Assembly: GCA_949499105.1 (NCBI GenBank)
Contig: CATEFX010000057.1
Coordinates: 13,336-77,335, forward strand
DNA length: 64,000 nucleotides
DNA from: Formosa sp. Hel1_33_131
Lineage (GTDB): Bacteria; Bacteroidota; Bacteroidia; Flavobacteriales; Flavobacteriaceae
Direction of reading: 5' to 3'
Made by a program: the position numbers and the translations under genes. Each line of letters begins with the position of its first letter. Within the stretch, counting starts at the first letter, position 1. Of this stretch, positions 1 to 64,000 are shown one piece after another. The notes beneath the pieces are model-generated. The model worked only from the letters and a program-made list of their open reading frames with translations. It ran no database searches and was not told the origin of the DNA.

Positions 1-691
1 CTTTTTGAGGTGTTTTTAATTCAAAAAATCCGTGACTTGAAATCAATTCATCGACGCGACCAGAAAAAAGATTGACTCCTTTTCTTAAAACCACCACATG
101 CGTACACACTTTTTCAACTTCATCTAAGAGATGTGAAGCCAGTAAAATTGTAGTTCCGTTTTGGGCGATGGATTTTATAATTTCTCTAATTTGATGAATC
201 CCTTGAGGGTCTAAACCATTTGTTGGTTCGTCTAAAATTAATATTTCTGGGTCATTGAGAAGTGCCGAGGCAATTGCCAAGCGTTGTTTCATCCCTAAAG
301 AAAAGGCACTAAATTTGCTATCTTTCCGATCTATGAGTCCAACGATTTCTAAGGTCTTATTTATGGTGTCATAGGGGATTTCTTTAATTTTACAGACCAA
401 TTTAAGGTTTTGATATGCAGTCATGTACGGATAAAAATTGGGGTGTTCAATAATAGCCCCCACTTTTTTGAGCGCTTGATGCGTTGTCATTGAACCACCA
501 AACCAAGAGAAATTTCCAGACGTTTTATTTACAACGTTTAAAATAATTCCTAAAGTAGTAGATTTCCCACTCCCGTTGGGTCCTAAGATCCCATAGATAT
601 TTCCTTTGCCAATGTTAAATGTTAGATCACTGACTGCTGTTAGAAGTCCGAATTTTTTTGTAAGATTTGAAATTTTAAGAATCGATTCCAA
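1..691 (-). CDS. ABC transporter ATP-binding protein (BcrA/CcmA-like), runs off left edge
   Basis: Manual translation from TTG at 691: MESILKISNLTKKFG...GPNGSGKST (Walker A), FSLGMKQRLAIA (signature), LILDEPTNGLD (Walker B), SHLLDEVE (H-loop). Confidence 0.9.
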   Translation of the reverse strand, partial: MESILKISNLTKKFGLLTAVSDLTFNIGKGNIYGILGPNGSGKSTTLGIILNVVNKTSGNFSWFGGSMTTHQALKKVGAIIEHPNFYPYMTAYQNLKLVCKIKEIPYDTINKTLEIVGLIDRKDSKFSAFSLGMKQRLAIASALLNDPEILILDEPTNGLDPQGIHQIREIIKSIAQNGTTILLASHLLDEVEKVCTHVVVLRKGVNLFSGRVDELISSHGFFELKTPQK

Positions 692-823
692 TGGGCTATA
701 ATTTGGTTAGTTACTATAAGTTTAGACGAGATATTGTCAATTTTGTTACAAGTTAAAAAATAAAACTTAATTTTGGGATTCAAGTTAAACAATGAATTGA
801 GCCTGTTCGAAATTTTATTTTTT

Positions 824-1888
824 ATGAAAGACGATTTAAAAATATCACTTAAAAAACCTTCATACCCTGTAAATACGGGCTTAAAGGCCTATTTACAGAA
901 ATTCAATCGTACGATTCGATTGCCTATTTTTTATGATGATTTACTTCGTTTTCAAGGCTCTGTTGTGGTTTATGATAAAAATGATAAGGATACGCTTTGG
1001 GTCCGAACATATTATAGCGAGTTTGACCGTCAAGAAATAGATTTATGTCTCAAGAAAGTATATACGACCCTGCATTCTGATGGAAATGAAAAGACCATTC
1101 CGTTCTTAAATGTGGATGCCATTGACTATTGTACGTTTGGTAATTCAAAACCATTTCGCATAAAAATCAGAAATATACTCAATGATAATTATGCATATTT
1201 TTATGTTAAAAAGGCGGATGCTTCCCGAATCTATGGTTTGGAATTGGAACATATGCTATCGCCTCATAACTTAAATTTTCTGGTGTTTGAAGACACCCTT
1301 ATTGAAGAGCATATTACAGGGATTCCTGGGGATGTATTTATAGAAACCATGTTGCCAAATTGTACGCCTTCCGAAACATCTCAAATAGCAAAAGAGTTTG
1401 TAAAATTTAATGAACGGTGTATGATTCGTTTGTTAGGAGATATGCGTTCTTATAATTATGTAATTGTTCCAACGCATGACTTTGATCATGTGGTTTACAC
1501 GATTCGAGCGATTGATTTTGATCAACAATGTTATGAAGGGAAATTCAATGTATACCGTCCACAATTTTTCAAAGAAAATTTTAAGATGGTTGATTTGGTA
1601 TCAGGAAAATTTAAAAAGGAATCCATCAATCAGTATAAATTAGAAGAGCGGTCAATTGTTGCAAAACGTTTGATGAGTTTTAAAAACCGAATTGAACGGT
1701 TGATACGCTGTATGATGTCTGATACGCTTTCGACTCCCGAGCATGAAACCTTATTGAAGACTAAAATACACGAATACACTGGAGATGTTCGGTTTTTGAA
1801 CAGTAAAAATATGGGAGAAATTTTAAAAAATTCTTTGAGTTTTGTAAAACGTAATTATCAAACAGAAAATTCGGGAATTTTCTTTTAA
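824..1888 (+). CDS. Conserved hypothetical protein with atypical (PI3K/HipA-like) kinase motifs
   Basis: 371-aa ORF, likely start ATG 824; contains YVKK, LLGDMRSYN and AIDFD motifs. Confidence 0.7.
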   Translation: MKDDLKISLKKPSYPVNTGLKAYLQKFNRTIRLPIFYDDLLRFQGSVVVYDKNDKDTLWVRTYYSEFDRQEIDLCLKKVYTTLHSDGNEKTIPFLNVDAIDYCTFGNSKPFRIKIRNILNDNYAYFYVKKADASRIYGLELEHMLSPHNLNFLVFEDTLIEEHITGIPGDVFIETMLPNCTPSETSQIAKEFVKFNERCMIRLLGDMRSYNYVIVPTHDFDHVVYTIRAIDFDQQCYEGKFNVYRPQFFKENFKMVDLVSGKFKKESINQYKLEERSIVAKRLMSFKNRIERLIRCMMSDTLSTPEHETLLKTKIHEYTGDVRFLNSKNMGEILKNSLSFVKRNYQTENSGIFF

Positions 1889-2403
1889 TTCCAGTTTTCT
1901 TCAAAGTCCAAATGATCGTAATCATCGGTGCCGTATCCATCTTCAAATTCATCAAAAGGATCTTCACCGCCTTCGGCTTCAAATACCTTTTCAGGAGCTT
2001 CGCCTGGAACTTGTCCGTGTACAAAAAGTAAGTTAGGATAATCGGTTCCTTGTGCTTCTTCTACCACCTCGCCCAATTCGACCATAAAAGTCCACATACT
2101 TAGAAAATCATACACATAGATAAGCTTTGTGCGATTTTCAGTGACGGCAGAATTAAGGATCGTTTGGCTCATGAGTTGAATATCACTTCCTCCTTCGCTC
2201 ATATCAAATAAAGAGATTTCTTCGCCTTGATTCCATTCATCATCACTAATGTAAAATGAGGCCATTTCACTGCCATCAAACCCAAAAGATTGGGTGATCA
2301 CATTGTGTAAATCCTCGAGAGTATCAGTGTCTCTGATTTCAATATCTCTAAAAATATCCTCTTTGGTATCGTTGTCTAAAACAACTCTAAATCTAAAAAT
2401 CAT
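1885..2403 (-). CDS. pRiA4b ORF-3-like (IS1096 passenger TnpR family) protein
   Basis: RDIEI..TLEDLHNVI..SFGF and KLIYVYDFLSMWTF motifs; acidic tail. Confidence 0.75.
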   Translation of the reverse strand: MIFRFRVVLDNDTKEDIFRDIEIRDTDTLEDLHNVITQSFGFDGSEMASFYISDDEWNQGEEISLFDMSEGGSDIQLMSQTILNSAVTENRTKLIYVYDFLSMWTFMVELGEVVEEAQGTDYPNLLFVHGQVPGEAPEKVFEAEGGEDPFDEFEDGYGTDDYDHLDFEENWN

Positions 2404-2441
2404 AATTCAATAATATTAAACAAATATAAGATGCATTTTTC

Positions 2442-3476
2442 TTATGCGAGTTGGTTTTGTCTTTTATTATGTAAGACTTCTAGAAGGATATAACTCTGAA
2501 TTCCAAACAGAATCGATGCAATTACCAAATGTAGGGGTTGGCTCAGAAAAGGAAACTCAAAGTAGTACATCAGAATTCCGGTTCCTGCTTCAAGAATGAT
2601 ACAGTAAATCACTAATTTAATTTTGTGATATCCTAATGATTTTGATCGGTTTAGATGCCATAAATAGCCATTTAAAGCTAAGACCAAAATAGAAGTAGAT
2701 CGGTGGATATAAAAATTTAAATCGGGGGAAGCGAGCCAAAGCGCTTTTTGGTAGCCTATCAGTTTTGTTTGCTCATCGACAAATTGCCGAACTTGAGTCC
2801 CTAAAATAATTTGAACTAATGACACTACAAGTGCTAAAACTAAAATATTAAAAAAACGATTTTGATATATCTGAGTTTTATAATTGCTTTTTGATGCAAA
2901 TATAAGATACAAAATAAACGCCACGATGAGTAATGCCATCACCATGTGAATGGTGATTTTATAAGGCGCTAGATTTGAGTCTACCACCGTTTTTCCAAGC
3001 CAAGCTTGAAAGCCCATCCCAAATAGGGTGAGAATGGATACGATCGGAATCCATTTATTTTTTTTCCAAAACCAAAACGATAAGACTGTAAAAATTAAAA
3101 TGGGAATTCCAGATACAACCCCAACCAGTCGATTGATAAATTCTACCCAAGTATGCACGGGGTCATAGTTGGTGTAATCGTGTTTGCTATAGGTCTCCCA
3201 ATTAGTGGTATCAAGGGTGTCACTAGAAATAAAATCAGTTTTGGCAACCAAAAACGCTTCCTGATCTATAAGAATCATCATGCCTTTTTTATACGCATGC
3301 TTGGGTTCAAAATCTAACTGTTTGCTGTCGGTTGGTGGGACATAATATCCAAAACATTTTGGCCAGTCTGGACAGCCCATTCCGGAGCCAGTCATGCGGA
3401 CGATAGCCCCCGCAACAATAACGAAGTAGATGAGTACTAACGCAATTTTTGAGATCGTTCTAAATTTATTTTTCAT
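2442..3476 (-). CDS. ctaA: Heme A synthase, COX15/CtaA family
   Basis: [24 protein letters not shown], conserved His in TM helices. Confidence 0.85.
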
Positions 3477-4908
3477 CGGCGATTTTTAATCCTAAATCAG
3501 TTCCTTTTTTCAACATCAATTCAAAGGCTTTTTGAGGTTCATTTGGAATGACACCGTCCAAAATAGCTTCTTTGATAAATTCTTTAATGACTCCAATCTC
3601 TCTCGAAGGTCCTAGGTTAAAGGTCTTCATAATTGTTTCACCCGAAATTGGTGGTTGGAAGTCCCGCAGTCGGTCGCGTTCTTCCACCTCCACAATTTTC
3701 TCACGAACAAGTTTAAAATTATGGTGATATTTCTTGAATTTGTAAGGGTTTTTGGTGGTGATGTCTGCTTCACAAAGCGTCATTAAATCTTCTGAAAATT
3801 CTCCAGCATCAAAAACCAAACGTCTCACAGCAGAGTCCGTAATATTTTCTTGTGCCAATACAATCGGTCGCGAACTCATAAAAACGAGTTTTTGAACGTA
3901 TTTCATTTTATCATTTAAAGGCATTTTTAAACGCTTAAATAAAAAATAAACCATTTTTGAGCCCTTCAATTCATGCCCATGAAAGGTCCAGCCGACTTTT
4001 TTGCTAAATCGCTTTGTCGGCGCTTTTCCAATATCGTGCAGCAGTGCCGCCCAGCGCAGCCATACATTATCCGTGTGAGGGCAAATATTATCAACCACTT
4101 CAAGGGTATGATAAAAATTATCTTTATGCTTTTGTCCTTCCAGTTCATCGACCCCTTTCAACTCGGTCAATTCAGGTAAGATGCGTTCCAATAAGCCTGT
4201 TTTTTCAAGCAATAGAAACCCAATAGATGGTTTTTTACTTTCTAATATTTTTTGAAGCTCCACGTTGATGCGCTCCTTTGTAATAATTTCGATGCGCTGC
4301 GACTGTTCTTTGATCGCCTTAAAGGAAGTGACTTCAATCTCAAAATCGAGTTGAGTTGCAAAACGAATGGCTCTCAGCATACGTAAAGGATCATCGCTAT
4401 AGGTAATTACAGGGTCTAAAGGGGTTTTGATGCGTTTTTCAGACAAATCCTTCCGTCCATCAAAAGGATCTAAGAGCGTTCCGTAAGTCGCAGTATTTAA
4501 GCTAATTGCCATCGCATTGATTGTGAAATCTCTGCGGTTTTGATCTTCTTCTAAAGTGCCATCTTCTACAATGGGGTTCCTACTGTCTTCGTTATAAGAT
4601 TCTTTTCGAGCGCCTACAAATTCCAGTTCAACGCCTTCATAATTAATCATGGCCGTGCCATAGGTTTTAAAGATTTGAACTTTAGGATTATTAGGAAGGT
4701 TTTTAGCAACTCGTTTTGCAAGTGCGATACCGCTTCCAATCGCCACAATATCAATGTCTTTTTTATGTCCGCGTCCTAAAACAAAATCACGTACAAATCC
4801 CCCAATCACATAGCAATCGACGCCTAAATCGTCTGCGGATTTTGAGATCACCTGAAAAATAGGGGCGGTCACTGCCTGTTTGTAATTCATGTGTTGAGTG
4901 GTTTCCAA
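3466..4908 (-). CDS. cca: CCA tRNA nucleotidyltransferase / poly(A) polymerase family with HD domain
   Basis: [39 protein letters not shown]. Confidence 0.9.
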
Positions 4909-4920
4909 AGGTTCAATAAA

Positions 4921-5484
4921 TTATTTTCTAATCACTTTTACTTCGCCGTTGTTACTCAGTTTTATAATTGAAGACGGTTTTGAAGCGTTTTTTGTACGCT
5001 CCAAATTTACGACATAGTCCACACCTTTTAAAATATAGTCTTCAATTTCTTGAAAGGATTTTGGGGTGGGATTTCCAGAAATATTGGCAGAGGTAGACAC
5101 AATCGGTTTTTTAAATCGTTTGAGCAAATCGGCACAAAACCCTTCTTTAACCATCCGAATGGCTAAGGTGTTGTCTGGTGCAATAAGGTTCTCTGTGACT
5201 CGTAAAGGTTTGTCATAAATGATGGTAGTTGGTGCGGTCGCATATTCTAAAATGCTGTAAGCAGCTTCCGGAATATCTTCAATGTGATAATTTAACATAT
5301 TAAAATCACTGACCAAGCAAATCATGGTTTTTTGATCGTCACGATTTTTGAGCTTATATAACTTTTCGACCGCAGCAAAATTAGTTGCATCACAGCCTAA
5401 TCCCCAAACCGTATCGGTAGGGTAAAGGATGATTCCGCCTTGTTTGAGCGTTTTAATGGTGTTGTTTAGTTCAAGAGATTCCAT
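4921..5484 (-). CDS. tsaC: L-threonylcarbamoyladenylate synthase (Sua5/YrdC)
   Basis: YPTDTVWGLGCD, KLKNR, STSANISG. Confidence 0.9.
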   Translation of the reverse strand: MESLELNNTIKTLKQGGIILYPTDTVWGLGCDATNFAAVEKLYKLKNRDDQKTMICLVSDFNMLNYHIEDIPEAAYSILEYATAPTTIIYDKPLRVTENLIAPDNTLAIRMVKEGFCADLLKRFKKPIVSTSANISGNPTPKSFQEIEDYILKGVDYVVNLERTKNASKPSSIIKLSNNGEVKVIRK

Positions 5485-5631
5485 AAAGGAGACGTTTGTT
5501 TTTGGCTTTGTTAGAATGCATTTTTACAGACTAAAAATGATTTTATACATCAAATAAATGTTTTGTAAATTTACATCAAATTTTTAAAATAAGAGACTTT
5601 TAAAAAGCACCACATTATTCCAATCAATCAC

Positions 5632-6393
5632 ATGAAAATTGTCAATATAGTTATTCCGATATACAAAACAAATTTAGACGATTTTGAGGTAAAATCTTTG
5701 AAACAATTTCTGCTGGTGTTGGGAAATTACCCCACAACATTGGTGATTCCAGAACACTTAGAAGTGTCTGAATTTCTAAAAACATACCAGTTAGAGCAGT
5801 GCACTATTGAACGTTTTGATAACGCCTATTTTTCTTCAGTTTTTGGGTATAATAAACTCATGTTGATGGAAGCGTTTTATGCGCGTTTTGAAGCCTATAA
5901 ATATATTTTAATTTATCAACTTGATGCCTATGTTTTTAGAGATGAACTGTTAGATTGGTGTTCTAAAGACTACGACTACATTGGCGCTCCGTGGATTGCA
6001 ACCCCCAATAAAGGGTTCAAAAAACTAGTATCACTTTTTGATTCTAAGAAAAAGAAAGCGCGTTCTAGTATCTTTTATAAGGTTGGTAATGGCGGTTTTT
6101 CATTACGAAAAGTGAGGTCGCACATTGCTAATTCAAAGAAAATGAAGTCGGTAATAGAACAGAACTTAAAACGATCAAAGGACGATTTTAGAATTATGGA
6201 AGATGTATTTTGGTCCTCAATTCCTGAACAGGACCCTCGTTTTTTAATTCCGGATTATAAAGAAGGGTTGCGATTTGCTTTTGACCGAAAACCAGATCTT
6301 GCTTTCAAGCTAAACAACAACAAACTGCCCTTTGGATGTCATGGATTTGAAAAGCCAAAAGTGAAAGCTTTTTGGGAGCAGATGATGTCCTAG
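5632..6393 (+). CDS. DUF5672-like glycosyltransferase-associated protein
   Basis: LIYQLDAYVF, YDYIGAPW, VGNGGFSLR, EDVFW, PFGCHG motifs; LPS cluster context. Confidence 0.75.
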   Translation: MKIVNIVIPIYKTNLDDFEVKSLKQFLLVLGNYPTTLVIPEHLEVSEFLKTYQLEQCTIERFDNAYFSSVFGYNKLMLMEAFYARFEAYKYILIYQLDAYVFRDELLDWCSKDYDYIGAPWIATPNKGFKKLVSLFDSKKKKARSSIFYKVGNGGFSLRKVRSHIANSKKMKSVIEQNLKRSKDDFRIMEDVFWSSIPEQDPRFLIPDYKEGLRFAFDRKPDLAFKLNNNKLPFGCHGFEKPKVKAFWEQMMS

Positions 6394-6397
6394 TCTT

Positions 6398-7159
6398 TTA
6401 ATTCCTAGCAGCTTTCCAATGGCCTCTTAGCTTGGAATACTTTAGATATGTAACTCTAAATGTTTGTTTGCAAATTCGCCAGCCATTCACGCCGTCCAAA
6501 ATACCAAATCTTAAAAAATAAGCTTTAAAAAAGGCCCATGAGGGCCTCACTATCAATTTAAAAAGCGAGGCTTTGATTCCTAATTCAAAATAGGCATTTG
6601 CTGCAATGCTAGAAAAGTTTTCAACTTTTTGTTTGTGTTCGTCGTAGTCTCTGTAAATCCAATGTAAAAGATCGCCTTTTAGATGTCCGCTTTTAATAGT
6701 GGGTTTTAATTTATAAGAATCGTGCGGATTGATGCCTTTCCATTCTCCATGGCCTTTTTTAAAAAGTCTTAACTTTTTATCCGGATACCAATCTGAAAAG
6801 TGAATCCACTGTCCACAATAATTATTCTTACGATTGGAGTAATAGCCGTCAAATTTCCAGTTTTTCTTCACCTCCAAAATGGACTTTTTTAAGCGGTCCG
6901 AAAGTGCTTCATCACCATCCAAAGACAAAATATAATCGAAGTTTGCTTGTGCCACTGCAAAGTTTTTTTGCTCTTTATAGCCCAAAAATTCTTGAGGGAT
7001 AAAACGGACCTTAAATTTTTCGCAAATGGCTTGAGTTTTATCAGTAGAGTAGGAGTCCACTACCACAATTTCATCAACAATACCCACTAAAGATGCCAAG
7101 CATTTTTCTAAATGCTCTTCTTCATTATAGGTAATAATAACGCCTGAAATTTTAATCAT
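6398..7159 (-). CDS. Glycosyltransferase family 2 (WaaE/KdtX-like LPS core)
   Basis: IITYNEE, VVDSYSTD, LSLDGDE, HW.. Confidence 0.9.
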   Translation of the reverse strand: MIKISGVIITYNEEEHLEKCLASLVGIVDEIVVVDSYSTDKTQAICEKFKVRFIPQEFLGYKEQKNFAVAQANFDYILSLDGDEALSDRLKKSILEVKKNWKFDGYYSNRKNNYCGQWIHFSDWYPDKKLRLFKKGHGEWKGINPHDSYKLKPTIKSGHLKGDLLHWIYRDYDEHKQKVENFSSIAANAYFELGIKASLFKLIVRPSWAFFKAYFLRFGILDGVNGWRICKQTFRVTYLKYSKLRGHWKAARN

Positions 7160-7161
7160 AT

Positions 7162-7872
7162 TTATTCAATATTTCGATACATAAGCCAAAGAAATAAATA
7201 CGTTTTAAATTCTTCAAATGCTTTTAAATAGGCAAAAACAAAGCCTTCTTTTCCATCCAAAAAACCAAGTTTGAACACGAAATTTACTTTGAGTTCCCAC
7301 AAGGGTTTCCATAATAAATGAAAAAAATTGGGTCGCTTTTTACGAGCGAATAGTTCGCTTGCTCTTTGTTTTGCTTTTTTGGTTAATCGTTCATTATAAC
7401 TATCAAAATCTAAATAGATTTCATCAATGGGATGTTTTAATGTGTTGGTATTCAGTTTAGAGTCCGTCACTTTTGTAGGATACAATAATGGACTAATAGA
7501 CGTTCGATACCCCGAATACTGCATCCACTTCCCCATAAAATTGAAACGCGTTTTAGCGTTATAAACACCCGAAAGAGGTGTGTTTGTTGCAATCTCAATA
7601 ATTTCCTGAGACAACGGATTCGAAATGCAGCGATTGGCTTCCAAGGCTAAAATCCATTTGTGGGATGCTTTTTTGCGCGCGTCTTGTGTCATTTGATAGA
7701 CATCAACAGACTCAGATTCTATAAATTGAATAGGGGACGAATGCTGTAGTTCTGAACGTACTATTTGTTCCATTTCCCCAATGATAATAAGCTCATCAAC
7801 AAACGATACGCTTGCAATGCAGTCTTTTAGGTACTTGTGGTCGTCAAACGAAATAACAATGGCACTAATCAT
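7162..7872 (-). CDS. Degenerate GT2-like protein (DxD motif lost)
   Basis: Aligns by eye with neighbouring GT2s (ASVSFVDELII, WILALEANR, GFLDGKEGF) but lacks DS.STD and DxD. Confidence 0.65.
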   Translation of the reverse strand: MISAIVISFDDHKYLKDCIASVSFVDELIIIGEMEQIVRSELQHSSPIQFIESESVDVYQMTQDARKKASHKWILALEANRCISNPLSQEIIEIATNTPLSGVYNAKTRFNFMGKWMQYSGYRTSISPLLYPTKVTDSKLNTNTLKHPIDEIYLDFDSYNERLTKKAKQRASELFARKKRPNFFHLLWKPLWELKVNFVFKLGFLDGKEGFVFAYLKAFEEFKTYLFLWLMYRNIE

Positions 7873-7953
7873 GAAATATAAAACTATTTAAAAATAATTA
7901 TGTAGTCGGCTGTAAAAGTAATAATTTTACGTTGAATATAAGCTATCGAATCA

Positions 7954-8676
7954 ATGTCGCGTTTACCAATTTTAATGTACCATGCTATTTGTAAAAATCC
8001 TTCTGAAAGTAAGGGGCTCACATTGAGCTATGATAAATTGGAAGCACAGTTTAAGTATTTAGTTTCAAAAGGCTATACAAGTTTACATTTTAGGGATATT
8101 CAGAGGTTTAAAAACACCGATGAATTCCCAAAAAAACCAATCATTATCACTTTTGATGATGTGTATGTAAATCAATATGAATTCGCATACCCGCTTCTCA
8201 AAAAATATAATTTGAAAGCCTGTTTTTATGCACCGTTAGCGCATGTGGGTGGGTTTGATTCTTGGAATCAGGGCTCAGAACCTCTCATGAGTGTTTCACA
8301 ATTAAAGGCCTTAGATCCGGAGGTGGTAGAGCTTGGGTTGCATTCTTTTGAGCACCGTCCTTATGATTCATTATCTATAGAGTCCATACAAGACGATTTT
8401 AAAAAATGTCAGGATTTTATTTCTAAACACGAACTGAATGTTTGTAATGTATTGGCCTATCCATATGGGAAGTTCCCTCGAAAAGAGCCTTTAGAATCTT
8501 TGTTTTTCAAAGAATTATCGACTCAAAAAGTGGCCTATGGTTTGCGCATTGGCAACCGATTGAATAGACTCCCTTTTAAAAATAATTATGAACTCAATCG
8601 ATTGGATATTAAAGGGGAAGAACCTCTATTTAAATTCAAACTAAAATTAAAATTAGGAAAGCTCTCTTTATTTTAA
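7954..8676 (+). CDS. Polysaccharide deacetylase (NodB/CE4)
   Basis: LPILMYH, ITFDD, HSFEH, LAYPYG. Confidence 0.9.
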   Translation: MSRLPILMYHAICKNPSESKGLTLSYDKLEAQFKYLVSKGYTSLHFRDIQRFKNTDEFPKKPIIITFDDVYVNQYEFAYPLLKKYNLKACFYAPLAHVGGFDSWNQGSEPLMSVSQLKALDPEVVELGLHSFEHRPYDSLSIESIQDDFKKCQDFISKHELNVCNVLAYPYGKFPRKEPLESLFFKELSTQKVAYGLRIGNRLNRLPFKNNYELNRLDIKGEEPLFKFKLKLKLGKLSLF

Positions 8677-9405
8677 CCCTTTTTTAAGGAGCATTAATTT
8701 TGCATACCTTGAAAACACGCCGTAGGCATTTATTCCAGCGACTGCAAGTCCAGGGACACCGTCTAAAAAACCGCGTTTTATGATGTATTCATGAAAAAAT
8801 CGATACATCGGCTTAAACGCTAAATGAAAATAACTCATTCCTTTGCCTTTCGATAATTGACGTTCAGCTTGAAACCAAGCATAGCTGTCTTTTTTCCCAA
8901 TATAATGTACGAGTCCTTTGTAAGTGTAGTGCAGGACTTTGTTTTTAAGGGTCCCAACAGATCCATTTACGATCAATTTTTCATGTACATTACCTTCAAA
9001 ATGACAGTTGGTTCTCTTGACCAATCGGGTCACATCGTTGTAATGATGATACAAAAAGCGATTCATATAGAAATGAGGAAAATTGAGTTTATACCCCGTG
9101 TGTGTATCAGATTCAATCGCTTCTAAAATTTCTTTTTGAAGCGCCTCTGTCACCCGTTCATCTCCATCTAAAAATAAGACCCAATCACAAGTCGCAAATT
9201 GAAGTGCGTGATTTTTTTGATTTGAAAAATTATCAAACTTTCTAGAAATAACTTTACATCCGTGATCGGTTGCAATTTGAACAGTTGCATCGGAACTCAT
9301 GGAATCCACCACAATAATTTCATCAACAAATTTTAGACAATATAAAGCACCCTCTAGGTAGTGAGCTTCGTTATAAGTTGGAATGATAACCGTTAGAGTT
9401 TGCAT
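8668..9405 (-). CDS. Glycosyltransferase family 2
   Basis: IPTYNEA, VVDSMSSD, LFLDGDER, VHE. Confidence 0.9.
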   Translation of the reverse strand: MQTLTVIIPTYNEAHYLEGALYCLKFVDEIIVVDSMSSDATVQIATDHGCKVISRKFDNFSNQKNHALQFATCDWVLFLDGDERVTEALQKEILEAIESDTHTGYKLNFPHFYMNRFLYHHYNDVTRLVKRTNCHFEGNVHEKLIVNGSVGTLKNKVLHYTYKGLVHYIGKKDSYAWFQAERQLSKGKGMSYFHLAFKPMYRFFHEYIIKRGFLDGVPGLAVAGINAYGVFSRYAKLMLLKKGLK

Positions 9406-9438
9406 AGTCGTTTAAAGTGTAAATCTACAAAAAAACTT

Positions 9439-9446
9439 TATATTTG
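9439..9446 (+). promoter_or_regulatory. Bacteroidota -7 promoter element TATATTTG
   Basis: Exact TAnnTTTG consensus ending 6 nt before ATG 9453. Confidence 0.6.
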
Positions 9447-9452
9447 TACCCA

Positions 9453-10283
9453 ATGAATCGTCTAGACACTTCCATTATTATAAGTACTTACAACTCTACC
9501 AAATGGTTAGAGAAAGTACTGCATGGCTACAATAACCAAACGTATAGACTTTTTGAAATTGTGATTGCCGACGATGGATCAAATCAAGAAACATCGGATC
9601 TTATTAAGCAACTCCAAAAGGAGGTTTTTTATCCGATAGTGCATGTGTGGCATGAAGATAACGGATTTCAAAAATCTCAAATATTAAATAAAGCTATCAA
9701 CCACTGTAGCACGCCCTACATTATTATGTCTGATGGGGATTGTATTCCGAGAACTGATTTTGTTGAGATTCATGTAAAACACCGAAAATTAGGATGGTTT
9801 TTGTCTGGTGGCTATTTTATGTTACCGATGAATATTTCAAATCTCATTACGATTGAGGACATTTATAAAGGCCTTTGTTTTAATTTAAAATGGTTAAAAT
9901 CAAACGGTTTAAAATCATCTTTTAAAAACAATAAACTCACTGCAAAAGGGTTTAAATCTTGGTTTTTAAATAGGATCACTCCTACGAATGCCAGCTGGAA
10001 TGGTCATAATGTTTCGGGATGGAAAAAAGATATCATCGCCGTTAATGGGTTTGATGAACGCATGCAATATGGAGGTCAGGATCGCGAACTTGGAGAGCGC
10101 TTATTTAACCATGGTTTAAAGAGTCAACAAATTCGATACAGTTCGATTTGTGTTCATTTGGACCATCCGAGGGGTTATAAAACTAAAAAATCGATTGATA
10201 AAAATTTAGAAATACGAAGAATCGTAAAATCTGAAAAACGCGCTTGGACCGATTTTGGAATTATTAGTTCTGAAAAAAAATAA
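9453..10283 (+). CDS. Glycosyltransferase family 2 with GT7 C-terminal domain
   Basis: IISTYN, IADDGS, SDGDCIP, NGFDERMQYGGQD; start moved from TTG 9444 (inside promoter motif) to ATG 9453. Confidence 0.9.
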   Translation: MNRLDTSIIISTYNSTKWLEKVLHGYNNQTYRLFEIVIADDGSNQETSDLIKQLQKEVFYPIVHVWHEDNGFQKSQILNKAINHCSTPYIIMSDGDCIPRTDFVEIHVKHRKLGWFLSGGYFMLPMNISNLITIEDIYKGLCFNLKWLKSNGLKSSFKNNKLTAKGFKSWFLNRITPTNASWNGHNVSGWKKDIIAVNGFDERMQYGGQDRELGERLFNHGLKSQQIRYSSICVHLDHPRGYKTKKSIDKNLEIRRIVKSEKRAWTDFGIISSEKK

Positions 10284-10287
10284 CGTT

Positions 10288-10875
10288 CTACGTCTTTCGG
10301 TACACCCCAATTTTCCATGAAGTATTTCCATTTTTAGAGTCTACTTTAGAAAATTCGATTTGTTCTAATTCGGGAATGTCAAAATACTCCCAGCATCCCG
10401 TACCTTCTCCAAAAATGGAGGTGATTAAAATGCCGTCTTTTTTAAGTTTACTTAGAATCCGATTGACAACCTTTGCTTTCACAGTGGTATTAATATAATA
10501 AAAAGCTTCATTAAAAACGATGGTATCAAAGTCTTGAGCCGGTGTGTAGTAATGAAGATCTGCCACTTGAAAATCAGCATTTTTAAACTTGTTTTGTAGG
10601 GCTTTCTCAATGGAAACCTTTGAGAAATCGACTCCATAAAAATAGCCGAGATCAAGCGGATCTAGGACCATTCTTAAAACCCCTTCACCAGATCCTAAAT
10701 CTAAAACATGGGGTTTTTCTTGAGAATAGGTTTTAATGATTTCTGAAATTTTCGCATACCGAGGCGCTTCTTTTTCTGTTTTTAAATAGTCCCATTTACC
10801 GTTTCGGTATTGGCGGTTCCATTTTATTTTTTTTCTCCAGATATGAAATCGATCGATAAAGTTTAGAGTGTTCAT
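10288..10875 (-). CDS. Class I SAM-dependent methyltransferase
   Basis: VLDLGSGEG, GVDFS, FDTIVFNEAFYY. Confidence 0.85.
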   Translation of the reverse strand: MNTLNFIDRFHIWRKKIKWNRQYRNGKWDYLKTEKEAPRYAKISEIIKTYSQEKPHVLDLGSGEGVLRMVLDPLDLGYFYGVDFSKVSIEKALQNKFKNADFQVADLHYYTPAQDFDTIVFNEAFYYINTTVKAKVVNRILSKLKKDGILITSIFGEGTGCWEYFDIPELEQIEFSKVDSKNGNTSWKIGVYRKT

Positions 10876-11933
10876 TATATGTGATGTTTTAAAAAGGGTG
10901 ATAATTTTTCTAAAATGAGTTCGGGTGTCAGTTGTTCGTAAAAAAACGATGGGTTTTCTTCAATTTTTTTCCGATCTTCTCTTGAAGTTGAAAACAAATC
11001 GGGGTTTTGATCCAATAAATGCACGGAGGTATGCAGCTGTCCGTCTTCAAAACTGGCCCAGTGAGATTTTATAACATAAGGAGAAAAAATAGTAAAAGTG
11101 GGTTTGTCAAGCGCTTTGGCAATATGAACAATACCACCTTCATTGGCGATTAATAATTGACACTGATTCATCAGGGCAATAAACCCTCTAATACTCGCTT
11201 CATACACATCAAAAATAATCGCATCTTGATGCTTGCAAGCGTTATAAATTTTAGTGACCTCTACTTTTTGGTCGGGCGCATAGTTAAATAATATATTCAC
11301 CTCAAAATGGGTCGTTACATAGTCTATGAGCGCCACGATATATTCATAAGGCATCGATTTTTGGGGCGTACTTCCCAAAACCCCAAACATCACTACAGGC
11401 TTATCGTAAGCTTTTAATTTTGAATATTTTTTTTCGGTCGCTGTTAAATGTATTTTTGGCGTGTAGATAGGCGCTTCTAGCGGAAAAGCTGCGTTTACTA
11501 AATGAACTCTATCTTCTATAGATTTCCCACAGGGCTTTGTTTTTTCCTTTAAAAACGTCACATTATGAGTGTAGAAATTGAGCACCGGATTTTTATCTGT
11601 TTTTTTATACCCCACTCGAATGGGGGCTTTTGAAAACAACGAGATCACCCTACTTTGAAATTTAGCATAGGGATCAAAAATAATATCATACTGCGCCTTT
11701 CGAACCTCCCAAACCGTTTTTATAAGGGTTGGAATTTTTTTTAATTCCTTTTCATTCAATGGAATAATTCTGTCGATCGCTGGATTATTTTCGAGCACCC
11801 CAGTCGTGTAATCATAAACCATATAGTCCACTCGTGAATTTGGTATTATTTTTTTGATATTGGTGGCGATTAAAGAGGCAATGAGGACATCACCAATTCG
11901 CTTATTTTGGATTACAAGTATTTTTTTCATCAC
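10875..11933 (-). CDS. Glycosyltransferase family 9 (heptosyltransferase-like)
   Basis: KKILVIQNKRIGDVL, IANEGGIVHIAKALDKPT. Confidence 0.9.
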   Translation of the reverse strand: MMKKILVIQNKRIGDVLIASLIATNIKKIIPNSRVDYMVYDYTTGVLENNPAIDRIIPLNEKELKKIPTLIKTVWEVRKAQYDIIFDPYAKFQSRVISLFSKAPIRVGYKKTDKNPVLNFYTHNVTFLKEKTKPCGKSIEDRVHLVNAAFPLEAPIYTPKIHLTATEKKYSKLKAYDKPVVMFGVLGSTPQKSMPYEYIVALIDYVTTHFEVNILFNYAPDQKVEVTKIYNACKHQDAIIFDVYEASIRGFIALMNQCQLLIANEGGIVHIAKALDKPTFTIFSPYVIKSHWASFEDGQLHTSVHLLDQNPDLFSTSREDRKKIEENPSFFYEQLTPELILEKLSPFLKHHI

Positions 11934-11989
11934 TTACTAAAGACTATCTTAGCAAGATATTACTTTTTTTAAAGCTACTAAAAGTTTAC

Positions 11990-12769
11990 ATGAACAATCT
12001 TATTATACATCCCGATTTTGCATCGCATTCTGATGCCATTTCTAAAGCCATTCGCGATTTTAATTCATCTGGAACGACCGTGCTAAAAGGAGAGCGGAAC
12101 ACCATCAAATCATTGAAAATTGACGGCTTAAACCTTAATATTAAGCAATTTAAAACACCGGCGTTTTTTAATGCATTTGTATATAAATACATTCGAAAAT
12201 CAAAAGCACGTCGGTCCTATGAGTATGCCAATATATTAACTCAGAAAACAATTTTAACGCCTACGCCAATCGCTTATTTTGAAGCAACATCTTGGTTTGG
12301 TCTCAAGCAGAGTTATTATATCAGTCAGCATGTGGCTTATGATTTAGATTTTAGAGTTTTGATTCACGATTTAGAGTATCCTAATCGAACCGAAATTCTA
12401 AAACAATTTTCGGCATTTACTTTCAAGTTACACGAGCAAAGTGTTAATTTTCTAGACCATTCACCAGGGAATACCCTGATTATGAAAACGGACTCTAACC
12501 ACTATGATTTTTATCTAATCGATTTGAATCGCATGCGATTTGAACCCATGAATTTTAATAAACGGATGCATAATTTTAGACGTCTTTGGCTGTCTAAAGC
12601 CATGGTGAAAACCATGTCCAAAGAATATGCCTCTTTAAGTGATTCCGGTATTTCTTCAGAAAAAACACAGGACTTAATGTTGCAATACAGTCGGAAATTT
12701 CAAAAACACATCAACTCCAAAAAACTCAGACGAAGCGGTCGAAAAATGGTTTTTAAAACCACGAATTAA
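11990..12769 (+). CDS. Lipopolysaccharide kinase (Kdo/WaaP/InaA family)
   Basis: IKQFK, KARRSYEYA, FLDHSPGNTL, YLIDLNR. Confidence 0.85.
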   Translation: MNNLIIHPDFASHSDAISKAIRDFNSSGTTVLKGERNTIKSLKIDGLNLNIKQFKTPAFFNAFVYKYIRKSKARRSYEYANILTQKTILTPTPIAYFEATSWFGLKQSYYISQHVAYDLDFRVLIHDLEYPNRTEILKQFSAFTFKLHEQSVNFLDHSPGNTLIMKTDSNHYDFYLIDLNRMRFEPMNFNKRMHNFRRLWLSKAMVKTMSKEYASLSDSGISSEKTQDLMLQYSRKFQKHINSKKLRRSGRKMVFKTTN

Positions 12770-12820
12770 TCGGTAGATAATGTATGCTTAGAACAGTGAT
12801 TCTTTATATTAGAGATGATT

Positions 12821-14701
12821 TTATTTGGACTCCTCTTTAATTGAAACTGTATTATTTATAAAGTTATTATTAAAAGTTTGCAAAAACGCTTTAATCTCTT
12901 GTTCTAGTTCGAGTTTTTTAACATCGGAGATGCTGTGTTGTAGGTTTCTAAGCTCTAACTTGTTTGTGGTGTCGTATAGTTCTGTGATTTTTTCCCCATC
13001 AAATATAAAGTAATAATTATCAATCATGACTTGGTAGTTATTGTTCACCAAATTCACAATCAAATTAGTTTCGTTTTTGTAACTGTTCCCAAAACTAAAA
13101 AAGGGCTCTGGATAGTCCAAATAGTCAAGAACACTGGGAATAATATCAATTTGTTGGATATTTTTAAGGTTGATCTCAGGGGTATCGTTGCTAGGATCGA
13201 AGATCAGTAGTGGAATGGCATAATTTTCCATTGGAGGCTGGTTGTGTTTTTTTGCTAACATCGAACAATGATCTGCCGTAATTACAAAAATTGTATTTGG
13301 ATACCATTCTTGGGTTTTCGCATATTCAAAGTATTTTTTGATGGCATAATCTGTATAGCCTACTGATTCATGAAATAGTGATTTTGAATCTCCAAAAGCG
13401 CCTTTATACCGATTTGGAATCACGAAAGGCATGTGTGAGGATATGGTAAAAATCGACGCTAAAAAAGGAGGGCTCATACGCCCTGTTTGTTCCCCAAAGA
13501 ATCTTAGAAACTCTTCATCATAAATCCCCCATTTACCATCTTCATGCCCTGGGGTTGGGTATTCATCTTTTCCGTAATAAGCATCAAAACCAGCGACCTT
13601 TGCATAGTGATCAAAATTTTGACTTCCGTTAAATGCGCCGTGGAAAAAAGCAGATTCATAGCCTTGTTTGGCCAAAATTTTCGGTAGACTTTCAATGTCA
13701 TTGAAGGCATAAGTTGAATTAATAAACGATTCACCAAAAATACTTGGAACTCCTGTTAATATTGACGGAAGAGCCTCGCTAGATAATCGGCCATTGGCAT
13801 AGCCATTTGGAAAATAGATCGACTGTGATATAAGGGAATCTAAAAAGGGTGTGTTTCCCACTTCAGGGGTCGAATAACTGATGTTTTCATCCCCAAAACT
13901 TTCCGCAATAATAATGACGATGTTTTTTTTAGTCATTACTTTGCCTTCATTATAATGTTTTATTGGGGTATAAATTTCTTGCAACGCATCGTCCTCAAAG
14001 TGACTTAATACCGCAAGTTTCTCTTTGTCTTTTAGGGTTTTCATAATGCAGAAGGGCGTATTCAGCACAATAACATTCGTATTAATGTTGGAGTAGTTAA
14101 CGGCATCAATTCTGCTCAGTGGTTTTTCTTGTATGCCGCCTCTTCCCATCACTAAACTCAATCCAAGAACCAGCACAAATCCCAAAATAGAATAAACACT
14201 TTTGACAGAGGTGTTCTGAGTTTTTGGAGTCTTAAAATTTGGAATGAATTTCCAGAAAAAAGTAATAAACACTAGAAACGAAAGCGCTACATACCAGTAT
14301 TGAGACACATAGGAGGGAATCAGTCCCATAATTTCGGTTTCCATGCCTTTGGCTGTGATCAAATCAAAGGTGCTTCGTCTGCCAGTAAATTCAAAATAAA
14401 CGAGGTCGATAAAATTGGTCGCTAAAAAAATACTGTTGGTTATGAAAAATACCAATTTTAAAATTTTCTGGTATGGGCCCCCATATTTAAAGCCCCCAGG
14501 GATGGAGTGCCCAATGATGATTAAAAGATTGGTATAAATGATCACAGAGACATCAAATCGAATGCCCCCTAAGAAATTGATGAGATTAATTTCATCAAAC
14601 GTACTGTAATGAAAGCGCACAAAAAGGAGTCTACAGAAACTGTAAAAGAGCGTTACGTACAAAATCCGTTTCGCTAACGTTTTTAAGCTTTCAACATACA
14701 T
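12821..14701 (-). CDS. LTA synthase / sulfatase family membrane protein
   Basis: N-terminal TM helices; NIVIIIAESF, TISSHMPF, ITADH. Confidence 0.85.
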   Translation of the reverse strand: MYVESLKTLAKRILYVTLFYSFCRLLFVRFHYSTFDEINLINFLGGIRFDVSVIIYTNLLIIIGHSIPGGFKYGGPYQKILKLVFFITNSIFLATNFIDLVYFEFTGRRSTFDLITAKGMETEIMGLIPSYVSQYWYVALSFLVFITFFWKFIPNFKTPKTQNTSVKSVYSILGFVLVLGLSLVMGRGGIQEKPLSRIDAVNYSNINTNVIVLNTPFCIMKTLKDKEKLAVLSHFEDDALQEIYTPIKHYNEGKVMTKKNIVIIIAESFGDENISYSTPEVGNTPFLDSLISQSIYFPNGYANGRLSSEALPSILTGVPSIFGESFINSTYAFNDIESLPKILAKQGYESAFFHGAFNGSQNFDHYAKVAGFDAYYGKDEYPTPGHEDGKWGIYDEEFLRFFGEQTGRMSPPFLASIFTISSHMPFVIPNRYKGAFGDSKSLFHESVGYTDYAIKKYFEYAKTQEWYPNTIFVITADHCSMLAKKHNQPPMENYAIPLLIFDPSNDTPEINLKNIQQIDIIPSVLDYLDYPEPFFSFGNSYKNETNLIVNLVNNNYQVMIDNYYFIFDGEKITELYDTTNKLELRNLQHSISDVKKLELEQEIKAFLQTFNNNFINNTVSIKEESK

Positions 14702-14705
14702 CGGA

Positions 14706-15521
14706 CTAAACCGCTACATTATGCGTTCGCAAGGCATCGTTTAAAGACGTTTTTTTGTTGGTGCTTTCTTTTCGTTTTCCAATAATCAGGGCACAAGGTA
14801 CATTGTAGTTTCCAGATGGAAATTCTTTTACATAACTTCCAGGAATCACTACCGAACGTGCAGGGACGAGTCCTTTATATTCTTTTGGTTCATCGCCAGT
14901 CACATCAATAATTTTGGTACTCATTGTTAAGACCACACCAGCCCCTAGGACGGCTTCGGTTTCAACTCGAACGCCTTCCACCACAATACAACGGGATCCA
15001 ATAAAAGCATTATCTTCAATAATTACCGGAGCTGCTTGAAGTGGCTCTAAGACCCCTCCAATACCAACGCCACCAGAAAGGTGTACATTTTTACCAATTT
15101 GTGCGCAACTTCCTACCGTTGCCCAAGTATCCACCATCGTACCTTCATCGACATACGCTCCAATATTCACATAACTGGGCATCAAAATAGTGCCTTTTGA
15201 AATATAGGCGCCATGACGTGCAACCGCATGGGGTACCACTCGAATGCCTTTTTCGGCATAGCCTGTTTTTAAGGGAATTTTATCGTGAAACTCAAACGGG
15301 CCCACTTCGATGGTTTCCATGGTTTGAATCGGGAAATACATCACAACTGCTTTCTTAATCCACTCATTCACTTGCCATCCCTCTGTGGTGGGTTCAGCGA
15401 CTCTAAGGTCTCCTTTGTCTAATAAATCAACAAGGGTTCTAATCGCATCTTGAGTTGTGGTTTCGTCTAAGAGGGCTCGATTGTCCCAAGCTGCTTCAAT
15501 AAGTGGTCGTAAGTTGTTCAT
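14706..15521 (-). CDS. dapD: Tetrahydrodipicolinate N-succinyltransferase
   Basis: WQVNEWIKKAV, MPSYVNIGAYVDEGTMVDTWATVGSCAQIG, GGVLEPLQA. Confidence 0.97.
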   Translation of the reverse strand: MNNLRPLIEAAWDNRALLDETTTQDAIRTLVDLLDKGDLRVAEPTTEGWQVNEWIKKAVVMYFPIQTMETIEVGPFEFHDKIPLKTGYAEKGIRVVPHAVARHGAYISKGTILMPSYVNIGAYVDEGTMVDTWATVGSCAQIGKNVHLSGGVGIGGVLEPLQAAPVIIEDNAFIGSRCIVVEGVRVETEAVLGAGVVLTMSTKIIDVTGDEPKEYKGLVPARSVVIPGSYVKEFPSGNYNVPCALIIGKRKESTNKKTSLNDALRTHNVAV

Positions 15522-15636
15522 CGTGTATTTTTCAACAAATATAAGCTTAATAAGAAATAAAATAAAATAAATGTTTGTGACTTTTTAACTTAAATGGGGT
15601 CATATTTTAAACAGAATTAATTTTTTTAAAAAAAAC

Positions 15637-16452
15637 ATGAAAATGCCTACTATTTCAGTAATTATAAGTACTTACAATCAATCAGAATGGCTTCGAAAAA
15701 CACTTTTAGGTTATGAATGTCAGACTTTTAATTCTTTTGAAATCATTATTGCTGACGATGGTTCTGATAATCGAACAAAATCAGTAATTAATCAGTTTCA
15801 AACTCAATCAACGTTGAGTATTCAGCATATTTGGCATGAAGATCAAGGATTTCAAAAAACAAAAATTTTAAATAAAGCGATCGTTGCTTCTAAAACAGAT
15901 TATTTAATCTTCACAGATGGGGATTGTATTCCACGAAATGATTTTGTGGAAGTACACCATAAAAAGAGACGTTGTAATTCCTTTTTGTCAGGAGGTTATT
16001 TTAAACTTCCCAAAACAATATCTGAACTAATTTCTGATGATGACATAAAGTCTCAAACATGTTTCGATTCAAAATGGCTTTTGAAACATGGATTGAAAAG
16101 GAGTTTTAAATTAAATAAACTATCTTCTAAAGGAGCTAAGGAGGCATTTCTAAATAGATTTACATTCACAAAGCCTTCTTGGAATGGAATGAATTCTTCG
16201 GGTTGAAAAAAAGATCTTATTGCAGTTAATGGTTTTGATACTAGAATGCAATACGGCGGAGAAGATAGAGAATTTGGCGAGCGCTTGGTGAATTATAATA
16301 TTAAACCAATTCAGATTAGGTATAGTGCTGTTTGTGTCCATTTATTTCATTTAAGAGGTTATAAAAATGAAGAGACTATTAAATATAATAATGAAATTAG
16401 GTCTCTAACATCAAAGCAAAAATCTACAAAAACTTTATCTGGAATGGATTAG
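15637..16452 (+). pseudogene. GT2 glycosyltransferase (paralog of 9453..10283) with in-frame TGA at 16204-16206
   Basis: Reads ...NSSG*KKDLIAVNGFDTRMQYGGEDRE in one frame; paralog has NVSGWKKDIIAVNGFDERMQYGGQDRE. Confidence 0.85.
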
Positions 16453-16520
16453 TTTAATTGTATGAGTTAGTAAAAATTTTATACGCACTTTCTGAATTTT
16501 AAACTGTATTTTTGCGTTCT

Positions 16521-16931
16521 ATGGGACGTCTTTTAGCAATTGATTATGGGAGTAAACGTACGGGAATCGCCGTCACGGATGAGATGCAAATTATTGCATC
16601 GGGCTTAACAACGGTCGAAACAAAAACGCTGATACCGTTTTTAAAAACCTATTGCGAGAAAGAATCTGTTGAACTGTTTCTTATTGGATTGCCAAAACAA
16701 ATGAATAATGAGCTTTCGGAAAGTGAGCCTTTAATCTTGAAATTTATACAAACTTTAAAAAAACAAATCCCACAGATTCCAATCGAACGTGTCGATGAAC
16801 GCTTTACGTCTAAGATGGCTTTTCAAACGATGATTGACAGTGGTCTCAATAAAAAACAACGAAAAAACAAGGCACTGGTCGATGAAATTAGTGCGACCCT
16901 TATTCTGCAATCCTATCTTCACAATAAATAA
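16521..16931 (+). CDS. ruvX: Holliday junction resolvase-like / pre-16S rRNA nuclease YqgF
   Basis: LLAIDYGSKRTGIA, VDERFTS, VDEISATLILQSYL; TATTTTTG promoter motif at 16507-16514. Confidence 0.93.
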   Translation: MGRLLAIDYGSKRTGIAVTDEMQIIASGLTTVETKTLIPFLKTYCEKESVELFLIGLPKQMNNELSESEPLILKFIQTLKKQIPQIPIERVDERFTSKMAFQTMIDSGLNKKQRKNKALVDEISATLILQSYLHNK

Positions 16932-16992
16932 GTCTAGAAGTATTATTTTTTACATCCAAAAATTGTATTTTTGAGCCCTTATAATTAGTTGT

Positions 16993-17586
16993 ATGATTTT
17001 ACCAATTGTGGCTTACGGAGATCCAGTTCTTAAAAAAAGAGCGATTGAAATTACGCCAGAACATCCAAATTTAGAGCAAATTATTGCCAATATGTACGAG
17101 TCTATGTACGGCGCTTTTGGCGTTGGATTAGCAGCACCACAGATTGGGCTTTCCATTCGGTTGTTTTTGGTAGACACGGCTCCTTTTTCGGATGATGAGA
17201 GTTATTCTATCGAAGAGCAGGCCCAACTAAATTCCTTTAAACGGACGTTTATCAATCCTAAAATGCTCGATGAATCAGGCGAGGAGTGGAGTTTTAACGA
17301 AGGCTGTTTGAGTATCCCCAACGTTCGTGAAGAGGTGTTGAGAAAGCCAACCATTAAAATCGAATATCAAGATGAGGATTTTAAAACCCATGTCGAAGAA
17401 TTTGACGGTTTAATCGCTCGAGTGATTCAGCATGAGTATGATCATATCGAAGGGATTTTGTTTACGGACAAAGTATCGTCCTTAAAAAAACGCTTATTAA
17501 AAGGAAAACTGAGTAATATTTCAAAAGGAAAAACGAGTGTGGATTATCGCATGCGATTTCCAAATAGTTCAAAAAAACGTTCTTAA
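16993..17586 (+). CDS. def: Peptide deformylase
   Basis: GVGLAAPQIG, EGCLS, QHEYDH. Confidence 0.97.
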   Translation: MILPIVAYGDPVLKKRAIEITPEHPNLEQIIANMYESMYGAFGVGLAAPQIGLSIRLFLVDTAPFSDDESYSIEEQAQLNSFKRTFINPKMLDESGEEWSFNEGCLSIPNVREEVLRKPTIKIEYQDEDFKTHVEEFDGLIARVIQHEYDHIEGILFTDKVSSLKKRLLKGKLSNISKGKTSVDYRMRFPNSSKKRS

Positions 17587-17612
17587 ATCAAACTTAATCT
17601 TAAACTTAATAA

Positions 17613-18032
17613 ATGGAATTAGATAAAATTTTAGCCATCTCAAAAAAACCGGGCTTATACAAATTAATCACCCAATCGCGTGGCGGATTTATTGCAGAAT
17701 CGCTCATCGATCAAAAACGGCTATCCGTCAGTATTAGTAACAATGTGAGTGTATTAAGCGAAATCGCGATTTATACGCTCAACGAAGAATTGCCGCTGAA
17801 AGATGTTTTTTTAAAGATTTTTGAAAAAGAAAAGGGCCAAGATACAAGCACGAGTCCCAAAGCATCTAAAGACGATTTAGAAGCCTATTTTTTCTCGGTT
17901 CTTCCTGATTATGATGAAGATCGGGTGTATCCGAGTGATATTAAAAAAGTTTTAAATTGGTATAATTTACTAAATAAACACAAGCTGTTAGATTTTAAAA
18001 CGGAGGCTTCTAGTACAGAAGAGGAAGAATAA
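17613..18032 (+). CDS. DUF5606 family protein
   Basis: ILAISKKPGLYKL, LSEIAIYT, LPDYDEDRVYPSDIKK, typical of the Bacteroidota gene after def. Confidence 0.8.
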   Translation: MELDKILAISKKPGLYKLITQSRGGFIAESLIDQKRLSVSISNNVSVLSEIAIYTLNEELPLKDVFLKIFEKEKGQDTSTSPKASKDDLEAYFFSVLPDYDEDRVYPSDIKKVLNWYNLLNKHKLLDFKTEASSTEEEE

Positions 18033-18061
18033 AAAAAAAGCAGCGATTCGCTGCTTTTTTT
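18033..18061. terminator. Bidirectional intrinsic terminator
   Basis: A-tract, GCAGCG-ATT-CGCTGC stem-loop, T-tract. Confidence 0.85.
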
Positions 18062-18076
18062 AACACTATATTTTAA

Positions 18077-19456
18077 ATGTTTGCACACTTAACAAAAGAA
18101 TTCAACTACAACTGGAAGTTGGCCGCACCTGTCATTATGGGCATGTTGGGGCATACTTTTGTGGGATTCGTTGATAATATTATGGTGGGCCAATTGGGAT
18201 CGGCCGCCTTGGCTGCGGTGTCTCTAGGGAATAGTTTTTTCTTTGTTGCCATGTCACTCGGAATCGGGTTTTCGACCGCGATTACGCCTTTAGTTGCAGA
18301 AGCAGATTCCGAAAATAATTTCAAAAAAGGAAAGTCCGCATTTAAGCATGGCTTATTTTTATGTACGGTATTAAGTCTGTTGTTGTATGCCATGATTCTA
18401 TTGGCAAAACCACTTATGAAATTGATGGATCAACCCGAAGATGTGGTGGTTTTGGCGATGCCATATTTAAATATTATTGCCATTTCGTTGATTCCGCTTA
18501 TTATTTTTCAAGGATTTAAGCAATTTAGTGATGGATTGTCGTTGACCAAACACGCCATGTATGGGACTCTATTTGCCAATATTTTAAATGTTGGGTTTAA
18601 TTATTTATTGATTTTTGGAAAATTTGGATTTCCTGAAATGGGCATCGTTGGGGCTGGGATTGGGACTCTAATTTCTCGTGTAGCAATGATTGTTCTGATT
18701 TGGGTTTTACTTAAAAACGATCCAAAAACAAAGGCCTTTGTAAGTCATATAAAACTATTTGTTTTAGAGAGTTCGATGCTAAAAAAAATATTGAACCTCG
18801 GGTTGCCAAGTGCCATGCAAATGTTTTTTGAAGTCGCTATTTTTACAGCGGCCATTTGGTTGAGTGGTATGTTGGGGAAAAATGCCCAAGCCGCCAATCA
18901 AATTGCCCTCAACTTATCGTCTATGACTTTTATGATTGCGATGGGGTTGAGTGTCACTGCGATGATTCGTGTTGGGAATCAAAAAGGATTGAAAAATTAT
19001 GTTGAGCTTCAGCGGATTGCAAAATCAATATTTCTAATGGGGATTATATTTGCCTCTATTTTCGCAACCTTATTTTTAATTTTCCACGATGTATTTCCAA
19101 CTTTGTATCTGGATTTAGACGATGTAAATAACTATTTAGACAACCAAGAAGTGGTTGCAATCGCCTCCAAATTACTGTTGGTGGCGGCGCTTTTTCAGAT
19201 TAGTGACAGCATCCAAGTGGTGTTTTTGGGGGCCTTAAGAGGGTTGCAAGATGTTATAATCCCAACCTTGATTACTTTTGTTTCCTACTGGGTGATTGGG
19301 TTTCCAACAAGCTATTTCCTTGGAAAGGCCGATGTTTATGGCAGTACAGGTATCTGGATCGGACTCTTAGTCGGATTAGGGTCGGCCTCCATTTTTTTAT
19401 ATCTTAGATTTATTTTTCTAACCAACCGTTTGATTCAAACGCATAATATGAAGTAA
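18077..19456 (+). CDS. MATE family efflux transporter (NorM-like)
   Basis: LAAPVI, FVDNIMVGQLG, YLLIFGKFGFPEMGIVGAGIGT; about 12 TM helices. Confidence 0.92.
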   Translation: MFAHLTKEFNYNWKLAAPVIMGMLGHTFVGFVDNIMVGQLGSAALAAVSLGNSFFFVAMSLGIGFSTAITPLVAEADSENNFKKGKSAFKHGLFLCTVLSLLLYAMILLAKPLMKLMDQPEDVVVLAMPYLNIIAISLIPLIIFQGFKQFSDGLSLTKHAMYGTLFANILNVGFNYLLIFGKFGFPEMGIVGAGIGTLISRVAMIVLIWVLLKNDPKTKAFVSHIKLFVLESSMLKKILNLGLPSAMQMFFEVAIFTAAIWLSGMLGKNAQAANQIALNLSSMTFMIAMGLSVTAMIRVGNQKGLKNYVELQRIAKSIFLMGIIFASIFATLFLIFHDVFPTLYLDLDDVNNYLDNQEVVAIASKLLLVAALFQISDSIQVVFLGALRGLQDVIIPTLITFVSYWVIGFPTSYFLGKADVYGSTGIWIGLLVGLGSASIFLYLRFIFLTNRLIQTHNMK

Positions 19457-19458
19457 CT

Positions 19459-19686
19459 ATGGAATTACCAAAATTCATCCTCGGAGATAACACCAAATTT
19501 CCAAACGCAATCTATGTCATTCATACGGAGTTCCCACGGTTTATCATCAACTTAGAAACCGATGAAGTGGAGTGGTTAGAGGAATTTGATACCCAAGATG
19601 AAGAGGAATTACTTTCGGAAACCGAAACAGCCATTGAAGAAGCCTCTGCTTTTTATGACAGTGAAGTCACTACTTACGATACTTAG
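19459..19686 (+). CDS. Small acidic conserved hypothetical protein
   Basis: 75-aa ORF tightly coupled in operon; LPKFILGDN..IHTEFPRFII. Confidence 0.75.
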   Translation: MELPKFILGDNTKFPNAIYVIHTEFPRFIINLETDEVEWLEEFDTQDEEELLSETETAIEEASAFYDSEVTTYDT

Positions 19687-19688
19687 AA

Positions 19689-20255
19689 ATGTTAGAAACG
19701 CTTTTAGAACTCGACACCTCTATTTTTTTATACCTAAATAATTTAGGAACGCCCTCATGGGATGGGTTTTGGAACCTGATCACCAACAAACGCACCTTCA
19801 TTCCGTTGTATCTTGTGCTGCTGTATTTGATGTCAAAATCAATGCCTAAAAAACAAATTGTGATTCTCGTACTCACCATTGCTGGTATGATTTTGTTTAC
19901 GGATCAAGTGACTAACTTTTTTAAATTCACTTTTGAGCGCTTACGTCCTTGTGCACAAGAAGGGGTTTTAGAATACATACGACAAAGCGACTGCTGGGGG
20001 TATGGGTTCTTTTCTGGACATTCCTCCAATTCTATGGCCACCGCAATTTTTACAGGCTTAATGCTACGCCCTGTTTATAAGAACTTAATTTATTTTATGA
20101 TTATCTGGAGTTTGGTCGTGGCTTACAGTCGGATTTACTTAGGACTTCATTATCCGTTAGATATTATTTGTGGTCTGACTTTCGGAGTCCTGGCTGGGAC
20201 CCTGTTTTTTACCATTTTTAAGCGGTTAAGTGCGCGTTTTGTGCAAATTGAGTAG
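19689..20255 (+). CDS. PAP2 family phosphatase
   Basis: KFTFERLRP, FFSGH, SRIYLGLHYPLD. Confidence 0.9.
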   Translation: MLETLLELDTSIFLYLNNLGTPSWDGFWNLITNKRTFIPLYLVLLYLMSKSMPKKQIVILVLTIAGMILFTDQVTNFFKFTFERLRPCAQEGVLEYIRQSDCWGYGFFSGHSSNSMATAIFTGLMLRPVYKNLIYFMIIWSLVVAYSRIYLGLHYPLDIICGLTFGVLAGTLFFTIFKRLSARFVQIE

Positions 20256-21317
20256 ATATTCAGCAGCGGCAAAGGGCGAGCGCTTATTGGCTGCTATCAA
20301 GGCCATTTGAGCTTTTAATTCTTTGGCGATCACTTCATCCTGAAAAAACTGATCTTTTAATTGATTTTCAATCGATTGTAGCAACCAAAATGTATTTTGT
20401 TCCTGCCGTTTTTTGGTGAAATACCCTTCTTTATTGGCCTGTTCGATATAGTCAGAAATTAAAGTCCATGCGGCGTCAATCCCTTTGTTTTCGAGCGCAC
20501 TACACAACACTACTTTTGGAGTCCAATTGGAGGCTTTCGCAGGGTAGAGGTGAAGGGCCCGGTTAAATTCTACCTTTGCTAATTTAGCTGCTGTTAGATT
20601 GTTTCCATCTGCTTTGTTGATGATAATGGCATCCGCCATTTCTATAATTCCGCGTTTAATCCCTTGCAGTTCATCGCCAGCCCCAGCCAGTTTGAGGAGT
20701 AGGAAAAAATCAACCATGCTATGAACGGCGGTTTCACTTTGTCCAACCCCCACGGTTTCAATCAGAATTACATCGTAGCCGGCAGCTTCACAGAGAGTGA
20801 TCGCTTCTCGGGTGTGTCGTGCCACCCCACCCAACGCATCGCCTGCGGCGGAAGGGCGGATAAATGCCTTTGGATTTTTAACGAGCGCATCCATGCGGGT
20901 TTTATCCCCTAAAATACTTCCCTTACTAAGCGTGCTCGTTGGGTCCACGGCCAAGACAGCCACTTGAGACCCCAGTTCTGTTAAGTACGTGCCTAACGCT
21001 TCTATAAAGGTGCTTTTTCCAACCCCAGGCACCCCTGTGATTCCAATTCTAATGGACGGTTTTTGGTGTTCTAAGCAACTTTGAATCAGGGTATGGGCTT
21101 TTTCTTTATGGGTTGGGCTGTGACTTTCAATTAAAGTGATCCCTTGACTTAAAGCCGCCGTATTTCTATTTAAAATTTTCTCCAGTAGCGTTGCCGCAGA
21201 GGGTTGCTCTAAGCGTTTCTTTTTGAGCTGTAAGATCGCATCCTTACTCGTGGCTTCTTGGTTTGAAACCCCTTCATTTTCTTGAAGTGCACTTTTTGTT
21301 GGTTGCTTTTTTTTCAC
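20226..21317 (-). CDS. meaB: Methylmalonyl-CoA mutase-associated GTPase
   Basis: GITGVPGVGKST, AVDPTS, GSILGDKTRM, ETVGVGQSE, GDELQGIKRG. Confidence 0.95.
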   Translation of the reverse strand: MKKKQPTKSALQENEGVSNQEATSKDAILQLKKKRLEQPSAATLLEKILNRNTAALSQGITLIESHSPTHKEKAHTLIQSCLEHQKPSIRIGITGVPGVGKSTFIEALGTYLTELGSQVAVLAVDPTSTLSKGSILGDKTRMDALVKNPKAFIRPSAAGDALGGVARHTREAITLCEAAGYDVILIETVGVGQSETAVHSMVDFFLLLKLAGAGDELQGIKRGIIEMADAIIINKADGNNLTAAKLAKVEFNRALHLYPAKASNWTPKVVLCSALENKGIDAAWTLISDYIEQANKEGYFTKKRQEQNTFWLLQSIENQLKDQFFQDEVIAKELKAQMALIAANKRSPFAAAEYLLNLHKTRT

Positions 21318-21405
21318 GTTTCTAATATTGCCCCTAAATTAATCTAATTTTTTATATTAGGATTGTTTTTTTGATTGTCCGTATCTTTAGGATCAATTTA
21401 AACCC

Positions 21406-22089
21406 ATGGATTTTAAAACGTTTTTATTTAAGTGGTCACCAAATCCCATTAAAGTCATTGCGCCAGCTCTTGATTTTAGTGCCTATGTTTCTATGGACTT
21501 ATCGAAAGATAATTCTGCGCTTCAACGCTTTGATCATAGCAGTTCAGAAGCATGGACCCACTATATCAATGCCTACCTTCAAAGTCGAAATAAATCCATT
21601 GCCTATGGGGGGTATTTAGAAGTACGATCGCTCTACACGAGAAGCGACCATTTTAGCACCAAAAGCGCCTCCGATTCACGAAACATCCATTTGGGTGTTG
21701 ACTTGTGGTGTGCTGCTGAAACGCCCGTCCTCGCGGCCTTTGAGGGAGTGGTGCATAGCTTTCAAGACAATACCAATTATGGCGATTATGGCCCGACCAT
21801 TATTCTAAAACATTGCATTGAGACTGTGGAGTTTTACACGCTCTACGGGCATTTAAATAGGTCCTCAATTAAAACTTTACGTAAAAATTACCAAATATCT
21901 AAAGGACAGGTCATTGGGTGGCTCGGAGGTTCGAAAGTAAATGGGGATTACGCGCCGCATTTACACTTTCAAATCATCAAAAATATTGAATCCTATGAAG
22001 GCGATTATCCAGGGGTGTCTTCTCAAAATGATTTAGCATTTTACCGTGCTAATTGTCCCGATCCCAATTTGATTTTAAAGTTGTATTAG
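21406..22089 (+). CDS. Peptidoglycan DD-metalloendopeptidase, M23 family
   Basis: HLGVD, LYGHL, PHLHFQ. Confidence 0.88.
   Translation: MDFKTFLFKWSPNPIKVIAPALDFSAYVSMDLSKDNSALQRFDHSSSEAWTHYINAYLQSRNKSIAYGGYLEVRSLYTRSDHFSTKSASDSRNIHLGVDLWCAAETPVLAAFEGVVHSFQDNTNYGDYGPTIILKHCIETVEFYTLYGHLNRSSIKTLRKNYQISKGQVIGWLGGSKVNGDYAPHLHFQIIKNIESYEGDYPGVSSQNDLAFYRANCPDPNLILKLY
22030..22089 (+). repeat. Copy 1 of 60-bp direct repeat (3' end of M23 gene)
   Basis: gatttagcattttaccgtgc...aagttgtattag; 53/60 identical to 22607-22666. Confidence 0.9.
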
Positions 22090-22550
22090 CAACAATTTCC
22101 GCCCGGAGTACACTGTGTTTCTGCATTCAAATCCGAGAGTTTGACTTTTGGTTTTTCTGGAATTCCACAGTTATCTTTTGCTAAACAATCGGTTTGTTGG
22201 GTGATGAGTAAAAAGTGTTTTCCATCAAAATCAAGTCCAAATTTACCAATGGTCTCTGCTTGATATTCGACTTCAATCTCTAAGTCTTCGATGTTTAAGA
22301 TTTTTTCAGAAAGCGCAATAATACTCAATAGTTTTCCTGGGTGCAATCGGTGGTCATAGTCGTCTGAATCCCACAGTTGAAAATTGACTTTGGTCTCGTT
22401 TCGGACGGTACCACCACAATCGATGAATTGTTTGTTTATTTTTCCAACTTCCGTCACATGAAAGTGCGTAGGTACCAACGTTCCATTGGGCAATTGAAAC
22501 CCAATGGTTTCTGAATTTTTTAACACGTGTTTGATTTCTGATAATTTCAT
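22086..22550 (-). CDS. DUF6428 family protein (Cys-rich tail; commonly in arsenic-resistance operons)
   Basis: HFHVTEVG, FIDCGG, FQLW, EIEVEYQ, CLAKDNCG...CTPGGNCC; own TATCTTTG promoter motif (+ strand 22573-22580). Confidence 0.8.
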   Translation of the reverse strand: MKLSEIKHVLKNSETIGFQLPNGTLVPTHFHVTEVGKINKQFIDCGGTVRNETKVNFQLWDSDDYDHRLHPGKLLSIIALSEKILNIEDLEIEVEYQAETIGKFGLDFDGKHFLLITQQTDCLAKDNCGIPEKPKVKLSDLNAETQCTPGGNCC

Positions 22551-22606
22551 AGGGCAGTTATTGAGTTGAATACAAAGATAGTTTTTTTGATTTTATTGGA
22601 TGCTTT

Positions 22607-22666
22607 GATTTAGCATTTTACCGTGCAAATTGCCCCGATCCCGATTTGGTTTTGAAGTTGTGTTAA
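22607..22666 (+). repeat. Copy 2 of 60-bp direct repeat (orphan M23 3' end)
   Basis: Translates DLAFYRANCPDPDLVLKLC* versus DLAFYRANCPDPNLILKLY*. Confidence 0.9.
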
Positions 22667-22693
22667 GGGAGAAAAATAGATTTTCCATATTAT

Positions 22694-22824
22694 GTATAAC
22701 GTTTTGTATAAGATTAGTTGCGTGTTTTAAGCACTAAAGTTAGCAAATAAAACACAGATAAAAAGTCCGCGAGGACTTTCGTAAATAGGCTAAAACCAGC
22801 AATTAATTTTATACGGTGTTGGCA
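22694..22824 (-). repeat. attC-like 131-bp imperfect palindrome
   Basis: Minus strand TGCCAAC-acc-GTATAA...TTATAC-aaaac-GTTATAC with central AAAGTCC-TCGC-GGACTTT hairpin. Confidence 0.7.
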
Positions 22825-23477
22825 TTAGTTTTTTTATTCAGTTTAACAATTAAAATCCAAAATAATGAATGTATTAAAAAATTCAAAATGTAATTCCAAA
22901 TCGGATTATCATAAATTAAAGGTATTTGGTATGAAATCCAAGTTACAAAAATTCCAATTGCTCCAATCATTATCAATGAAGCAAACCAGCCTAATATTCC
23001 ACTTGCTGTTCGGCTATCTTTTCCATATAAAGGAAGAAAAAGTAAAACAGGCAAGATTAAAGCAAATAGGTAATTCGATGAAAACGCCATCCAAAAAACA
23101 GAACGTATGGGTTTTATCGTAGTTTTAGTTTCATTATTGACTTGGTTTTCGTTTTGGTCTTTATTGTCAGATTTAAAAGATATGTTTGATAAATTTCGAG
23201 ATAAAAATTCAGTATAATGTTCCTTATTCAGAACTTTGTTTTCAAGTCGAATAATTTTATTCAATTTTAAGGAATCGGTTTCATAGTTCTTTTTAATATT
23301 CTGAATTTTTTCTATTTGATTTATCTTATTATTAGTGTGAAGATTATAACTAAAATTCAAAACTAAATCTGTCAAAATTAAGAACCCTATAATTGAAATC
23401 CCTGAAGCAGTTCTAAATCCCCAAGATTTTGAATTATCAAATAATAAATTAAAAAAATGCTTAATGGATTCTATCAT
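22809..23477 (-). CDS. Hypothetical membrane protein (cassette-borne)
   Basis: 222-aa very AT-rich ORF with about 4 TM segments; C-terminus (ANTV*) runs into the attC-like site. Confidence 0.75.
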   Translation of the reverse strand: MIESIKHFFNLLFDNSKSWGFRTASGISIIGFLILTDLVLNFSYNLHTNNKINQIEKIQNIKKNYETDSLKLNKIIRLENKVLNKEHYTEFLSRNLSNISFKSDNKDQNENQVNNETKTTIKPIRSVFWMAFSSNYLFALILPVLLFLPLYGKDSRTASGILGWFASLIMIGAIGIFVTWISYQIPLIYDNPIWNYILNFLIHSLFWILIVKLNKKTNANTV

Positions 23478-23666
23478 TATGGTTGTTCAGTCAAATTAAT
23501 GCCAACTCGTTATATATCAACAAAAGGGTGTGTTAACGGATATATATTCCGGGATAACACAATGTTTTAGTTGTTATTATATGTAACTGATTTCAGTGCA
23601 AACATCTAGCTTACTCCCCAAATCAATAATTCAAATAAAAAAATCGCTTACATTCGGTCAAGCTAC

Positions 23667-23932
23667 TTATGAAGAATCAGATTTGGGATCTAAGACTTAT
23701 ATAAAAGTAAAAAATAATCACGGATAACCAAATATATACTTGATTATTAACCCTTTAGTTTTGCAAGTTATGAGGATCTAATACGCTCGCAGTCTACACC
23801 GGCTGTAGCTGTCCTAAAATGTATTTTTCTTTCATCTAGATTAAAGCAACTCTTCTTTCATTTTAGGGCTATTTCACTTATTGAGCTGTTCATTTTTTAT
23901 TTTTGCGAAGTCAGGAGACTTCGCAGAGCGGG
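23667..23932. repeat. 266-bp direct repeat, copy A (promoter-like segment plus REP/MITE-like hairpin element)
   Basis: About 6 mismatches to 30386-30651. Confidence 0.95.
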
Positions 23933-23974
23933 TTCCTTTTTCCGTAAACTAGCTAGCGTTGGCTATTCATTCGT

Positions 23975-26830
23975 TTAATTTCCAGTTATTCCGTTTATAA
24001 ATGTCTCAACAAATTCAACAATCTGTTTTAATATTTTATCTCCTAATTCTTTACGTTTTAATACAGACGGTTTTTTGCCTATTATTAAATCCAACACTTC
24101 ATCTCGCAATGGTTCACGTTCTGCATACAAATAGTTTTCAATCAGTTTTTGTGTTTTCTCTTCCGATAGATTCTCTTGTGTCGTTAGTTTCTTAAACGCT
24201 TTATTTTGCGCTTCATTCCAAAATACATCAAATGCTTGTGGAATATCTTCTGTATTTTCGATGCGAGGGATATACTCTTTAATAAACTTTTGAATTAACT
24301 CTCTTTTACTTCTTAGATTTACTTCTGTATTCAGTAAGTTTGAAATTTCTTGTTCTGTTTTGGTGACGTCTTTTTGAGTATCCGATTTTAGTTTAATTAA
24401 TAATTTAATGATGTAATTTACATTGATTTCGTCTCGGTGAATTAATTCCAATTCAAAATCTACATCTTCTAATATCGAAACCTTTTCTTTTTCGGTATCG
24501 CTTTTTACTTTTTGCCACAAATCTAAATACTTGCTTTTGTAATCTTCAAAAAGTTGCTCGTCCATGGCTAAATCTTCCCACTCAAAATCTGAAAACGCAT
24601 TTAGAATGTTCCGAACACGCATTAATTGACGAAAAGCCTTGATGAATTCCAATTCATCATCTTCAGAAACTAAATCGTTTACACTCTCTACGTCTGCTGT
24701 GATTTTAATTAATTCGTCATAGGAATCATTAAATTTTTCTACATAATCATCATACGGTTTCATAATGATTACTTCAATGGCTTCTTTATTACTAAACAAG
24801 GTTATGGCTTCATCGGTTGCCTTTTTTAGGTTTCTAAACACCACAATATTTCCTTGCGATTTTTGTTCGTTTAGTATTCTATTGGTTCTTGAATAGGCTT
24901 GAATTAAACCGTGATATTTTAGATTTTTATCTACGTACAACGTATTTAATGGCGGACTGTCAAAACCTGTTAAAAACATATTGACGACCAATAAAATATC
25001 AACTTTTCGTTCTTTTACTTTCTTTGATATATCATTGTAATAATTGTAAAACGACTGACTGTCTTTGGTAGAAAACTTAGTGCCAAACATGGTGTTATAG
25101 TCCACAATATAGTCGTCTAATTTTTCTCTACTGTGTACATTCATTCCGTACAAAGCAGGCGATTCTTCGACGACTGATACTTCTTCTGGAATAAACCCAT
25201 TGGCATCTGCATCTTCTTCATTGGCTACATAACTAAAAATGGTGGCAATTTTTAAATTGTGTTTACCTTCTTCTTTTTTCTTCTGAAATAAATCGTAATA
25301 CTTTATCAGGTTTTTCACACCACTTACTGTAAACATCCCTGTAAATTCTTTTTGGTGCGTCTTTCGGTGATGATTGGCAATAATGTAATCGGTAATTTTT
25401 TCTAAACGTGCTTCACTATCCATTAACTCTCTGGTGTCAATGTCTTCTACTTCAATATCTATTTCGGTTGCGGACGCGGAACGTTTATATTTTCCGACAT
25501 ATTCTATAGAAAATTTGAGTACGTTTTCATCTTTTATCGCATCTGTAATGACGTATTTGTGTAAACACTCGCCAAATAGTTCTTTTGTAGTTCGTTTCCC
25601 TAATTCGTTTTTTACCGCATTGTCTTTAAAAATAGGGGTTCCTGTAAAACCAAATAGTTGGTTGTTTTGAAAAAAGGCTTTGATTCTGTTGTGTGTTTCT
25701 CCAAATTGCGAACGGTGACATTCATCAAAAATGAATACTAATCTGTCTGTGCGACTCGCCTCCATTTTAGATAAATACTTGGCTTTGCTTATGGCCGTAT
25801 TTAGTTTTTGAATGGTAGTAACAATTAGTTTTGTATCGTCTCCAAATTGCTTAACTAAGGATTTTGTATTGTCTGTACCATCAATACAACCTTTGCTAAA
25901 ACTGTTAAACTCTTTAGTGGTTTGGTAATCTAAATCTTTTCTATCGACCACAAAAACCACTTTTTTAATCTGTGGCATATTCATTATGATCTGACTTGCC
26001 TTAAAAGAAGTTAGGGTTTTACCCGACCCCGTAGTGTGCCAAATATAGGCGTTGTTATTTGAGTTTTCTACTTGATTTACAAGGGTTTCTACGGCATAAA
26101 ATTGATACGGTCTAAGTACCATTAAAATTTTATGGGTTTCATTGAGTACACTATACTTACTTATCATTTTTGAAATATGACAAGGCTCTAAAAAATCACC
26201 AGTAAAACCGTTTAAAATATTGGTTTGACGTTTGTTTTCTTTATCCGTCCAATAGAATGTTTGTTTGAAAGATTGGTGTCGGTTATTGGCATAATACTTT
26301 GTATTTACACCATTGCTGATAACGAATATTTGCACGTATTGAAACAAAGCCGATTTTGCACCAAACGAATGCCTTTGATAGCGGTTTATTTGATTAAAGG
26401 CTTCCTTCATTTCCAGACCTCTACGCTTTAGTTCTATTTGCACCAATGGCAAACCATTCATAAGCAAAGTAACGTCATAACGGTTTTTGTAACTCCCTTC
26501 CATAGTCACTTGGTGTGTGACTTGAAATTGGTTTTGACACCAAAAAGCGGTATTAAAGAACTCAAAATACAGGTTGTCGCCATTATCGCGTTCTATATGT
26601 TGTTTTGCTCGTAGTGTTTTGGCTTTTTCAAAAACAGAACCTTTGCTCAATATATTTAAAACACGCGCAAATTCGTTTTTAGAAAACGTAATACTATTGT
26701 GCTTTTCTAACTGCGTTTTTAGATTGGCAACCAAAGCGTTTTCGTCTTTAATGATGACTTTTTCGTACTTCAACTTTTGCAGTTGAGCCACCAATTGGTT
26801 TTCTAATACTTGTTCGGGTTGTGTGCTCAT
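23975..26830 (-). CDS. hsdR: Type I restriction endonuclease subunit R
   Basis: DVTLLMNGLPLVQIELK nuclease motif, HTTGSGKT, DECHRS, FTGTP, MFLTGFD, QAYSRTNR; likely start ATG 26830. Confidence 0.95.
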   Translation of the reverse strand: MSTQPEQVLENQLVAQLQKLKYEKVIIKDENALVANLKTQLEKHNSITFSKNEFARVLNILSKGSVFEKAKTLRAKQHIERDNGDNLYFEFFNTAFWCQNQFQVTHQVTMEGSYKNRYDVTLLMNGLPLVQIELKRRGLEMKEAFNQINRYQRHSFGAKSALFQYVQIFVISNGVNTKYYANNRHQSFKQTFYWTDKENKRQTNILNGFTGDFLEPCHISKMISKYSVLNETHKILMVLRPYQFYAVETLVNQVENSNNNAYIWHTTGSGKTLTSFKASQIIMNMPQIKKVVFVVDRKDLDYQTTKEFNSFSKGCIDGTDNTKSLVKQFGDDTKLIVTTIQKLNTAISKAKYLSKMEASRTDRLVFIFDECHRSQFGETHNRIKAFFQNNQLFGFTGTPIFKDNAVKNELGKRTTKELFGECLHKYVITDAIKDENVLKFSIEYVGKYKRSASATEIDIEVEDIDTRELMDSEARLEKITDYIIANHHRKTHQKEFTGMFTVSGVKNLIKYYDLFQKKKEEGKHNLKIATIFSYVANEEDADANGFIPEEVSVVEESPALYGMNVHSREKLDDYIVDYNTMFGTKFSTKDSQSFYNYYNDISKKVKERKVDILLVVNMFLTGFDSPPLNTLYVDKNLKYHGLIQAYSRTNRILNEQKSQGNIVVFRNLKKATDEAITLFSNKEAIEVIIMKPYDDYVEKFNDSYDELIKITADVESVNDLVSEDDELEFIKAFRQLMRVRNILNAFSDFEWEDLAMDEQLFEDYKSKYLDLWQKVKSDTEKEKVSILEDVDFELELIHRDEINVNYIIKLLIKLKSDTQKDVTKTEQEISNLLNTEVNLRSKRELIQKFIKEYIPRIENTEDIPQAFDVFWNEAQNKAFKKLTTQENLSEEKTQKLIENYLYAEREPLRDEVLDLIIGKKPSVLKRKELGDKILKQIVEFVETFINGITGN

Positions 26831-26834
26831 TTTT

Positions 26835-27149
26835 TTAGTCATTGCGAGGAACGAAGCAATCTGCTACCTGTTTAGTTAAGTCATTCCAGTTGGGGTTTAA
26901 TCCATTAATTAATGCAATTTTTGTGGCTCTGTTACCTCCTTTTAGTTGTTTTTCTCTACCAATTGCATCGCCTATCATTTGAAAGGCTTCATAATAGACT
27001 AGTTTGTTAAGATTGTATTTTGCCGTAAAAGACTTCGGGTTTATTTTGTCTTTATGCTGTTGTATGCGTTTCACAATGTTTGCAGTAACACCAATGTATA
27101 AAGTGGTATTGTTTTTATTGGTTAGTATGTATATAAATCCTGGTTTCAT
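26835..27149 (-). CDS. Small stand-alone GIY-YIG nuclease (YhbQ/UPF0213-like)
   Basis: GFIYIL...LYIGVT..KRIQQHK..FTAKY..LVYYE..AIGREKQLK..NPNWNDL. Confidence 0.92.
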   Translation of the reverse strand: MKPGFIYILTNKNNTTLYIGVTANIVKRIQQHKDKINPKSFTAKYNLNKLVYYEAFQMIGDAIGREKQLKGGNRATKIALINGLNPNWNDLTKQVADCFVPRND

Positions 27150-27399
27150 TTTTTTCTGTTATTGCGAGGTGTTACTCGTCGTCATTGCGAAACTTCTTGC
27201 TATTGCGAGGTGTTACTTTTCGTCATTGCGAGGCCTTACTTTTTCGTCACTGCGAGGCTTTACTTTTCGTCATTGCGAGGCTTTGCTTTTCGTCATTGCG
27301 AGGCCTTACCTTTCGTCATTGCGAGGCACGAAGCAATCTGTTTAATAATTCCTGTTTATTTAAACAGATTGCCGCGTTCGTGCCTCTCTCGCAATGACG
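26838..27399. mobile_element. Putative REP-bounded GIY-YIG element
   Basis: Inverted ends GTCATTGCGAG / CTCGCAATGAC, flanked by TTA at 26835-26837 and 27400-27402, located exactly between hsdS stop and hsdR start. Confidence 0.65.
27158..27399 (+). repeat. Tandem array of 8 GTCATTGCGAGG-core units (about 23 bp) ending in a full REP-like hairpin
   Basis: Units start at 27158, 27181, 27199, 27222, 27246, 27269, 27292 and 27315; the last pairs with 27360-27398. Confidence 0.92.
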
Positions 27400-28628
27400 T
27401 TACACAAACATTTTTTGTAACACCCCTTTTTTATAGGTTTTGGTCCTTTCTATTTGTTTGTTTATCGTATTTATTTTGTTATCTATTTTTGATAGGAAAT
27501 CAGCGATTTTGGTTTGTTCTTTTATACTTGGAAAATTTACTTTAATATCTTTAATTATTTTTAGGTTTAAACCACCTCTTCCTCCATCTCCAGTAGACAT
27601 TCTTCTTATTTCTTCATATCTCATATCGAGATTGAAATATAAAAACATTGAATAATAAGTTTCTGGATTTGGCATAATTGAACCTATTGATTGATTAGTA
27701 CAAAGTTCAACTTTATTAATAGCTATTGTACCTCTTGTTTTTCCTTGACCAGCAAGACCTATTAAAATACAATTGATTGGTAGTAATTTGGCACTTGACT
27801 TTTTTAACCCTAATTCTGTTATTCTATTTTCAACTTCTGAAACCATTTTCAAATTGAGTTCCCCTGAATTCATCCAACGAATTTTTCCATTCCAATAATC
27901 CTTTCTTAGTGTGCTTGGTGTACCTCCTGCGGTTATTTTGGTAACTTCCCCCAATTTCTTCTCTTCCCACTCAGGAAAACCATTTTTATTATCATCTTTA
28001 AACCGTAGTTGTTGGCTAAAGATTTGTTGCATAATTCCTTTTTTGTATTGCTCTAAACCGTTTAGTTTTTCTTGTAATTGGTTTAGTTTTTGGTCTACAA
28101 TGCTAAAGAAATGGGCTATTTTTTTTGTTCTGGTAGAGTTGGGAAGGGGAGTTTGATTTTTGAAATATTGTCAAAAAATAAATATTGTCTTACTCCACCT
28201 TCTTGAAACCTTAAGACAGAAGTTTTAAAACTATTGGTTTCTAAAAAAGCTAATAAAAAAGAGTCGTCAATTATATCATCCGTTTGAAAGCAAACATAAA
28301 GCGAACTAATTAAAATATTTGATAAGTTGTCGCTATATCCAATAGAACCTACATTTATTCTTGCAGGATTATAAGCAAAAGTATTAGGTTGAATGATTTT
28401 ATAAATACTTATATCAAAACCTCTATCATTACTATTAACACCATCAAATTGCTCCGATTGTGGAAGGAAACCTTCTTTGTTATTAATTGAATAGACAGGT
28501 AGGTTTAAATTTTCTTTATTCTTCTTGTCAGTTTTTTTAATATGTTTCCCTAACTGCTCATTTATCCAATCGGCTTTAAACTCTGGAAAGCGAACCAATG
28601 GGATCTTGTTTTTTAGCTTGTCCATCAT
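27400..28628 (-). pseudogene. hsdS: Type I R-M specificity subunit, split by -1 frameshift in an A8 tract (28119-28126)
   Basis: ORFs 28116..28628 (TRD1, ends PEQKK*) and 27400..28032 (TRD2 plus C-terminal helix); one extra A restores PEQKKIAHFFSIVDQKL...YKKGIMQQIF. Confidence 0.9.
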
Positions 28629-30200
28629 TTAAAAAGGGGTGTCTATATTTAATTCTTTACACAAAGCAATGAGTTCTTTGTCGGTTTCTTGCATACTGGT
28701 TTCTAAGGTTTTTAGGGTTTTAGAAACTAGGGCAATATCAACAGGGTCTTCTTCTTCAAAAGTGTTTACATATCTTGGTATGTTCAAATTATAGTCGTTT
28801 TCAGCTATTTCTTCTAAAGTAGCTACATAACTATATTTGTCTGTAACCGTTCTGTTTATGTAGGTATTTACAATAGTTTCTATATCTATAGCACGCAACA
28901 TATTTTGTGTTTTCACCTTTTCAAAATGTTGGCTACTATCTATAAATAATATATCCTCAGGATTTTCTCTACATTTTTTAAAGACTAAAATACACGTTGG
29001 TATGCTGGTCCCGTAAAATATATTGGCAGGTAAACCAATGACGGCATCTAAATAGTTTCGGTCTTCAATTAAGTATCTTCTAATGTGTTGTTCTGCACCG
29101 CCTCTAAACAAAGCGCCGTGTGGCAAAACGAGAGCCATAGTTCCGTTTTCTGCCAAGTGGTGAATCATATGTTGTACAAAGGCAAAATCGGCTTTGCTTT
29201 TTGGGGCTAGTTTTCCGTATTGGCTAAACCGATCATCACTTGTAAATAATGGGTTAGCACTCCATTGAGCTGAAAAGGGTGGATTGGCTACAATGGCTTC
29301 AAAACGCTCGTCAATATGTTGTGGATGTTCTAAAGTATCTTCTTGTTTTATGTCAAATTTTCGGTAATGAATATCGTGCAAAATCATATTCATACGCGCC
29401 AAGTTGTAAGTCGTACGGTTAAGCTCTTGTCCGTAAAAGTTGGTTACGCTTTCTACTTCTTTTGCCACACGTAATAAAAGAGAACCCGAACCACAAGTTG
29501 GGTCGTAAACCGATTTTAGTTTTGTTTTTCCTGTGGTCACCAATTTTGCTAAAACTTTACTAACTTCTTGTGGTGTGTAAAATTCGCCTGCTTTTTTTCC
29601 AGCTCCACTTGCAAACTGCCCAATTAGATATTCGTAAGCATCTCCTAAAACGTCTGTCTCTGTGTTTTCAAGATTGAAATCAATTTTATCTAAATGCGAT
29701 AACACTTTGGCAATAATATCATTTCTTGCTTCTGGTGATTTCCCCAGTTTGGTAGAGTTTAAGTCCATATCCTCAAACAGATTGTCAAAATCTTCTTCGC
29801 TTTCCGTTCCCATTGTTGTGAGTTGGATATTGGTCAGGATTCTCTGTAAATCTTCTAATATGAAATTTGAAATGCCTTCGATATCACTATTTCCTCTTTT
29901 TGAAATTTGGCTAAACAATTCACTAGGTTTTAAGAAATACCCTAGTTTTTCAACCGCTTCTTCTTTAATAGCTTGGATGTATGCTTGTCCGTTTTGAGTA
30001 TTTTCGTTGATGCTTGTAAAGACCATTCCATCTGGTTTGAGAATTGTATTGGCATACATTCGCATCTTTTCAGATAGATATTTGTAGAAAATGAATCCTA
30101 AAATATAATCCCGAAACTCGTCTGCATTCATTTTTCCTCTAAGCGTATTTGCTATATTCCACAGTTGTTGCTCGAGTTGTTTTTTTTGGTCTTCACTCAT
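28629..30200 (-). CDS. hsdM: Type I restriction-modification methyltransferase subunit M
   Basis: LWNIANTLRG, GEFYTP, YDPTCGSGSLL, ANPPF, YNLNIPRYV. Confidence 0.96.
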   Translation of the reverse strand: MSEDQKKQLEQQLWNIANTLRGKMNADEFRDYILGFIFYKYLSEKMRMYANTILKPDGMVFTSINENTQNGQAYIQAIKEEAVEKLGYFLKPSELFSQISKRGNSDIEGISNFILEDLQRILTNIQLTTMGTESEEDFDNLFEDMDLNSTKLGKSPEARNDIIAKVLSHLDKIDFNLENTETDVLGDAYEYLIGQFASGAGKKAGEFYTPQEVSKVLAKLVTTGKTKLKSVYDPTCGSGSLLLRVAKEVESVTNFYGQELNRTTYNLARMNMILHDIHYRKFDIKQEDTLEHPQHIDERFEAIVANPPFSAQWSANPLFTSDDRFSQYGKLAPKSKADFAFVQHMIHHLAENGTMALVLPHGALFRGGAEQHIRRYLIEDRNYLDAVIGLPANIFYGTSIPTCILVFKKCRENPEDILFIDSSQHFEKVKTQNMLRAIDIETIVNTYINRTVTDKYSYVATLEEIAENDYNLNIPRYVNTFEEEDPVDIALVSKTLKTLETSMQETDKELIALCKELNIDTPF

Positions 30201-30385
30201 TTATTTTAATCTATTTTTTCTTCATGTTACCTCCACTGTTAGATCTATTTTTATGCTGCTACCAACCCAATATTTACAATCAATCGTTTGAAATCATATA
30301 CCATATTATCTGTTGCTAGTTCCCATTAGGATGGTGTACACTTGCAATTCTTAATAAAATAATATCTAAATGTTGGTTCTATTGG

Positions 30386-30651
30386 TTATGAAGAATCAGA
30401 TTTGGGATCTAAGACTTATATAAAAGTAAAAAATAATCACGGATAACCAAATATATACTTGATTATTAACTCTTTAGTTTTGCAAGTTATGAGGATCTAA
30501 TACGCTCGCAGTCTACACCGGCTGTAGCTGTCCTAAAATGTATTTTTCTTTCATCTCGATTGATGCAACCCTTCTTTCATTTTAGGGCTATTTCATTTAT
30601 TGAGCTGTTCATTTTTTATTTTTGCGAAGTCAGGAGACTTCGCAGAGCGGG
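30386..30651. repeat. 266-bp direct repeat, copy B
   Basis: Near-identical to 23667-23932; 30361-30499 also matches 31738-31876. Confidence 0.95.
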
Positions 30652-30715
30652 GGTATGGAATTTGAGTCAGTGCTTGGCGGTCGATTTAATATCGATTATA
30701 AATAGTTAGCAAAAG

Positions 30716-31549
30716 TCAGTCTTCTTTTTTGTACAAATGAGGATTTTCTACGATCCCTTTTTTAAAGATTTTTCTAATGTTCATTCTTATAGATGAGTCA
30801 ATTTTTAAAATTTGATTTGTAATTATTTGCTCAGGCCGTCCTCTAAAAGTCGTAACATGAAATTTATCATTAGCTTGTAGCGGATTATTTGAAAAATAAT
30901 AATTAGATACACAGTTTCGAGAAGAATTTACTAAAACTGGACTTACAGAATGCCAAGAAGATTGATGTGTGGCCATTACAATTAACCGATTAAATCTAGA
31001 ATGTAAAGTGACTTGTTTTTTCTTTAGACCGTTGGGCCATAACTCCAGATGTCCTCCGTTTTCATCATTCCACTCAGGACTAACATAATATAGCAAATTC
31101 AAAACTCTCCATCTATTTCTATCCTTATCATGTGAGTTATCTAAGTGTGGGTTTAAGAATTGACCTTTTTTCATAGAGGATATACCACCAGCATACAAAT
31201 GTTCATCAGGGCAAAGAAACTCTATTTCACAAATATCTTTAATGTTCTGTACGATTTTTTCATTTTGAAATGCATAAATTACCTCTTCTAAAATAGGATG
31301 ATATTTGTTCATTTGAGCCGCTATATGCTTATCCTCTCGCAAACTCTTTTTTAAAATCATTTTTTTTGGATCAGGAAATTGGATATTGATATGTTGTGCA
31401 ATTTCTACAGGCAAAAGGTTGTCAATATAAAAGTAGCCTATGTTGTTTTTTGAATTCTTATAGTGTTGTTTTATTGAATCTCTATCTTGGTTTATTTTAT
31501 CTAATATTATTTTCGCCAATTCAACTCTGTTTATAGTGATTTCTTCCAT
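30716..31549 (-). CDS. 2OG-Fe(II) oxygenase
   Basis: HLD (HxD) ... WHSV ... RNCVS facial-triad and 2OG-binding pattern; likely start MEEITIN at 31549. Confidence 0.85.
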   Translation of the reverse strand: MEEITINRVELAKIILDKINQDRDSIKQHYKNSKNNIGYFYIDNLLPVEIAQHINIQFPDPKKMILKKSLREDKHIAAQMNKYHPILEEVIYAFQNEKIVQNIKDICEIEFLCPDEHLYAGGISSMKKGQFLNPHLDNSHDKDRNRWRVLNLLYYVSPEWNDENGGHLELWPNGLKKKQVTLHSRFNRLIVMATHQSSWHSVSPVLVNSSRNCVSNYYFSNNPLQANDKFHVTTFRGRPEQIITNQILKIDSSIRMNIRKIFKKGIVENPHLYKKED

Positions 31550-31737
31550 TGTTGTTTGAGGTTTATCTAGTTTACTATAATTTTTGTTAACTAGTATATA
31601 CATGCACCAATAAGCCTGCATATTTATTGTTATTACGTGTATTTTTCAACTTTTAGTTTTATAAAATTTATCTAACTATTTATTCGTTTTTGAAACTTTT
31701 GCATACACGAAATCGCCCGTATAATTTACAGTACTAA

Positions 31738-31876
31738 AATATCTAAATATTGGTTCAATTGGTTGTGAAGAATTAGATTTGGGATCTAAGTCTGATATAA
31801 AAGTAAAAAAAAATCAGGCATCTCCAAAGAAATACCTGATTATTAAACGTTTAGTTTTGCAAGTGATGAGGATTTA
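31738..31876. repeat. Diverged partial copy C of the island repeat, abutting the secA stop codon
   Basis: aatatctaaat.ttggttc...gatttgggatctaag...ttagttttgcaagt.atgaggat shared with copy B; all but its first about 25 bp also shared with copy A. Confidence 0.85.
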
Positions 31877-34800
31877 TTCATTCACGATCACCCATTCGCC
31901 TTTGGCAATTAATGGTTCTGCTTGCTTGTATTTTACGGTTTTATTTTCGCCGCTCATCACATGCTTAATCGTCACACGATCGTTACGTCCAATTTTTGGC
32001 TGGTCTCTCACAATGGTTTCCACGGTTTGTTGTGCTCGTTGTGTGTTGCCTGCCGCTCTGGATTGTGCCGAACGCTCATCTAAATTTGGAATGTTTTCCT
32101 TAGACGTTTGTGTGTTTTCTCGACGGCGCGATTTTGCTTCTTGAATGGTATTGGCGGTTTCCTGTGGAATTTCGCCTTTAAATAAGAATGAAATCACATC
32201 CTTATTCACCTGATCAATCATGGCCTTAAACAATTCAAATGACTCAAACTTATAAATCAATAAAGGATCTTTTTGTTCGTGGACCGCCAATTGTACCGAT
32301 TGTTTCAGTTCGTCCATTTTTCGTAAATGGGTTTTCCAAGCATCGTCAATAATGGCTAAAGAAATGTTTTTCTCAAAATCCGTCACCAGTTGTTTTCCGT
32401 TGGTTTGGTACGCTTTTTCGAGGTCGGTGACCACTTGTAATGACTTTACACCATCGGTAAAAGGCACCACAATGCGCTTAAATTTATCACGCTGTGTTTC
32501 ATATACATTTTGAATGACTGGAAATGCTAACTCCGCATTTCGTTCCATTTTAGAGAGGTAGTGTTGAAACGCTGTTTTATAAACCGTTCCAGCAATCTCT
32601 TGCGTGGTTTTACTCGCAAATTCATCCGCTGAAACAGGGGCGCTCATTGAAAAGTAACGAATCAATTCAAACTCAAAGTTTTTATAATCGTTATTAGCCT
32701 TATTGCCTTCCGTAATAATTTCAGACGTGTCATAGATCATATTTGCTAAATCGACGCGTAGACGTTCTCCAAAGAGGGCATTATAACGACGTTTGTACAC
32801 CACTTCACGCTGAGAGTTCATCACATCATCATATTCTAAAAGACGCTTTCGAACTCCAAATTGATTTTCTTCCACTTTTTTCTGGGCGCGTTCAATCGAT
32901 TTTGAAATCATTGAATGCTGAATCACTTCGCCTTCTTCAAGACCCATACGGTCCATCATTTTGGCAATACGTTCGCTACCAAAAAGACGCATTAAATTAT
33001 CTTCTAAAGAAACATAGAACTGGGAGCTTCCTGGATCTCCTTGACGCCCCGCTCGTCCTCTTAATTGTCTATCGACACGACGTGAATCGTGACGTTCCGT
33101 TCCAACAATGGCCAAACCGCCAGCGGCTTTAACTTCTTCTGATAATTTGATATCCGTTCCACGACCCGCCATGTTGGTGGCAATGGTTACTTGTCCGGGC
33201 TGTCCTGCTTCAGCCACAATATCGGCTTCTTTTTTGTGCAACTTAGCATTTAAGACGTTGTGAGGAATTTTGCGAATGCTCAACATTTTCCCTAACAATT
33301 CACTAATCTCAACATTGGTCGTTCCAATCAATACCGGACGTCCAGCTTTCGATAAATTAGTGACTTCATCAATCACCGCATTGTATTTTTCACGTTTGGT
33401 TTTATAGACTAAATCTTCGCGATCATCTCTTGCAATCGGACGATTGGTAGGGATTTCGATCACATCTAATTTATAAATCTCCCAAAACTCACCGGCTTCT
33501 GTGACTGCCGTTCCAGTCATCCCAGAAAGCTTGCGGTACATTCGAAAGTAATTTTGTAAGGTCACCGTTGCAAAAGTTTGTGTCGCGGCTTCAATTTTTA
33601 CATTTTCCTTGGCTTCAATCGCTTGATGCAATCCATCGCTATACCGACGGCCGTCCATAATACGTCCGGTTTGTTCATCGACAATCATCACTTTGTTTTC
33701 CATTACCACATATTGAATGTCTTTTTCAAAGAGGGCATAGGCTTTTAAGAGTTGATTGAGCGTGTGGATGCGTTCCGATTTGATTCCAAATTCTCGAAAT
33801 AATTCTTCTTTGAGTTCGGCTTCTTTTTCGGTGGCAAGGTTTTGAGTTTCAATTTTTGAAATTTCCATGCCGATTTCTGGCATGACAAAAAAGTCGGGAT
33901 TGTCTTTTCCAGATAAATATTCGACCCCTTTATCAGATAATTCAATCTGATTATTTTTTTCATCAATCACATAATAGAGTTCTTCATCCACTTTGGGCAT
34001 TTCTCTATTGTTGTCCTGCATATAAAAATTCTCCGTTTTTTGAAGCAGTTGTTTGATGCCTTCTTCACTTAAAAATTTTATTAAGGCTTTGTTTTTTGGA
34101 ATCCCTCTAAAGACCCGTAACAATTGTAATCCACCCTCTTTGGTGTCGCCAGAAGCAATTAGCTTTTTGGCTTCAACAAGCACGGTGGTTAGGTATTTAC
34201 GTTGAATGCCAACAATGTCTTCTACTTTTGGTTTAAGCTCCATAAACTCATGGCGATCGCCTTGAGGAATAGGGCCAGAAATGATAAGTGGCGTACGTGC
34301 ATCATCAATTAAAACCGAATCGATTTCATCAACAATTGCATAATGAGGCGCACGTTGGACGAGATCATCGGGCGTATTTGCCATGTTATCTCTTAAGTAA
34401 TCAAATCCAAACTCATTATTAGTTCCGTAAGTAATATCGGAATTATAGGCGTTTTTACGTTCTTGAGAATTTGGTTGATGGTAATCAATACAGTCAATAG
34501 TCAACCCATGAAATTGAAAAATAGGCGCCATCCAAGCGCTATCACGTTTGGCCAGGTAATCATTCACGGTTACTAAGTGAACACCTTTACCTGTCAACGC
34601 ATTTAAGTAGACGGGGAGCGTGGCAACCAGCGTTTTTCCTTCTCCAGTATGCATCTCGGCAATTTTGCCTTGATGCATTGCGACCCCTCCAATAAGTTGC
34701 ACATCATAATGGACCATATCCCAAGTAATTGGTTTTCCGGCGGCATCCCAAGAATTGGCCCAAAATGCTTTTTCATCGTTTAAAGTGACATAGTCTTTGG

Positions 34801-35227
34801 TGCCCGAAAGCTCGCGGTCGAATGTACTTGCAGTGACTTCAATTTGAGCATTGTTGACAAATCGTTTGGCGGTTTCTTTGATCACCGAAAATGCTTCGGG
34901 GAGGATTGCATCTAAAACGTCTTGCGTTTTTGCGTAAACGTCATCTCTTAAACCATCAATCTCTAAATAGATATCTTCTTTTCGATCAATGTCTTCGGTC
35001 GAATCCGCTTCAAGATATAATTCTGCAATGCGATCTTCGAGCGATTTACAAGCGTCTGTGAGCGTCGACTTGAATTCTTGAGTTTTGGCGCGTAAGGCAT
35101 CATTGCTTAAGGCAGCAATGGCGGCTTCAAATGTTTTTATTTTGTTAACGACGGGCATGATCGCCTTGACGTCTTGTTTGGATTTATCTCCAACGAATAC
35201 TTTTAGTACCGAATTCAGTAAACTCAT
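31874..35227 (-). CDS. secA: Preprotein translocase subunit SecA
   Basis: MHTGEGKTL, VTVNDYLAKRD, IVDEIDSVLIDDARTPLIISG, ATNMAGRGTDI, QLRGRAGRQGDPG. Confidence 0.98.
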   Translation of the reverse strand: MSLLNSVLKVFVGDKSKQDVKAIMPVVNKIKTFEAAIAALSNDALRAKTQEFKSTLTDACKSLEDRIAELYLEADSTEDIDRKEDIYLEIDGLRDDVYAKTQDVLDAILPEAFSVIKETAKRFVNNAQIEVTASTFDRELSGTKDYVTLNDEKAFWANSWDAAGKPITWDMVHYDVQLIGGVAMHQGKIAEMHTGEGKTLVATLPVYLNALTGKGVHLVTVNDYLAKRDSAWMAPIFQFHGLTIDCIDYHQPNSQERKNAYNSDITYGTNNEFGFDYLRDNMANTPDDLVQRAPHYAIVDEIDSVLIDDARTPLIISGPIPQGDRHEFMELKPKVEDIVGIQRKYLTTVLVEAKKLIASGDTKEGGLQLLRVFRGIPKNKALIKFLSEEGIKQLLQKTENFYMQDNNREMPKVDEELYYVIDEKNNQIELSDKGVEYLSGKDNPDFFVMPEIGMEISKIETQNLATEKEAELKEELFREFGIKSERIHTLNQLLKAYALFEKDIQYVVMENKVMIVDEQTGRIMDGRRYSDGLHQAIEAKENVKIEAATQTFATVTLQNYFRMYRKLSGMTGTAVTEAGEFWEIYKLDVIEIPTNRPIARDDREDLVYKTKREKYNAVIDEVTNLSKAGRPVLIGTTNVEISELLGKMLSIRKIPHNVLNAKLHKKEADIVAEAGQPGQVTIATNMAGRGTDIKLSEEVKAAGGLAIVGTERHDSRRVDRQLRGRAGRQGDPGSSQFYVSLEDNLMRLFGSERIAKMMDRMGLEEGEVIQHSMISKSIERAQKKVEENQFGVRKRLLEYDDVMNSQREVVYKRRYNALFGERLRVDLANMIYDTSEIITEGNKANNDYKNFEFELIRYFSMSAPVSADEFASKTTQEIAGTVYKTAFQHYLSKMERNAELAFPVIQNVYETQRDKFKRIVVPFTDGVKSLQVVTDLEKAYQTNGKQLVTDFEKNISLAIIDDAWKTHLRKMDELKQSVQLAVHEQKDPLLIYKFESFELFKAMIDQVNKDVISFLFKGEIPQETANTIQEAKSRRRENTQTSKENIPNLDERSAQSRAAGNTQRAQQTVETIVRDQPKIGRNDRVTIKHVMSGENKTVKYKQAEPLIAKGEWVIVNE

Positions 35228-35309
35228 TATAGGTTTTTATTTTAATAATCTTTAAATGTAAAGACAGTCAAAGATACAGTTTGTTGTTATTTTCTTTGTG
35301 AAATAAAGC

Positions 35310-35338
35310 AAAAAAAAAGCCTCGATGGAGACTTTTTT
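35310..35338 (-). terminator. Probable intrinsic terminator after DUF2795 gene
   Basis: aaaaaaaagcctc-gatg-gagacttttt imperfect stem with A/T tracts. Confidence 0.6.
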
Positions 35339-35355
35339 AAATAATTTTTGAGTTT

Positions 35356-35577
35356 TTAATATTCATCTTCATTCCAAAGATAATCTTCGTCTGATGGATA
35401 ATCAGGCCAAATTTCTTGAATGGAGTCATATGAGTCTCCTTCATCTTCGATTGATTGAAGGTTTTCCACAACTTCGAGTGGAGCTCCTGTTCTAATAGAG
35501 TAATCTATTAATTCATCTTTAGTGGCTGGCCAAGGCGCATCACTTAGGTAAGAGGCAAGTTCTAATGTCCAATACAT
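35356..35577 (-). CDS. DUF2795 domain protein
   Basis: MYWTLELASYLSDAPWPATKDELIDY, highly conserved Bacteroidota protein. Confidence 0.9.
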   Translation of the reverse strand: MYWTLELASYLSDAPWPATKDELIDYSIRTGAPLEVVENLQSIEDEGDSYDSIQEIWPDYPSDEDYLWNEDEY

Positions 35578-35730
35578 TTTTTGAAGTATTTAATTTTTGC
35601 AAAAATAATTTTTTAGTTGAAAAAATCAAGTAAAAAAGCATTTATTTCATCAATAAAGTTATGAACGTTCTAAAATCCTCTGTAAAATAACAAATTATTA
35701 GACAGTGATTTACATTTTTTTAATCAACTA

Positions 35731-36306
35731 TTAGGTGGTTTTATTGGGGATCCATTTGATCTCCGCCGCCTGTAACTCATTTGACAATTTTCGTGCCAAT
35801 ACAAATAGGAAGTCCGATAAGCGATTTAAATAGATCAGGAGTTCGGGTTGTAAGGGTTGCGCACTATGGAGTTCAGAGACATTTCTCTCGGCACGGCGAC
35901 AAACACATCGTGCAATATGACAGAATGACACGGTTTGGTGTCCCCCTGGTAAAATGAAATGAGTCAGTGCTGGTAGTGCGGCATTCATCGCATCAATTTT
36001 TTCTTCCAAAAATGTAATTGATTCTGCTTTTAGGAAGCTGATTCCGAGACGTTTTCTTTTAGAGTCGTCTTTAAGTTTATCAGGGTCCGTCGCTAAAAGG
36101 GCGCCAATGATAAATAACTGTTCTTGAATTTGTAGGAGTGCTGTTTTGCTGTCATTGGAAATCGCTTGATCCCGAACCAAACCAAGGTACGAATTGAGTT
36201 CATCGACGGTACCATAGCTTTTAATTCTTAAATCGTGTTTTGGTAAGCGAGTCCCACCTACAAGTCCGGTGCTGCCTTTATCGCCTGTTTTTGTATAAAT
36301 TTTCAT
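35731..36306 (-). CDS. Cob(I)alamin adenosyltransferase (PduO type)
   Basis: KIYTKTGDKG, YGTVDELNS, FILPGG, RRAER, YLNRLSD. Confidence 0.93.
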   Translation of the reverse strand: MKIYTKTGDKGSTGLVGGTRLPKHDLRIKSYGTVDELNSYLGLVRDQAISNDSKTALLQIQEQLFIIGALLATDPDKLKDDSKRKRLGISFLKAESITFLEEKIDAMNAALPALTHFILPGGHQTVSFCHIARCVCRRAERNVSELHSAQPLQPELLIYLNRLSDFLFVLARKLSNELQAAEIKWIPNKTT

Positions 36307-36501
36307 GTGCTTATATTTATTGTTTTTTTAGGACACATGCAGTTCGCTATTGATCATTTTCCATGGGAGTTAAAATTTCGAATATGCTCGTTTGATGTGT
36401 TTAATTTAATAGTTCCTTAGAAACGCCTCCTTTTTAATAGGTTCTATTTCTCCGGTATATTTTCTATAAAGTTAAAAGTAATATTTTATTTTCCCAAGAG
36501 A

Positions 36502-37062
36502 TTAAAGTCTTATCGTAAAATGTTCTTTGGGTTGTTCGGATCTAAGAAACAAGAGCCCCCAATAAAAAGTATCAATCGATACAGAAATTTCAGCGAATGC
36601 TTTGAGCTGATTCCATTGCTCAAACTGCTGTTTGGTTTCTCGAATTGATTTGATAATGATCACTGAATCTCGATGACAATGTGCAATCAAACGTTTCATG
36701 GAATGAGGTTCAAGGGAGTCCGAATTTAAATAAATGCAACTCGGGGCTTTAGAAATTGAAACGTCAGAGTTAATCAAGGCATCGGTTGTATTATAAGGGA
36801 TGCAAGTGGTTTCTAAAGCCAACGCACATTTGTGGTTTGAATCGATGCTATCCGGGATGAAACAGTGGTTAAATTTAAAATAAGCGCCGAATCGATATAG
36901 AAATTTTGACTTGGAGTCTTGTTTAGATAAATGTTGATGGGCGTTGTGGTTCGTACGCTCATAAAAACACTTGGTCACTAAATCAAACACAAAAGGGGAG
37001 TGGACACCATGTTCGTTTTTGGAGCGCCACCAAAATTTTAAATATGATATAAGGACATTCAA
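36502..37062 (-). CDS. Hypothetical protein, degenerate O-methyltransferase-like
   Basis: NEHGVHSPFVFDL N-terminus and SIDTFYWGLLF..QPKEHF C-terminus; no intact SAM-binding motif. Confidence 0.6.
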   Translation of the reverse strand: MNVLISYLKFWWRSKNEHGVHSPFVFDLVTKCFYERTNHNAHQHLSKQDSKSKFLYRFGAYFKFNHCFIPDSIDSNHKCALALETTCIPYNTTDALINSDVSISKAPSCIYLNSDSLEPHSMKRLIAHCHRDSVIIIKSIRETKQQFEQWNQLKAFAEISVSIDTFYWGLLFLRSEQPKEHFTIRL

Positions 37063-38918
37063 TTCAGTTTTTCATTTAATTCCATCCACCTCAATTCCTT
37101 CTCTTCAATAACTTCATTTAAGGTTTTGAGCGCCTCTGAAAGTGTGTTGATGGTCTCCATATCAATGTCTGGAACCAGAAACTTTGCTTCCAATTCTTTT
37201 TTGTCAAATTCAAGCGATTTCAGCTTACTTTCAAGGTTGTTCAATTCTTTTTGTTCGTTAAAACTTAATTTTGTTTCCGATTGATTTGTGGCTGTTGGCT
37301 TTGCCGTCAATGTTTTTTTGGGTTCAGCGGCTACGGGTGTACTGTCTTCATACGTTCTGAAATCGGAGTAATTTCCTGGGAAATCTTCCACCATACCTTC
37401 GCCACGAAATACAAATAAATGATCGACAATCTTATCCATAAAATAACGATCATGCGACACCACTAACAAACAACCCGGGAAATCGAGTAAGAAGTTTTCC
37501 AAGACATTGAGGGTTACAATATCCAAATCATTGGTGGGCTCATCCAGAATTAAGAAGTTTGGATTTTGAATTAATACGGTACATAAATACAGCCGTTTGC
37601 GTTCGCCACCACTAAGTTTTTCGACAAAATCATATTGTTTTTTTCGACTAAATAAAAAGCGTTCGAGCAATTGTTGGGCACTAATTTGTTTGCCTTTCAT
37701 CAGGGGAATATAATCGCCGAAATCTCGAACGACGTCAATGACCTTTTGCATGGGCTTTGCTTTGATTCCGTCTTGCGTATAATAGCCAAATTTAATCGTT
37801 TCGCCTTCAATTATTTTGCCGCTATCGGGCTGAATTCCACCCGTAATCATATTTAGGAATGTGGATTTTCCGGTACCATTCTTACCAATAATTCCAATGC
37901 GTTCCCCGCGTTGGAAGACGTATTCAAATTTGTCTAAAATTAGTTTTTCATCAAATGCTTTGGATACTTTATGGATCTCTAAAATTTTACTTCCCAAACG
38001 TTCCATATTGATTTCCAACTGAACTTCATGATCGTTTCTTCGTTTGCTGGCACGTTCTTTTATTTCATGAAAATCACTGATTCTTGACTTCGATTTTGTG
38101 GTTCGTGCTTTGGGTTGACGGCGCATCCATCCCAGTTCTTTTTTAAAGAGTTGCTTAGACTTGTTTGTTTCAATTGCTTCCCGCTCAATCCGTTCTTCTT
38201 TTTTCTCGAGGTAATAGGAGTAATTTCCTTTATAATTATAAATACAACCTTCATCTAGCTCGATAATTTCTGAGCAAACACGCTCCAGAAAATACCGGTC
38301 GTGCGTCACCATAAATAAGGTGATATTCTCCTTCGCAAAAAACGATTCCAACCATTCGATCATTTCTAAATCCAAGTGGTTGGTGGGCTCATCCAAAATT
38401 AGTAAATCAGGTTTGCTCAATAACGTGTTAGCCAGTGCCAATCGCTTCTGTTGTCCACCAGAAAGTTGCCGAACCTTTTGATCTAAATTTTCTAGTTTTA
38501 ACTTAAAAAGTATTTGTGTGTATTGGGTTTCAAAATCCCAAGCTTGATAGCGTTCCATGTCATCAAAAGCGGTCTGATAGAGATTACTGTCTTCAGGGTT
38601 TTCAAGAGCTTCGTGGTAGGTTTTTATGACCTTTAAAATCGGGTTGTCGGATTTTAAAATCGTTTCTTCGATCGTCAAATCCTGGTCTAAAACAGGTTCT
38701 TGTGATAAGAACGTGGTTCGCAGGCCTTTTCGATACACGATTTGACCTGTGTCAGGAGCGTCTTTTCCAGAAAGAATGTTTAAAATTGTTGTTTTACCAG
38801 TCCCATTTTTGGCAACAAATGCTATTTTTTGATCTTTATGGATACTAAACGAGAGGTCTTCAAAAAGACTGAGTTCGCCGTACGACTTTGATATGTTTTC
38901 TACGTTGAGGTAATTCAA
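37059..38918 (-). CDS. ABC-F family ATP-binding protein (Uup-like)
   Basis: Two ABC domains (NGTGKT/NGTGKS, LSGGQ/LSGGE, LDEPTN), no TM segments, C-terminal coiled coil. Confidence 0.92.
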   Translation of the reverse strand: MNYLNVENISKSYGELSLFEDLSFSIHKDQKIAFVAKNGTGKTTILNILSGKDAPDTGQIVYRKGLRTTFLSQEPVLDQDLTIEETILKSDNPILKVIKTYHEALENPEDSNLYQTAFDDMERYQAWDFETQYTQILFKLKLENLDQKVRQLSGGQQKRLALANTLLSKPDLLILDEPTNHLDLEMIEWLESFFAKENITLFMVTHDRYFLERVCSEIIELDEGCIYNYKGNYSYYLEKKEERIEREAIETNKSKQLFKKELGWMRRQPKARTTKSKSRISDFHEIKERASKRRNDHEVQLEINMERLGSKILEIHKVSKAFDEKLILDKFEYVFQRGERIGIIGKNGTGKSTFLNMITGGIQPDSGKIIEGETIKFGYYTQDGIKAKPMQKVIDVVRDFGDYIPLMKGKQISAQQLLERFLFSRKKQYDFVEKLSGGERKRLYLCTVLIQNPNFLILDEPTNDLDIVTLNVLENFLLDFPGCLLVVSHDRYFMDKIVDHLFVFRGEGMVEDFPGNYSDFRTYEDSTPVAAEPKKTLTAKPTATNQSETKLSFNEQKELNNLESKLKSLEFDKKELEAKFLVPDIDMETINTLSEALKTLNEVIEEKELRWMELNEKLN

Positions 38919-38945
38919 AATTTTGTTTTTGCAAATAACGGATAA

Positions 38946-40124
38946 TTATACACGAATTGCCTTGTTGAAATGATGAATTAAAAATAAATATCGAATCCCA
39001 ATAGCGATGAGAAGCGGAACTAATCCAATCGCAAAGGATTGAACGCCTGTGATCCAATGCAATCCCATCAGTGAAAGAAGTAAAATAAGAAATTTTAAAT
39101 AACTCAACCCACGATTATTGAGTTTCGTTTTTAATAGTGAGGGTATAAAAAACAGGTTGAGTGCACAGGCCCATAAAAGATTGTAATTATAAGCCGTTGC
39201 GGTGTGGTCGGTTGCAAACCAAAGTAATAACAAACCAACCCCAATAAGGCCAGTTATAGCAAATATACAAACGTCTAACCAGTGACTTCGCTTGTTTTTT
39301 TTGTAATCATTATAAGTGATGAGAAGTAATAGAAGCGCTAAAATTCCTAATATAAAAAGTGGACTGCTAAAGAAGTTGTTGTGTGCAATAGCATCCGAGG
39401 GGCTAAGTGTTTTTGAAGCAGAAACGACGCCTGTATTTCCTGTTTTGGTATGCGCGTTTTCGAGTAATATATACAAGTTTTTAGGTAGAAATAGATGTTC
39501 TTCGACCGTCGCAATCTGATCAATTTTTGAACCTAAGGCGATGTCAATTCCTAAACTTCCCCATGAGTTTTGATTCAAATCAGATCGAATTAAATTCCTG
39601 AAAGTTTGTGGTTCAAATGAGGTTGGAGGGGTATAAACGAGTGGGTCGTTAAGGATGGTTTCAATACCATCTATGATTTTTGTAGCACAGTTATTATAGA
39701 AAAAATCATAGGGATAGGATTGATTTTCTGGTTTAATATTTTCTGTTAAAAAAAGATAAAATGCTGTTTTTTGTTCTGTACTAAGGTTCAATTGTTGTTC
39801 CTTAATACTTCGGTTTAGATATTGATAATCTGAAAAAACAGCGTCAAATTCAGCCCTGCCAATTTGATAATCGAGTTTTCCTTGGGCAAATTTCAAATAA
39901 AAACCTTCGGTTTCAAAATCATACCGTCCATAATCAAAGACGATGTCAAAATTATAGAGCGGATCTTTGATTCTAATGGCCGTATGTCCAAAAGCATCAT
40001 TTAACGAGGCGCCAGGTCCGAAGGTAAGGATGCTTACTTCAGACTCGTGTGTGAGTTGAAGCTGTGCGCTCACGGTCATCGTGATGAGTAAAAGAAAAAG
40101 GATGGTTCGTTTTTTAATGATCAT
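38946..40124 (-). CDS. DUF4105 / lipoprotein N-acyltransferase Lnb-like protein
   Basis: Signal peptide, FGHTAIRI, YDFFYNNCAT, C-terminal TM helices. Confidence 0.75.
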   Translation of the reverse strand: MIIKKRTILFLLLITMTVSAQLQLTHESEVSILTFGPGASLNDAFGHTAIRIKDPLYNFDIVFDYGRYDFETEGFYLKFAQGKLDYQIGRAEFDAVFSDYQYLNRSIKEQQLNLSTEQKTAFYLFLTENIKPENQSYPYDFFYNNCATKIIDGIETILNDPLVYTPPTSFEPQTFRNLIRSDLNQNSWGSLGIDIALGSKIDQIATVEEHLFLPKNLYILLENAHTKTGNTGVVSASKTLSPSDAIAHNNFFSSPLFILGILALLLLLITYNDYKKNKRSHWLDVCIFAITGLIGVGLLLLWFATDHTATAYNYNLLWACALNLFFIPSLLKTKLNNRGLSYLKFLILLLSLMGLHWITGVQSFAIGLVPLLIAIGIRYLFLIHHFNKAIRV

Positions 40125-41191
40125 TATCTAAAGATGCTTAAATCAATTTTGAGAGAAAATACATTTGAATATAGGGCGGCGCTTTGATCGCCAATATCGG
40201 TGAAGGCATAGTCTAAAAAGATGCCGTTATATTTGAATCCGACGCCAAAATTTGGTTGAAATGTTAAGGATTCAGAGTTGTCAATTTGTAGTTCATTTTG
40301 AAAATTCCCTAATCCAGCTCTTAAAAACACAAGATCGGAATAGCCAAATTCCAGCCCTAATGCTGGATTAATGCTCACAAATGACGTAGAGATGAGGTCG
40401 TTATTTTGCTCAAATCGAGTGACTAAATCAAGTTCGGCTCTAAGCGTATAATCGTAATGGAAGGTGAATAGTTTTGACATCCCAAATTGTAATTTTGGAA
40501 GCGTTAATTCCGTCGTTTCTGGCGGCTCTTGATTTTGTCCCGGAATGGCATCTTGAATGTCTTTCAGACGATCGGCGTCAATGGCCCAAGCGTTAAACGT
40601 TGTGGTGATATCTCTGGCCATTAATCCAAAGTTCCAAGTATTGTATTTAAATTGAATACCCACATCTAAACCAAATCCCCATGAAGACGCAAAATCGCCT
40701 ATAATTCGTCTAATTATTTTGGCATTAATGCCATAATTCAAACCTTTTAAGGGGAGTTTTCGCGCAAAAGAAAAGGTAAGTCCGTAATCTGCAGCCGAAA
40801 ATAAATTAATCCGATCATAATTGATCACGCCTTGCTGGTCGATGAGTTTGGTCGTGTCCAGAATATCATCAACTCCAAAGCGAATTAATGAAACCCCAAT
40901 GGCGCTTTGATCGTCTAAGGGCATGGCAAAAGCCATGTAGTTGTAGTTGGCAATGTTTGCAAAATAACTGGAATGCATAAAGGCAATTTGGTTATCATCT
41001 AAATGTACTAAACCTGCTGGGTTCCAATATCCCGAATTAACGTCTGCAGTAGAAGCGACCACGGCATTGCTCATTCCCAATGCAGAAGCATCAACCCCAA
41101 TATTCATAAATTCATTCGAATATTTACGAGAGGTTTGAGACACTAAAAATAAGGGTGTCAAAATCGTTAAGACTAGTTTTAATGCTTGCAA
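40124..41191 (-). CDS. PorV/PorQ family outer-membrane beta-barrel (T9SS-associated)
   Basis: FMNIGVDASALGM, YWNPAGL, alternating beta-strands, DYAF. Confidence 0.8.
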   Translation of the reverse strand: MQALKLVLTILTPLFLVSQTSRKYSNEFMNIGVDASALGMSNAVVASTADVNSGYWNPAGLVHLDDNQIAFMHSSYFANIANYNYMAFAMPLDDQSAIGVSLIRFGVDDILDTTKLIDQQGVINYDRINLFSAADYGLTFSFARKLPLKGLNYGINAKIIRRIIGDFASSWGFGLDVGIQFKYNTWNFGLMARDITTTFNAWAIDADRLKDIQDAIPGQNQEPPETTELTLPKLQFGMSKLFTFHYDYTLRAELDLVTRFEQNNDLISTSFVSINPALGLEFGYSDLVFLRAGLGNFQNELQIDNSESLTFQPNFGVGFKYNGIFLDYAFTDIGDQSAALYSNVFSLKIDLSIFR

Positions 41192-41312
41192 GGGCTTTTT
41201 TTTAATGAACTAAATAAACACTAATATAAACTCCGATTTTTTTTAGATATTGTTGTTTATTTACCAAAAACAAAAATAGTTTATTATTTTTACTAATTAA
41301 TTACAATTTCTT

Positions 41313-42005
41313 GTGAAAGCACATATTCCTAACTTTATAACATTATTAAATTTATTCTCGGGGTCCATTGCCGTCATTTATGCTATAGAAGGCCATATGA
41401 AATTAACGGCTTTGTTTTTATGCTTGGGTATTTTCTTTGATTTTTTTGATGGCCTTTTGGCACGCAAATTAAAGGTTCAAAGTGAGCTCGGTGTTCAATT
41501 AGATTCCTTGGCTGATATGGTGACCAGTGGTTTAGTCCCCGGTTTGGTCCTTTTTCATTTATTAGGATTAGCGCCCCAACCTTCTTGGGAAACACACAGT
41601 TTACTCCCTTATTTTGGGTTATTAGTCACCTTGGCGTCCGCCTATCGCTTAGCGAAATTTAATATTTCTGAAAACCAGTCTGACGCTTTTATTGGATTGC
41701 CAACACCCGCCAATGCGCTCTTAATTATTGCGTTGCCATTAATTTTAGACTTTCAAAATAGTGATGCTATAAATGCCATCATTTTAAATCCTTGGTTTTT
41801 AATTGGCGTGACCATTTTGAGTTGTTTTTTGTTAAATGCACCCATTAAATTGATCGCATTAAAATTTAAAACATGGAATTTTAAAGACAATGCTTCGCGC
41901 TATATTTTGATTCTTTTATCGCTGGTCCTATTAACAGTATTTCAATTTGCTGGGATTCCACTTGTGATTATCAGCTACATCATTTTGTCTATAATGTCAA
42001 AATAA
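41313..42005 (+). CDS. pssA: CDP-alcohol phosphatidyltransferase (phosphatidylserine synthase-like)
   Basis: IPNFITLLN, DFFDGLLAR..G.QLDSLAD, RLAKFN, FIGLPTP. Confidence 0.85.
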   Translation: MKAHIPNFITLLNLFSGSIAVIYAIEGHMKLTALFLCLGIFFDFFDGLLARKLKVQSELGVQLDSLADMVTSGLVPGLVLFHLLGLAPQPSWETHSLLPYFGLLVTLASAYRLAKFNISENQSDAFIGLPTPANALLIIALPLILDFQNSDAINAIILNPWFLIGVTILSCFLLNAPIKLIALKFKTWNFKDNASRYILILLSLVLLTVFQFAGIPLVIISYIILSIMSK

Positions 42006-42023
42006 TTTATAAACCACTAATTT

Positions 42024-42905
42024 ATGGCTTCAGGCTTTTTTGCACTTCTTGATGATATTTCGGTTCTTATGGACGATGTCCTCACGATGAGTAAAGTATC
42101 CGCCAAAAAAACAGCTGGGATTCTCGGCGATGATTTAGCAGTGAGTGCAGAAAAAGCATCTGGCTTTGTGTCTTCTAGAGAATTACCCGTATTATGGGCC
42201 ATTACTAAAGGCTCTTTTTTAAATAAACTCATCATTTTACCCTTTGCATTTTTACTCAGTGCCTTTTTACCTTCAGCAGTCACAGTAATTTTAATTTTTG
42301 GTGGGATTTATTTATCGTTTGAAGGAGCTGAAACGATTTTCGAATTTGTCTTTCCTCATAAACCGAAAGGCACTAAAGCCACTGCTAAAACACTGTCAAA
42401 ATCTGCTGTTTTACGACTAGAAAAAAATAAAATAAAATCCGCCATTTTAACGGATTTCATCTTATCTGTTGAGATCATTATCATTGCGCTTGGGACGGTT
42501 GTAAACGAGACTATTGGGGTTCAAATAGGAGTTGTTAGCATTATTGCAACGATAGCAACTGCAGGGGTTTATGGGCTTGTGGCACTGATTATTCGCATGG
42601 ACGATTTAGGTTTTAAATTGATCCGAATGAGTGATGGTCAAAAAAATAGTTTCCATTTTATGGGGGTCGGATTGGTCAATGCCTTGCCAGTGGTCATTAA
42701 AACATTATCAGTGGTTGGTACCATAGCACTTTTACTGGTTTCAGGTGGCATATTCGTTCATAATATAGACTTCTTTCATCCCCTTTTAGAAGGCTTGCCG
42801 GGGATGTTAAGAGAGTTGATTTTTGGCTTAAGTATAGGGCTTATAGCCTTTTTTGTTGTGAGTCAATTTAAGCTAATTTTAAAATTCTTTTTTAAAAAGT
42901 CCTAA
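42024..42905 (+). CDS. DUF808 (YedI) inner membrane protein
   Basis: MASGFFALLDDI, KKTAGILGDDLA, RELPVLWAITKGS, TDFILSVEI. Confidence 0.9.
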   Translation: MASGFFALLDDISVLMDDVLTMSKVSAKKTAGILGDDLAVSAEKASGFVSSRELPVLWAITKGSFLNKLIILPFAFLLSAFLPSAVTVILIFGGIYLSFEGAETIFEFVFPHKPKGTKATAKTLSKSAVLRLEKNKIKSAILTDFILSVEIIIIALGTVVNETIGVQIGVVSIIATIATAGVYGLVALIIRMDDLGFKLIRMSDGQKNSFHFMGVGLVNALPVVIKTLSVVGTIALLLVSGGIFVHNIDFFHPLLEGLPGMLRELIFGLSIGLIAFFVVSQFKLILKFFFKKS

Positions 42906-42909
42906 AGAT

Positions 42910-43650
42910 TTAAAATTCTAACTTTTTCTTCCGCAATTCGAAGTTTTGTCCGAGATATACTTTACGGACCATTTCATCACTAGCCAATACTTCTGGTTTT
43001 CCTGCCTTTAGAATACTTCCTTCAAACATTAAATAGGTGCGATCGGTAATCGCTAATGTTTCTTGAACATTATGATCGGTGATTAGGATGCCTATATTTT
43101 TTTTAGTCAGTTTGGCAATAATTCGTTGAATATCTTCAACCGCTACAGGGTCAACGCCTGCAAAAGGTTCATCAAGTAATATAAAACTAGGGTCGGTTGC
43201 GAGAGCACGTGCAATTTCGGTACGTCTGCGCTCACCTCCAGATAACAAATCGCCTCTGTTGGTTCGGATGTGTCCAAGGCTAAATTCATCAATTAAAGAT
43301 TCCATTTTATCAACTTGTTCTTTTTTAGAGAGTTTTGTCATTTGAAGAACACTCAAAATATTGTCTTCGATGCTTAATTTTCGGAATACAGAGGCCTCTT
43401 GAGCCAGGTAGCCGATTCCACTTTGCGCTCTTTTGTACATCGGGTACGATGTGATTTCTTTGTCATCCAAAAAGATCGAGCCACCATTGGGTTTGATTAA
43501 ACCAACCGTCATATAAAATGAGGTTGTTTTTCCTGCCCCATTGGGACCAAGCAATCCAACAATCTCGCCTTGATTAACTTCAAGAGAGACATCTTTTACA
43601 ACTTTTCGTCCATTGTAGGACTTCATTAAATTTTGAACTCTTAATTTCAT
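42910..43650 (-). CDS. lptB: LPS export ABC transporter ATP-binding protein
   Basis: [51 protein letters not shown]. Confidence 0.96.
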
Positions 43651-43729
43651 TGGTTTGTTTAAAGAATTTTAAAAATAGTAAAATGAAATTTACTAAACAT
43701 CAATGCTCTGTACTTTATATTAAATTTAA

Positions 43730-44071
43730 CTAGGCTTCCAAGATATCTAGGTATTCGTAAGCCCGTCTCAAATGTGGGATGACAATCGTCCCACCGACTA
43801 GAGTGGCAATACTAAGCGCCTCCGAAATTTGTATTCTACTTAAGCCTTCTTCATGGCATTTTTCTAGGTGATAGCGTACACAATCGTCGCATCGTAATAC
43901 GGCGGAAGCGACTAAGCCCAATAATTCCTTGGTCTCCGTATTTAAAGCCCCTTCTTGAAATGCATTGGTGTCTAAATTAAAAATACGCTTGATGACGGTA
44001 TTGTTTTCTGCAAGAATTTTAGAGTTCATTTTCTTGCGATACGCATTAAATTCTTCTACTTCATTCGCCAT
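43730..44071 (-). CDS. Carboxymuconolactone decarboxylase / AhpD family protein
   Basis: KELLGLVASAVLRCDDCVRYH; likely start MANEV at 44071. Confidence 0.85.
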   Translation of the reverse strand: MANEVEEFNAYRKKMNSKILAENNTVIKRIFNLDTNAFQEGALNTETKELLGLVASAVLRCDDCVRYHLEKCHEEGLSRIQISEALSIATLVGGTIVIPHLRRAYEYLDILEA

Positions 44072-44876
44072 TTTTTTCTTTTCTTTTTTGATTTCGTAAA
44101 ACAAGTTTTGATATGAGGATACTGACTTGGTATAATATTAAGACAGGGATGGCGACGATAATCTGACTCGCAATGTCTGGTGGGGTGATAATGGCTGCAA
44201 AAACTAATACGATTATTAAGGCATATTTTCTGTTTTTGCGTAGGAATTCTGGAGTTACTAATCCTATTTTGGTTAAGAAATAGATGATAATCGGTAATTC
44301 AAAAATAAATCCAGAGGCTAGTGTAGAGGCTCGAATCAGTCCTATGTATGAGTTTAAATCAAAATCGTTGTGAACTTGATCGGCTACAGAATAGGTTCCT
44401 AAAAAGTTAATAGATAACGGACAAACAATATAATACCCAAATAAGACCCCGATAAAAAATAAGATAGAAGAGATGAAAATAAAACCTCTAGAGCTATTTT
44501 TTTCTTTGGAGTAGAGTCCCGGACTAATAAATTTCCAGAATTCATAGAGAACGTAAGGAAAGGCAATGATCAATCCAAATGTGATGGAAGTCCAAATATG
44601 TGCTGAAAACTGTCCAGCCATGGTTCTACTTTGAACTTCAAAATCAAAATTAGTGTCACAAAAACTCTCAAACCCTAATAACTTAGAAGCATTACAAAGA
44701 AATTCATAGGTAAAAAAATCGGATTTAGTTGGACCAAAAATCAGGACATCAAACAAAAAGCCTTTCGCCAAAAATGCTGCAGTCGCTGCAATCATTACAG
44801 CGCCTAAAGCTCTTATGATGTGCCATCTCAATTCTTCGAGATGGTCTAAAAATGACATTTCTTTTTGGTGTCCCAT
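44061..44876 (-). CDS. tatC: Twin-arginine translocase subunit TatC
   Basis: MSFLDHLEELR, WKFISPGLY, FELP, AIITPPD. Confidence 0.96.
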   Translation of the reverse strand: MGHQKEMSFLDHLEELRWHIIRALGAVMIAATAAFLAKGFLFDVLIFGPTKSDFFTYEFLCNASKLLGFESFCDTNFDFEVQSRTMAGQFSAHIWTSITFGLIIAFPYVLYEFWKFISPGLYSKEKNSSRGFIFISSILFFIGVLFGYYIVCPLSINFLGTYSVADQVHNDFDLNSYIGLIRASTLASGFIFELPIIIYFLTKIGLVTPEFLRKNRKYALIIVLVFAAIITPPDIASQIIVAIPVLILYQVSILISKLVLRNQKRKEKNGE

Positions 44877-44878
44877 AA

Positions 44879-45844
44879 CTAGATGATTCCTTCTTTAATT
44901 AGGTCATGAATATGGATAACACCTGCATAACGGCCATGATCTTCTACAATGAGTTGTGAAATTTCATTTTTATCCATGATCTCCATTGCTTCGATAGCCA
45001 TGGCATTGATTGTAATAGATTTTGGGTTTTTACTCATAATATCTTCAGCGCTCAGTTGTGAAAAATCTTCGGTCTCGGCGAGCATTCGTCTTAAATCACC
45101 ATCGGTAATAATACCAACGATTTTTTCGTCTTTTGTGACGGCAGTCACGCCTAAACGTTTTTCTGAAATTTCTATAATAACTTTTTTGATGCTTGCGTCT
45201 GGACTGACTTCGGGTTTTTCGGTCAGTGCTAAAATGTCACGGACTCTCAAAAACAATTTTTTTCCTAAAGCGCCGCCAGGATGGTATTTGGCAAAGTCGT
45301 CACTAGAAAATCCTCTTAGCTCTAATAAACAAACTGCTAATGCATCTCCAATAACTAATTGAGCAGTTGTACTAGTCGTCGGAGCTAAGTTATTGGGACA
45401 CGCTTCTTTTTCAACATAGGAATTAAAAACATAATCCGATTGTTCGGCCAACATTGACTTCATATTTCCTGTAATCGCTATCAAGGCATTTCCTGAGTTT
45501 TTCAACAACGGAATTAAAACTTTTATTTCTGGTGTATTCCCACTTTTGGAAATACAAATGACGATATCGTCTTTAAGAATGAGGCCTAAATCGCCATGAA
45601 TGGCGTCTGCGGCATGCATAAAAACAGAAGGCGTGCCTGTAGAATTTAAAGTTGCTACAATTTTATTGGCAATAATGGCACTTTTTCCAATGCCCGTAAT
45701 AATCACACGGCCATTAGAATTTAATATTAATTCTACAGCTTCAGCAAAGGTGTCATCAATAAACTCCGCAAGTTGAGAAATTGCGAGGCTTTCAATGGCG
45801 ATCGTTTTTTTGGCTAGGGATACTATAGATTTTTTAGAACTCAA
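44879..45844 (-). CDS. kdsD: KpsF/GutQ arabinose-5-phosphate isomerase (SIS + CBS)
   Basis: GIGKSA, STGTPS, HGDLG, SKSGNT, EACPNNLAPTTSTT, HPGGALG. Confidence 0.92.
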   Translation of the reverse strand: MSSKKSIVSLAKKTIAIESLAISQLAEFIDDTFAEAVELILNSNGRVIITGIGKSAIIANKIVATLNSTGTPSVFMHAADAIHGDLGLILKDDIVICISKSGNTPEIKVLIPLLKNSGNALIAITGNMKSMLAEQSDYVFNSYVEKEACPNNLAPTTSTTAQLVIGDALAVCLLELRGFSSDDFAKYHPGGALGKKLFLRVRDILALTEKPEVSPDASIKKVIIEISEKRLGVTAVTKDEKIVGIITDGDLRRMLAETEDFSQLSAEDIMSKNPKSITINAMAIEAMEIMDKNEISQLIVEDHGRYAGVIHIHDLIKEGII

Positions 45845-45998
45845 TTTTTTTATCTTTTGGTTGTGTAATTATTTAAATATATCTACCTTTAATTAACATT
45901 ACAAAAAAACAAAAAAAATAGGAGTGTTCCCGAATTTATTCCGATTTTGATTGAATTAACCACTTTTTTTTTAATTAAGACAAGAAATTTACCATAGA

Positions 45999-48191
45999 AT
46001 GAGTATTTCGACTAAACAATTACATACTGCACTAAAGACCTTTTTTGGTTTTGATAAATTTAAAGGGCTTCAGGAACAAGTCATTGTTAGTATTTTAGAA
46101 CAGCGGAATACATTCGCTATTATGCCAACAGGCGGAGGGAAATCCCTTTGTTATCAATTGCCTGCTTTAATGCAGGACGGGACAGCGATTGTGGTGTCTC
46201 CTTTAATCGCACTTATGAAAAATCAAGTGGATGCTATTAGAGGTATTTCGAGTCAACAAGGAATCGCTCATGTATTAAATTCTTCTTTAAATAAAACTGA
46301 AATAAAACAAGTAAAATCAGATATAGAATCTGGAATTACGAAACTTTTATACGTCGCTCCAGAGTCGCTTTCAAAAGCAGAAAATATTGAGTTTTTAAAA
46401 GCTCAGACCATTTCATTTATGGCGGTCGATGAGGCCCACTGTATTAGTGAATGGGGACATGATTTTAGACCAGAATATAGAAATTTAAAGCATATTATCA
46501 CCCAAATAGGGGATAACATCCCTATTATAGGACTAACCGCCACAGCGACTCCAAAGGTGCAAGAAGATATTTTAAAAAACTTAGGAACCACAGATTCCCA
46601 AACATTTAAAGCATCTTTTAATCGTCCGAATTTATTTTATGAGATTCTTCCCAAAACGGAACAGGTTGATAATGATATCATTCGATTTGTGAAGCAAAAT
46701 GAAGGAAAATCGGGTATTATTTATTGCCTTAGTAGAAAACGCGTGGAAGGATTGTCTCAAATTCTACAAGTGAACGGCATTAAAGCCGTACCGTACCATG
46801 CGGGTTTAGATGCCAAAACACGTTCTAAACATCAAGATATGTTTTTGATGGAAGATACGGATGTTGTCGTCGCTACGATTGCTTTTGGTATGGGCATCGA
46901 TAAACCAGACGTTCGTTTTGTGATTCATCACGATATTCCAAAAAGTATCGAAAGTTACTACCAGGAAACCGGACGTGCAGGTCGCGACGGTGGTGAAGGT
47001 CACTGTTTGGCATATTACGCTTATAAAGATATTGAAAAGCTCGAGAAATTCATGTCAGGAAAACCTGTTGCTGAACAAGAAATAGGCTTTGCTCTACTAC
47101 AGGAAGTTGTCGCAATGGCTGAAACCTCCATGTCGCGTCGGAAATTTATTTTACATTATTTTGGGGAAGCATTTGATACAGAAACAGGCGATGGTGGACA
47201 CATGGACGATAACGTTCGTAACCCTAAGCCTCAGGCAGAGGCTAAAGATCAAGTAAAATTATTACTTGAAATAGTCTCTCATACTCACGAAAAATATAAA
47301 AGTAAAGATTTAGTAAATGTCATTACGGGTCAAGAAAATGCTCTTATAAAATCCCATCGTACAGATGAGAAGCCGTTTTTCGGGAATGGCAGTGGTCATG
47401 ATTCATTATATTGGATGGCACTGATTAGACAAGTGTTGGTTGCTGGATTTCTAAGAAAAGATATCGAAACTTATGGTGTTTTAAAGTTAACGACCAATGG
47501 GCGTCAATACTTAGAATCTCCGATATCTTTTTTAATGACAGAAGACCATACATATAATTTACAAACTTCAAATCGAAACTATAACACGTCCACGGAAGTT
47601 GTTGATGTCGCTTTGATGGGGATGCTAAAAAGTCTCCGAAAATCCAATGCCAAAAAACTAGGCGTTCCTCCTTTTGTAATTTTTCAAGATCCATCCTTAG
47701 AGGATATGGCACTTAAATATCCAATTACAATTGAAGAACTTTATAATATACATGGGGTTGGAGAAGGAAAAGCAAAACGGTATGGGAAAGATTTTGTGGC
47801 GCTTATAAAACGTTATGTCGATGAAAATGAGATTGATCGCATGGAGGATTTAATCATAAAATCGACGGGATCTAATTCATCGTTAAAACTATATATCATT
47901 CAAAACATTGATAGAAAGCTTCCTTTTGATGATATTTCTTCAGCAAAAGGGATGAATATGGACGAATTTATTCGAGAATTAGAGGCGATTGTGTTTTCGG
48001 GTACAAAATTAAACATCAATTATTGGATCGATGAAATCCTTGATGAGGACCAGCAAGACGAACTTCACGACTATTTCATGGAATCTGAAACAGACGAAAT
48101 TGAAGCTGCTGTCGAAGAATTTGATGGCGATTATGAAGATCAAGATTTACGACTCTATCGTCTTAAGTTTATTAGTGAAGTTGCTAATTAA
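45999..48191 (+). CDS. recQ: ATP-dependent DNA helicase RecQ
   Basis: MPTGGGKSLCYQLP, DEAHCISEWGHDFRP, YYQETGRAGRDG, RQC and HRDC domains. Confidence 0.96.
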   Translation: MSISTKQLHTALKTFFGFDKFKGLQEQVIVSILEQRNTFAIMPTGGGKSLCYQLPALMQDGTAIVVSPLIALMKNQVDAIRGISSQQGIAHVLNSSLNKTEIKQVKSDIESGITKLLYVAPESLSKAENIEFLKAQTISFMAVDEAHCISEWGHDFRPEYRNLKHIITQIGDNIPIIGLTATATPKVQEDILKNLGTTDSQTFKASFNRPNLFYEILPKTEQVDNDIIRFVKQNEGKSGIIYCLSRKRVEGLSQILQVNGIKAVPYHAGLDAKTRSKHQDMFLMEDTDVVVATIAFGMGIDKPDVRFVIHHDIPKSIESYYQETGRAGRDGGEGHCLAYYAYKDIEKLEKFMSGKPVAEQEIGFALLQEVVAMAETSMSRRKFILHYFGEAFDTETGDGGHMDDNVRNPKPQAEAKDQVKLLLEIVSHTHEKYKSKDLVNVITGQENALIKSHRTDEKPFFGNGSGHDSLYWMALIRQVLVAGFLRKDIETYGVLKLTTNGRQYLESPISFLMTEDHTYNLQTSNRNYNTSTEVVDVALMGMLKSLRKSNAKKLGVPPFVIFQDPSLEDMALKYPITIEELYNIHGVGEGKAKRYGKDFVALIKRYVDENEIDRMEDLIIKSTGSNSSLKLYIIQNIDRKLPFDDISSAKGMNMDEFIRELEAIVFSGTKLNINYWIDEILDEDQQDELHDYFMESETDEIEAAVEEFDGDYEDQDLRLYRLKFISEVAN

Positions 48192-48278
48192 AAAATTTTT
48201 CACAAAACCATTCTGGAAACTTTTTAGTTTATAATTCCTCCGTATCTTTGCAGCTCTTAAAAAAATAAAATCAAACGC

Positions 48279-49211
48279 ATGAAAGACGGTTTATACGCAA
48301 AATTCTCGACCACTAAAGGAGAGATCTTAGTAAATTTAGAATACCAAAAAACGCCGGGAACAGTAGGTAATTTTGTTGCTTTGGCAGAGGGAAACTTAGA
48401 AAATTCTGTAAAAAGTCAAGGTGAGCCTTATTATAATGGCTTAAAATTTCACAGAGTCATCCCTGATTTCATGATTCAAGGTGGCTGTCCTCTTGGTACA
48501 GGAACTGGAAATCCAGGATATAAATTTGCAGATGAATTTCATCCCGATTTAAAACATGATACGCCAGGCGTACTATCAATGGCCAATGCCGGTCCGGGTA
48601 CCAATGGGAGTCAATTTTTTATTACTCATATTCCAACCGATTGGTTAGATGGAAAACACACTGTTTTTGGGAAAGTTATTGAAGGTCAATCGATTGTGGA
48701 CACGATTAGTCAAGGCGATGTTTTAGAAACCTTGGAAATTATAGCCGTAGGGACCGAGGCAGAAGCATTTCAAGCTGTTGAAGCTTTTAGAACTTTTGAA
48801 GGTTCAAGAGAAAAAGGTTTAGCTGAAGCAAAAGCTGTTATTGAGGCCGAGTTAGATATACTCGCGACTGGTTTTGAAAAAACAGAGAGTGGACTTCGTT
48901 ACCAAATCCTTCAAAAGGGGAGTGGAGCACAAGCTGTAAAAGGCGCAACCGTTTCCGTACATTATAAAGGACAACTAGCCGATGGGACTGTATTTGATTC
49001 TTCTTACAAACGGAAAGAACCGATTGAGTTTGCTCTTGGAACAGGTCAGGTAATCGCAGGCTGGGATGAAGGGGTCGCTCTTTTAAGTGTCGGAGACAAA
49101 GCACGATTTGTAATTCCAAGTCATTTAGGGTATGGAGCACAAGGCGCTGGAGGCGTCATTCCTCCAAATGCTAATTTAATATTTGATGTTGAATTAGTAG
49201 ATATAAAATAA
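48279..49211 (+). CDS. Peptidyl-prolyl isomerase, cyclophilin-FKBP fusion
   Basis: [30 protein letters not shown]; [19 protein letters not shown]; TATCTTTG promoter motif at 48244-48251. Confidence 0.95.
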
Positions 49212-49228
49212 TACAATTAGGATCACAT

Positions 49229-49258
49229 AAAAAAAGCACCTTGAGGGTGCTTTTTTTA
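49229..49258. terminator. Intrinsic terminator
   Basis: aaaaaagcacc-ttgag-ggtgctttttt. Confidence 0.88.
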
Positions 49259-49337
49259 TTTTATAGCAACTGTTTATAAACAACTTCCAATTATACTTCA
49301 AGTTTCATAACTTATTCGTAAATTTGTTCGCGTTTAA

Positions 49338-50966
<1,629 letters not shown>

Positions 50967-51024
50967 TACGATTTGATTTGATACAACACTATCCAGAGTT
51001 GTTATCAGTTAAAATAGAAAAGAT

Positions 51025-52920
51025 ATGGAAGAAAAAAAATTAGACATCAATTCAATTATTGGGTTTTTGCTCATTGGGGCTATTTTACTGTATATGTTGT
51101 GGCAAAATCAACCAACTCCAGAAGAACTAGCACTACAAGAAGAAGCGAAACAAGAACAGTTAGCTTCTGAAGCAGCCAATAAATCGGCGATTGAACTTAC
51201 CATTAATAAGGTTCCCAATCCAACTATAAATGATTCTTTACAACTGGCAAGTTTTAAAAATAAGATAGGCGATTTTGCATATGCACTGACTTTGCCATCG
51301 GCAACTTCAAATATTACAAGTTTTGAAAATGAAGTTTTAGCACTTAAAATCGACACTAAAGGTGGTTTTATTTCTGAAGTTAAATTAAAAAGTTATGTAA
51401 ATCATGACTCTGTTCCTGTGTATTTAATTAAAGACGGCAGCTCAGTATTTAATTTAAATTTTGCAACTTCAGATAACCGGATCCTAAACTCGTCCGAACT
51501 CTATTTTCAACCATCTCTTTCAACATCGGGAGACAATCAGGTGCTTTCAATGCGACTTAAGGTTTCTGAAACACAATTTTTAGAATACCGCTATGAATTG
51601 AAACCTGATAATTATATGTTAGGCTTTTCGGTACGTTCACAAGGGTTATCATCGGTTTTAAACACTTCGCAAGAGGTTCAGTTGGATTGGAAATTTAAAG
51701 CACATCGTCAAGATCAAAGTGTGTCTTTTGAAAATAGATATACGCGTTTGACCTATCAACATGAAGGCGATAAAGTCAATAAGTTATCTCAGACAGGAGA
51801 TGATGATGAAATTGAATCTGACTTGGCTTGGATATCCTTTAGACAACATTTCTTTAGTTCTATCTTGGTACCCGAAGTCCCGTTTAAATCAGCCGATTTA
51901 AAATCATTCAATTTAGTCAATGATGAAACAGTAGATACTTTATTTACAAAACGCTATGAAGTCAGCCTACCATTAAGTTTTTCAGGGGGAGAATTAGCGC
52001 ATAACATGAGTATTTATTATGGACCAACATATGACGATATTCTAAAACAATACGATCAAAATTTAGAAGCGAGTATTCCTTTTGGATGGGGAATTTTTGG
52101 ATGGATTAATAAAGCAGTTTTTAGTCCATTGTACGCTTGGTTAACAAACTATCTGTCTTATGGAATCGCCATTATTGTGATGACTATTATGGTAAAAATA
52201 GTATTATCATTTGTTCAGTATAAGCAGTTTTTATCGCAGGCTAAAATGAAAATTTTAAAACCAGAATTGGACGCCATTCGCGAAAAACACAAGAACAATA
52301 AAATGAAGGTCCAGCAAGAAACAATGGCGCTTCAAAACAAAGCAGGAGCCAGTCCTTTAAGTGGGTGTTTGCCTGGCATGCTTCAATTGCCTGTATTCTA
52401 TGCCTTGTTTATGTTTTTTCCAATTGCATTTGAATTACGTCAAAAACCATTTTTATGGGTAGACGATTTAAGTTCGTATGATTCGATTGCTGAGCTTCCG
52501 TTTAATATTCCATTTTACGGCGATCATATTAGTTTATTTCCAATACTGGCTTCGATTGCAATTTTCTTCTATATGAAGATGACCACAGGGCAACAAATGG
52601 CCACTCAACCCACACAAGAAGGCATGCCCGATATGGCTAAGATGATGAAATACATGATCTATTTATCGCCAATCATGATGTTATTTTTCTTTAATAATTA
52701 TGCTTCTGGATTGAGTTTGTACTACTTTATTTCTAATTTAATTAGTATCGGAATTATGTTGGTCATCAAAAACTATATTATCGATGAAGATAAAGTATTG
52801 GCTAAAATTCAAGTGAGTAAAGCAAAGCCAAAAAAGCAAAACCGTTTTCAGAAAAAAATGGCAGACATTATGGCACAAGCTGAAACACAAAAAGCGTTGC
52901 AAGAAAAGCGAAAAAAGTAA
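51025..52920 (+). CDS. yidC: Membrane protein insertase YidC
   Basis: N-terminal TM, periplasmic domain, GCLP..LQLP, FLWVDDLS, GLSLYY. Confidence 0.96.
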   Translation: MEEKKLDINSIIGFLLIGAILLYMLWQNQPTPEELALQEEAKQEQLASEAANKSAIELTINKVPNPTINDSLQLASFKNKIGDFAYALTLPSATSNITSFENEVLALKIDTKGGFISEVKLKSYVNHDSVPVYLIKDGSSVFNLNFATSDNRILNSSELYFQPSLSTSGDNQVLSMRLKVSETQFLEYRYELKPDNYMLGFSVRSQGLSSVLNTSQEVQLDWKFKAHRQDQSVSFENRYTRLTYQHEGDKVNKLSQTGDDDEIESDLAWISFRQHFFSSILVPEVPFKSADLKSFNLVNDETVDTLFTKRYEVSLPLSFSGGELAHNMSIYYGPTYDDILKQYDQNLEASIPFGWGIFGWINKAVFSPLYAWLTNYLSYGIAIIVMTIMVKIVLSFVQYKQFLSQAKMKILKPELDAIREKHKNNKMKVQQETMALQNKAGASPLSGCLPGMLQLPVFYALFMFFPIAFELRQKPFLWVDDLSSYDSIAELPFNIPFYGDHISLFPILASIAIFFYMKMTTGQQMATQPTQEGMPDMAKMMKYMIYLSPIMMLFFFNNYASGLSLYYFISNLISIGIMLVIKNYIIDEDKVLAKIQVSKAKPKKQNRFQKKMADIMAQAETQKALQEKRKK

Positions 52921-52950
52921 AATATTCGATTTTTGTTAGTTGAGGTCGTT

Positions 52951-53178
52951 CTAAAAGTCAAATAAGTCTTTAAGTTCGATCTCTAACGCAGAGGCAATAT
53001 TGTAGAGAGTCAAGGTTGTAGGATTTGTTCTACCAGACTCTATTCGTCTCAAAGAACCGTCGTCGATATCCAAAATATCAGATAGTTCTTTTTGTTTTAT
53101 GCCTCTCTCTTTTCTTATCTTAACTATGTTTTCTCCTAATAGTTTAAGATAATTTCTCTCTTCTTTGGTTATCGACAT
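52951..53178 (-). CDS. XRE-family HTH transcriptional regulator (copy 1)
   Basis: LGENIVKIRKE..QKELS..LRRIESGRTNPT..IASAL. Confidence 0.9.
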   Translation of the reverse strand: MSITKEERNYLKLLGENIVKIRKERGIKQKELSDILDIDDGSLRRIESGRTNPTTLTLYNIASALEIELKDLFDF

Positions 53179-53239
53179 TTGGAATCATATAATTTAATTG
53201 GTATTTTTTTATAATATATATCAATAATAAAACACAACA

Positions 53240-53285
53240 AAGGGCGTTAATGCCCTTGTCGAATTGATGTTTTTTATTAATTTTG
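53240..53285. promoter_or_regulatory. Putative XRE operator AAGGGC-N6-GCCCTT plus divergent TAATTTTG promoter motif
   Basis: Palindrome 53240-53257; -7 motif 53278-53285. Confidence 0.6.
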
Positions 53286-53575
53286 TTACTGTATATTTTT
53301 GACTAGAGAATACACTACTCAGATGTCCCAATGTCTAAACATATTTCATATCATGATGCTTTCTCGTTCAGTTTTTTAGTCTCAAACAAAAAATATTGAT
53401 ATTTATTAATTGGGGTTCGTTTTATCAATAGTGTTCTTTTTGAACATTTGGACGAGATAAGTTTCATATTTATCCGATAGTTTTATTGAATTTTGATTAA
53501 TGCTTATGATATTCAATATTTAATCTACCCACTAACGAGTTACAATATTACAAAGGGATTAAAGCTCTATTGATT

Positions 53576-53809
53576 TTAAATTGTAATTTCAAATAAGTCT
53601 TTAATTTCTATTCCTAATGCATTAGCTATTCGTAATAGGGTGATAGTTGTCGGATTCGTCCGTCCAGATTCGATTCGTCTCAACGAGCCATCATCCATAT
53701 CCAAAAGATCAGATAACCCCTCTTGTTTTAATTTCTTTTCTTTCCGGATTTTTACAATATTACGTCCTAAAAGCTTAAGATAATCTCTCTCTACATTGGT
53801 TAATGGCAT
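53576..53809 (-). CDS. XRE-family HTH transcriptional regulator (copy 2)
   Basis: Paralog of 52951..53178 with identical DDGSLRRIESGRTNPT segment. Confidence 0.9.
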   Translation of the reverse strand: MPLTNVERDYLKLLGRNIVKIRKEKKLKQEGLSDLLDMDDGSLRRIESGRTNPTTITLLRIANALGIEIKDLFEITI

Positions 53810-53852
53810 TTTCGTTTTTCAAATTTAATAGGTAAAACCAATAATGTAGATA

Positions 53853-53911
53853 AATAATAAAAATAATCACAGGGCATATACGCCCTGTGATTATTTTTAT
53901 TATTATATTTG
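53853..53911. promoter_or_regulatory. 52-bp palindrome (23-bp perfect arms, AGGGC-N6-GCCCT core) adjoining a TATATTTG promoter motif
   Basis: aataataaaaataatcacagggc-atatac-gccctgtgattatttttattatt; -7 motifs at 53904-53911 (+) and 53820-53827 (-). Confidence 0.75.
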
Positions 53912-54647
53912 CGGGGTTGATTAATAAATTTGGAATAAAAATTTTCAAAATTAATAATCTATACGAATATAAATCATAAATTTTATAGATGACCCCAAGT
54001 CTAACAAAACTCTATCCTTATTTACAAACCTTTACAAGTTGGTGTTTATTAGATCGATTCAAGCATCGTGAATCTAATGTACACGCAATTTATTTTTGGA
54101 TACTTACACTAATTCCGCTAAACAACCCACCTTAAAAATTTGATAGGTAACTTTTTTTCATTAGTAATAGATATTTATACCAATAATCAACTCTGATTCC
54201 CAATTTCATGACAACTCCAACTTATCCTAATTTGGGTTCATCCTTCATTAACTAATGTAGTTTATGAAAAAAATAATAAAAGATGTTTTTGTCTTTTATT
54301 ATTTTAATTACTACATTTGTTTCGTTAAGTAATATTTTATATATGATCCCAAGTCAAAAAAAACACTATTTAAATTTACTGTCAATTAATAGTTGGTATC
54401 TATTAACTGGGTATAAGTATGTTGAATCTTATGCACCAGCATTATTTTTTTGGACTTCACGACTTTCATTATCACAGCTTGGAATGGGCTCTGAATATTT
54501 ACATATTTCAGGGGCCTTAGACGATAAATTGTGTGTTCAACTTAATAATAGTGATCCTTAATATCAAGAATCAAAAACAATTACATTATGCCTAACCAAT
54601 TAACTTTAACTAAAAATTATACGATAAGAAACCATTAAATCAGCCCC

Positions 54648-55328
54648 ATGCTGTCCAAAACTATAAATTTGAAGACTCAGATTATCAAATCAAACCCTGC
54701 TAAATCTCTGAATGCATTAATTTTTGGAGTGTTTTTTCTATTTTTTTGCCTTAGCGTAAAGGGACAGATTTATATTGAAGAAGGGGTGTTAATTACATTA
54801 GAGAAGGTTTCGACCATAATTGTATCTGGTGAGTCCAACAACCAAATTAACTCATCCATAGAGGGTAAAGGCGTTTTTATATTTAATTCAAAGTGTCCCC
54901 AACAACTTAACAGTTCTCAAGCGTTGTTGATACTTCCAAATTTATGCTTTAAAAATGCCAATTTAGCTCATATAGAAACATCTCTTGAAATTGTAAATAA
55001 CTTAATTATAGAGCAAGGAACTCTGTTGCTTCATAATGATTTACATTTACAAGACAGCAATTCTCTGCTCACTTTTGGTAATGGCAAAGTGTTGTATACC
55101 ATTCATGGTCAACTTATTTATAATTTACAGTTTAGGTCCAACAACACACTTTTGGTATTGCTTTTATCCAAATCATTAATATCTAATGTAATTACTTCAA
55201 TTAACACGATAGAGTTTGCAGAATGGTCTATAACATCTCGTGCCATCGATATGTATATGCTTTCTTATGAATCGCTGTACATGTCTCAGCTCATTCCACC
55301 ACCAAGAATTTTCAATACATTTTCATAA
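54648..55328 (+). CDS. Hypothetical secreted protein ending in PPPR (module copy 1, gene A)
   Basis: Hydrophobic signal-like segment ending VKG-Q; homologous to 58043..58657. Confidence 0.7.
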   Translation: MLSKTINLKTQIIKSNPAKSLNALIFGVFFLFFCLSVKGQIYIEEGVLITLEKVSTIIVSGESNNQINSSIEGKGVFIFNSKCPQQLNSSQALLILPNLCFKNANLAHIETSLEIVNNLIIEQGTLLLHNDLHLQDSNSLLTFGNGKVLYTIHGQLIYNLQFRSNNTLLVLLLSKSLISNVITSINTIEFAEWSITSRAIDMYMLSYESLYMSQLIPPPRIFNTFS

Positions 55329-55386
55329 CCTAATTTTCCTTTTTTAATTATTAATGAAGTCTTCGAGCTTCTCAATACTATTTATA

Positions 55387-55890
55387 ATGAAATATATTTT
55401 TATCCTTGCTGTATTTATAGCAACCCCCTTATTTATGACGGCCCAAGTAGGGGTAGGGACCACAAGCCCTGATCCTTCTGCTGCACTTCATTTAGAGACG
55501 AGTACGACGGTCAATCAAGGACTTCTAATTCCGCGAATGACAACGTCTAACCGCAATACAAATATCTTAAGTCCTAGTGTAGGGATTTTGATTTTTAACA
55601 CCACCGACAGCGAATTCCAGGTAAGTACTGCGAATAGTGGTTGGGTGAGTTTAGGGACTTATGCTACTGCTGCTACGTCTACAGGAACAACGACTTCTAC
55701 CGGAAAAATAGGGATAGGTACGAGTTCTCCAGATCCAAACTCCATTTTAGATGTTTCCTCGACGACCAAAGGCGTTTTATTTCCACATTTAGGATCCAAT
55801 CCTGCCAATGAAGCAGGGATGATTTACTACAATTCAACTGTGAATAGAGTCCGTGGATATAATGGAACGACATGGGTCAACCTTAATTAA
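55387..55890 (+). CDS. Small secreted protein with two (QV/KI)GIGT..P..LD..ST..G.L.P repeats (module copy 1, gene B)
   Basis: Signal peptide ending TA-Q; paralog of 58904..59407; start likely ATG 55387. Confidence 0.8.
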   Translation: MKYIFILAVFIATPLFMTAQVGVGTTSPDPSAALHLETSTTVNQGLLIPRMTTSNRNTNILSPSVGILIFNTTDSEFQVSTANSGWVSLGTYATAATSTGTTTSTGKIGIGTSSPDPNSILDVSSTTKGVLFPHLGSNPANEAGMIYYNSTVNRVRGYNGTTWVNLN

Positions 55891-55908
55891 TAATTAATCT
55901 TTAAACAA

Positions 55909-57612
55909 ATGAAAATAATATATAGTAGTATCCTTATCTTATTAATAGGGACCTGTAGTTTAACTGCCCAAGTAGGTATTGGAACCACCAGTCCAAGTGC
56001 GAATGCAGTCATAGATATAATAAGTAACACCCAGGGAGTTGCTTTTCCACATATGAATACGACTCAAAGAACGAGTATAACTTTACCCGCTCAAGGACTT
56101 GTTGTCTTTGATACTGATTTAGATTGCCTCATGGTCAATAAAGGAAATACAACCCACGACTGGCAGTGTTTAGGGGCGAGTACTTTAGAAATTATTGGAA
56201 TGGATGCCGCAACGGGAGGCCCCACAACAGTCACAGCTGTCCAAATTGCGGCCATTCCAGGAATTACTGGGGTTGATCCCGCCCAAGAAGCCAATTATCA
56301 AGCCTATATTAATGCCAATACAGGTTCTTTCTCTTCGCCTGCGACTGTGGGTCAGGTACAAACGATGATAGATTTCTTTAATACGCCTCCTATTAGTATT
56401 CCTACTTCTATCACTTTGACAAAAGCATCAACCTTTATGATTGCCTCGGTATATGATACGGATTATTTGCCATATAACGAACCAACAGCGAATGCATCCA
56501 CAGTCACCCCTCAAGCCGCCGATAGTAGTCCAGACACAGCTATAGATATTCAAGGTAAAATTACCACAGCAGGCACTCAAATTTCGATTCCTGTTACTAC
56601 CACCAATAGCGGAACCTTGCCTGCATTCTCACACTGGATCAACATTCCAGCAACTAAGACCGAAAATGGAATTTCACGTAGTATAGAAATGAGCTGGCCA
56701 AGTACCCCATATACCGGAACAACGACTTCTATTACTGCCACGATCAAATCGATTGGCGGCAATTTAAATGTCAAAAAACTAGACATACAAACTGGTATTG
56801 GTTCAAATGGCATCGGTCTTTTTATGGGTACTTTTAAATATCCTTACAACAATGCTGGAAGTATCTACAACTTGCAAGTACGTGCCATTGCGGGGGTTCC
56901 TGATCGTAATTTTGCCAATGCAAAGCATAAATTTTTATACCTACCAGTTGAAAATCCTATTACAGGTAAAACTTGGTTAAATAATAACTTAGGAGCCAAT
57001 TACAGTAATCTTAATCATGCAAAATTCAGTATTGCCAAGCAAGCAACTATAACTAACGACAAAAATGCCTATGGAAGTTTATTCCAATGGGGTCGGTACA
57101 GCGATGGGCATGAGCTTATAAATTGGGTGTCAGGTACTGCCTCGGATGGAGCAGAGCAAACTGCAAGTAGAGAGATAAATGCTTCAACTAATGATATCAC
57201 ACCAGATAGTCCACATCACAATGATTTTTATTATGGTTTTGCTTATTGGCTCAACCCTAGGAGAGATGATTTATGGCAAGCAACTGGTGTGACGATTGGT
57301 TTAAATGATCCATGCCCAGCTGGTTTTAGGGTTCCTTCAAATGCGGAGTTGAATACAGAACGATTGTCTTGGGTAACAAATGGAAGTACCAATGATGCAG
57401 CTGGAGCACTCGCGAGTCCTTTAAAACTCTCAACAGCGGGCTATCGCAATTCAAGAGCGGGTGATCCCTTTTATGGCGGTAGTGGTAGGTATTGGTCCTA
57501 TACTTTTAGTACAAGTTCGTCTGCCAATTATCTAGAATTTAAATCTGGTTCTGCCTCGACTGATAATGAAAATCGTTCAGCTGGCTTGAGTATCCGTTGT
57601 ATACAGAAATAA
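55909..57612 (+). CDS. Secreted protein with N-terminal QVGIGT domain and C-terminal FISUMP (Fib_succ_major)-like domain (module copy 1, gene C)
   Basis: WLNNNLGA, YGSLFQWGR, DPCPAGFRVPS, GRYWS, GLSIRCI. Confidence 0.8.
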   Translation: MKIIYSSILILLIGTCSLTAQVGIGTTSPSANAVIDIISNTQGVAFPHMNTTQRTSITLPAQGLVVFDTDLDCLMVNKGNTTHDWQCLGASTLEIIGMDAATGGPTTVTAVQIAAIPGITGVDPAQEANYQAYINANTGSFSSPATVGQVQTMIDFFNTPPISIPTSITLTKASTFMIASVYDTDYLPYNEPTANASTVTPQAADSSPDTAIDIQGKITTAGTQISIPVTTTNSGTLPAFSHWINIPATKTENGISRSIEMSWPSTPYTGTTTSITATIKSIGGNLNVKKLDIQTGIGSNGIGLFMGTFKYPYNNAGSIYNLQVRAIAGVPDRNFANAKHKFLYLPVENPITGKTWLNNNLGANYSNLNHAKFSIAKQATITNDKNAYGSLFQWGRYSDGHELINWVSGTASDGAEQTASREINASTNDITPDSPHHNDFYYGFAYWLNPRRDDLWQATGVTIGLNDPCPAGFRVPSNAELNTERLSWVTNGSTNDAAGALASPLKLSTAGYRNSRAGDPFYGGSGRYWSYTFSTSSSANYLEFKSGSASTDNENRSAGLSIRCIQK

Positions 57613-57632
57613 TTGATCCTGAATATCAAACT

Positions 57633-57666
57633 ACACCATTTTATACATAATTGTATAAAATGGTGT
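57633..57666 (+). terminator. 15-bp perfect hairpin after gene C1
   Basis: acaccattttataca-taat-tgtataaaatggtgt. Confidence 0.7.
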
Positions 57667-58042
57667 TTGTTTAATGACTTAAATCATAAAAGCAATTCAA
57701 TACAAAAATGATTTAATGCCGACAGTTCGCTCAAGTTTCCTGAAATTATAAATATAAAAACTTAAACCATGAAAACTTAAAGTGAAGTTAGTGCGATTTA
57801 TATGTTTTTTACCTCCGAGTAAAAGAGCAAGTTTATAGACACAATGAATTCGTTAATAGATTTGAAAACGACTTGGTTTTTTTACTTTCCAGTGAAAGTA
57901 TGATCCAAATCAACGGCTCTATTGAATTAATCCGTTCCTAACATAATAACCTACGTCCATTACGTGTATTAGCCGTTTATTACATAGTGTTTTCGTTTAA
58001 GGGAGCTTATGTTTAAATTTGTACTACAAGCTAATATTTTAC

Positions 58043-58657
58043 ATGCATCAACTCTTAACCTTACTTTTGTTTTTGTGCAGCTTTTGCGGTTTTTCTCAAT
58101 TGTATGTCGCTGATGATTTAGTATTTTCGCTCGTTTCCTCTGAAACAGTTTTTACGACACAAGAAACGGTTAATACGATTAATAGTTCCATTCATGGTGA
58201 AGGTTTTTTTTATTTGAATAGTTCACAATCACAAAATTTAAATAGTTCCTCAGATTTTACACGTCTTCCAAACTTACGTTTACAAAATGCCGATTTGGTA
58301 GATATAACGATGCGTGTTGATATTCAACACGCCTTAATTATTGATAGTGGAACGCTTTTATTAAGCACGGATTTATACCTACAAGACGCTACGGCACTCC
58401 TTATTTTTGGAAATGGTACTGTGTCGCAAACAGCTCTAGGTCAACTGGTTTTTAAATCACAAATAACCCCTAACGACTTCTCATTAACACTGGATACTTC
58501 TACGACATTACTGTTTTCTCTAACGCATACAGTCGATATTATTGAGGTTTCAGAATTGTTTTCAACCCTTCTTTCTCACTTTGAAAGAGGTCCATTTATT
58601 TTTAAGTCGCCTTATCTGAATCTCAGTTCTCCACCTCCGAAGCGTATTCTCGCATAG
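58043..58657 (+). CDS. Hypothetical secreted protein ending in PPPK (module copy 2, gene A)
   Basis: Signal peptide ending GFS-Q; TAAATTTG promoter motif at 58014-58021 argues for ATG 58043. Confidence 0.7.
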   Translation: MHQLLTLLLFLCSFCGFSQLYVADDLVFSLVSSETVFTTQETVNTINSSIHGEGFFYLNSSQSQNLNSSSDFTRLPNLRLQNADLVDITMRVDIQHALIIDSGTLLLSTDLYLQDATALLIFGNGTVSQTALGQLVFKSQITPNDFSLTLDTSTTLLFSLTHTVDIIEVSELFSTLLSHFERGPFIFKSPYLNLSSPPPKRILA

Positions 58658-58689
58658 AGAAAAATTGTATTTTTTATAATCAAATGATT

Positions 58690-58797
58690 CTTATTTGCTT
58701 CGAATTTTTTGGCAGAATGTCAAAAAATATCCGAAAACATCAAGATGTGGGGTCATTGTTTTCGGTAGTGTTTCTATAAAACACACGAAGCAATAAG
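58690..58797 (+). ncRNA. Candidate structured RNA, four-way junction
   Basis: Closing stem 58690-58702/58786-58797 enclosing three hairpins with 1-2 nt linkers. Confidence 0.5.
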
Positions 58798-58903
58798 CGT
58801 CATTCTAAAACTACTTTTTTTTTGCTAAAATTATTTTCTAACTAAAAATGATTACCTATTTATATTTTTAAACTGAACCCAATGGTTCACAAATAAATAA
58901 AAA

Positions 58904-59407
58904 ATGAAAAAAGTACTATTTTGCGTTGTTATCATTGCAACAAGTTTTATGGGCATTGCCCAAGTCGGAATAGGGACCACAAGCCCTGATCCTTCCGCTG
59001 CACTTCATTTAGTGACGAGTACGACGGTCAATCAAGGACTTCTAATTCCGCGAATGACAACGTCTAACCGCAATACAAATATCTTAAGTCCTAGTGCAGG
59101 GATTATAATTTTTAATACCACCGATAGTGAATTTCAAGTGAGTACTGCTAATGGGAACTGGGTGAGTTTAGGAACTTATGCCACTACTGCTACCGTTTCA
59201 GGAACCACACTTTCTACTGGGAAAATCGGGATTGGTACTACCGCTCCAGATCCAAATACCATTTTAGATGTTTCGTCGATCACCAAAGGGGTTTTATTAC
59301 CACTCTTAGGAACCGATCCGGCCAGTGTCGCAGGGATGATTTACTACAATTCATCTACGAATAGAGTCCGTGGTTATAATGGAACGACATGGGCCAACCT
59401 TGATTAA
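58904..59407 (+). CDS. Small secreted QVGIGT-repeat protein (module copy 2, gene B)
   Basis: Paralog of 55387..55890. Confidence 0.8.
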   Translation: MKKVLFCVVIIATSFMGIAQVGIGTTSPDPSAALHLVTSTTVNQGLLIPRMTTSNRNTNILSPSAGIIIFNTTDSEFQVSTANGNWVSLGTYATTATVSGTTLSTGKIGIGTTAPDPNTILDVSSITKGVLLPLLGTDPASVAGMIYYNSSTNRVRGYNGTTWANLD

Positions 59408-59433
59408 TTAATAATTAATAAAAGTTTAAACAA

Positions 59434-61128
59434 ATGAAAATAATATATAATAGTATTCTTATCTTATTGATAGGGACCTGTAGTTTGACTGCTCAAGTGG
59501 GTATTGGAACCACCAATCCAAATGCGAATGCAGTCTTAGACATAACAAGTACCACCCAAGGGGTTGCTTTTCCGCGAATGAACACATCTCAAAGAACGAA
59601 TATAACTTTACCCGCTCAAGGACTTGTTGTCTTTGATACTGATTTAGATTGCCTCATGGTCAATAGAGGAAATGCAACCCACGACTGGCAGTGTTTAGGG
59701 GCGAGTACTTTAGAAATCATTGGAATGGATGCCGCAACGGGAGGCCCCACAGCAGTCACAGCTGTCCAAATTGCGGCCATTCCAGGAATTACTGGGGTTG
59801 ATCCCGCCCAAGAAGCCAATTATCAAGCCTATATTAATGCCAATACAGGTTCCTTCTCTTCGCCTGCGACTGTGGGTCAGGTACAAACGATGATAGATTT
59901 TTTTAATACCCCGCTTATTAGTATTCCGACTTCCATCACTTTATCAGAATTTGCAACCTATATGATTGCTTCGGTTTTTGACACAGATTATTTGCCATAT
60001 ACGCCGCCCTTAGTTGAGGCATCTACTGCCACTTCTCAAGCTGTTGATGGTACGCCTGACCTAAGCATCAATGAGCAAGGAACGATTACTACAACGGGAG
60101 CACAAATTGCGATTGATGTTACTACTTCAGGGAGTGGAACCTTGCCTGCATTCTCGCAATGGGTCAATATTTCAGCAGATCTGACCCAAGATGGTATTTC
60201 ACGTAGTATAGAATTGAGCTGGCCAAGTACCCCATATACCATAGCAACGACTTCCATTGCTGCTACGATCAAAGCGATTGGTGGCCCTTTGAACGCAAAA
60301 AAACTAGATATTCAAACGGGTATAGGGACCAGTGGTTTAGGTATTTTAATGGGCACCTTTAACTATCCCTATAATAATGCTGGAAACACCTACGACTTAC
60401 AAGTACGTACCATTGCAGGAATTCCAGATCGTAATTTCGCAAATTCAGATCATAAATTTTTATACTTACCAGTCACAAACCCTATTACAGGCAAAACCTG
60501 GTTAAATAATAATTTAGGAGCTGATTATAGTAATGTTAGTCACGCAAACTTTAGGATTAGTGATCAAGCAACAAGTACTAACGATTTTAATGCCTATGGT
60601 AGTTTGTTCCAATGGGGTCGGTATAGCGATGGGCACGAGCTTATAAATTGGGTGTCAGGTACTGCCTCGGATGGAGTAGAGCAAACTGCTAGTAGAGAGG
60701 AAAATGGTAGGTCTGCCACAATCACACCACTGTCTCCAAATCACGACGATTTTTATTATGGCCTAACGGATTGGCTCAACCCTAGGAGAGATGATTTATG
60801 GCAAGCAACTGGTGTGACGATTGGTTTAAATGATCCATGCCCAGCTGGTTTTAGGGTTCCTTCAAATGCGGAGTTGAATACAGAACATTTGTCTTGGGCA
60901 AATGATAATGCAGCTGGAGCACTCGCGAGTCCTTTAAAACTTTCGTCAGCAGGCTATCGCCAATCTACTCAAGGTACATTAACGAATGTGGGCACTAATG
61001 GTCGCTATAGGGCCTATACTTTTAGTACAAATTCGTCTGCCAATTATCTATTATTTAAATCTGGTTCTGCCTCGACTGATGATGAGCTTCGCTCTGCAGG
61101 CTTGAGTATCCGTTGTATTAAAGATTGA
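59434..61128 (+). CDS. Secreted FISUMP-like domain protein (module copy 2, gene C)
   Basis: Paralog of 55909..57612 at offset 3525 bp. Confidence 0.8.
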   Translation: MKIIYNSILILLIGTCSLTAQVGIGTTNPNANAVLDITSTTQGVAFPRMNTSQRTNITLPAQGLVVFDTDLDCLMVNRGNATHDWQCLGASTLEIIGMDAATGGPTAVTAVQIAAIPGITGVDPAQEANYQAYINANTGSFSSPATVGQVQTMIDFFNTPLISIPTSITLSEFATYMIASVFDTDYLPYTPPLVEASTATSQAVDGTPDLSINEQGTITTTGAQIAIDVTTSGSGTLPAFSQWVNISADLTQDGISRSIELSWPSTPYTIATTSIAATIKAIGGPLNAKKLDIQTGIGTSGLGILMGTFNYPYNNAGNTYDLQVRTIAGIPDRNFANSDHKFLYLPVTNPITGKTWLNNNLGADYSNVSHANFRISDQATSTNDFNAYGSLFQWGRYSDGHELINWVSGTASDGVEQTASREENGRSATITPLSPNHDDFYYGLTDWLNPRRDDLWQATGVTIGLNDPCPAGFRVPSNAELNTEHLSWANDNAAGALASPLKLSSAGYRQSTQGTLTNVGTNGRYRAYTFSTNSSANYLLFKSGSASTDDELRSAGLSIRCIKD

Positions 61129-61157
61129 TAAATTTAAAGCTAAATAATCTATATACT

Positions 61158-61200
61158 AAATGGACTAAAACAGCAAACTTAAAGCGGTTTTAGTCCATTT
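61158..61200. terminator. 14-bp hairpin between convergent genes
   Basis: aaatggactaaaac ... gttttagtccattt. Confidence 0.65.
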
Positions 61201-61356
61201 TACTATGCGCTATTTTGAAATATCCAATTCTCGAAACTCATAGTAATAATTTAGAATTCTCATGTCTTATTTGAGTAAGATTTAAAGATAGCTATGTTGA
61301 CCTTATGGCCTGTGGATACCCATAGCACTTCTCATGCATAAGTTAAAAAATGATAA

Positions 61357-61608
61357 TTAAATTAATTTCTTAAAAATTAAATTAAAAAGAAATAAAATAA
61401 TAATAGCACCAATCGCTCCAGTAAGGATGCTGCCCGTCCATCCTGAACCTAGGCTAATACCTAGCTTCCCGAGTGTCCAACTTCCAACAAAACTTCCAAT
61501 GACTCCTATAACTATGTTTCCAACAAGTCCTAGGCTACTGCCTTTAAATAGTTTGCTTCCTAGCCATCCAGCGATAGCACCAATAATAAGCGTTCCAATA
61601 ATTTCCAT
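61357..61608 (-). CDS. GlsB/YeaQ/YmgE (transglycosylase-associated) membrane protein
   Basis: IIGAIAGWLG, GLVGNIVIGVIGSFVG, GAIGAIIIL. Confidence 0.9.
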   Translation of the reverse strand: MEIIGTLIIGAIAGWLGSKLFKGSSLGLVGNIVIGVIGSFVGSWTLGKLGISLGSGWTGSILTGAIGAIIILFLFNLIFKKLI

Positions 61609-61782
61609 GTGATTTTGGGTTTAGATTAATAATAATACCTAAACTCATTTCAAAATAAAGTTAAACGAAATGACGCTTAATAAACGATAAGTGTCGTTTA
61701 TTTCATATTGAAGTATGAGGTTAAGTAGTTATAAATTTAATGAAAATTTCTTAAAAACGAGTCAATCTTCTAAAAAAAACGA

Positions 61783-62583
61783 TTAACGGTTGCGGCTTAG
61801 AATTTTATATTCTTCATAACATTCGCTAATCGCATCTAAAATTTGTAAGTCATTAGCAGTTCTAATAAAATCCTGTGAGTAATTACATTCACTAATTAGA
61901 AGGTCTAAATCAATTTTATCAACTTGCAGTAAAGCGATGAGCATTTCTCTGTCAAAACGGGAGGCAAGAAGGGTCCTAATTTCGTCTTGTTTTTTCATCT
62001 CGCGGAGCTTCCGCATTTCACGGGGTTTTTTTCCAAAAATATTGTGAAGAAAATCTGCCGGATTAAAAATCGCTCCCAAAACTTTCGTCACCATACTTGG
62101 GGATCGTGAACTCGATTCATATCCTGAATTTAATCCGGAGATGCTGTAGCGTACATTATTTTGAATCGGGACTTGCTTGATGTCAAGTTCTAAATAGCCT
62201 GTTAATTTGAGCCTGTTTACCACCACTTCTTCTAATGCTAATGCAAGCTCTGTGAGCTCTATAGTAGTAGAGGTACCATATTTTACCCAGTCATTACTCA
62301 CTTTTACTTTGATCGATTTATAGCCTAAGTAGGAGAGGTGTAAGGTGTCGTTGGCTTTAGCACGAATCTCAAAATCTCCTACAGAATTGGTGGTTGTTCC
62401 AATAACTTGATTTAAGTTCACAATATTCACACTTTCCATGGCGCTTAGGTTTTCAGATTTTACAATCTTTCCTTTGACGGTAGAATACGTTTGAGCAGTC
62501 CCAAAAAAAGGAGCAACCAAAAGTGATAAAAGTGTGAAATATAATTTCATTCTTAAATTTATGTCTATAAAAGTAGTAAACAA
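61783..62583 (-). CDS. Carboxypeptidase-like regulatory domain (CarboxypepD_reg-like) protein
   Basis: Signal peptide, VKGKI..VNIVN..GTTTN..G.FEI..DTLHLSYLGY..LEEVVV. Confidence 0.8.
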   Translation of the reverse strand: MFTTFIDINLRMKLYFTLLSLLVAPFFGTAQTYSTVKGKIVKSENLSAMESVNIVNLNQVIGTTTNSVGDFEIRAKANDTLHLSYLGYKSIKVKVSNDWVKYGTSTTIELTELALALEEVVVNRLKLTGYLELDIKQVPIQNNVRYSISGLNSGYESSSRSPSMVTKVLGAIFNPADFLHNIFGKKPREMRKLREMKKQDEIRTLLASRFDREMLIALLQVDKIDLDLLISECNYSQDFIRTANDLQILDAISECYEEYKILSRNR

Positions 62584-62639
62584 ATACTACACTAATATTG
62601 TGAATTTAGAATTTGACTAAATATTAACAAATCAGTTTA

Positions 62640-64000
62640 CTATCTACGACTTTTTCTTGCTCTTGAAAAATCACCACCACTCGGTTTAAAGTCTGAAGAT
62701 CTTCTTGGGGACCTGCTCGAAGAATCGCTATCACTTCGACGTCCTCTCGATTCAGATTTACTTCCAGAATCATTAGAACGCTCATTTCGACCTCTTCCGC
62801 CGCCGCCGTAACCACCACCGCCAGAACGACGTCCACCGCCGCCGCCGCCATAACCACCGCCGCCAGAACGACGTCCGCCACCGCCTCCGCCACCGCGATT
62901 GCGATCGCGACTCTTTTTCTCGGTAATTTCAACGTTTATAAAGCGTCCATCTTGTTTAAAGTCTGTAAAGAATTCTAAAACTTTTGCCTTATTTGATTCA
63001 TCAGTATTAAAAAATGCAAAACTATCTTTAACATCGACTTTATAAACATCATCTTGATTCAGTTGTAAAGTATCTCTTAAGAAATCTTTTAACTTCATCC
63101 AATCATAACCATCTTTGCTTCCAATATTGATAAAGAAACGCGCCGAGTTGTCATCAGCTCGATAATCTTCTTCGGAGTGGCTACTAGATTGTGATTTTAA
63201 ATCTTTAGATTTTTTATAATAATTAAAGAAGCGTGTGAATTCTGCTGAAAAGAATTTCTTGATCAATTCATCTTTAGTAACATCTTCAAATAAACTATTG
63301 ATATCATTTAAATACGGCTCAATATCTTGATTTATTTCTGTATCGTGAATTTTATTAGCGAGAGCTTTGAGCTGAACTTCACAAATTTCCATTCCGCTAG
63401 GCACTTCTTTTTTGATAAATTCTTTTTGAATGATACGTTCGATACTTTTAATTTTTCGAACCTCACTTTTAGAGGCAATTACCATAGAAATTCCTGTTTT
63501 TCCGGCACGACCTGTTCGACCGCTTCGGTGGGTATAAATTTCTATTTCATCGGGTAGTTGGTAGTTGATAACGTGTGTAATATCGTCCACATCAATTCCA
63601 CGAGCCGCCACATCCGTAGCAACAAGCATTTGAATTTGCTTGGCTCTAAATGACTTCATGACGACGTCACGCTGGTTTTGACTTAAATCTCCATGTAGGG
63701 CACCCGCACTATAACCATCTTCTATAAGTTGTTCCGCTACTTTCTGAGTATCTCTTTTAGTTCTACAAAAAATAACTGAAAATATCTCTGGATTCGCATC
63801 TGCCAAACGTTTTAATGCTTGGTAACGATCGCGAGCTCCAACTACGAAATATTCGTGGGAAACATTTTTGCTTCCCATGTTTTTATGTCCAACCGTTACT
63901 TCTGTAGGGCTGTCCATGAATTTTTTAGCAATTAAAGACACTTCTTTTGGCATAGTTGCCGAGAATAACCAAGTGCTTTTCTCTTTTGGAGTATAAGATA
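62640..64000 (-). CDS. DEAD-box RNA helicase (DeaD/CsdA-like, DbpA RNA-binding domain), runs off right edge
   Basis: LFSATMP, IFCRTK, LHGDLSQNQR, ATDVAARGID, YTHRSGRTGRAG, RFFINIG; Gly/Arg-rich tail. Confidence 0.95.
   Translation of the reverse strand, partial: SYTPKEKSTWLFSATMPKEVSLIAKKFMDSPTEVTVGHKNMGSKNVSHEYFVVGARDRYQALKRLADANPEIFSVIFCRTKRDTQKVAEQLIEDGYSAGALHGDLSQNQRDVVMKSFRAKQIQMLVATDVAARGIDVDDITHVINYQLPDEIEIYTHRSGRTGRAGKTGISMVIASKSEVRKIKSIERIIQKEFIKKEVPSGMEICEVQLKALANKIHDTEINQDIEPYLNDINSLFEDVTKDELIKKFFSAEFTRFFNYYKKSKDLKSQSSSHSEEDYRADDNSARFFINIGSKDGYDWMKLKDFLRDTLQLNQDDVYKVDVKDSFAFFNTDESNKAKVLEFFTDFKQDGRFINVEITEKKSRDRNRGGGGGGGRRSGGGGYGGGGGGRRSGGGGYGGGGRGRNERSNDSGSKSESRGRRSDSDSSSRSPRRSSDFKPSGGDFSRARKSRR
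62797..62880 (-). repeat. 42-bp coding tandem repeat x2 (GGRRSGGGGYGGGG)
   Basis: Units 62797-62838 and 62839-62880 in the helicase tail. Confidence 0.85.

Follow-up and report, generated by a model that had tools for sequence, protein, structure and literature searches.

A probable one-cassette array of an integron-like gene-capture system in a Formosa genome bin

Integrons are the textbook device for gene capture and shuffling, and to our knowledge they are considered nearly absent from Bacteroidota. The locus studied here raised the question of whether a 222-aa open reading frame (ORF) and the imperfect palindrome at its end form a mobile gene cassette, and what kind of recombinase serves it. 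By the window we mean the whole stretch of DNA that was analysed, 64,000 nucleotides of a metagenome-assembled genome (MAG) of Formosa. The element was found to be a real mobile gene cassette that is integron-cassette-like in build and bounds, and the recombinase of its system is Xer-like. The interval 22698-23580 (minus strand) is very probably an array with one cassette, belonging to an integron-like system of gene capture that is common in Flavobacteriaceae and extends across Bacteroidia. The features of the locus are given below.

22700-23505, minus strand: gene cassette of 806 bp, which begins with the TT of the GTT upstream and has the G of the GTT downstream as its last base
23497-23506, minus strand: cassette 5' box GTTGGCATTA, the exact reverse complement of 22818-22827
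22809-23477, minus strand: cargo ORF of 222 aa, an open reading frame with TAATGCCAAC within its last codons (T-N-A-N)
22698-22827, minus strand: attC-like site, type A, with R'' TAATGCCAAC, 3-nt spacer, L'', variable centre, L', AAAAC spacer and R' GTT
23504-23580, minus strand: orphan attI-like site, 90% identical (69/77) to L065:4788-4864 of genome G166
23505-23800, minus strand: type B module, in which a secA-flank repeat is combined with an attI-like core, multi-copy in the genus

The boundaries of the cassette were examined at the sequence level. The initial annotation had placed two complementary 10-mers around the ORF and predicted a cassette of about 806 bp. Both 10-mers were located on the minus strand, where GTTGGCATTA at 23506-23497 was the exact reverse complement of TAATGCCAAC at 22827-22818, and the pairing extended to 22 nt at 82%. 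They flanked the 222-aa ORF and delimited a cassette from 23505 to 22700, which amounts to the predicted 806 bp on the assumption that crossover falls at some bond inside GTT. Crossover in GTT means that the first bases of a cassette should complement its own R'', as in integrons, and at the window cassette the bases after the upstream GTT did so at 10/10 positions. The GC content of the cassette was 27.4%, compared with 36.8% for the genome. No R'' complementary to GTTATACAT, and so no second cassette, was found downstream of the window's site. A sigma-70-type promoter (TTGGCA-18-CATAAT) across the 5' box was also considered and was rejected because its matches equalled the shuffled expectation. 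Bacteroidota promoter motifs differ from the sigma-70 type.

The C-terminal half of the 222-aa ORF was hydrophobic, and Pfam gave no family for it. Its homologues formed 55 clusters in a large protein database, mostly on short contigs, and were patchily distributed over Lutibacter, Nonlabens, Arenibacter, Polaribacter, Seonamhaeicola and Saccharicrinis. No match was obtained among 200 sampled genera of the family, which is not evidence of absence because the large database holds 55 relatives.

The imperfect palindrome was real, and each of its parts was located on the minus strand: AAC at 22820-22818, L'' at 22814-22799, a central hairpin at 22779-22762, L' at 22721-22706 and GTT at 22700-22698. 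The site measured 123 nt from AAC to GTT, with spacers of 3 nt between R'' and L'' and of 5 nt (AAAAC) between L' and R'. On the coding strand of the window site the hairpin was followed by T's, a run that was not kept in the family consensus. The palindrome was checked for being single-copy and proved to be multi-copy, with 6 copies of the type-A repeat in the MAG and matches in 128 of the 200 sampled family genera at identities of up to 97%. The window had one type-A site; C7 and C55, two short contigs of this MAG, had two each in tandem gene-site-gene-site runs. In arrays the repeat separated co-oriented, unrelated ORFs. Two relatives carried long series of copies in one orientation, namely 19 or more in 37 kb (G155) and 27 or more in 54 kb (G119). 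Site length varied, since some relatives had sites of about 195 nt and others had shorter variants, and site types other than type A clearly exist. Rfam gave no match to the type-A site at E ≤ 1 and none to the small arrays of the MAG.

The stem of the site showed covariation and a strand asymmetry. Compensatory double changes were observed at 8 pairs of the 16-bp L stem, in which two G.T positions were invariant. The non-Watson-Crick positions of the stem on the bottom strand, which is antisense to the genes, were G.T in 185 cases and A.C in 4, and the sense strand showed A.C. The bottom strand was the more stable one in 77 of 80 unique copies. The R' consensus was GTTRnnn, unlike the canonical GTTRRRY; among 74 unique sites, position 4 was R in 73, position 5 R in 28, position 6 R in 42 and position 7 Y in 39.

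The relation between a cassette start and the site that ends the cassette was then compared over many copies. Complementarity between upstream GTT and R'' could have been peculiar to this ORF, but it recurred in other copies: 33 of 62 adjacent element pairs matched at 6 or more of 7 variable positions and 23 of 62 at 7/7. The corresponding values for 8843 non-adjacent control pairs were 3.1% and 0.7%, and the R' and R'' of one and the same site agreed at background level. These counts overstate independence because the compared copies are related. The complementarity is more than chance. The remaining 29 of 62 adjacent pairs failed the test, most of them more than 1.4 kb apart, and undetected divergent sites probably intervene at such distances. 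The GTTGGCATTA box also headed homologous cassettes at four other loci (L149, L150, L152 and L153). The Saccharicrinis cassette (L149) kept GTTGGCATTA/TAATGCCAAC though the body of its site differed, and the Lutibacter cassette (L147) carried the compensatory double change GTTGGCTTTA/TAAAGCCAAC.

One homologous cassette was observed in two contexts. L152 and L153 shared a block of 859 bp at 99.07% identity, with different neighbours on both sides. The block ended exactly at ...ACGTT, and the upstream sites of the two loci differed right up to the spacers. In Logan contigs from seawater metagenomes, the depth of the site was 20-200 times that of its flanks, and contigs diverged at the R' GTT, with loose ends at 22701-22706. 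Related strains showed one well-supported joint (2 studies) from 22610 to 23929, with 78 other letters between. It removed the M23-end repeat, the site, the cassette and the B module together, imprecisely and not at GTTs; therefore it represents a presence/absence polymorphism and not site-specific excision. Two further joints, 22833 to 23482 and 22833 to 22703, were set aside since their sides were only 20-31 letters long, and they probably came from other organisms or from inverted boxes. No precise empty site or circle junction of the window cassette was found in the public runs searched as Logan contigs.

These data bear on the idea of a structured RNA, in which the element would be co-transcribed with the gene before it as a 3'-UTR element or small RNA, and cassette-like exchange would come from homologous recombination between the repeats. 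Conservation of up to 97% across genera and covarying stem pairs would fit an RNA, and repeats that are 75-97% alike could sustain homologous recombination. Against this, the 185 G.T positions lie on the antisense strand and A.C on the sense strand, the antisense strand is the more stable in 77/80 copies, and no Rfam family matches. Homologous recombination would scatter the breakpoints; instead, identity stops at GTT while the upstream sites differ up to the spacers, and R' matches the R'' of the next site, not its own. We therefore regard the structured RNA as very unlikely and return to the cassette.

The initial annotation had noted no integrase nearby. None was found near the cassette, but the cassette is not headless, because an attI-like site lies directly 5' of its GTT. 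We identified it as an orphan attI-like site because the upstream 77 nt are 90% identical to the recombinase stop-codon site of Formosa sp. Hel1_33_131 (G166), where L065:4788-4864 takes in the 3'-terminal part of the recombinase ORF with its stop codon as well as the junction to the first cassette. The window copy held what remains of the final 12 recombinase codons (NNN*NIVLSRNI), together with a hairpin and ...ATATAACGA-GTT, and ended at the crossover GTT 23506-23504. It fitted the consensus TTATCCnGnAA ... ATATAACnA, directly followed by GTT, that was seen behind the stop codon of other array recombinase genes. Translation of the B module in search of a defunct recombinase gene gave nothing recognisable beyond these 12 codons. 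Type B copies were found by nhmmer elsewhere in the MAG (C13:39286-39481, C28:106863-107148 and C10:74819-74981). In G166 one copy (L060:8726-8994) lay directly 3' of a 1117-aa gene, putatively secA, and further copies were interleaved with type-A sites in L062 and L063. Genomes contained several attI-like cores, located away from the recombinase gene.

The recombinase itself was studied in relatives. Arrays were headed by, or lay just downstream of, a dedicated tyrosine recombinase in 5/5 relatives examined, including G166, and in 4/4 relatives examined for it (G119, G155, G081 and G163) the best IntI-like match was the co-oriented recombinase at the 5' end of the array. Its stop codon overlapped a conserved site ending in the first cassette's GTT, at a fixed offset in 19 of 40 loci. 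At 21 of 40 recombinase loci the 10-mer at the attI-like GTT was matched by an exact complement farther downstream, compared with 7.6% in cross-locus controls. The proposed check, whether copies separate unrelated single ORFs and sit near a tyrosine recombinase, thus came out positive in relatives. The family, called at E ≤ 1e-80, was present in 133 of the 200 sampled family genera. Recombinase and type-A repeat were both present in 100 genera, the repeat only in 28, the recombinase only in 33 and neither in 39, with an odds ratio of 4.2. A class-wide sample of Bacteroidia had it in 158 of 301 genomes, a tally that includes one unpublished genome (G293) on which no individual claim depends, and the same grammar held in two families other than Flavobacteriaceae. 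The cassette-shuffling system proposed at the outset was thus supported, and its confinement to Flavobacteriaceae was not. At one locus (L157) a recombinase of 62% GC was followed by ORFs of 31-42% GC. Recombinase and array loci assemble poorly.

The array recombinase of Formosa sp. Hel1_33_131 is WP_069676545.1. The NCBI name for the array recombinase is 'site-specific tyrosine recombinase/integron integrase'. The enzyme of these arrays is Xer-like, with NF040815 at 223 bits, and the nearest structures were XerA 5hxy and 4a8e, followed by IntI4. The catalytic R-K-H-R-H-Y residues were conserved in array recombinases. Against the IntI profile TIGR02249 they scored 192-209 bits, with a cut-off of 265, and aligned in two stretches that skipped profile positions 182-239; 14-23 residues stood opposite 66 of IntI4 (2a3v residues 181-246). 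An extra N-terminal region of about 90 aa was predicted as a folded domain by both structure models. Pfam and NCBIfam held no family in this extension, and Foldseek returned nothing for the domain at E ≤ 0.001. The best VIA-align matches were the branched-DNA-recognition domains of XPB, UvsW and SMARCAL1, a hint only, since their Z of 6.6-7.0 lies in a range common for unrelated models. The earlier proposal of a tyrosine recombinase encoded elsewhere was sound as to the type of enzyme, given the arrays of relatives and the co-occurrence by genus; a gene elsewhere in this genome is putative, no ortholog having been found in this 86.6%-complete MAG bin. The cassette would therefore be served in trans from an unassembled gene, or be currently immobile. 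A recombinase-headed array may exist in the population of this MAG, and contigs C7, C55 and C24 are its likely fragments. The MAG has separate ordinary Xer-type genes of 303 and 295 aa.

Real cassettes might also be moved by another enzyme, for example an HUH/Y1 transposase, while the recombinase stabilises or inverts the array. Hairpin-guided single-strand transposition is known from IS200/IS605, catalysis by the recombinase is inferred, and 28 repeat-bearing genomes were without it. Against this, the recombinase sits co-oriented at the array 5' end in 4 relatives with intact catalytic residues, a conserved site running up to the GTT of the first cassette overlaps its stop codon (19/40 loci), and no transposase gene recurred beside the arrays examined. 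These observations make another enzyme highly improbable and favour the dedicated recombinase as the catalyst.

We attach still less probability to a classical integron cassette whose true IntI lies in the unassembled part of the genome and whose attC is an unusual member of the known family. The architecture is of attC type (R''-L''...L'-R' with AAC/GTT, 123 nt and cross-cassette complementarity), the MAG is incomplete, and the NCBI name of the recombinase includes 'integron integrase'. TIGR02249 over its cut-off was found neither in the MAG nor in 5 array-bearing relatives nor in 201 family genomes, the last search (0/201) being without a positive control because the control genomes hold no integron. 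The array-heading recombinases reach 192-209 bits, not 265, and miss the IntI-specific segment, the R' consensus is GTTRnnn and not GTTRRRY, and the complete array-bearing genomes G155, G163 and G166 had no IntI carrying the IntI-specific domain. The IntegronFinder 2.0 survey reported only one complete integron in Bacteroidetes, that of Salinibacter (10.1101/2022.02.28.482270). Finally, a REP/MITE-like repeat or terminator with a coincidental 10-bp complementarity, as a hairpin that resembles a terminator, with T's behind it on the coding strand, and a highly repeated element that breaks assemblies might suggest, deserves next to no credence, given complementarity in 53% of neighbours against 3% of controls, the compensatory double change, a 99%-identical GTT-bounded cassette in two contexts, one orientation per array starting beside the recombinase, and a T-run that is not in the family consensus.

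We propose the following mechanism for the integron-like system. A dedicated Xer-like tyrosine recombinase, encoded at the array 5' end in the direction of the cassettes with its stop codon overlapping the attI-like site, would act as the catalyst and would cut and rejoin at a presumed position inside the invariant GTT. Site-by-site recombination would free the cassette as a circular intermediate. In the circle, the first cassette bases GTTGGCATTA would pair with R'' TAATGCCAAC and complete the folded site, of which the GTTGGCATTA box would form the 3' half. The expected junction of the 806-bp circle would read ...TAATGCCAAC...ACG joined to TTGGCATTA, and the circle would go back in at an attI-like site. 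By analogy with attC, recombination most likely acts on the folded bottom strand, presumably single-stranded, since only there are the non-Watson-Crick stem positions G.T.

The system resembles integrons in several respects. The arrays of both run in a single direction and hold low-GC, unrelated ORFs, mostly one at a time. An imperfect palindrome follows each ORF; its outer boxes are AAC...GTT, L boxes lie inside them, and the spacers are unpaired. The length of 123 nt fits the attC range of 57-141 bp. In both, the primary site adjoins the recombinase gene and heads the array, the bottom strand folds better, and toxin-antitoxin pairs are among the cargo, here in the arrays of relatives. Integrons recombine through the folded bottom strand, with polarity set by extrahelical bases, and the strand asymmetry seen here would be compatible with such a mode. 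It differs from integrons in its recombinase, which is Xer-like, without the IntI insert and with an N-terminal domain of about 90 aa. The recombinase is co-oriented with the cassettes, and the attI-like site lies at the 3' side of its gene, not upstream of a divergent gene. Site sequences vary unusually little from genus to genus, and attI-like cores are multi-copy per genome. The nearest integrons are the sedentary chromosomal 'inverted integrase' type and integrase-less remnants (CALIN; Cury 2016). CALIN are likewise orphan sites without recombinase; they are defined by at least 2 attC sites with no integrase nearby (default of IntegronFinder 2.0; 1 in version 1; 10.1101/2022.02.28.482270), so the single type-A site of the window lies below the threshold of version 2.0. 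IntegronFinder surveys report no such elements in Flavobacteriaceae (10.1101/2022.02.28.482270).

Xer systems (XerC/D at dif, archaeal XerA and the pdif modules of Acinetobacter plasmids) share the recombinase core, which by both sequence and fold is nearest to XerA and XerD. Their sites are double-stranded, about 28 bp long and have two binding arms, in contrast to the folded palindromes of 120-200 nt here, and the N-terminal extension, predicted to be folded and without a Pfam or NCBIfam family, is a further difference.

Within the literature searched on integrons, attC and gene cassettes in Flavobacteriaceae and Flavobacteriales, the system was undescribed, and the only related report was the preprint on recombinase-associated acquired interbacterial defence clusters (rAID-1) of gut Bacteroidales (Ross et al. 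2019; preprint 10.1101/471110). According to the accessible part of that preprint, rAID-1 is defined by a XerD-like recombinase at the 5' end, with an identity of 44% or more to BF9343_RS08045, by immunity-gene cargo, and by at least 2 co-directional downstream low-GC genes with repetitive intergenic sequences; its authors state that close recombinase homologues (>50%) are restricted to Bacteroidales (10.1101/471110). Set beside the description of that recombinase, the same layout was found here across Bacteroidia (158/301 genomes). The arrays of relatives have at least 2 co-directional low-GC genes with repetitive spacers, and the window has a single cassette. The portion of the preprint available to us does not contain a GTT crossover grammar, R'/R'' complementarity or strand asymmetry (10.1101/471110). 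The cargo also differs, being a putative membrane ORF here and restriction, toxin-antitoxin, Abi-like and many unknown genes in relatives. To judge from that part of the source, the published rAID-1 arrays partly anticipated the gene-capture system described here.

A wider reading is put forward tentatively, as possible but somewhat short of probable. Bacteroidia may hold a second lineage of integron-type machinery, with rAID-1 as its gut branch, in which a Xer-like recombinase would read folded single-stranded sites without the IntI insert, possibly via its N-terminal domain, and orphan attI-like platforms, several per genome and including that of the window behind the secA flank, would be served in trans. 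The cassette logic extends to about two-thirds of the sampled Flavobacteriaceae genera and across Bacteroidia, and current integron finders probably miss this major class of cassette arrays. Its recombinase is without the domain thought essential for recognition of folded attC. If bench work bears it out, the system would offer a natural comparison for how tyrosine recombinases read structured single-stranded DNA and a concrete recombination grammar for the rAID-1 arrays of gut Bacteroidales, and it would explain a large, hard-to-assemble accessory-gene pool in abundant marine bacteria.

The window's cassette lies on the minus strand. A 5' box, GTTGGCATTA (23506-23497), was located 19 nt ahead of the ATG of a 222-aa ORF. 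Its exact complement, TAATGCCAAC, was found at 22827-22818 within the ORF's final codons, as the initial annotation had reported for this 10-bp box. The cassette is closed by an attC-like palindrome, which we call a type-A site. With the crossover taken inside GTT, we obtained the 806-bp length that had been predicted.

Parts of the cassette and of its closing site (window positions)
23477-22809, minus strand: cargo ORF of 222 aa (ORF call)
3' of the TAATGCCAAC box, minus strand: R'' end AAC, then a 3-nt spacer (sequence reading)
22814-22799, minus strand: L'' arm, 16 nt (palindrome)
22779-22762, minus strand: variable centre with a small hairpin (palindrome)
22721-22706, minus strand: L' arm (palindrome)
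22700-22698, minus strand: R' GTT, preceded by the spacer AAAAC (palindrome)
23505-22700, minus strand: cassette, 806 bp (crossover taken inside GTT)

The GC content of the cassette was 27.4%, compared with 36.8% for the genome, and a Pfam search with the 222-aa ORF returned no family. Downstream of the cassette, within the region 22030-22666, a DUF6428 gene (22086-22550, minus strand) was confirmed by Pfam. It has the end of an M23-peptidase gene on one side and, by the first reading, a repeat of the final codons of this gene, next to the cassette, on the other. Its homologue in the complete genome of Formosa sp. Hel1_33_131 (G166, same genus) was at a distant locus.

The palindrome belonged to a large family. 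The window corresponds to C57:13336-77335 of its MAG. Five further full copies were found in the MAG (2.1 Mb, 66 contigs, 86.6% complete) on three short contigs (two on C7, two on C55, one on C24), tightly interspersed with small ORFs of the same orientation. In the aligned copies, conservation started a few bases 5' of ...AAC and ended exactly after ACGTT. With a single query, a DNA search matched 128 of the 200 genera sampled from the same family, with numerous matches per genome and identities of up to 97%. In the relatives G155 (complete) and G119, the copies were arranged in long arrays, at least 19 over 37 kb and at least 27 over 54 kb, respectively, each in one direction. The palindrome had no match in Rfam.

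Other elements were observed in these arrays. The small C7 array twice contained a conserved stretch of ~200 nt without an ORF (reverse complement, ~1746-1960 and ~2555-2770; loci L002/L003), which opened exactly at an R' GTT (GTTGCACAATTCACC...). The second copy came after a very short form of the site, spanning about 50 nt from its AAC to its GTT. Rfam returned no match to the conserved stretch, which may be either a regulatory RNA or a cassette that encodes no protein. In G155 (C1, ~200-240 kb; L044, L045), a common GTTnnnTTTAATGCT... leader opened many cassettes, which suggests a second conserved module directly 3' of some R' boxes. The cargo included toxin-antitoxin pairs (Gp49/HTH and PhdYeFM/YoeB; L060:11201-11843, L147:7621-8129, L156:1706-2261), as in sedentary chromosomal integrons, and DpnII/MboI-type, SLFN/AlbA_2, HEPN_AbiU2-like and DUF3800 genes.

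In 62 pairs of neighbouring sites, boundary complementarity was measured over 7 variable positions, those that follow the upstream GTT against those that precede the downstream AAC. At least 6 of 7 positions matched in 33 pairs and all 7 in 23, compared with 3.1% and 0.7% of 8843 non-neighbour pairs. The R' and R'' of one and the same site matched at background level. Most pairs that failed were more than 1.4 kb apart, and such gaps, when read, held divergent site types (AAC-spacer-GTATA...TATAC-spacer-GTT) unseen by the profile. Cassettes would be excised and inserted via crossover in GTT. The initial annotation had named a single-copy palindrome, or copies elsewhere lacking complementarity, as evidence against its proposal. 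A multi-copy family with complementary neighbours was found, and since this pattern is the expectation for a GTT crossover, the proposal stood.

In 74 unique sites from relatives, A-A-T was nearly constant at positions 10-12 after GTT (A in 53, A in 72 and T in 63), often extended as AATTTGA. This stretch at cassette 5' ends (in the window, 23497-23490) may be an extension of the R helix or a promoter-like box. In the window's cassette, position 11 faces a C on the R'' side, so that the pair reads A.C on the top strand and G.T on the bottom one. The ACT that precedes the box in the family consensus suggests that this pairing is common.

The two strands of the site were not equivalent. In 77 of 80 unique type-A copies, the antisense strand (relative to the cassette genes) was the more stable one, by a mean of 2.7 kcal/mol (DNA parameters). 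The 16-bp L stem showed compensatory double changes at 8 pairs, and its non-Watson-Crick cells on the antisense strand were G.T in 185 cases against 4 of A.C. Two positions were G.T in 77 and 79 of the 80 copies, and the same positions would be A.C mismatches on the coding strand, which argues against a sense-RNA structure. From this asymmetry, it seems rather probable that the folded single-stranded bottom strand is recombined, as in attC.

The 222-aa ORF had no match among the 200 sampled genera. In a large protein collection, 55 relatives were found, mostly on short contigs and scattered over Lutibacter, Nonlabens, Arenibacter, Polaribacter, Seonamhaeicola and Saccharicrinis. The 5' box and R'' were exact complements in five of six loci (L147, L149, L150, L152, L153); L155 showed only a partial match. 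L150, L152 and L153 had a type-A site on either side with the boxes GTTGGCATTA/TAATGCCAAC. Saccharicrinis (L149) retained these boxes with a quite different site body, and Lutibacter (L147) had GTTGGCTTTA/TAAAGCCAAC, a compensatory double change. L152 and L153, from two metagenomes, shared an 859-bp block (99.07% identity) ending exactly at ...ACGTT, with dissimilar upstream sites up to the spacers and dissimilar genes on both flanks.

Assembled contigs from public data were also compared. In four seawater or marine metagenomes, summed depth was ~140-4900 in the site bins (22710-22870) against 5-27 in the flanks, and contigs diverged from the window at 22701-22706, the R' GTT. A related strain (~4% divergent) in two independent marine metagenome studies showed a joint of 22610 and 23929, separated by 78 letters of other sequence. 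This close strain therefore lacked the duplicated M23-gene end, site, cassette and type B module (described below) as one block, showing that the unit was gained or lost between strains. A precise excision product was rejected, because the joint removes the whole unit imprecisely, away from the GTTs.

At the cut-off of TIGR02249, the IntI profile, no IntI was found in the MAG, in five array-bearing relatives or, in a search without positive control, in 201 family genomes. In G119, G155, G081 and G163, the best IntI-like match was an ORF of 376-394 aa at the array 5' end, on the same strand as the cassettes. These recombinases scored 192-209 bits against the IntI profile (cut-off 265), and 223 bits against NCBIfam NF040815 ('XerA / integron integrase'; cut-off 220). 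The alignment skipped profile positions 182-239, and IntI4 (2a3v) residues 181-246 stood opposite only 23 query residues; therefore, the IntI-specific insert is absent. The catalytic R, K, H, R, H and Y were kept in 29 members. The AlphaFold model (mean pLDDT 82) was nearest to XerA and next to IntI4.

The N-terminal ~90 residues formed a separate predicted beta-beta-alpha-beta-beta-alpha domain (~90 pLDDT over most of 10-70), and an invariant W-S motif was seen in this extension (L065:3665-3940). Its best structural matches were the XPB and T4 UvsW N-terminal domains (rmsd 1.7-2.0 over 56-63 residues), with Z 6.6-7.0, a noise level that the tool describes as common for unrelated folds. The SMARCAL1 HARP domain matched more weakly (Z 4.3, 49 residues; Foldseek E 0.046). 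The XPB and UvsW domains recognize branched or damaged DNA.

The recombinase family occurred in 133 of the 200 genera (E<=1e-80). Repeat and recombinase were both present in 100, the repeat alone in 28, the recombinase alone in 33 and neither in 39 (odds ratio 4.2, kinship among genera ignored). At least 576 relatives were found in species-representative genomes; the best 80 were all from Flavobacteriaceae or unclassified Flavobacteriales/Flavobacteria, and many of their contigs stopped shortly 3' of the gene. In the 86.6%-complete bin, no ortholog of this array recombinase was detected.

An attI-like site was recognized beside the recombinase. In G119, a short palindrome came after the stop codon, and then ...CCTAC-GTTGGCAATA, in which GTTGGCAATA complements the R'' of the first site. 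A GTT 10-mer just 3' of the stop with an exact downstream complement was found in 21 of 40 recombinase loci, and in 19 of them the offset was fixed at 27-36 nt. Cross-locus controls gave a rate of 7.6%. The consensus was TTATCCnGnAA ... ATATAACnA|GTT, its first part coding for the recombinase's conserved C-terminal L-S-x-N. G166 encodes a recombinase (WP_069676545.1; 391-aa open frame, 387-aa protein) 54% identical to that of G155. Window 23580-23504, the 77 nt directly 5' of the cassette GTT, was 90% identical to the 3' end of this gene, the reference stretch running from its last 12 codons through the first cassette junction. Only these 12 codons, interrupted by a stop, remain in the window. 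An orphan attI-like site therefore heads the window's cassette.

This core was the 3' part of a type B module of ~200-300 nt.

Type B module and further B-type cores in the MAG
window 23505-23800, minus strand: type B module, attI-like core plus flank
C13:39286-39481: B-type core
C28:106863-107148: B-type core
C10:74819-74981: B-type core

In the MAG and G166, the module lay between a flank gene, presumably secA as first named, and a conserved M23-peptidase gene (Pfam match in the window; probable counterpart in G166 by 78% DNA identity). The G166 module was followed by 5.9 kb of different cargo (three unknown ORFs, a Gp49/HTH pair, an ankyrin protein and an outer-membrane barrel), and its first cassette obeyed complementarity (GTTATGTGC ... 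GCACATAAC). We therefore regard the locus as a platform for variable cassettes that has no recombinase of its own. In L062 and L063 of G166, type B modules and type-A sites, all in one orientation, alternated (B-A-B-A-B). Classical integrons have no counterpart to several recombinase-less platforms per genome or to attI-like cores as cassette boundaries.

Among 301 Bacteroidia genomes sampled, 158 had the recombinase family, covering most sampled families; one of these positives, G293, is unpublished, and none of our claims depends on it. In two loci from other families, it was followed by low-GC ORFs of the same orientation (in L157, 31-42% GC after a recombinase of 62%). All 7 junctions read there were complementary (e.g. 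GTTAGCTGCC ... GGCAGCTAAC), and the site bodies had no sequence relation. The published rAID-1 of gut Bacteroidales has this same architecture: a XerD-like recombinase at the 5' end, low-GC genes running in one direction, and repeats between the genes described as 'reminiscent of integrons' (10.1101/471110). IntegronFinder 2.0 reported only a Salinibacter integron in Bacteroidetes (10.1101/2022.02.28.482270), and our literature search found no publication on Flavobacteriaceae arrays or the crossover grammar.

The proposed cassette-shuffling system with attC-like sites was supported by the array grammar, the array-heading recombinase and the GTT-bounded exchange. The element behaves like an integron cassette, yet it falls outside the integrons if that family is defined by IntI. 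A flavobacterial relative of rAID-1 is its most likely identity, here in a minimal instance with a single cassette. These results make it highly probable that the window carries an integron-like gene cassette system with an orphan attI-like site.

Follow-up and report, generated by a model that had tools for sequence, protein, structure and literature searches.

A GIY-YIG nuclease gene with CGTC-tagged repeats between hsdS and hsdR of a flavobacterial type I restriction operon: a probable Ssn-system member

The window, a 64,000-nucleotide stretch of Formosa sp. Hel1_33_131 DNA, contained a type I restriction-modification (R-M) operon whose genes all lay on the minus strand. The hsdM gene (28629..30200; Pfam N6_Mtase, E 4.5e-113, and HsdM_N) was followed by hsdS, which was represented by an N-terminal half-ORF of 170 aa (28116..28628; Pfam Methylase_S, E 3.8e-6) and a C-terminal half-ORF of 210 aa (27400..28032; Methylase_S, E 2.4e-27) that ended at a TAA stop (27402-27400). 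The hsdR gene (23975..26830) encoded the Pfam domains HSDR_N, SWI2_SNF2, T1R_D3-like, and EcoR124_C. Between hsdS and hsdR was an ssn-type gene (26835..27149, stop TAA at 26837-26835), which encoded a single-domain GIY-YIG nuclease of 104 aa (P0001). The hsdR start was placed by homology to relatives (MSTQPEQ...) at the ATG of 26830-26828, 4 nt past the ssn stop. An in-frame ATG at 26842, taken from the ORF list and located inside a repeat, was rejected as the hsdR start because the relatives begin with MSTQPEQ.

The ssn gene was bracketed by repeats whose unit reads CGTCATTGCGAGGCACGAAGCAATCTG on the tagged strand. A terminal complete unit, (A)GTCATTGCGAGGAACGAAGCAATCTG, occupied 26838..26863 on the plus strand and overlapped the last 8 ssn codons; the final eight residues of the nuclease, DCFVPRND, were encoded by this repeat, and the same in-frame overlap (..DCF..) was present in the homologues L014, L016, L032, and L045. 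On the hsdS side, 7.8 copies of the 23-bp unit TTTTCGTCATTGCGAGGCCTTAC were detected on the plus strand by Tandem Repeats Finder (27152..27327, score 194). These array units consisted of the tag and the 5' half only and were uniformly oriented. Two further complete units formed a head-to-head dimer (27314..27399; inverted repeats I2, I7, and I12), an 86-nt hairpin that began directly past the hsdS stop. As the preliminary description of this DNA had reported, a 562-bp unit (26838-27399) with inverted termini and a TTA on either side was present; the plus strand read GTCATTGCGAGGAACGAAGCAATCTG at 26838-26863 and CTCGCAATGACG at 27388-27399, and the ends shared an 11-nt perfect inverted match (I9), which was longer when mismatches were allowed. 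The two TTAs (26835-26837 and 27400-27402) were the coding-strand TAA stops of the GIY-YIG gene and hsdS, respectively, and deletion of the unit together with one TTA left TAA-AAAA-ATG; both of these points had also been described correctly.

The 86-nt dimer had a predicted dG of -33 kcal/mol, with z = -10 on both strands. The central stem of the unit comprised only ATTGC/GCAAT with a loop of 10-24 nt; a single unit folded no better than shuffled sequences, and the 23-bp array showed no secondary structure relative to shuffles (z 0.06). A scan for sigma-70 promoters and intrinsic terminators between 26500 and 27700 gave nothing above shuffles, and therefore no terminator role is claimed for the hairpin. 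The Rfam scan of the region returned a chance-level match only (SpF19 sRNA, 22 bits against a threshold of 60).

The nuclease was confirmed as the sole gene inside the 562-bp unit, and residues 4-77 matched the Pfam GIY-YIG family with E 3.5e-16. The only other family match, T5orf172 (E 3.2e-4), overlapped the N-terminal stretch already covered by GIY-YIG, and Pfam detected no extra DNA-binding domain or extension in the 104-aa protein. A sequence search of the PDB with the nuclease gave no match. Two N. gonorrhoeae chromosomes filed in a plasmid collection were used for comparison with the known Ssn enzymes. P0001 matched the N. gonorrhoeae chromosome in tblastn with E 6e-17, which lies within the E < 1e-10 that defines Ssn homologues in PMC11893778. 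In the pairwise alignment, P0001 and the N. gonorrhoeae SsnA orthologue were 47% identical over 91 aa (E 5e-28), and the catalytic positions Tyr7, Tyr18, Arg28, and Glu66 were conserved. The matched gonococcal locus encoded a 94-aa protein and carried 9 canonical NTS repeats within 1.5 kb on either side. NTS was absent from 301 genomes of an order-level sample that was reached via a "Limnohabitans" MAG locus (L074).

The GIY-YIG domain, together with the only NCBIfam hit, a sub-threshold match to a group I intron endonuclease (26.8 bits against a cut-off of 56), might point to a free-standing homing endonuclease (Seg or I-TevI type) with a double-stranded DNA target at the operon junction. This origin is highly implausible: the protein, at only 104 aa, lacks the C-terminal DNA-binding domain, is far closer to SsnA at the identity given above, and has homologues with diverse neighbours and no single conserved target gene.

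The pairing of the gene with the repeat was evident among the homologues. Of 78 Flavobacteriales homologue loci, 63 had a repeat 10-mer no more than 200 bp upstream of the ATG and 61 had one between -30 and +200 of the stop, with a background of nearly zero beyond 500 bp, and 70 of the 78 contained a complete unit. Two other small GIY-YIG paralogues in the genome each had their own, different flanking repeats, which fits the picture of many enzyme-repeat pairs drawn in PMC11893778. The 11-mer GTCATTGCGAG was counted in 150 genera of the family, one genome per genus, with the proviso that related genomes are not independent. It ranged from 0 to 44 copies per genome, with a mean of 4.3 copies in genomes with an Ssn homologue vs 1.8 in those without, and 10 or more copies were present in 14/84 and 2/66 genomes, respectively. 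The genome with 44 copies (G356) had no Ssn match at E <= 1e-10. As judged from sequence, the GIY-YIG nuclease is specifically paired with the CGTC-tagged repeat. The partnership had been proposed in the preliminary description, and its principle is not new; the pairing of Ssn nucleases with SRM repeats was published in 2025 (Chenal et al., Nat Commun 16:2388, PMC11893778).

In the 2.1-Mb genome studied here, the same 11-mer occurred 7 times vs ~0.5 expected and 6 of the 7 copies were within the locus, so the repeat arrangement was not due to chance. Outside the locus, contig C32 carried one further exact copy, and the other copies were few and degenerate. In this genome the repeat does not form a dispersed REP family, and the earlier assignment to such a family was not borne out by the genome-wide count. 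The enzyme would have next to no further target repeats here.

It is extremely improbable that these units are ordinary REP/REPIN repeats mobilised by a RAYT elsewhere in the genome, with the GIY-YIG gene beside them by coincidence. The genome did contain one Y1_Tnp-like ORF (C19:221033-221260, 32 bits), but no repeat unit was located within 1.5 kb of it, in agreement with the earlier suggestion that no transposase or RAYT served as the partner, and the linkage was rejected as close to refuted. The repeat instead bracketed the GIY-YIG gene in ~80% of the 78 homologue loci, and no RAYT was flanked by CGTC-type repeats in the published analysis of CGTC-tagged REP families (Di Nocera et al. 2013, BMC Genomics 14:522, PMC3733652). 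Those families share with the present repeat the 5' CGTC/TGTC tag, a stem starting with AT, a predominance of head-to-head dimers, and the lack of a dedicated RAYT. However, they have 8-9-bp stems with 4-5-nt loops, were catalogued mainly in Alphaproteobacteria, and were assigned no partner enzyme in PMC3733652. The REPIN/RAYT systems likewise have a single-copy enzyme gene between inverted copies of its presumed target repeat and form hairpin dimers, whereas the enzyme described here has a GIY-YIG rather than an HUH fold, the repeats are not linked to a RAYT, and their copy number is low.

The closest correspondence was with the Ssn system, represented by SsnA of N. meningitidis (CDD cd10448, GIY-YIG_unchar_3). 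Both have a single-domain GIY-YIG protein of ~90-105 aa, a gene bracketed on the 5' and 3' sides by oriented CGTC-tagged repeats, conserved flanks and spacing in the shortest units (CGTCATT-N14-AATCT), and repeat clusters beside the gene, the first repeat of which abuts a stop codon. The NTS, however, has an 8-bp stem, whereas the single flavobacterial unit with its ATTGC/GCAAT stem does not fold. The number of copies also differed, with at most tens per genome in the family and about two loci here, compared with hundreds in pathogenic Neisseria. The tag-only half-unit arrays and the recurrent residence in type I R-M operons were further differences. Moreover, the flavobacterial repeat was missed by the published SRM pattern HGTCWYN(0-2)YYVSBRHN(0-5)WNVSBRGN(0-2)RNCYNB, a search aid and not a definition, which had 0 matches in the window, 2 in the genome, and matched 0 of the 78 homologue loci. 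In PMC11893778, where 29 genomes were curated, SRM were found at only 71% of homologues. The published biochemistry concerns enzymes of Neisseria and Wolbachia.

The hsdS-to-hsdR junction was compared in 24 homologous operons. It was empty in 3 and occupied by Ssn in 3, and in the remainder it contained other guests, including Fic, Abi_2, PDDEXK_4, DUF4268, DUF3800, KAP NTPase, and 23S_rRNA_IVP. In the empty operons (L107, L108, and L116), the hsdS stop was followed by an A-rich spacer of 11-13 nt and the hsdR start. The cassette is therefore optional at this junction. Empty sites had been put forward earlier as a check on insertion; these three junctions provided them, but in other genera and with most operons holding other guests. 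The layout hsdS-repeats-ssn-repeat-hsdR was common to at least 11 genera, which indicates that the insertion is old. In several of these genera (C)GTCATTGCGA was located immediately past the hsdS stop, and the related cassettes carried similar arrays of variable length. Most congeners lacked the gene; 4 of 19 had a homologue, the best of which was 56% identical, compared with 75-81% for matches in other genera.

These comparisons bear on the reading, based on the preliminary description, that a minimal autonomous selfish element, with a GIY-YIG nickase replacing the transposase, had recently transposed into the hsdS/hsdR junction and duplicated a TTA target. The inverted terminal units and the empty junctions are consistent with such an element. 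Ssn cassettes also had many different, unrelated neighbourhoods and almost always pointed in the same direction as the gene upstream, and NTS-ssnA-NTS resembles an insertion sequence, as PMC11893778 itself remarks. Nevertheless, this reading is quite improbable. Both TTAs are stop codons, the right-hand TAA can be accounted for by the A-rich spacer of the empty sites, and 11 related hsdS-ssn-hsdR cassettes showed no consistent flanking duplication; the target duplication was rejected on these grounds. A recent landing is likewise unsupported, given the age of the layout and the distance to the nearest protein relative, which was only ~80% identical. The cassette was present in one copy in the genome, and no near-identical copy was found anywhere searched.

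PrrC is located between hsdS and hsdR in the type IC EcoprrI locus, as a restriction-linked accessory gene. The present operon shares the hsdS/hsdR slot with that arrangement, its HsdR has the EcoR124_C domain, and homologous operons have Fic, Abi_2, KAP NTPase, and nuclease guests in the slot. It differs in that the guest is a repeat-associated predicted ssDNA-nuclease cassette whose functional link to restriction is hypothetical.

Such a link would make the nuclease a functional defence accessory that covers conjugation, transformation, and ssDNA phage entry beyond the reach of the double-strand-dependent type I enzyme. This role, which is compatible with the Ssn explanation, is considered unlikely. 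Among the 80 closest homologue loci, 16 were in type I R-M operons and at least 11 of these occupied the same slot. For some R-M-linked homologues (L016, L058, and L080) the HsdR belonged to another family, just 25-27% identical. In the 150-genera survey, 4 of ~150 Ssn genes were within 3 kb of hsdR vs roughly 0.5 expected by a rough estimate, and all four belonged to the subclade of P0001. The slot otherwise houses typical abortive-infection and toxin guests, and Neisseria SsnA restricts transforming ssDNA bearing NTS (PMC11893778). On the other hand, most Ssn homologues adjoined housekeeping or polysaccharide genes, any small cassette accumulates in defence islands, and an enzyme that cuts its own repeat has no obvious means of recognising foreign DNA. 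PADLOC gave only weak, partial N-terminal matches. The R-M association was concentrated in one clade of a quick, poorly resolved tree of 95 columns, which points to few independent events. Also rather unlikely is a more far-reaching reading, built on the recurrent residence in type I restriction operons of one Ssn subclade whose flavobacterial repeat variant is unseen by the published pattern.

Taken together, the locus is very probably a member of the Ssn system: a minimal GIY-YIG gene with its cognate CGTC-tagged repeats of the SRM/NTS type, lodged as an optional cassette in the accessory slot between hsdS and hsdR of a type I R-M operon that had been acquired horizontally. The homology to SsnA, the gene-repeat association, the optional cassette, and the old layout across genera directly support this assignment. 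Tested Ssn members are site-specific single-stranded-DNA endonucleases (PMC11893778), and ssDNA cutting by P0001 is inferred from this analogy. By comparison with the Neisseria and Wolbachia enzymes, the protein would require the tagged strand (CGTCATT-N14-AATCTG) to be single-stranded for binding and would cut just upstream of the unit. Recognition may differ from that of NTS, because one flavobacterial unit alone forms no stable hairpin. Local expansion and contraction of the arrays might be driven by nicks or hairpins at the units, and movement of the cassette or spread of the repeats by the nuclease is hypothetical.

Because the enzyme-repeat partnership was published in 2025, the locus establishes no new principle. 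It is modestly new in its repeat variant outside the SRM pattern and in the recurrence of an Ssn subclade in type I restriction operons. The Bacteroidota variant, with a short ATTGC stem, a long variable loop, and tag-only arrays, is wholly missed by the SRM pattern, and surveys with the published pattern therefore undercount the gene-repeat association. One family of restriction operons has a slot for guest genes between hsdS and hsdR; Ssn cassettes alternate there with Fic, Abi, or nuclease genes, and in some operons the slot is truly empty. The Ssn subclade repeatedly linked to type I operons offers a setting for asking whether predicted ssDNA nucleases serve in defence or in their own movement.

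At this locus, a nuclease gene of the Ssn type and the repeats that belong to it form an old, optional guest cassette in the accessory slot of a type I restriction operon acquired laterally. The minus strand was the coding strand for every gene of the region. The operon was composed of hsdM (28629–30200), hsdS in two ORFs (28116–28628 and 27400–28032), the 104-aa ssn-type ORF (26835–27149), and hsdR (23975–26830). Pfam assigned one domain, GIY-YIG, to the ssn product, P0001 (E 3.5e-16), and HSDR_N, SWI2_SNF2, T1R_D3-like, and EcoR124_C domains to HsdR. The hsdR start was assigned to the ATG at 26830–26828, four bases past the TAA stop of ssn, because the relatives begin MSTQPEQ...; an in-frame ATG within the repeat, as in the ORF list, was rejected by the same homology. 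The two hsdS halves (170 and 210 aa; 27400–28628) each gave a Methylase_S match and were separated by ~80 nt. A 299-bp direct repeat, 93% identical, was located on either side of the whole hsdM-hsdS-ssn-hsdR operon (23634–23932 and 30353–30651), and could provide a recombination route for gain or loss of the restriction module.

The cassette sequence was as stated in the preliminary description. The ends, GTCATTGCGAGGAACGAAGCAATCTG at 26838–26863 and CTCGCAATGACG at 27388–27399, formed an 11-nt perfect inverted match, longer with mismatches; TTA was present at both flanks, and the repeat encoded the final eight codons of the nuclease. The interval from the hsdS stop to the nuclease start also contained an 86-nt dimer and a 23-bp array. 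The dimer (27314–27399) was composed of two complete units arranged head-to-head, and folded on either strand at about −33 kcal/mol (z = −10 against shuffles). The array (27152–27327) contained 7.8 copies of a 23-bp unit, each with the CGTC tag and 5' half only, CGTCATTGCGAGG. Folding of a single unit and of the array was no better than that of shuffled sequence.

The Ssn proteins (CDD family cd10448) are single-domain GIY-YIG proteins flanked by oriented CGTC-tagged hairpin repeats, collectively called SRM, with NTS as the Neisseria name (Chenal et al. 2025, Nat Commun 16:2388, PMC11893778). At least one SRM was reported near 71% of Ssn homologues, and SRMs on both sides of 42%; four purified enzymes acted on single-stranded DNA only, cutting just upstream of their own repeat, and the authors likened NTS-ssnA-NTS to an insertion sequence (PMC11893778). 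The enzyme–repeat pairing is therefore already known from that study. CGTC-tagged REPs had been catalogued earlier, with no dedicated transposase found for them (Di Nocera et al. 2013, PMC3733652). In a tblastn search, P0001 matched two N. gonorrhoeae chromosomes with E 6e-17; the plasmid collection lists both of these 2.17-Mb chromosomes as plasmids, one of them under NZ_CP119140.1. The matching locus encoded a protein of 94 aa, and nine canonical NTS repeats lay at most 1.5 kb to one side of it or the other. Pairwise alignment of the two proteins gave 47% identity over 91 residues (E 5e-28), with the GIY-YIG site residues, two tyrosines, an arginine, and a glutamate, conserved. The shortest flavobacterial unit and NTS share CGTCATT, 14 nt, and AATCT, whereas the central stem of the flavobacterial unit is cut down to ATTGC/GCAAT. 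On the basis of this homology, the nuclease would be expected to cut the tagged strand site-specifically when single-stranded.

The pairing was examined in 80 Flavobacteriales loci, taken from one genome per species, with homologues 55–81% identical to P0001. GATTGC...CTCGCAATGAC or its complement directly followed the stop in nearly all of them. Of the 78 loci that were intact, 63 had the exact 10-mer no more than 200 bp upstream of the ATG and 61 had it between −30 and +200 of the stop, against a background of 0–3 per 100-bp bin beyond 500 bp. The complete unit was present in 70 of the 78, and the ATTGC-to-GCAAT spacing was most commonly 10 nt, with other peaks at 16, 18, 22, and 24 nt. The proposal that the nuclease partners the CGTC-tagged repeat was thus strongly supported. 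The MAG containing locus L074, labelled Limnohabitans, also carried flavobacterial-type Ssn genes, and many genomes in its order-level sample were ~0.6 Mb; the label may thus be wrong.

Across 150 genera of the window's family, each represented by a single genome, the 11-mer GTCATTGCGAG occurred 0–44 times per genome, compared with 0–2 for the reversed control. Mean copies were 4.3 in genomes with a homologue (E <= 1e-10) and 1.8 in those without, and at least 10 copies were present in 14/84 and 2/66, respectively (Mann–Whitney p = 6e-4, which overstates the difference because related genomes are not independent). The highest count, 44, belonged to a genome with no Ssn homologue at this threshold (G356; 91% complete, 220 contigs). 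Genome G024, also with no homologue at E <= 1e-10, had 10 tag copies and a tandemly duplicated 402-bp segment (C1:3568200–3569400), each copy closed by a terminator-like hairpin and, after it, two solo CGTC-type units.

The window's own 2.1-Mb, 66-contig assembly contained seven copies of the 11-mer against ~0.5 expected. Six were in this locus, and the repeat is not a REP family in this genome. When one mismatch was allowed in the 12-mer, 8 of 17 matches were at the locus. No unit was found within 1.5 kb of the genome's only Y1-transposase-like ORF (contig C19, 32 bits). The seventh copy, the sole other exact tag (C32:16271–16590), directly preceded a microsatellite of ~40 GTGAAAA/GTGAGAA heptamers, after which a degenerate unit (CGTCATTTCGAG...GCAATCTC) lay at 16772. 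Two small GIY-YIG paralogues, ~35% identical to P0001, were each surrounded by distinct tandem repeats of their own, a ~38-bp unit containing CACTGGTTCTCGATACA at C30:26289–26567 and a unit containing GTCACACTGAGCGCAGTCGAAGTG at C13:70258–70567. Since both lay where a contig terminates, it was probably the arrays that interrupted the assembly.

The preliminary description had taken the cassette as an insertion with an apparent TTA target duplication. The evidence spoke against a fresh insertion and against the duplication, but for an optional cassette. Type I R-M operons housed 16 of the 80 homologue loci, and at least 11, from different genera, shared the hsdS-ssn-hsdR order. Their common junction plan was the hsdS stop, often followed directly by (C)GTCATTGCGA, then at least one tag unit, one complete unit, a spacer, inverted units, the ssn ATG, a terminal unit, and hsdR. 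The array lengths ranged from ~150 nt to 1.3 kb. Among the related cassettes L027, L046, L048, and L023, ssn was duplicated in tandem (L027) and hsdS-to-ssn arrays had grown to 0.45–1.3 kb; the turnover of these arrays is fast. No consistent short flanking duplication was found at the junctions of the same-slot cassettes. Empty hsdS-hsdR junctions were present in L107, L108, and L116 as a stop, 11–13 nt, and a start, for example TAG-TAATAAAAACT-ATG in L108, whose HsdR N-terminus was 82% identical to that of the window. The right-hand TAAAAAA of the window is therefore readable as the original A-rich spacer, its TAA now ending the nuclease ORF, and a duplication is not needed. Within the window's genus, only 4 of 19 species had a homologue, the best 56% identical compared with 75–81% in other genera; the operon and its guest thus look horizontally acquired as a unit.

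Together with the homologous loci already in the comparison, 19 more hsdR genes of this family, each taken with its upstream region, gave 24 operons in which the slot was surveyed. Besides the three empty junctions, Ssn occupied three (the window, G380, and G472, the last together with Fic), Fic/DOC four, and Abi_2, PDDEXK_4, DUF4268, and DUF3800 two each. A KAP NTPase, a metallophosphoesterase (Metallophos, with HAM1_N), an HTH protein, a pentapeptide protein, a 23S_rRNA_IVP four-helix protein, and an ORF without family assignment were found once each. In G024 (L002:2532–2936; hsdR DNA 88% identical), a 117-aa 23S_rRNA_IVP four-helix-bundle gene in the slot had AATTACGAAT-type repeats on both sides, and seems to be another small gene travelling with its own repeats.

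Of the 12 copies in this slot, 11, that of the window included, fell within one supported clade of 29 in a quick tree (SH-aLRT 96), the interior of which was poorly resolved. In the 150-genera sample, four of ~150 Ssn genes were within 3 kb of hsdR, compared with ~0.5 by chance (rough estimate); all four, two of them lying upstream of hsdR and two downstream, belonged to this subclade. The HsdR proteins of L016, L058, and L080 were only 25–27% identical to that of the window, which indicates separate associations. The other 64 loci had mixed neighbours, nearly always upstream and co-oriented, including polysaccharide epimerases, DUF2797, MmeI/Eco57I-type R-M enzymes, MazG, and housekeeping genes. 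The literature search found no description of Ssn genes inside type I operons, and neither the window nor a single one of the 78 homologue loci contained a match to the published SRM search pattern. The locus makes two small additions to the Ssn family, a repeat variant that this pattern misses and a subclade recurrently tied to type I restriction operons.
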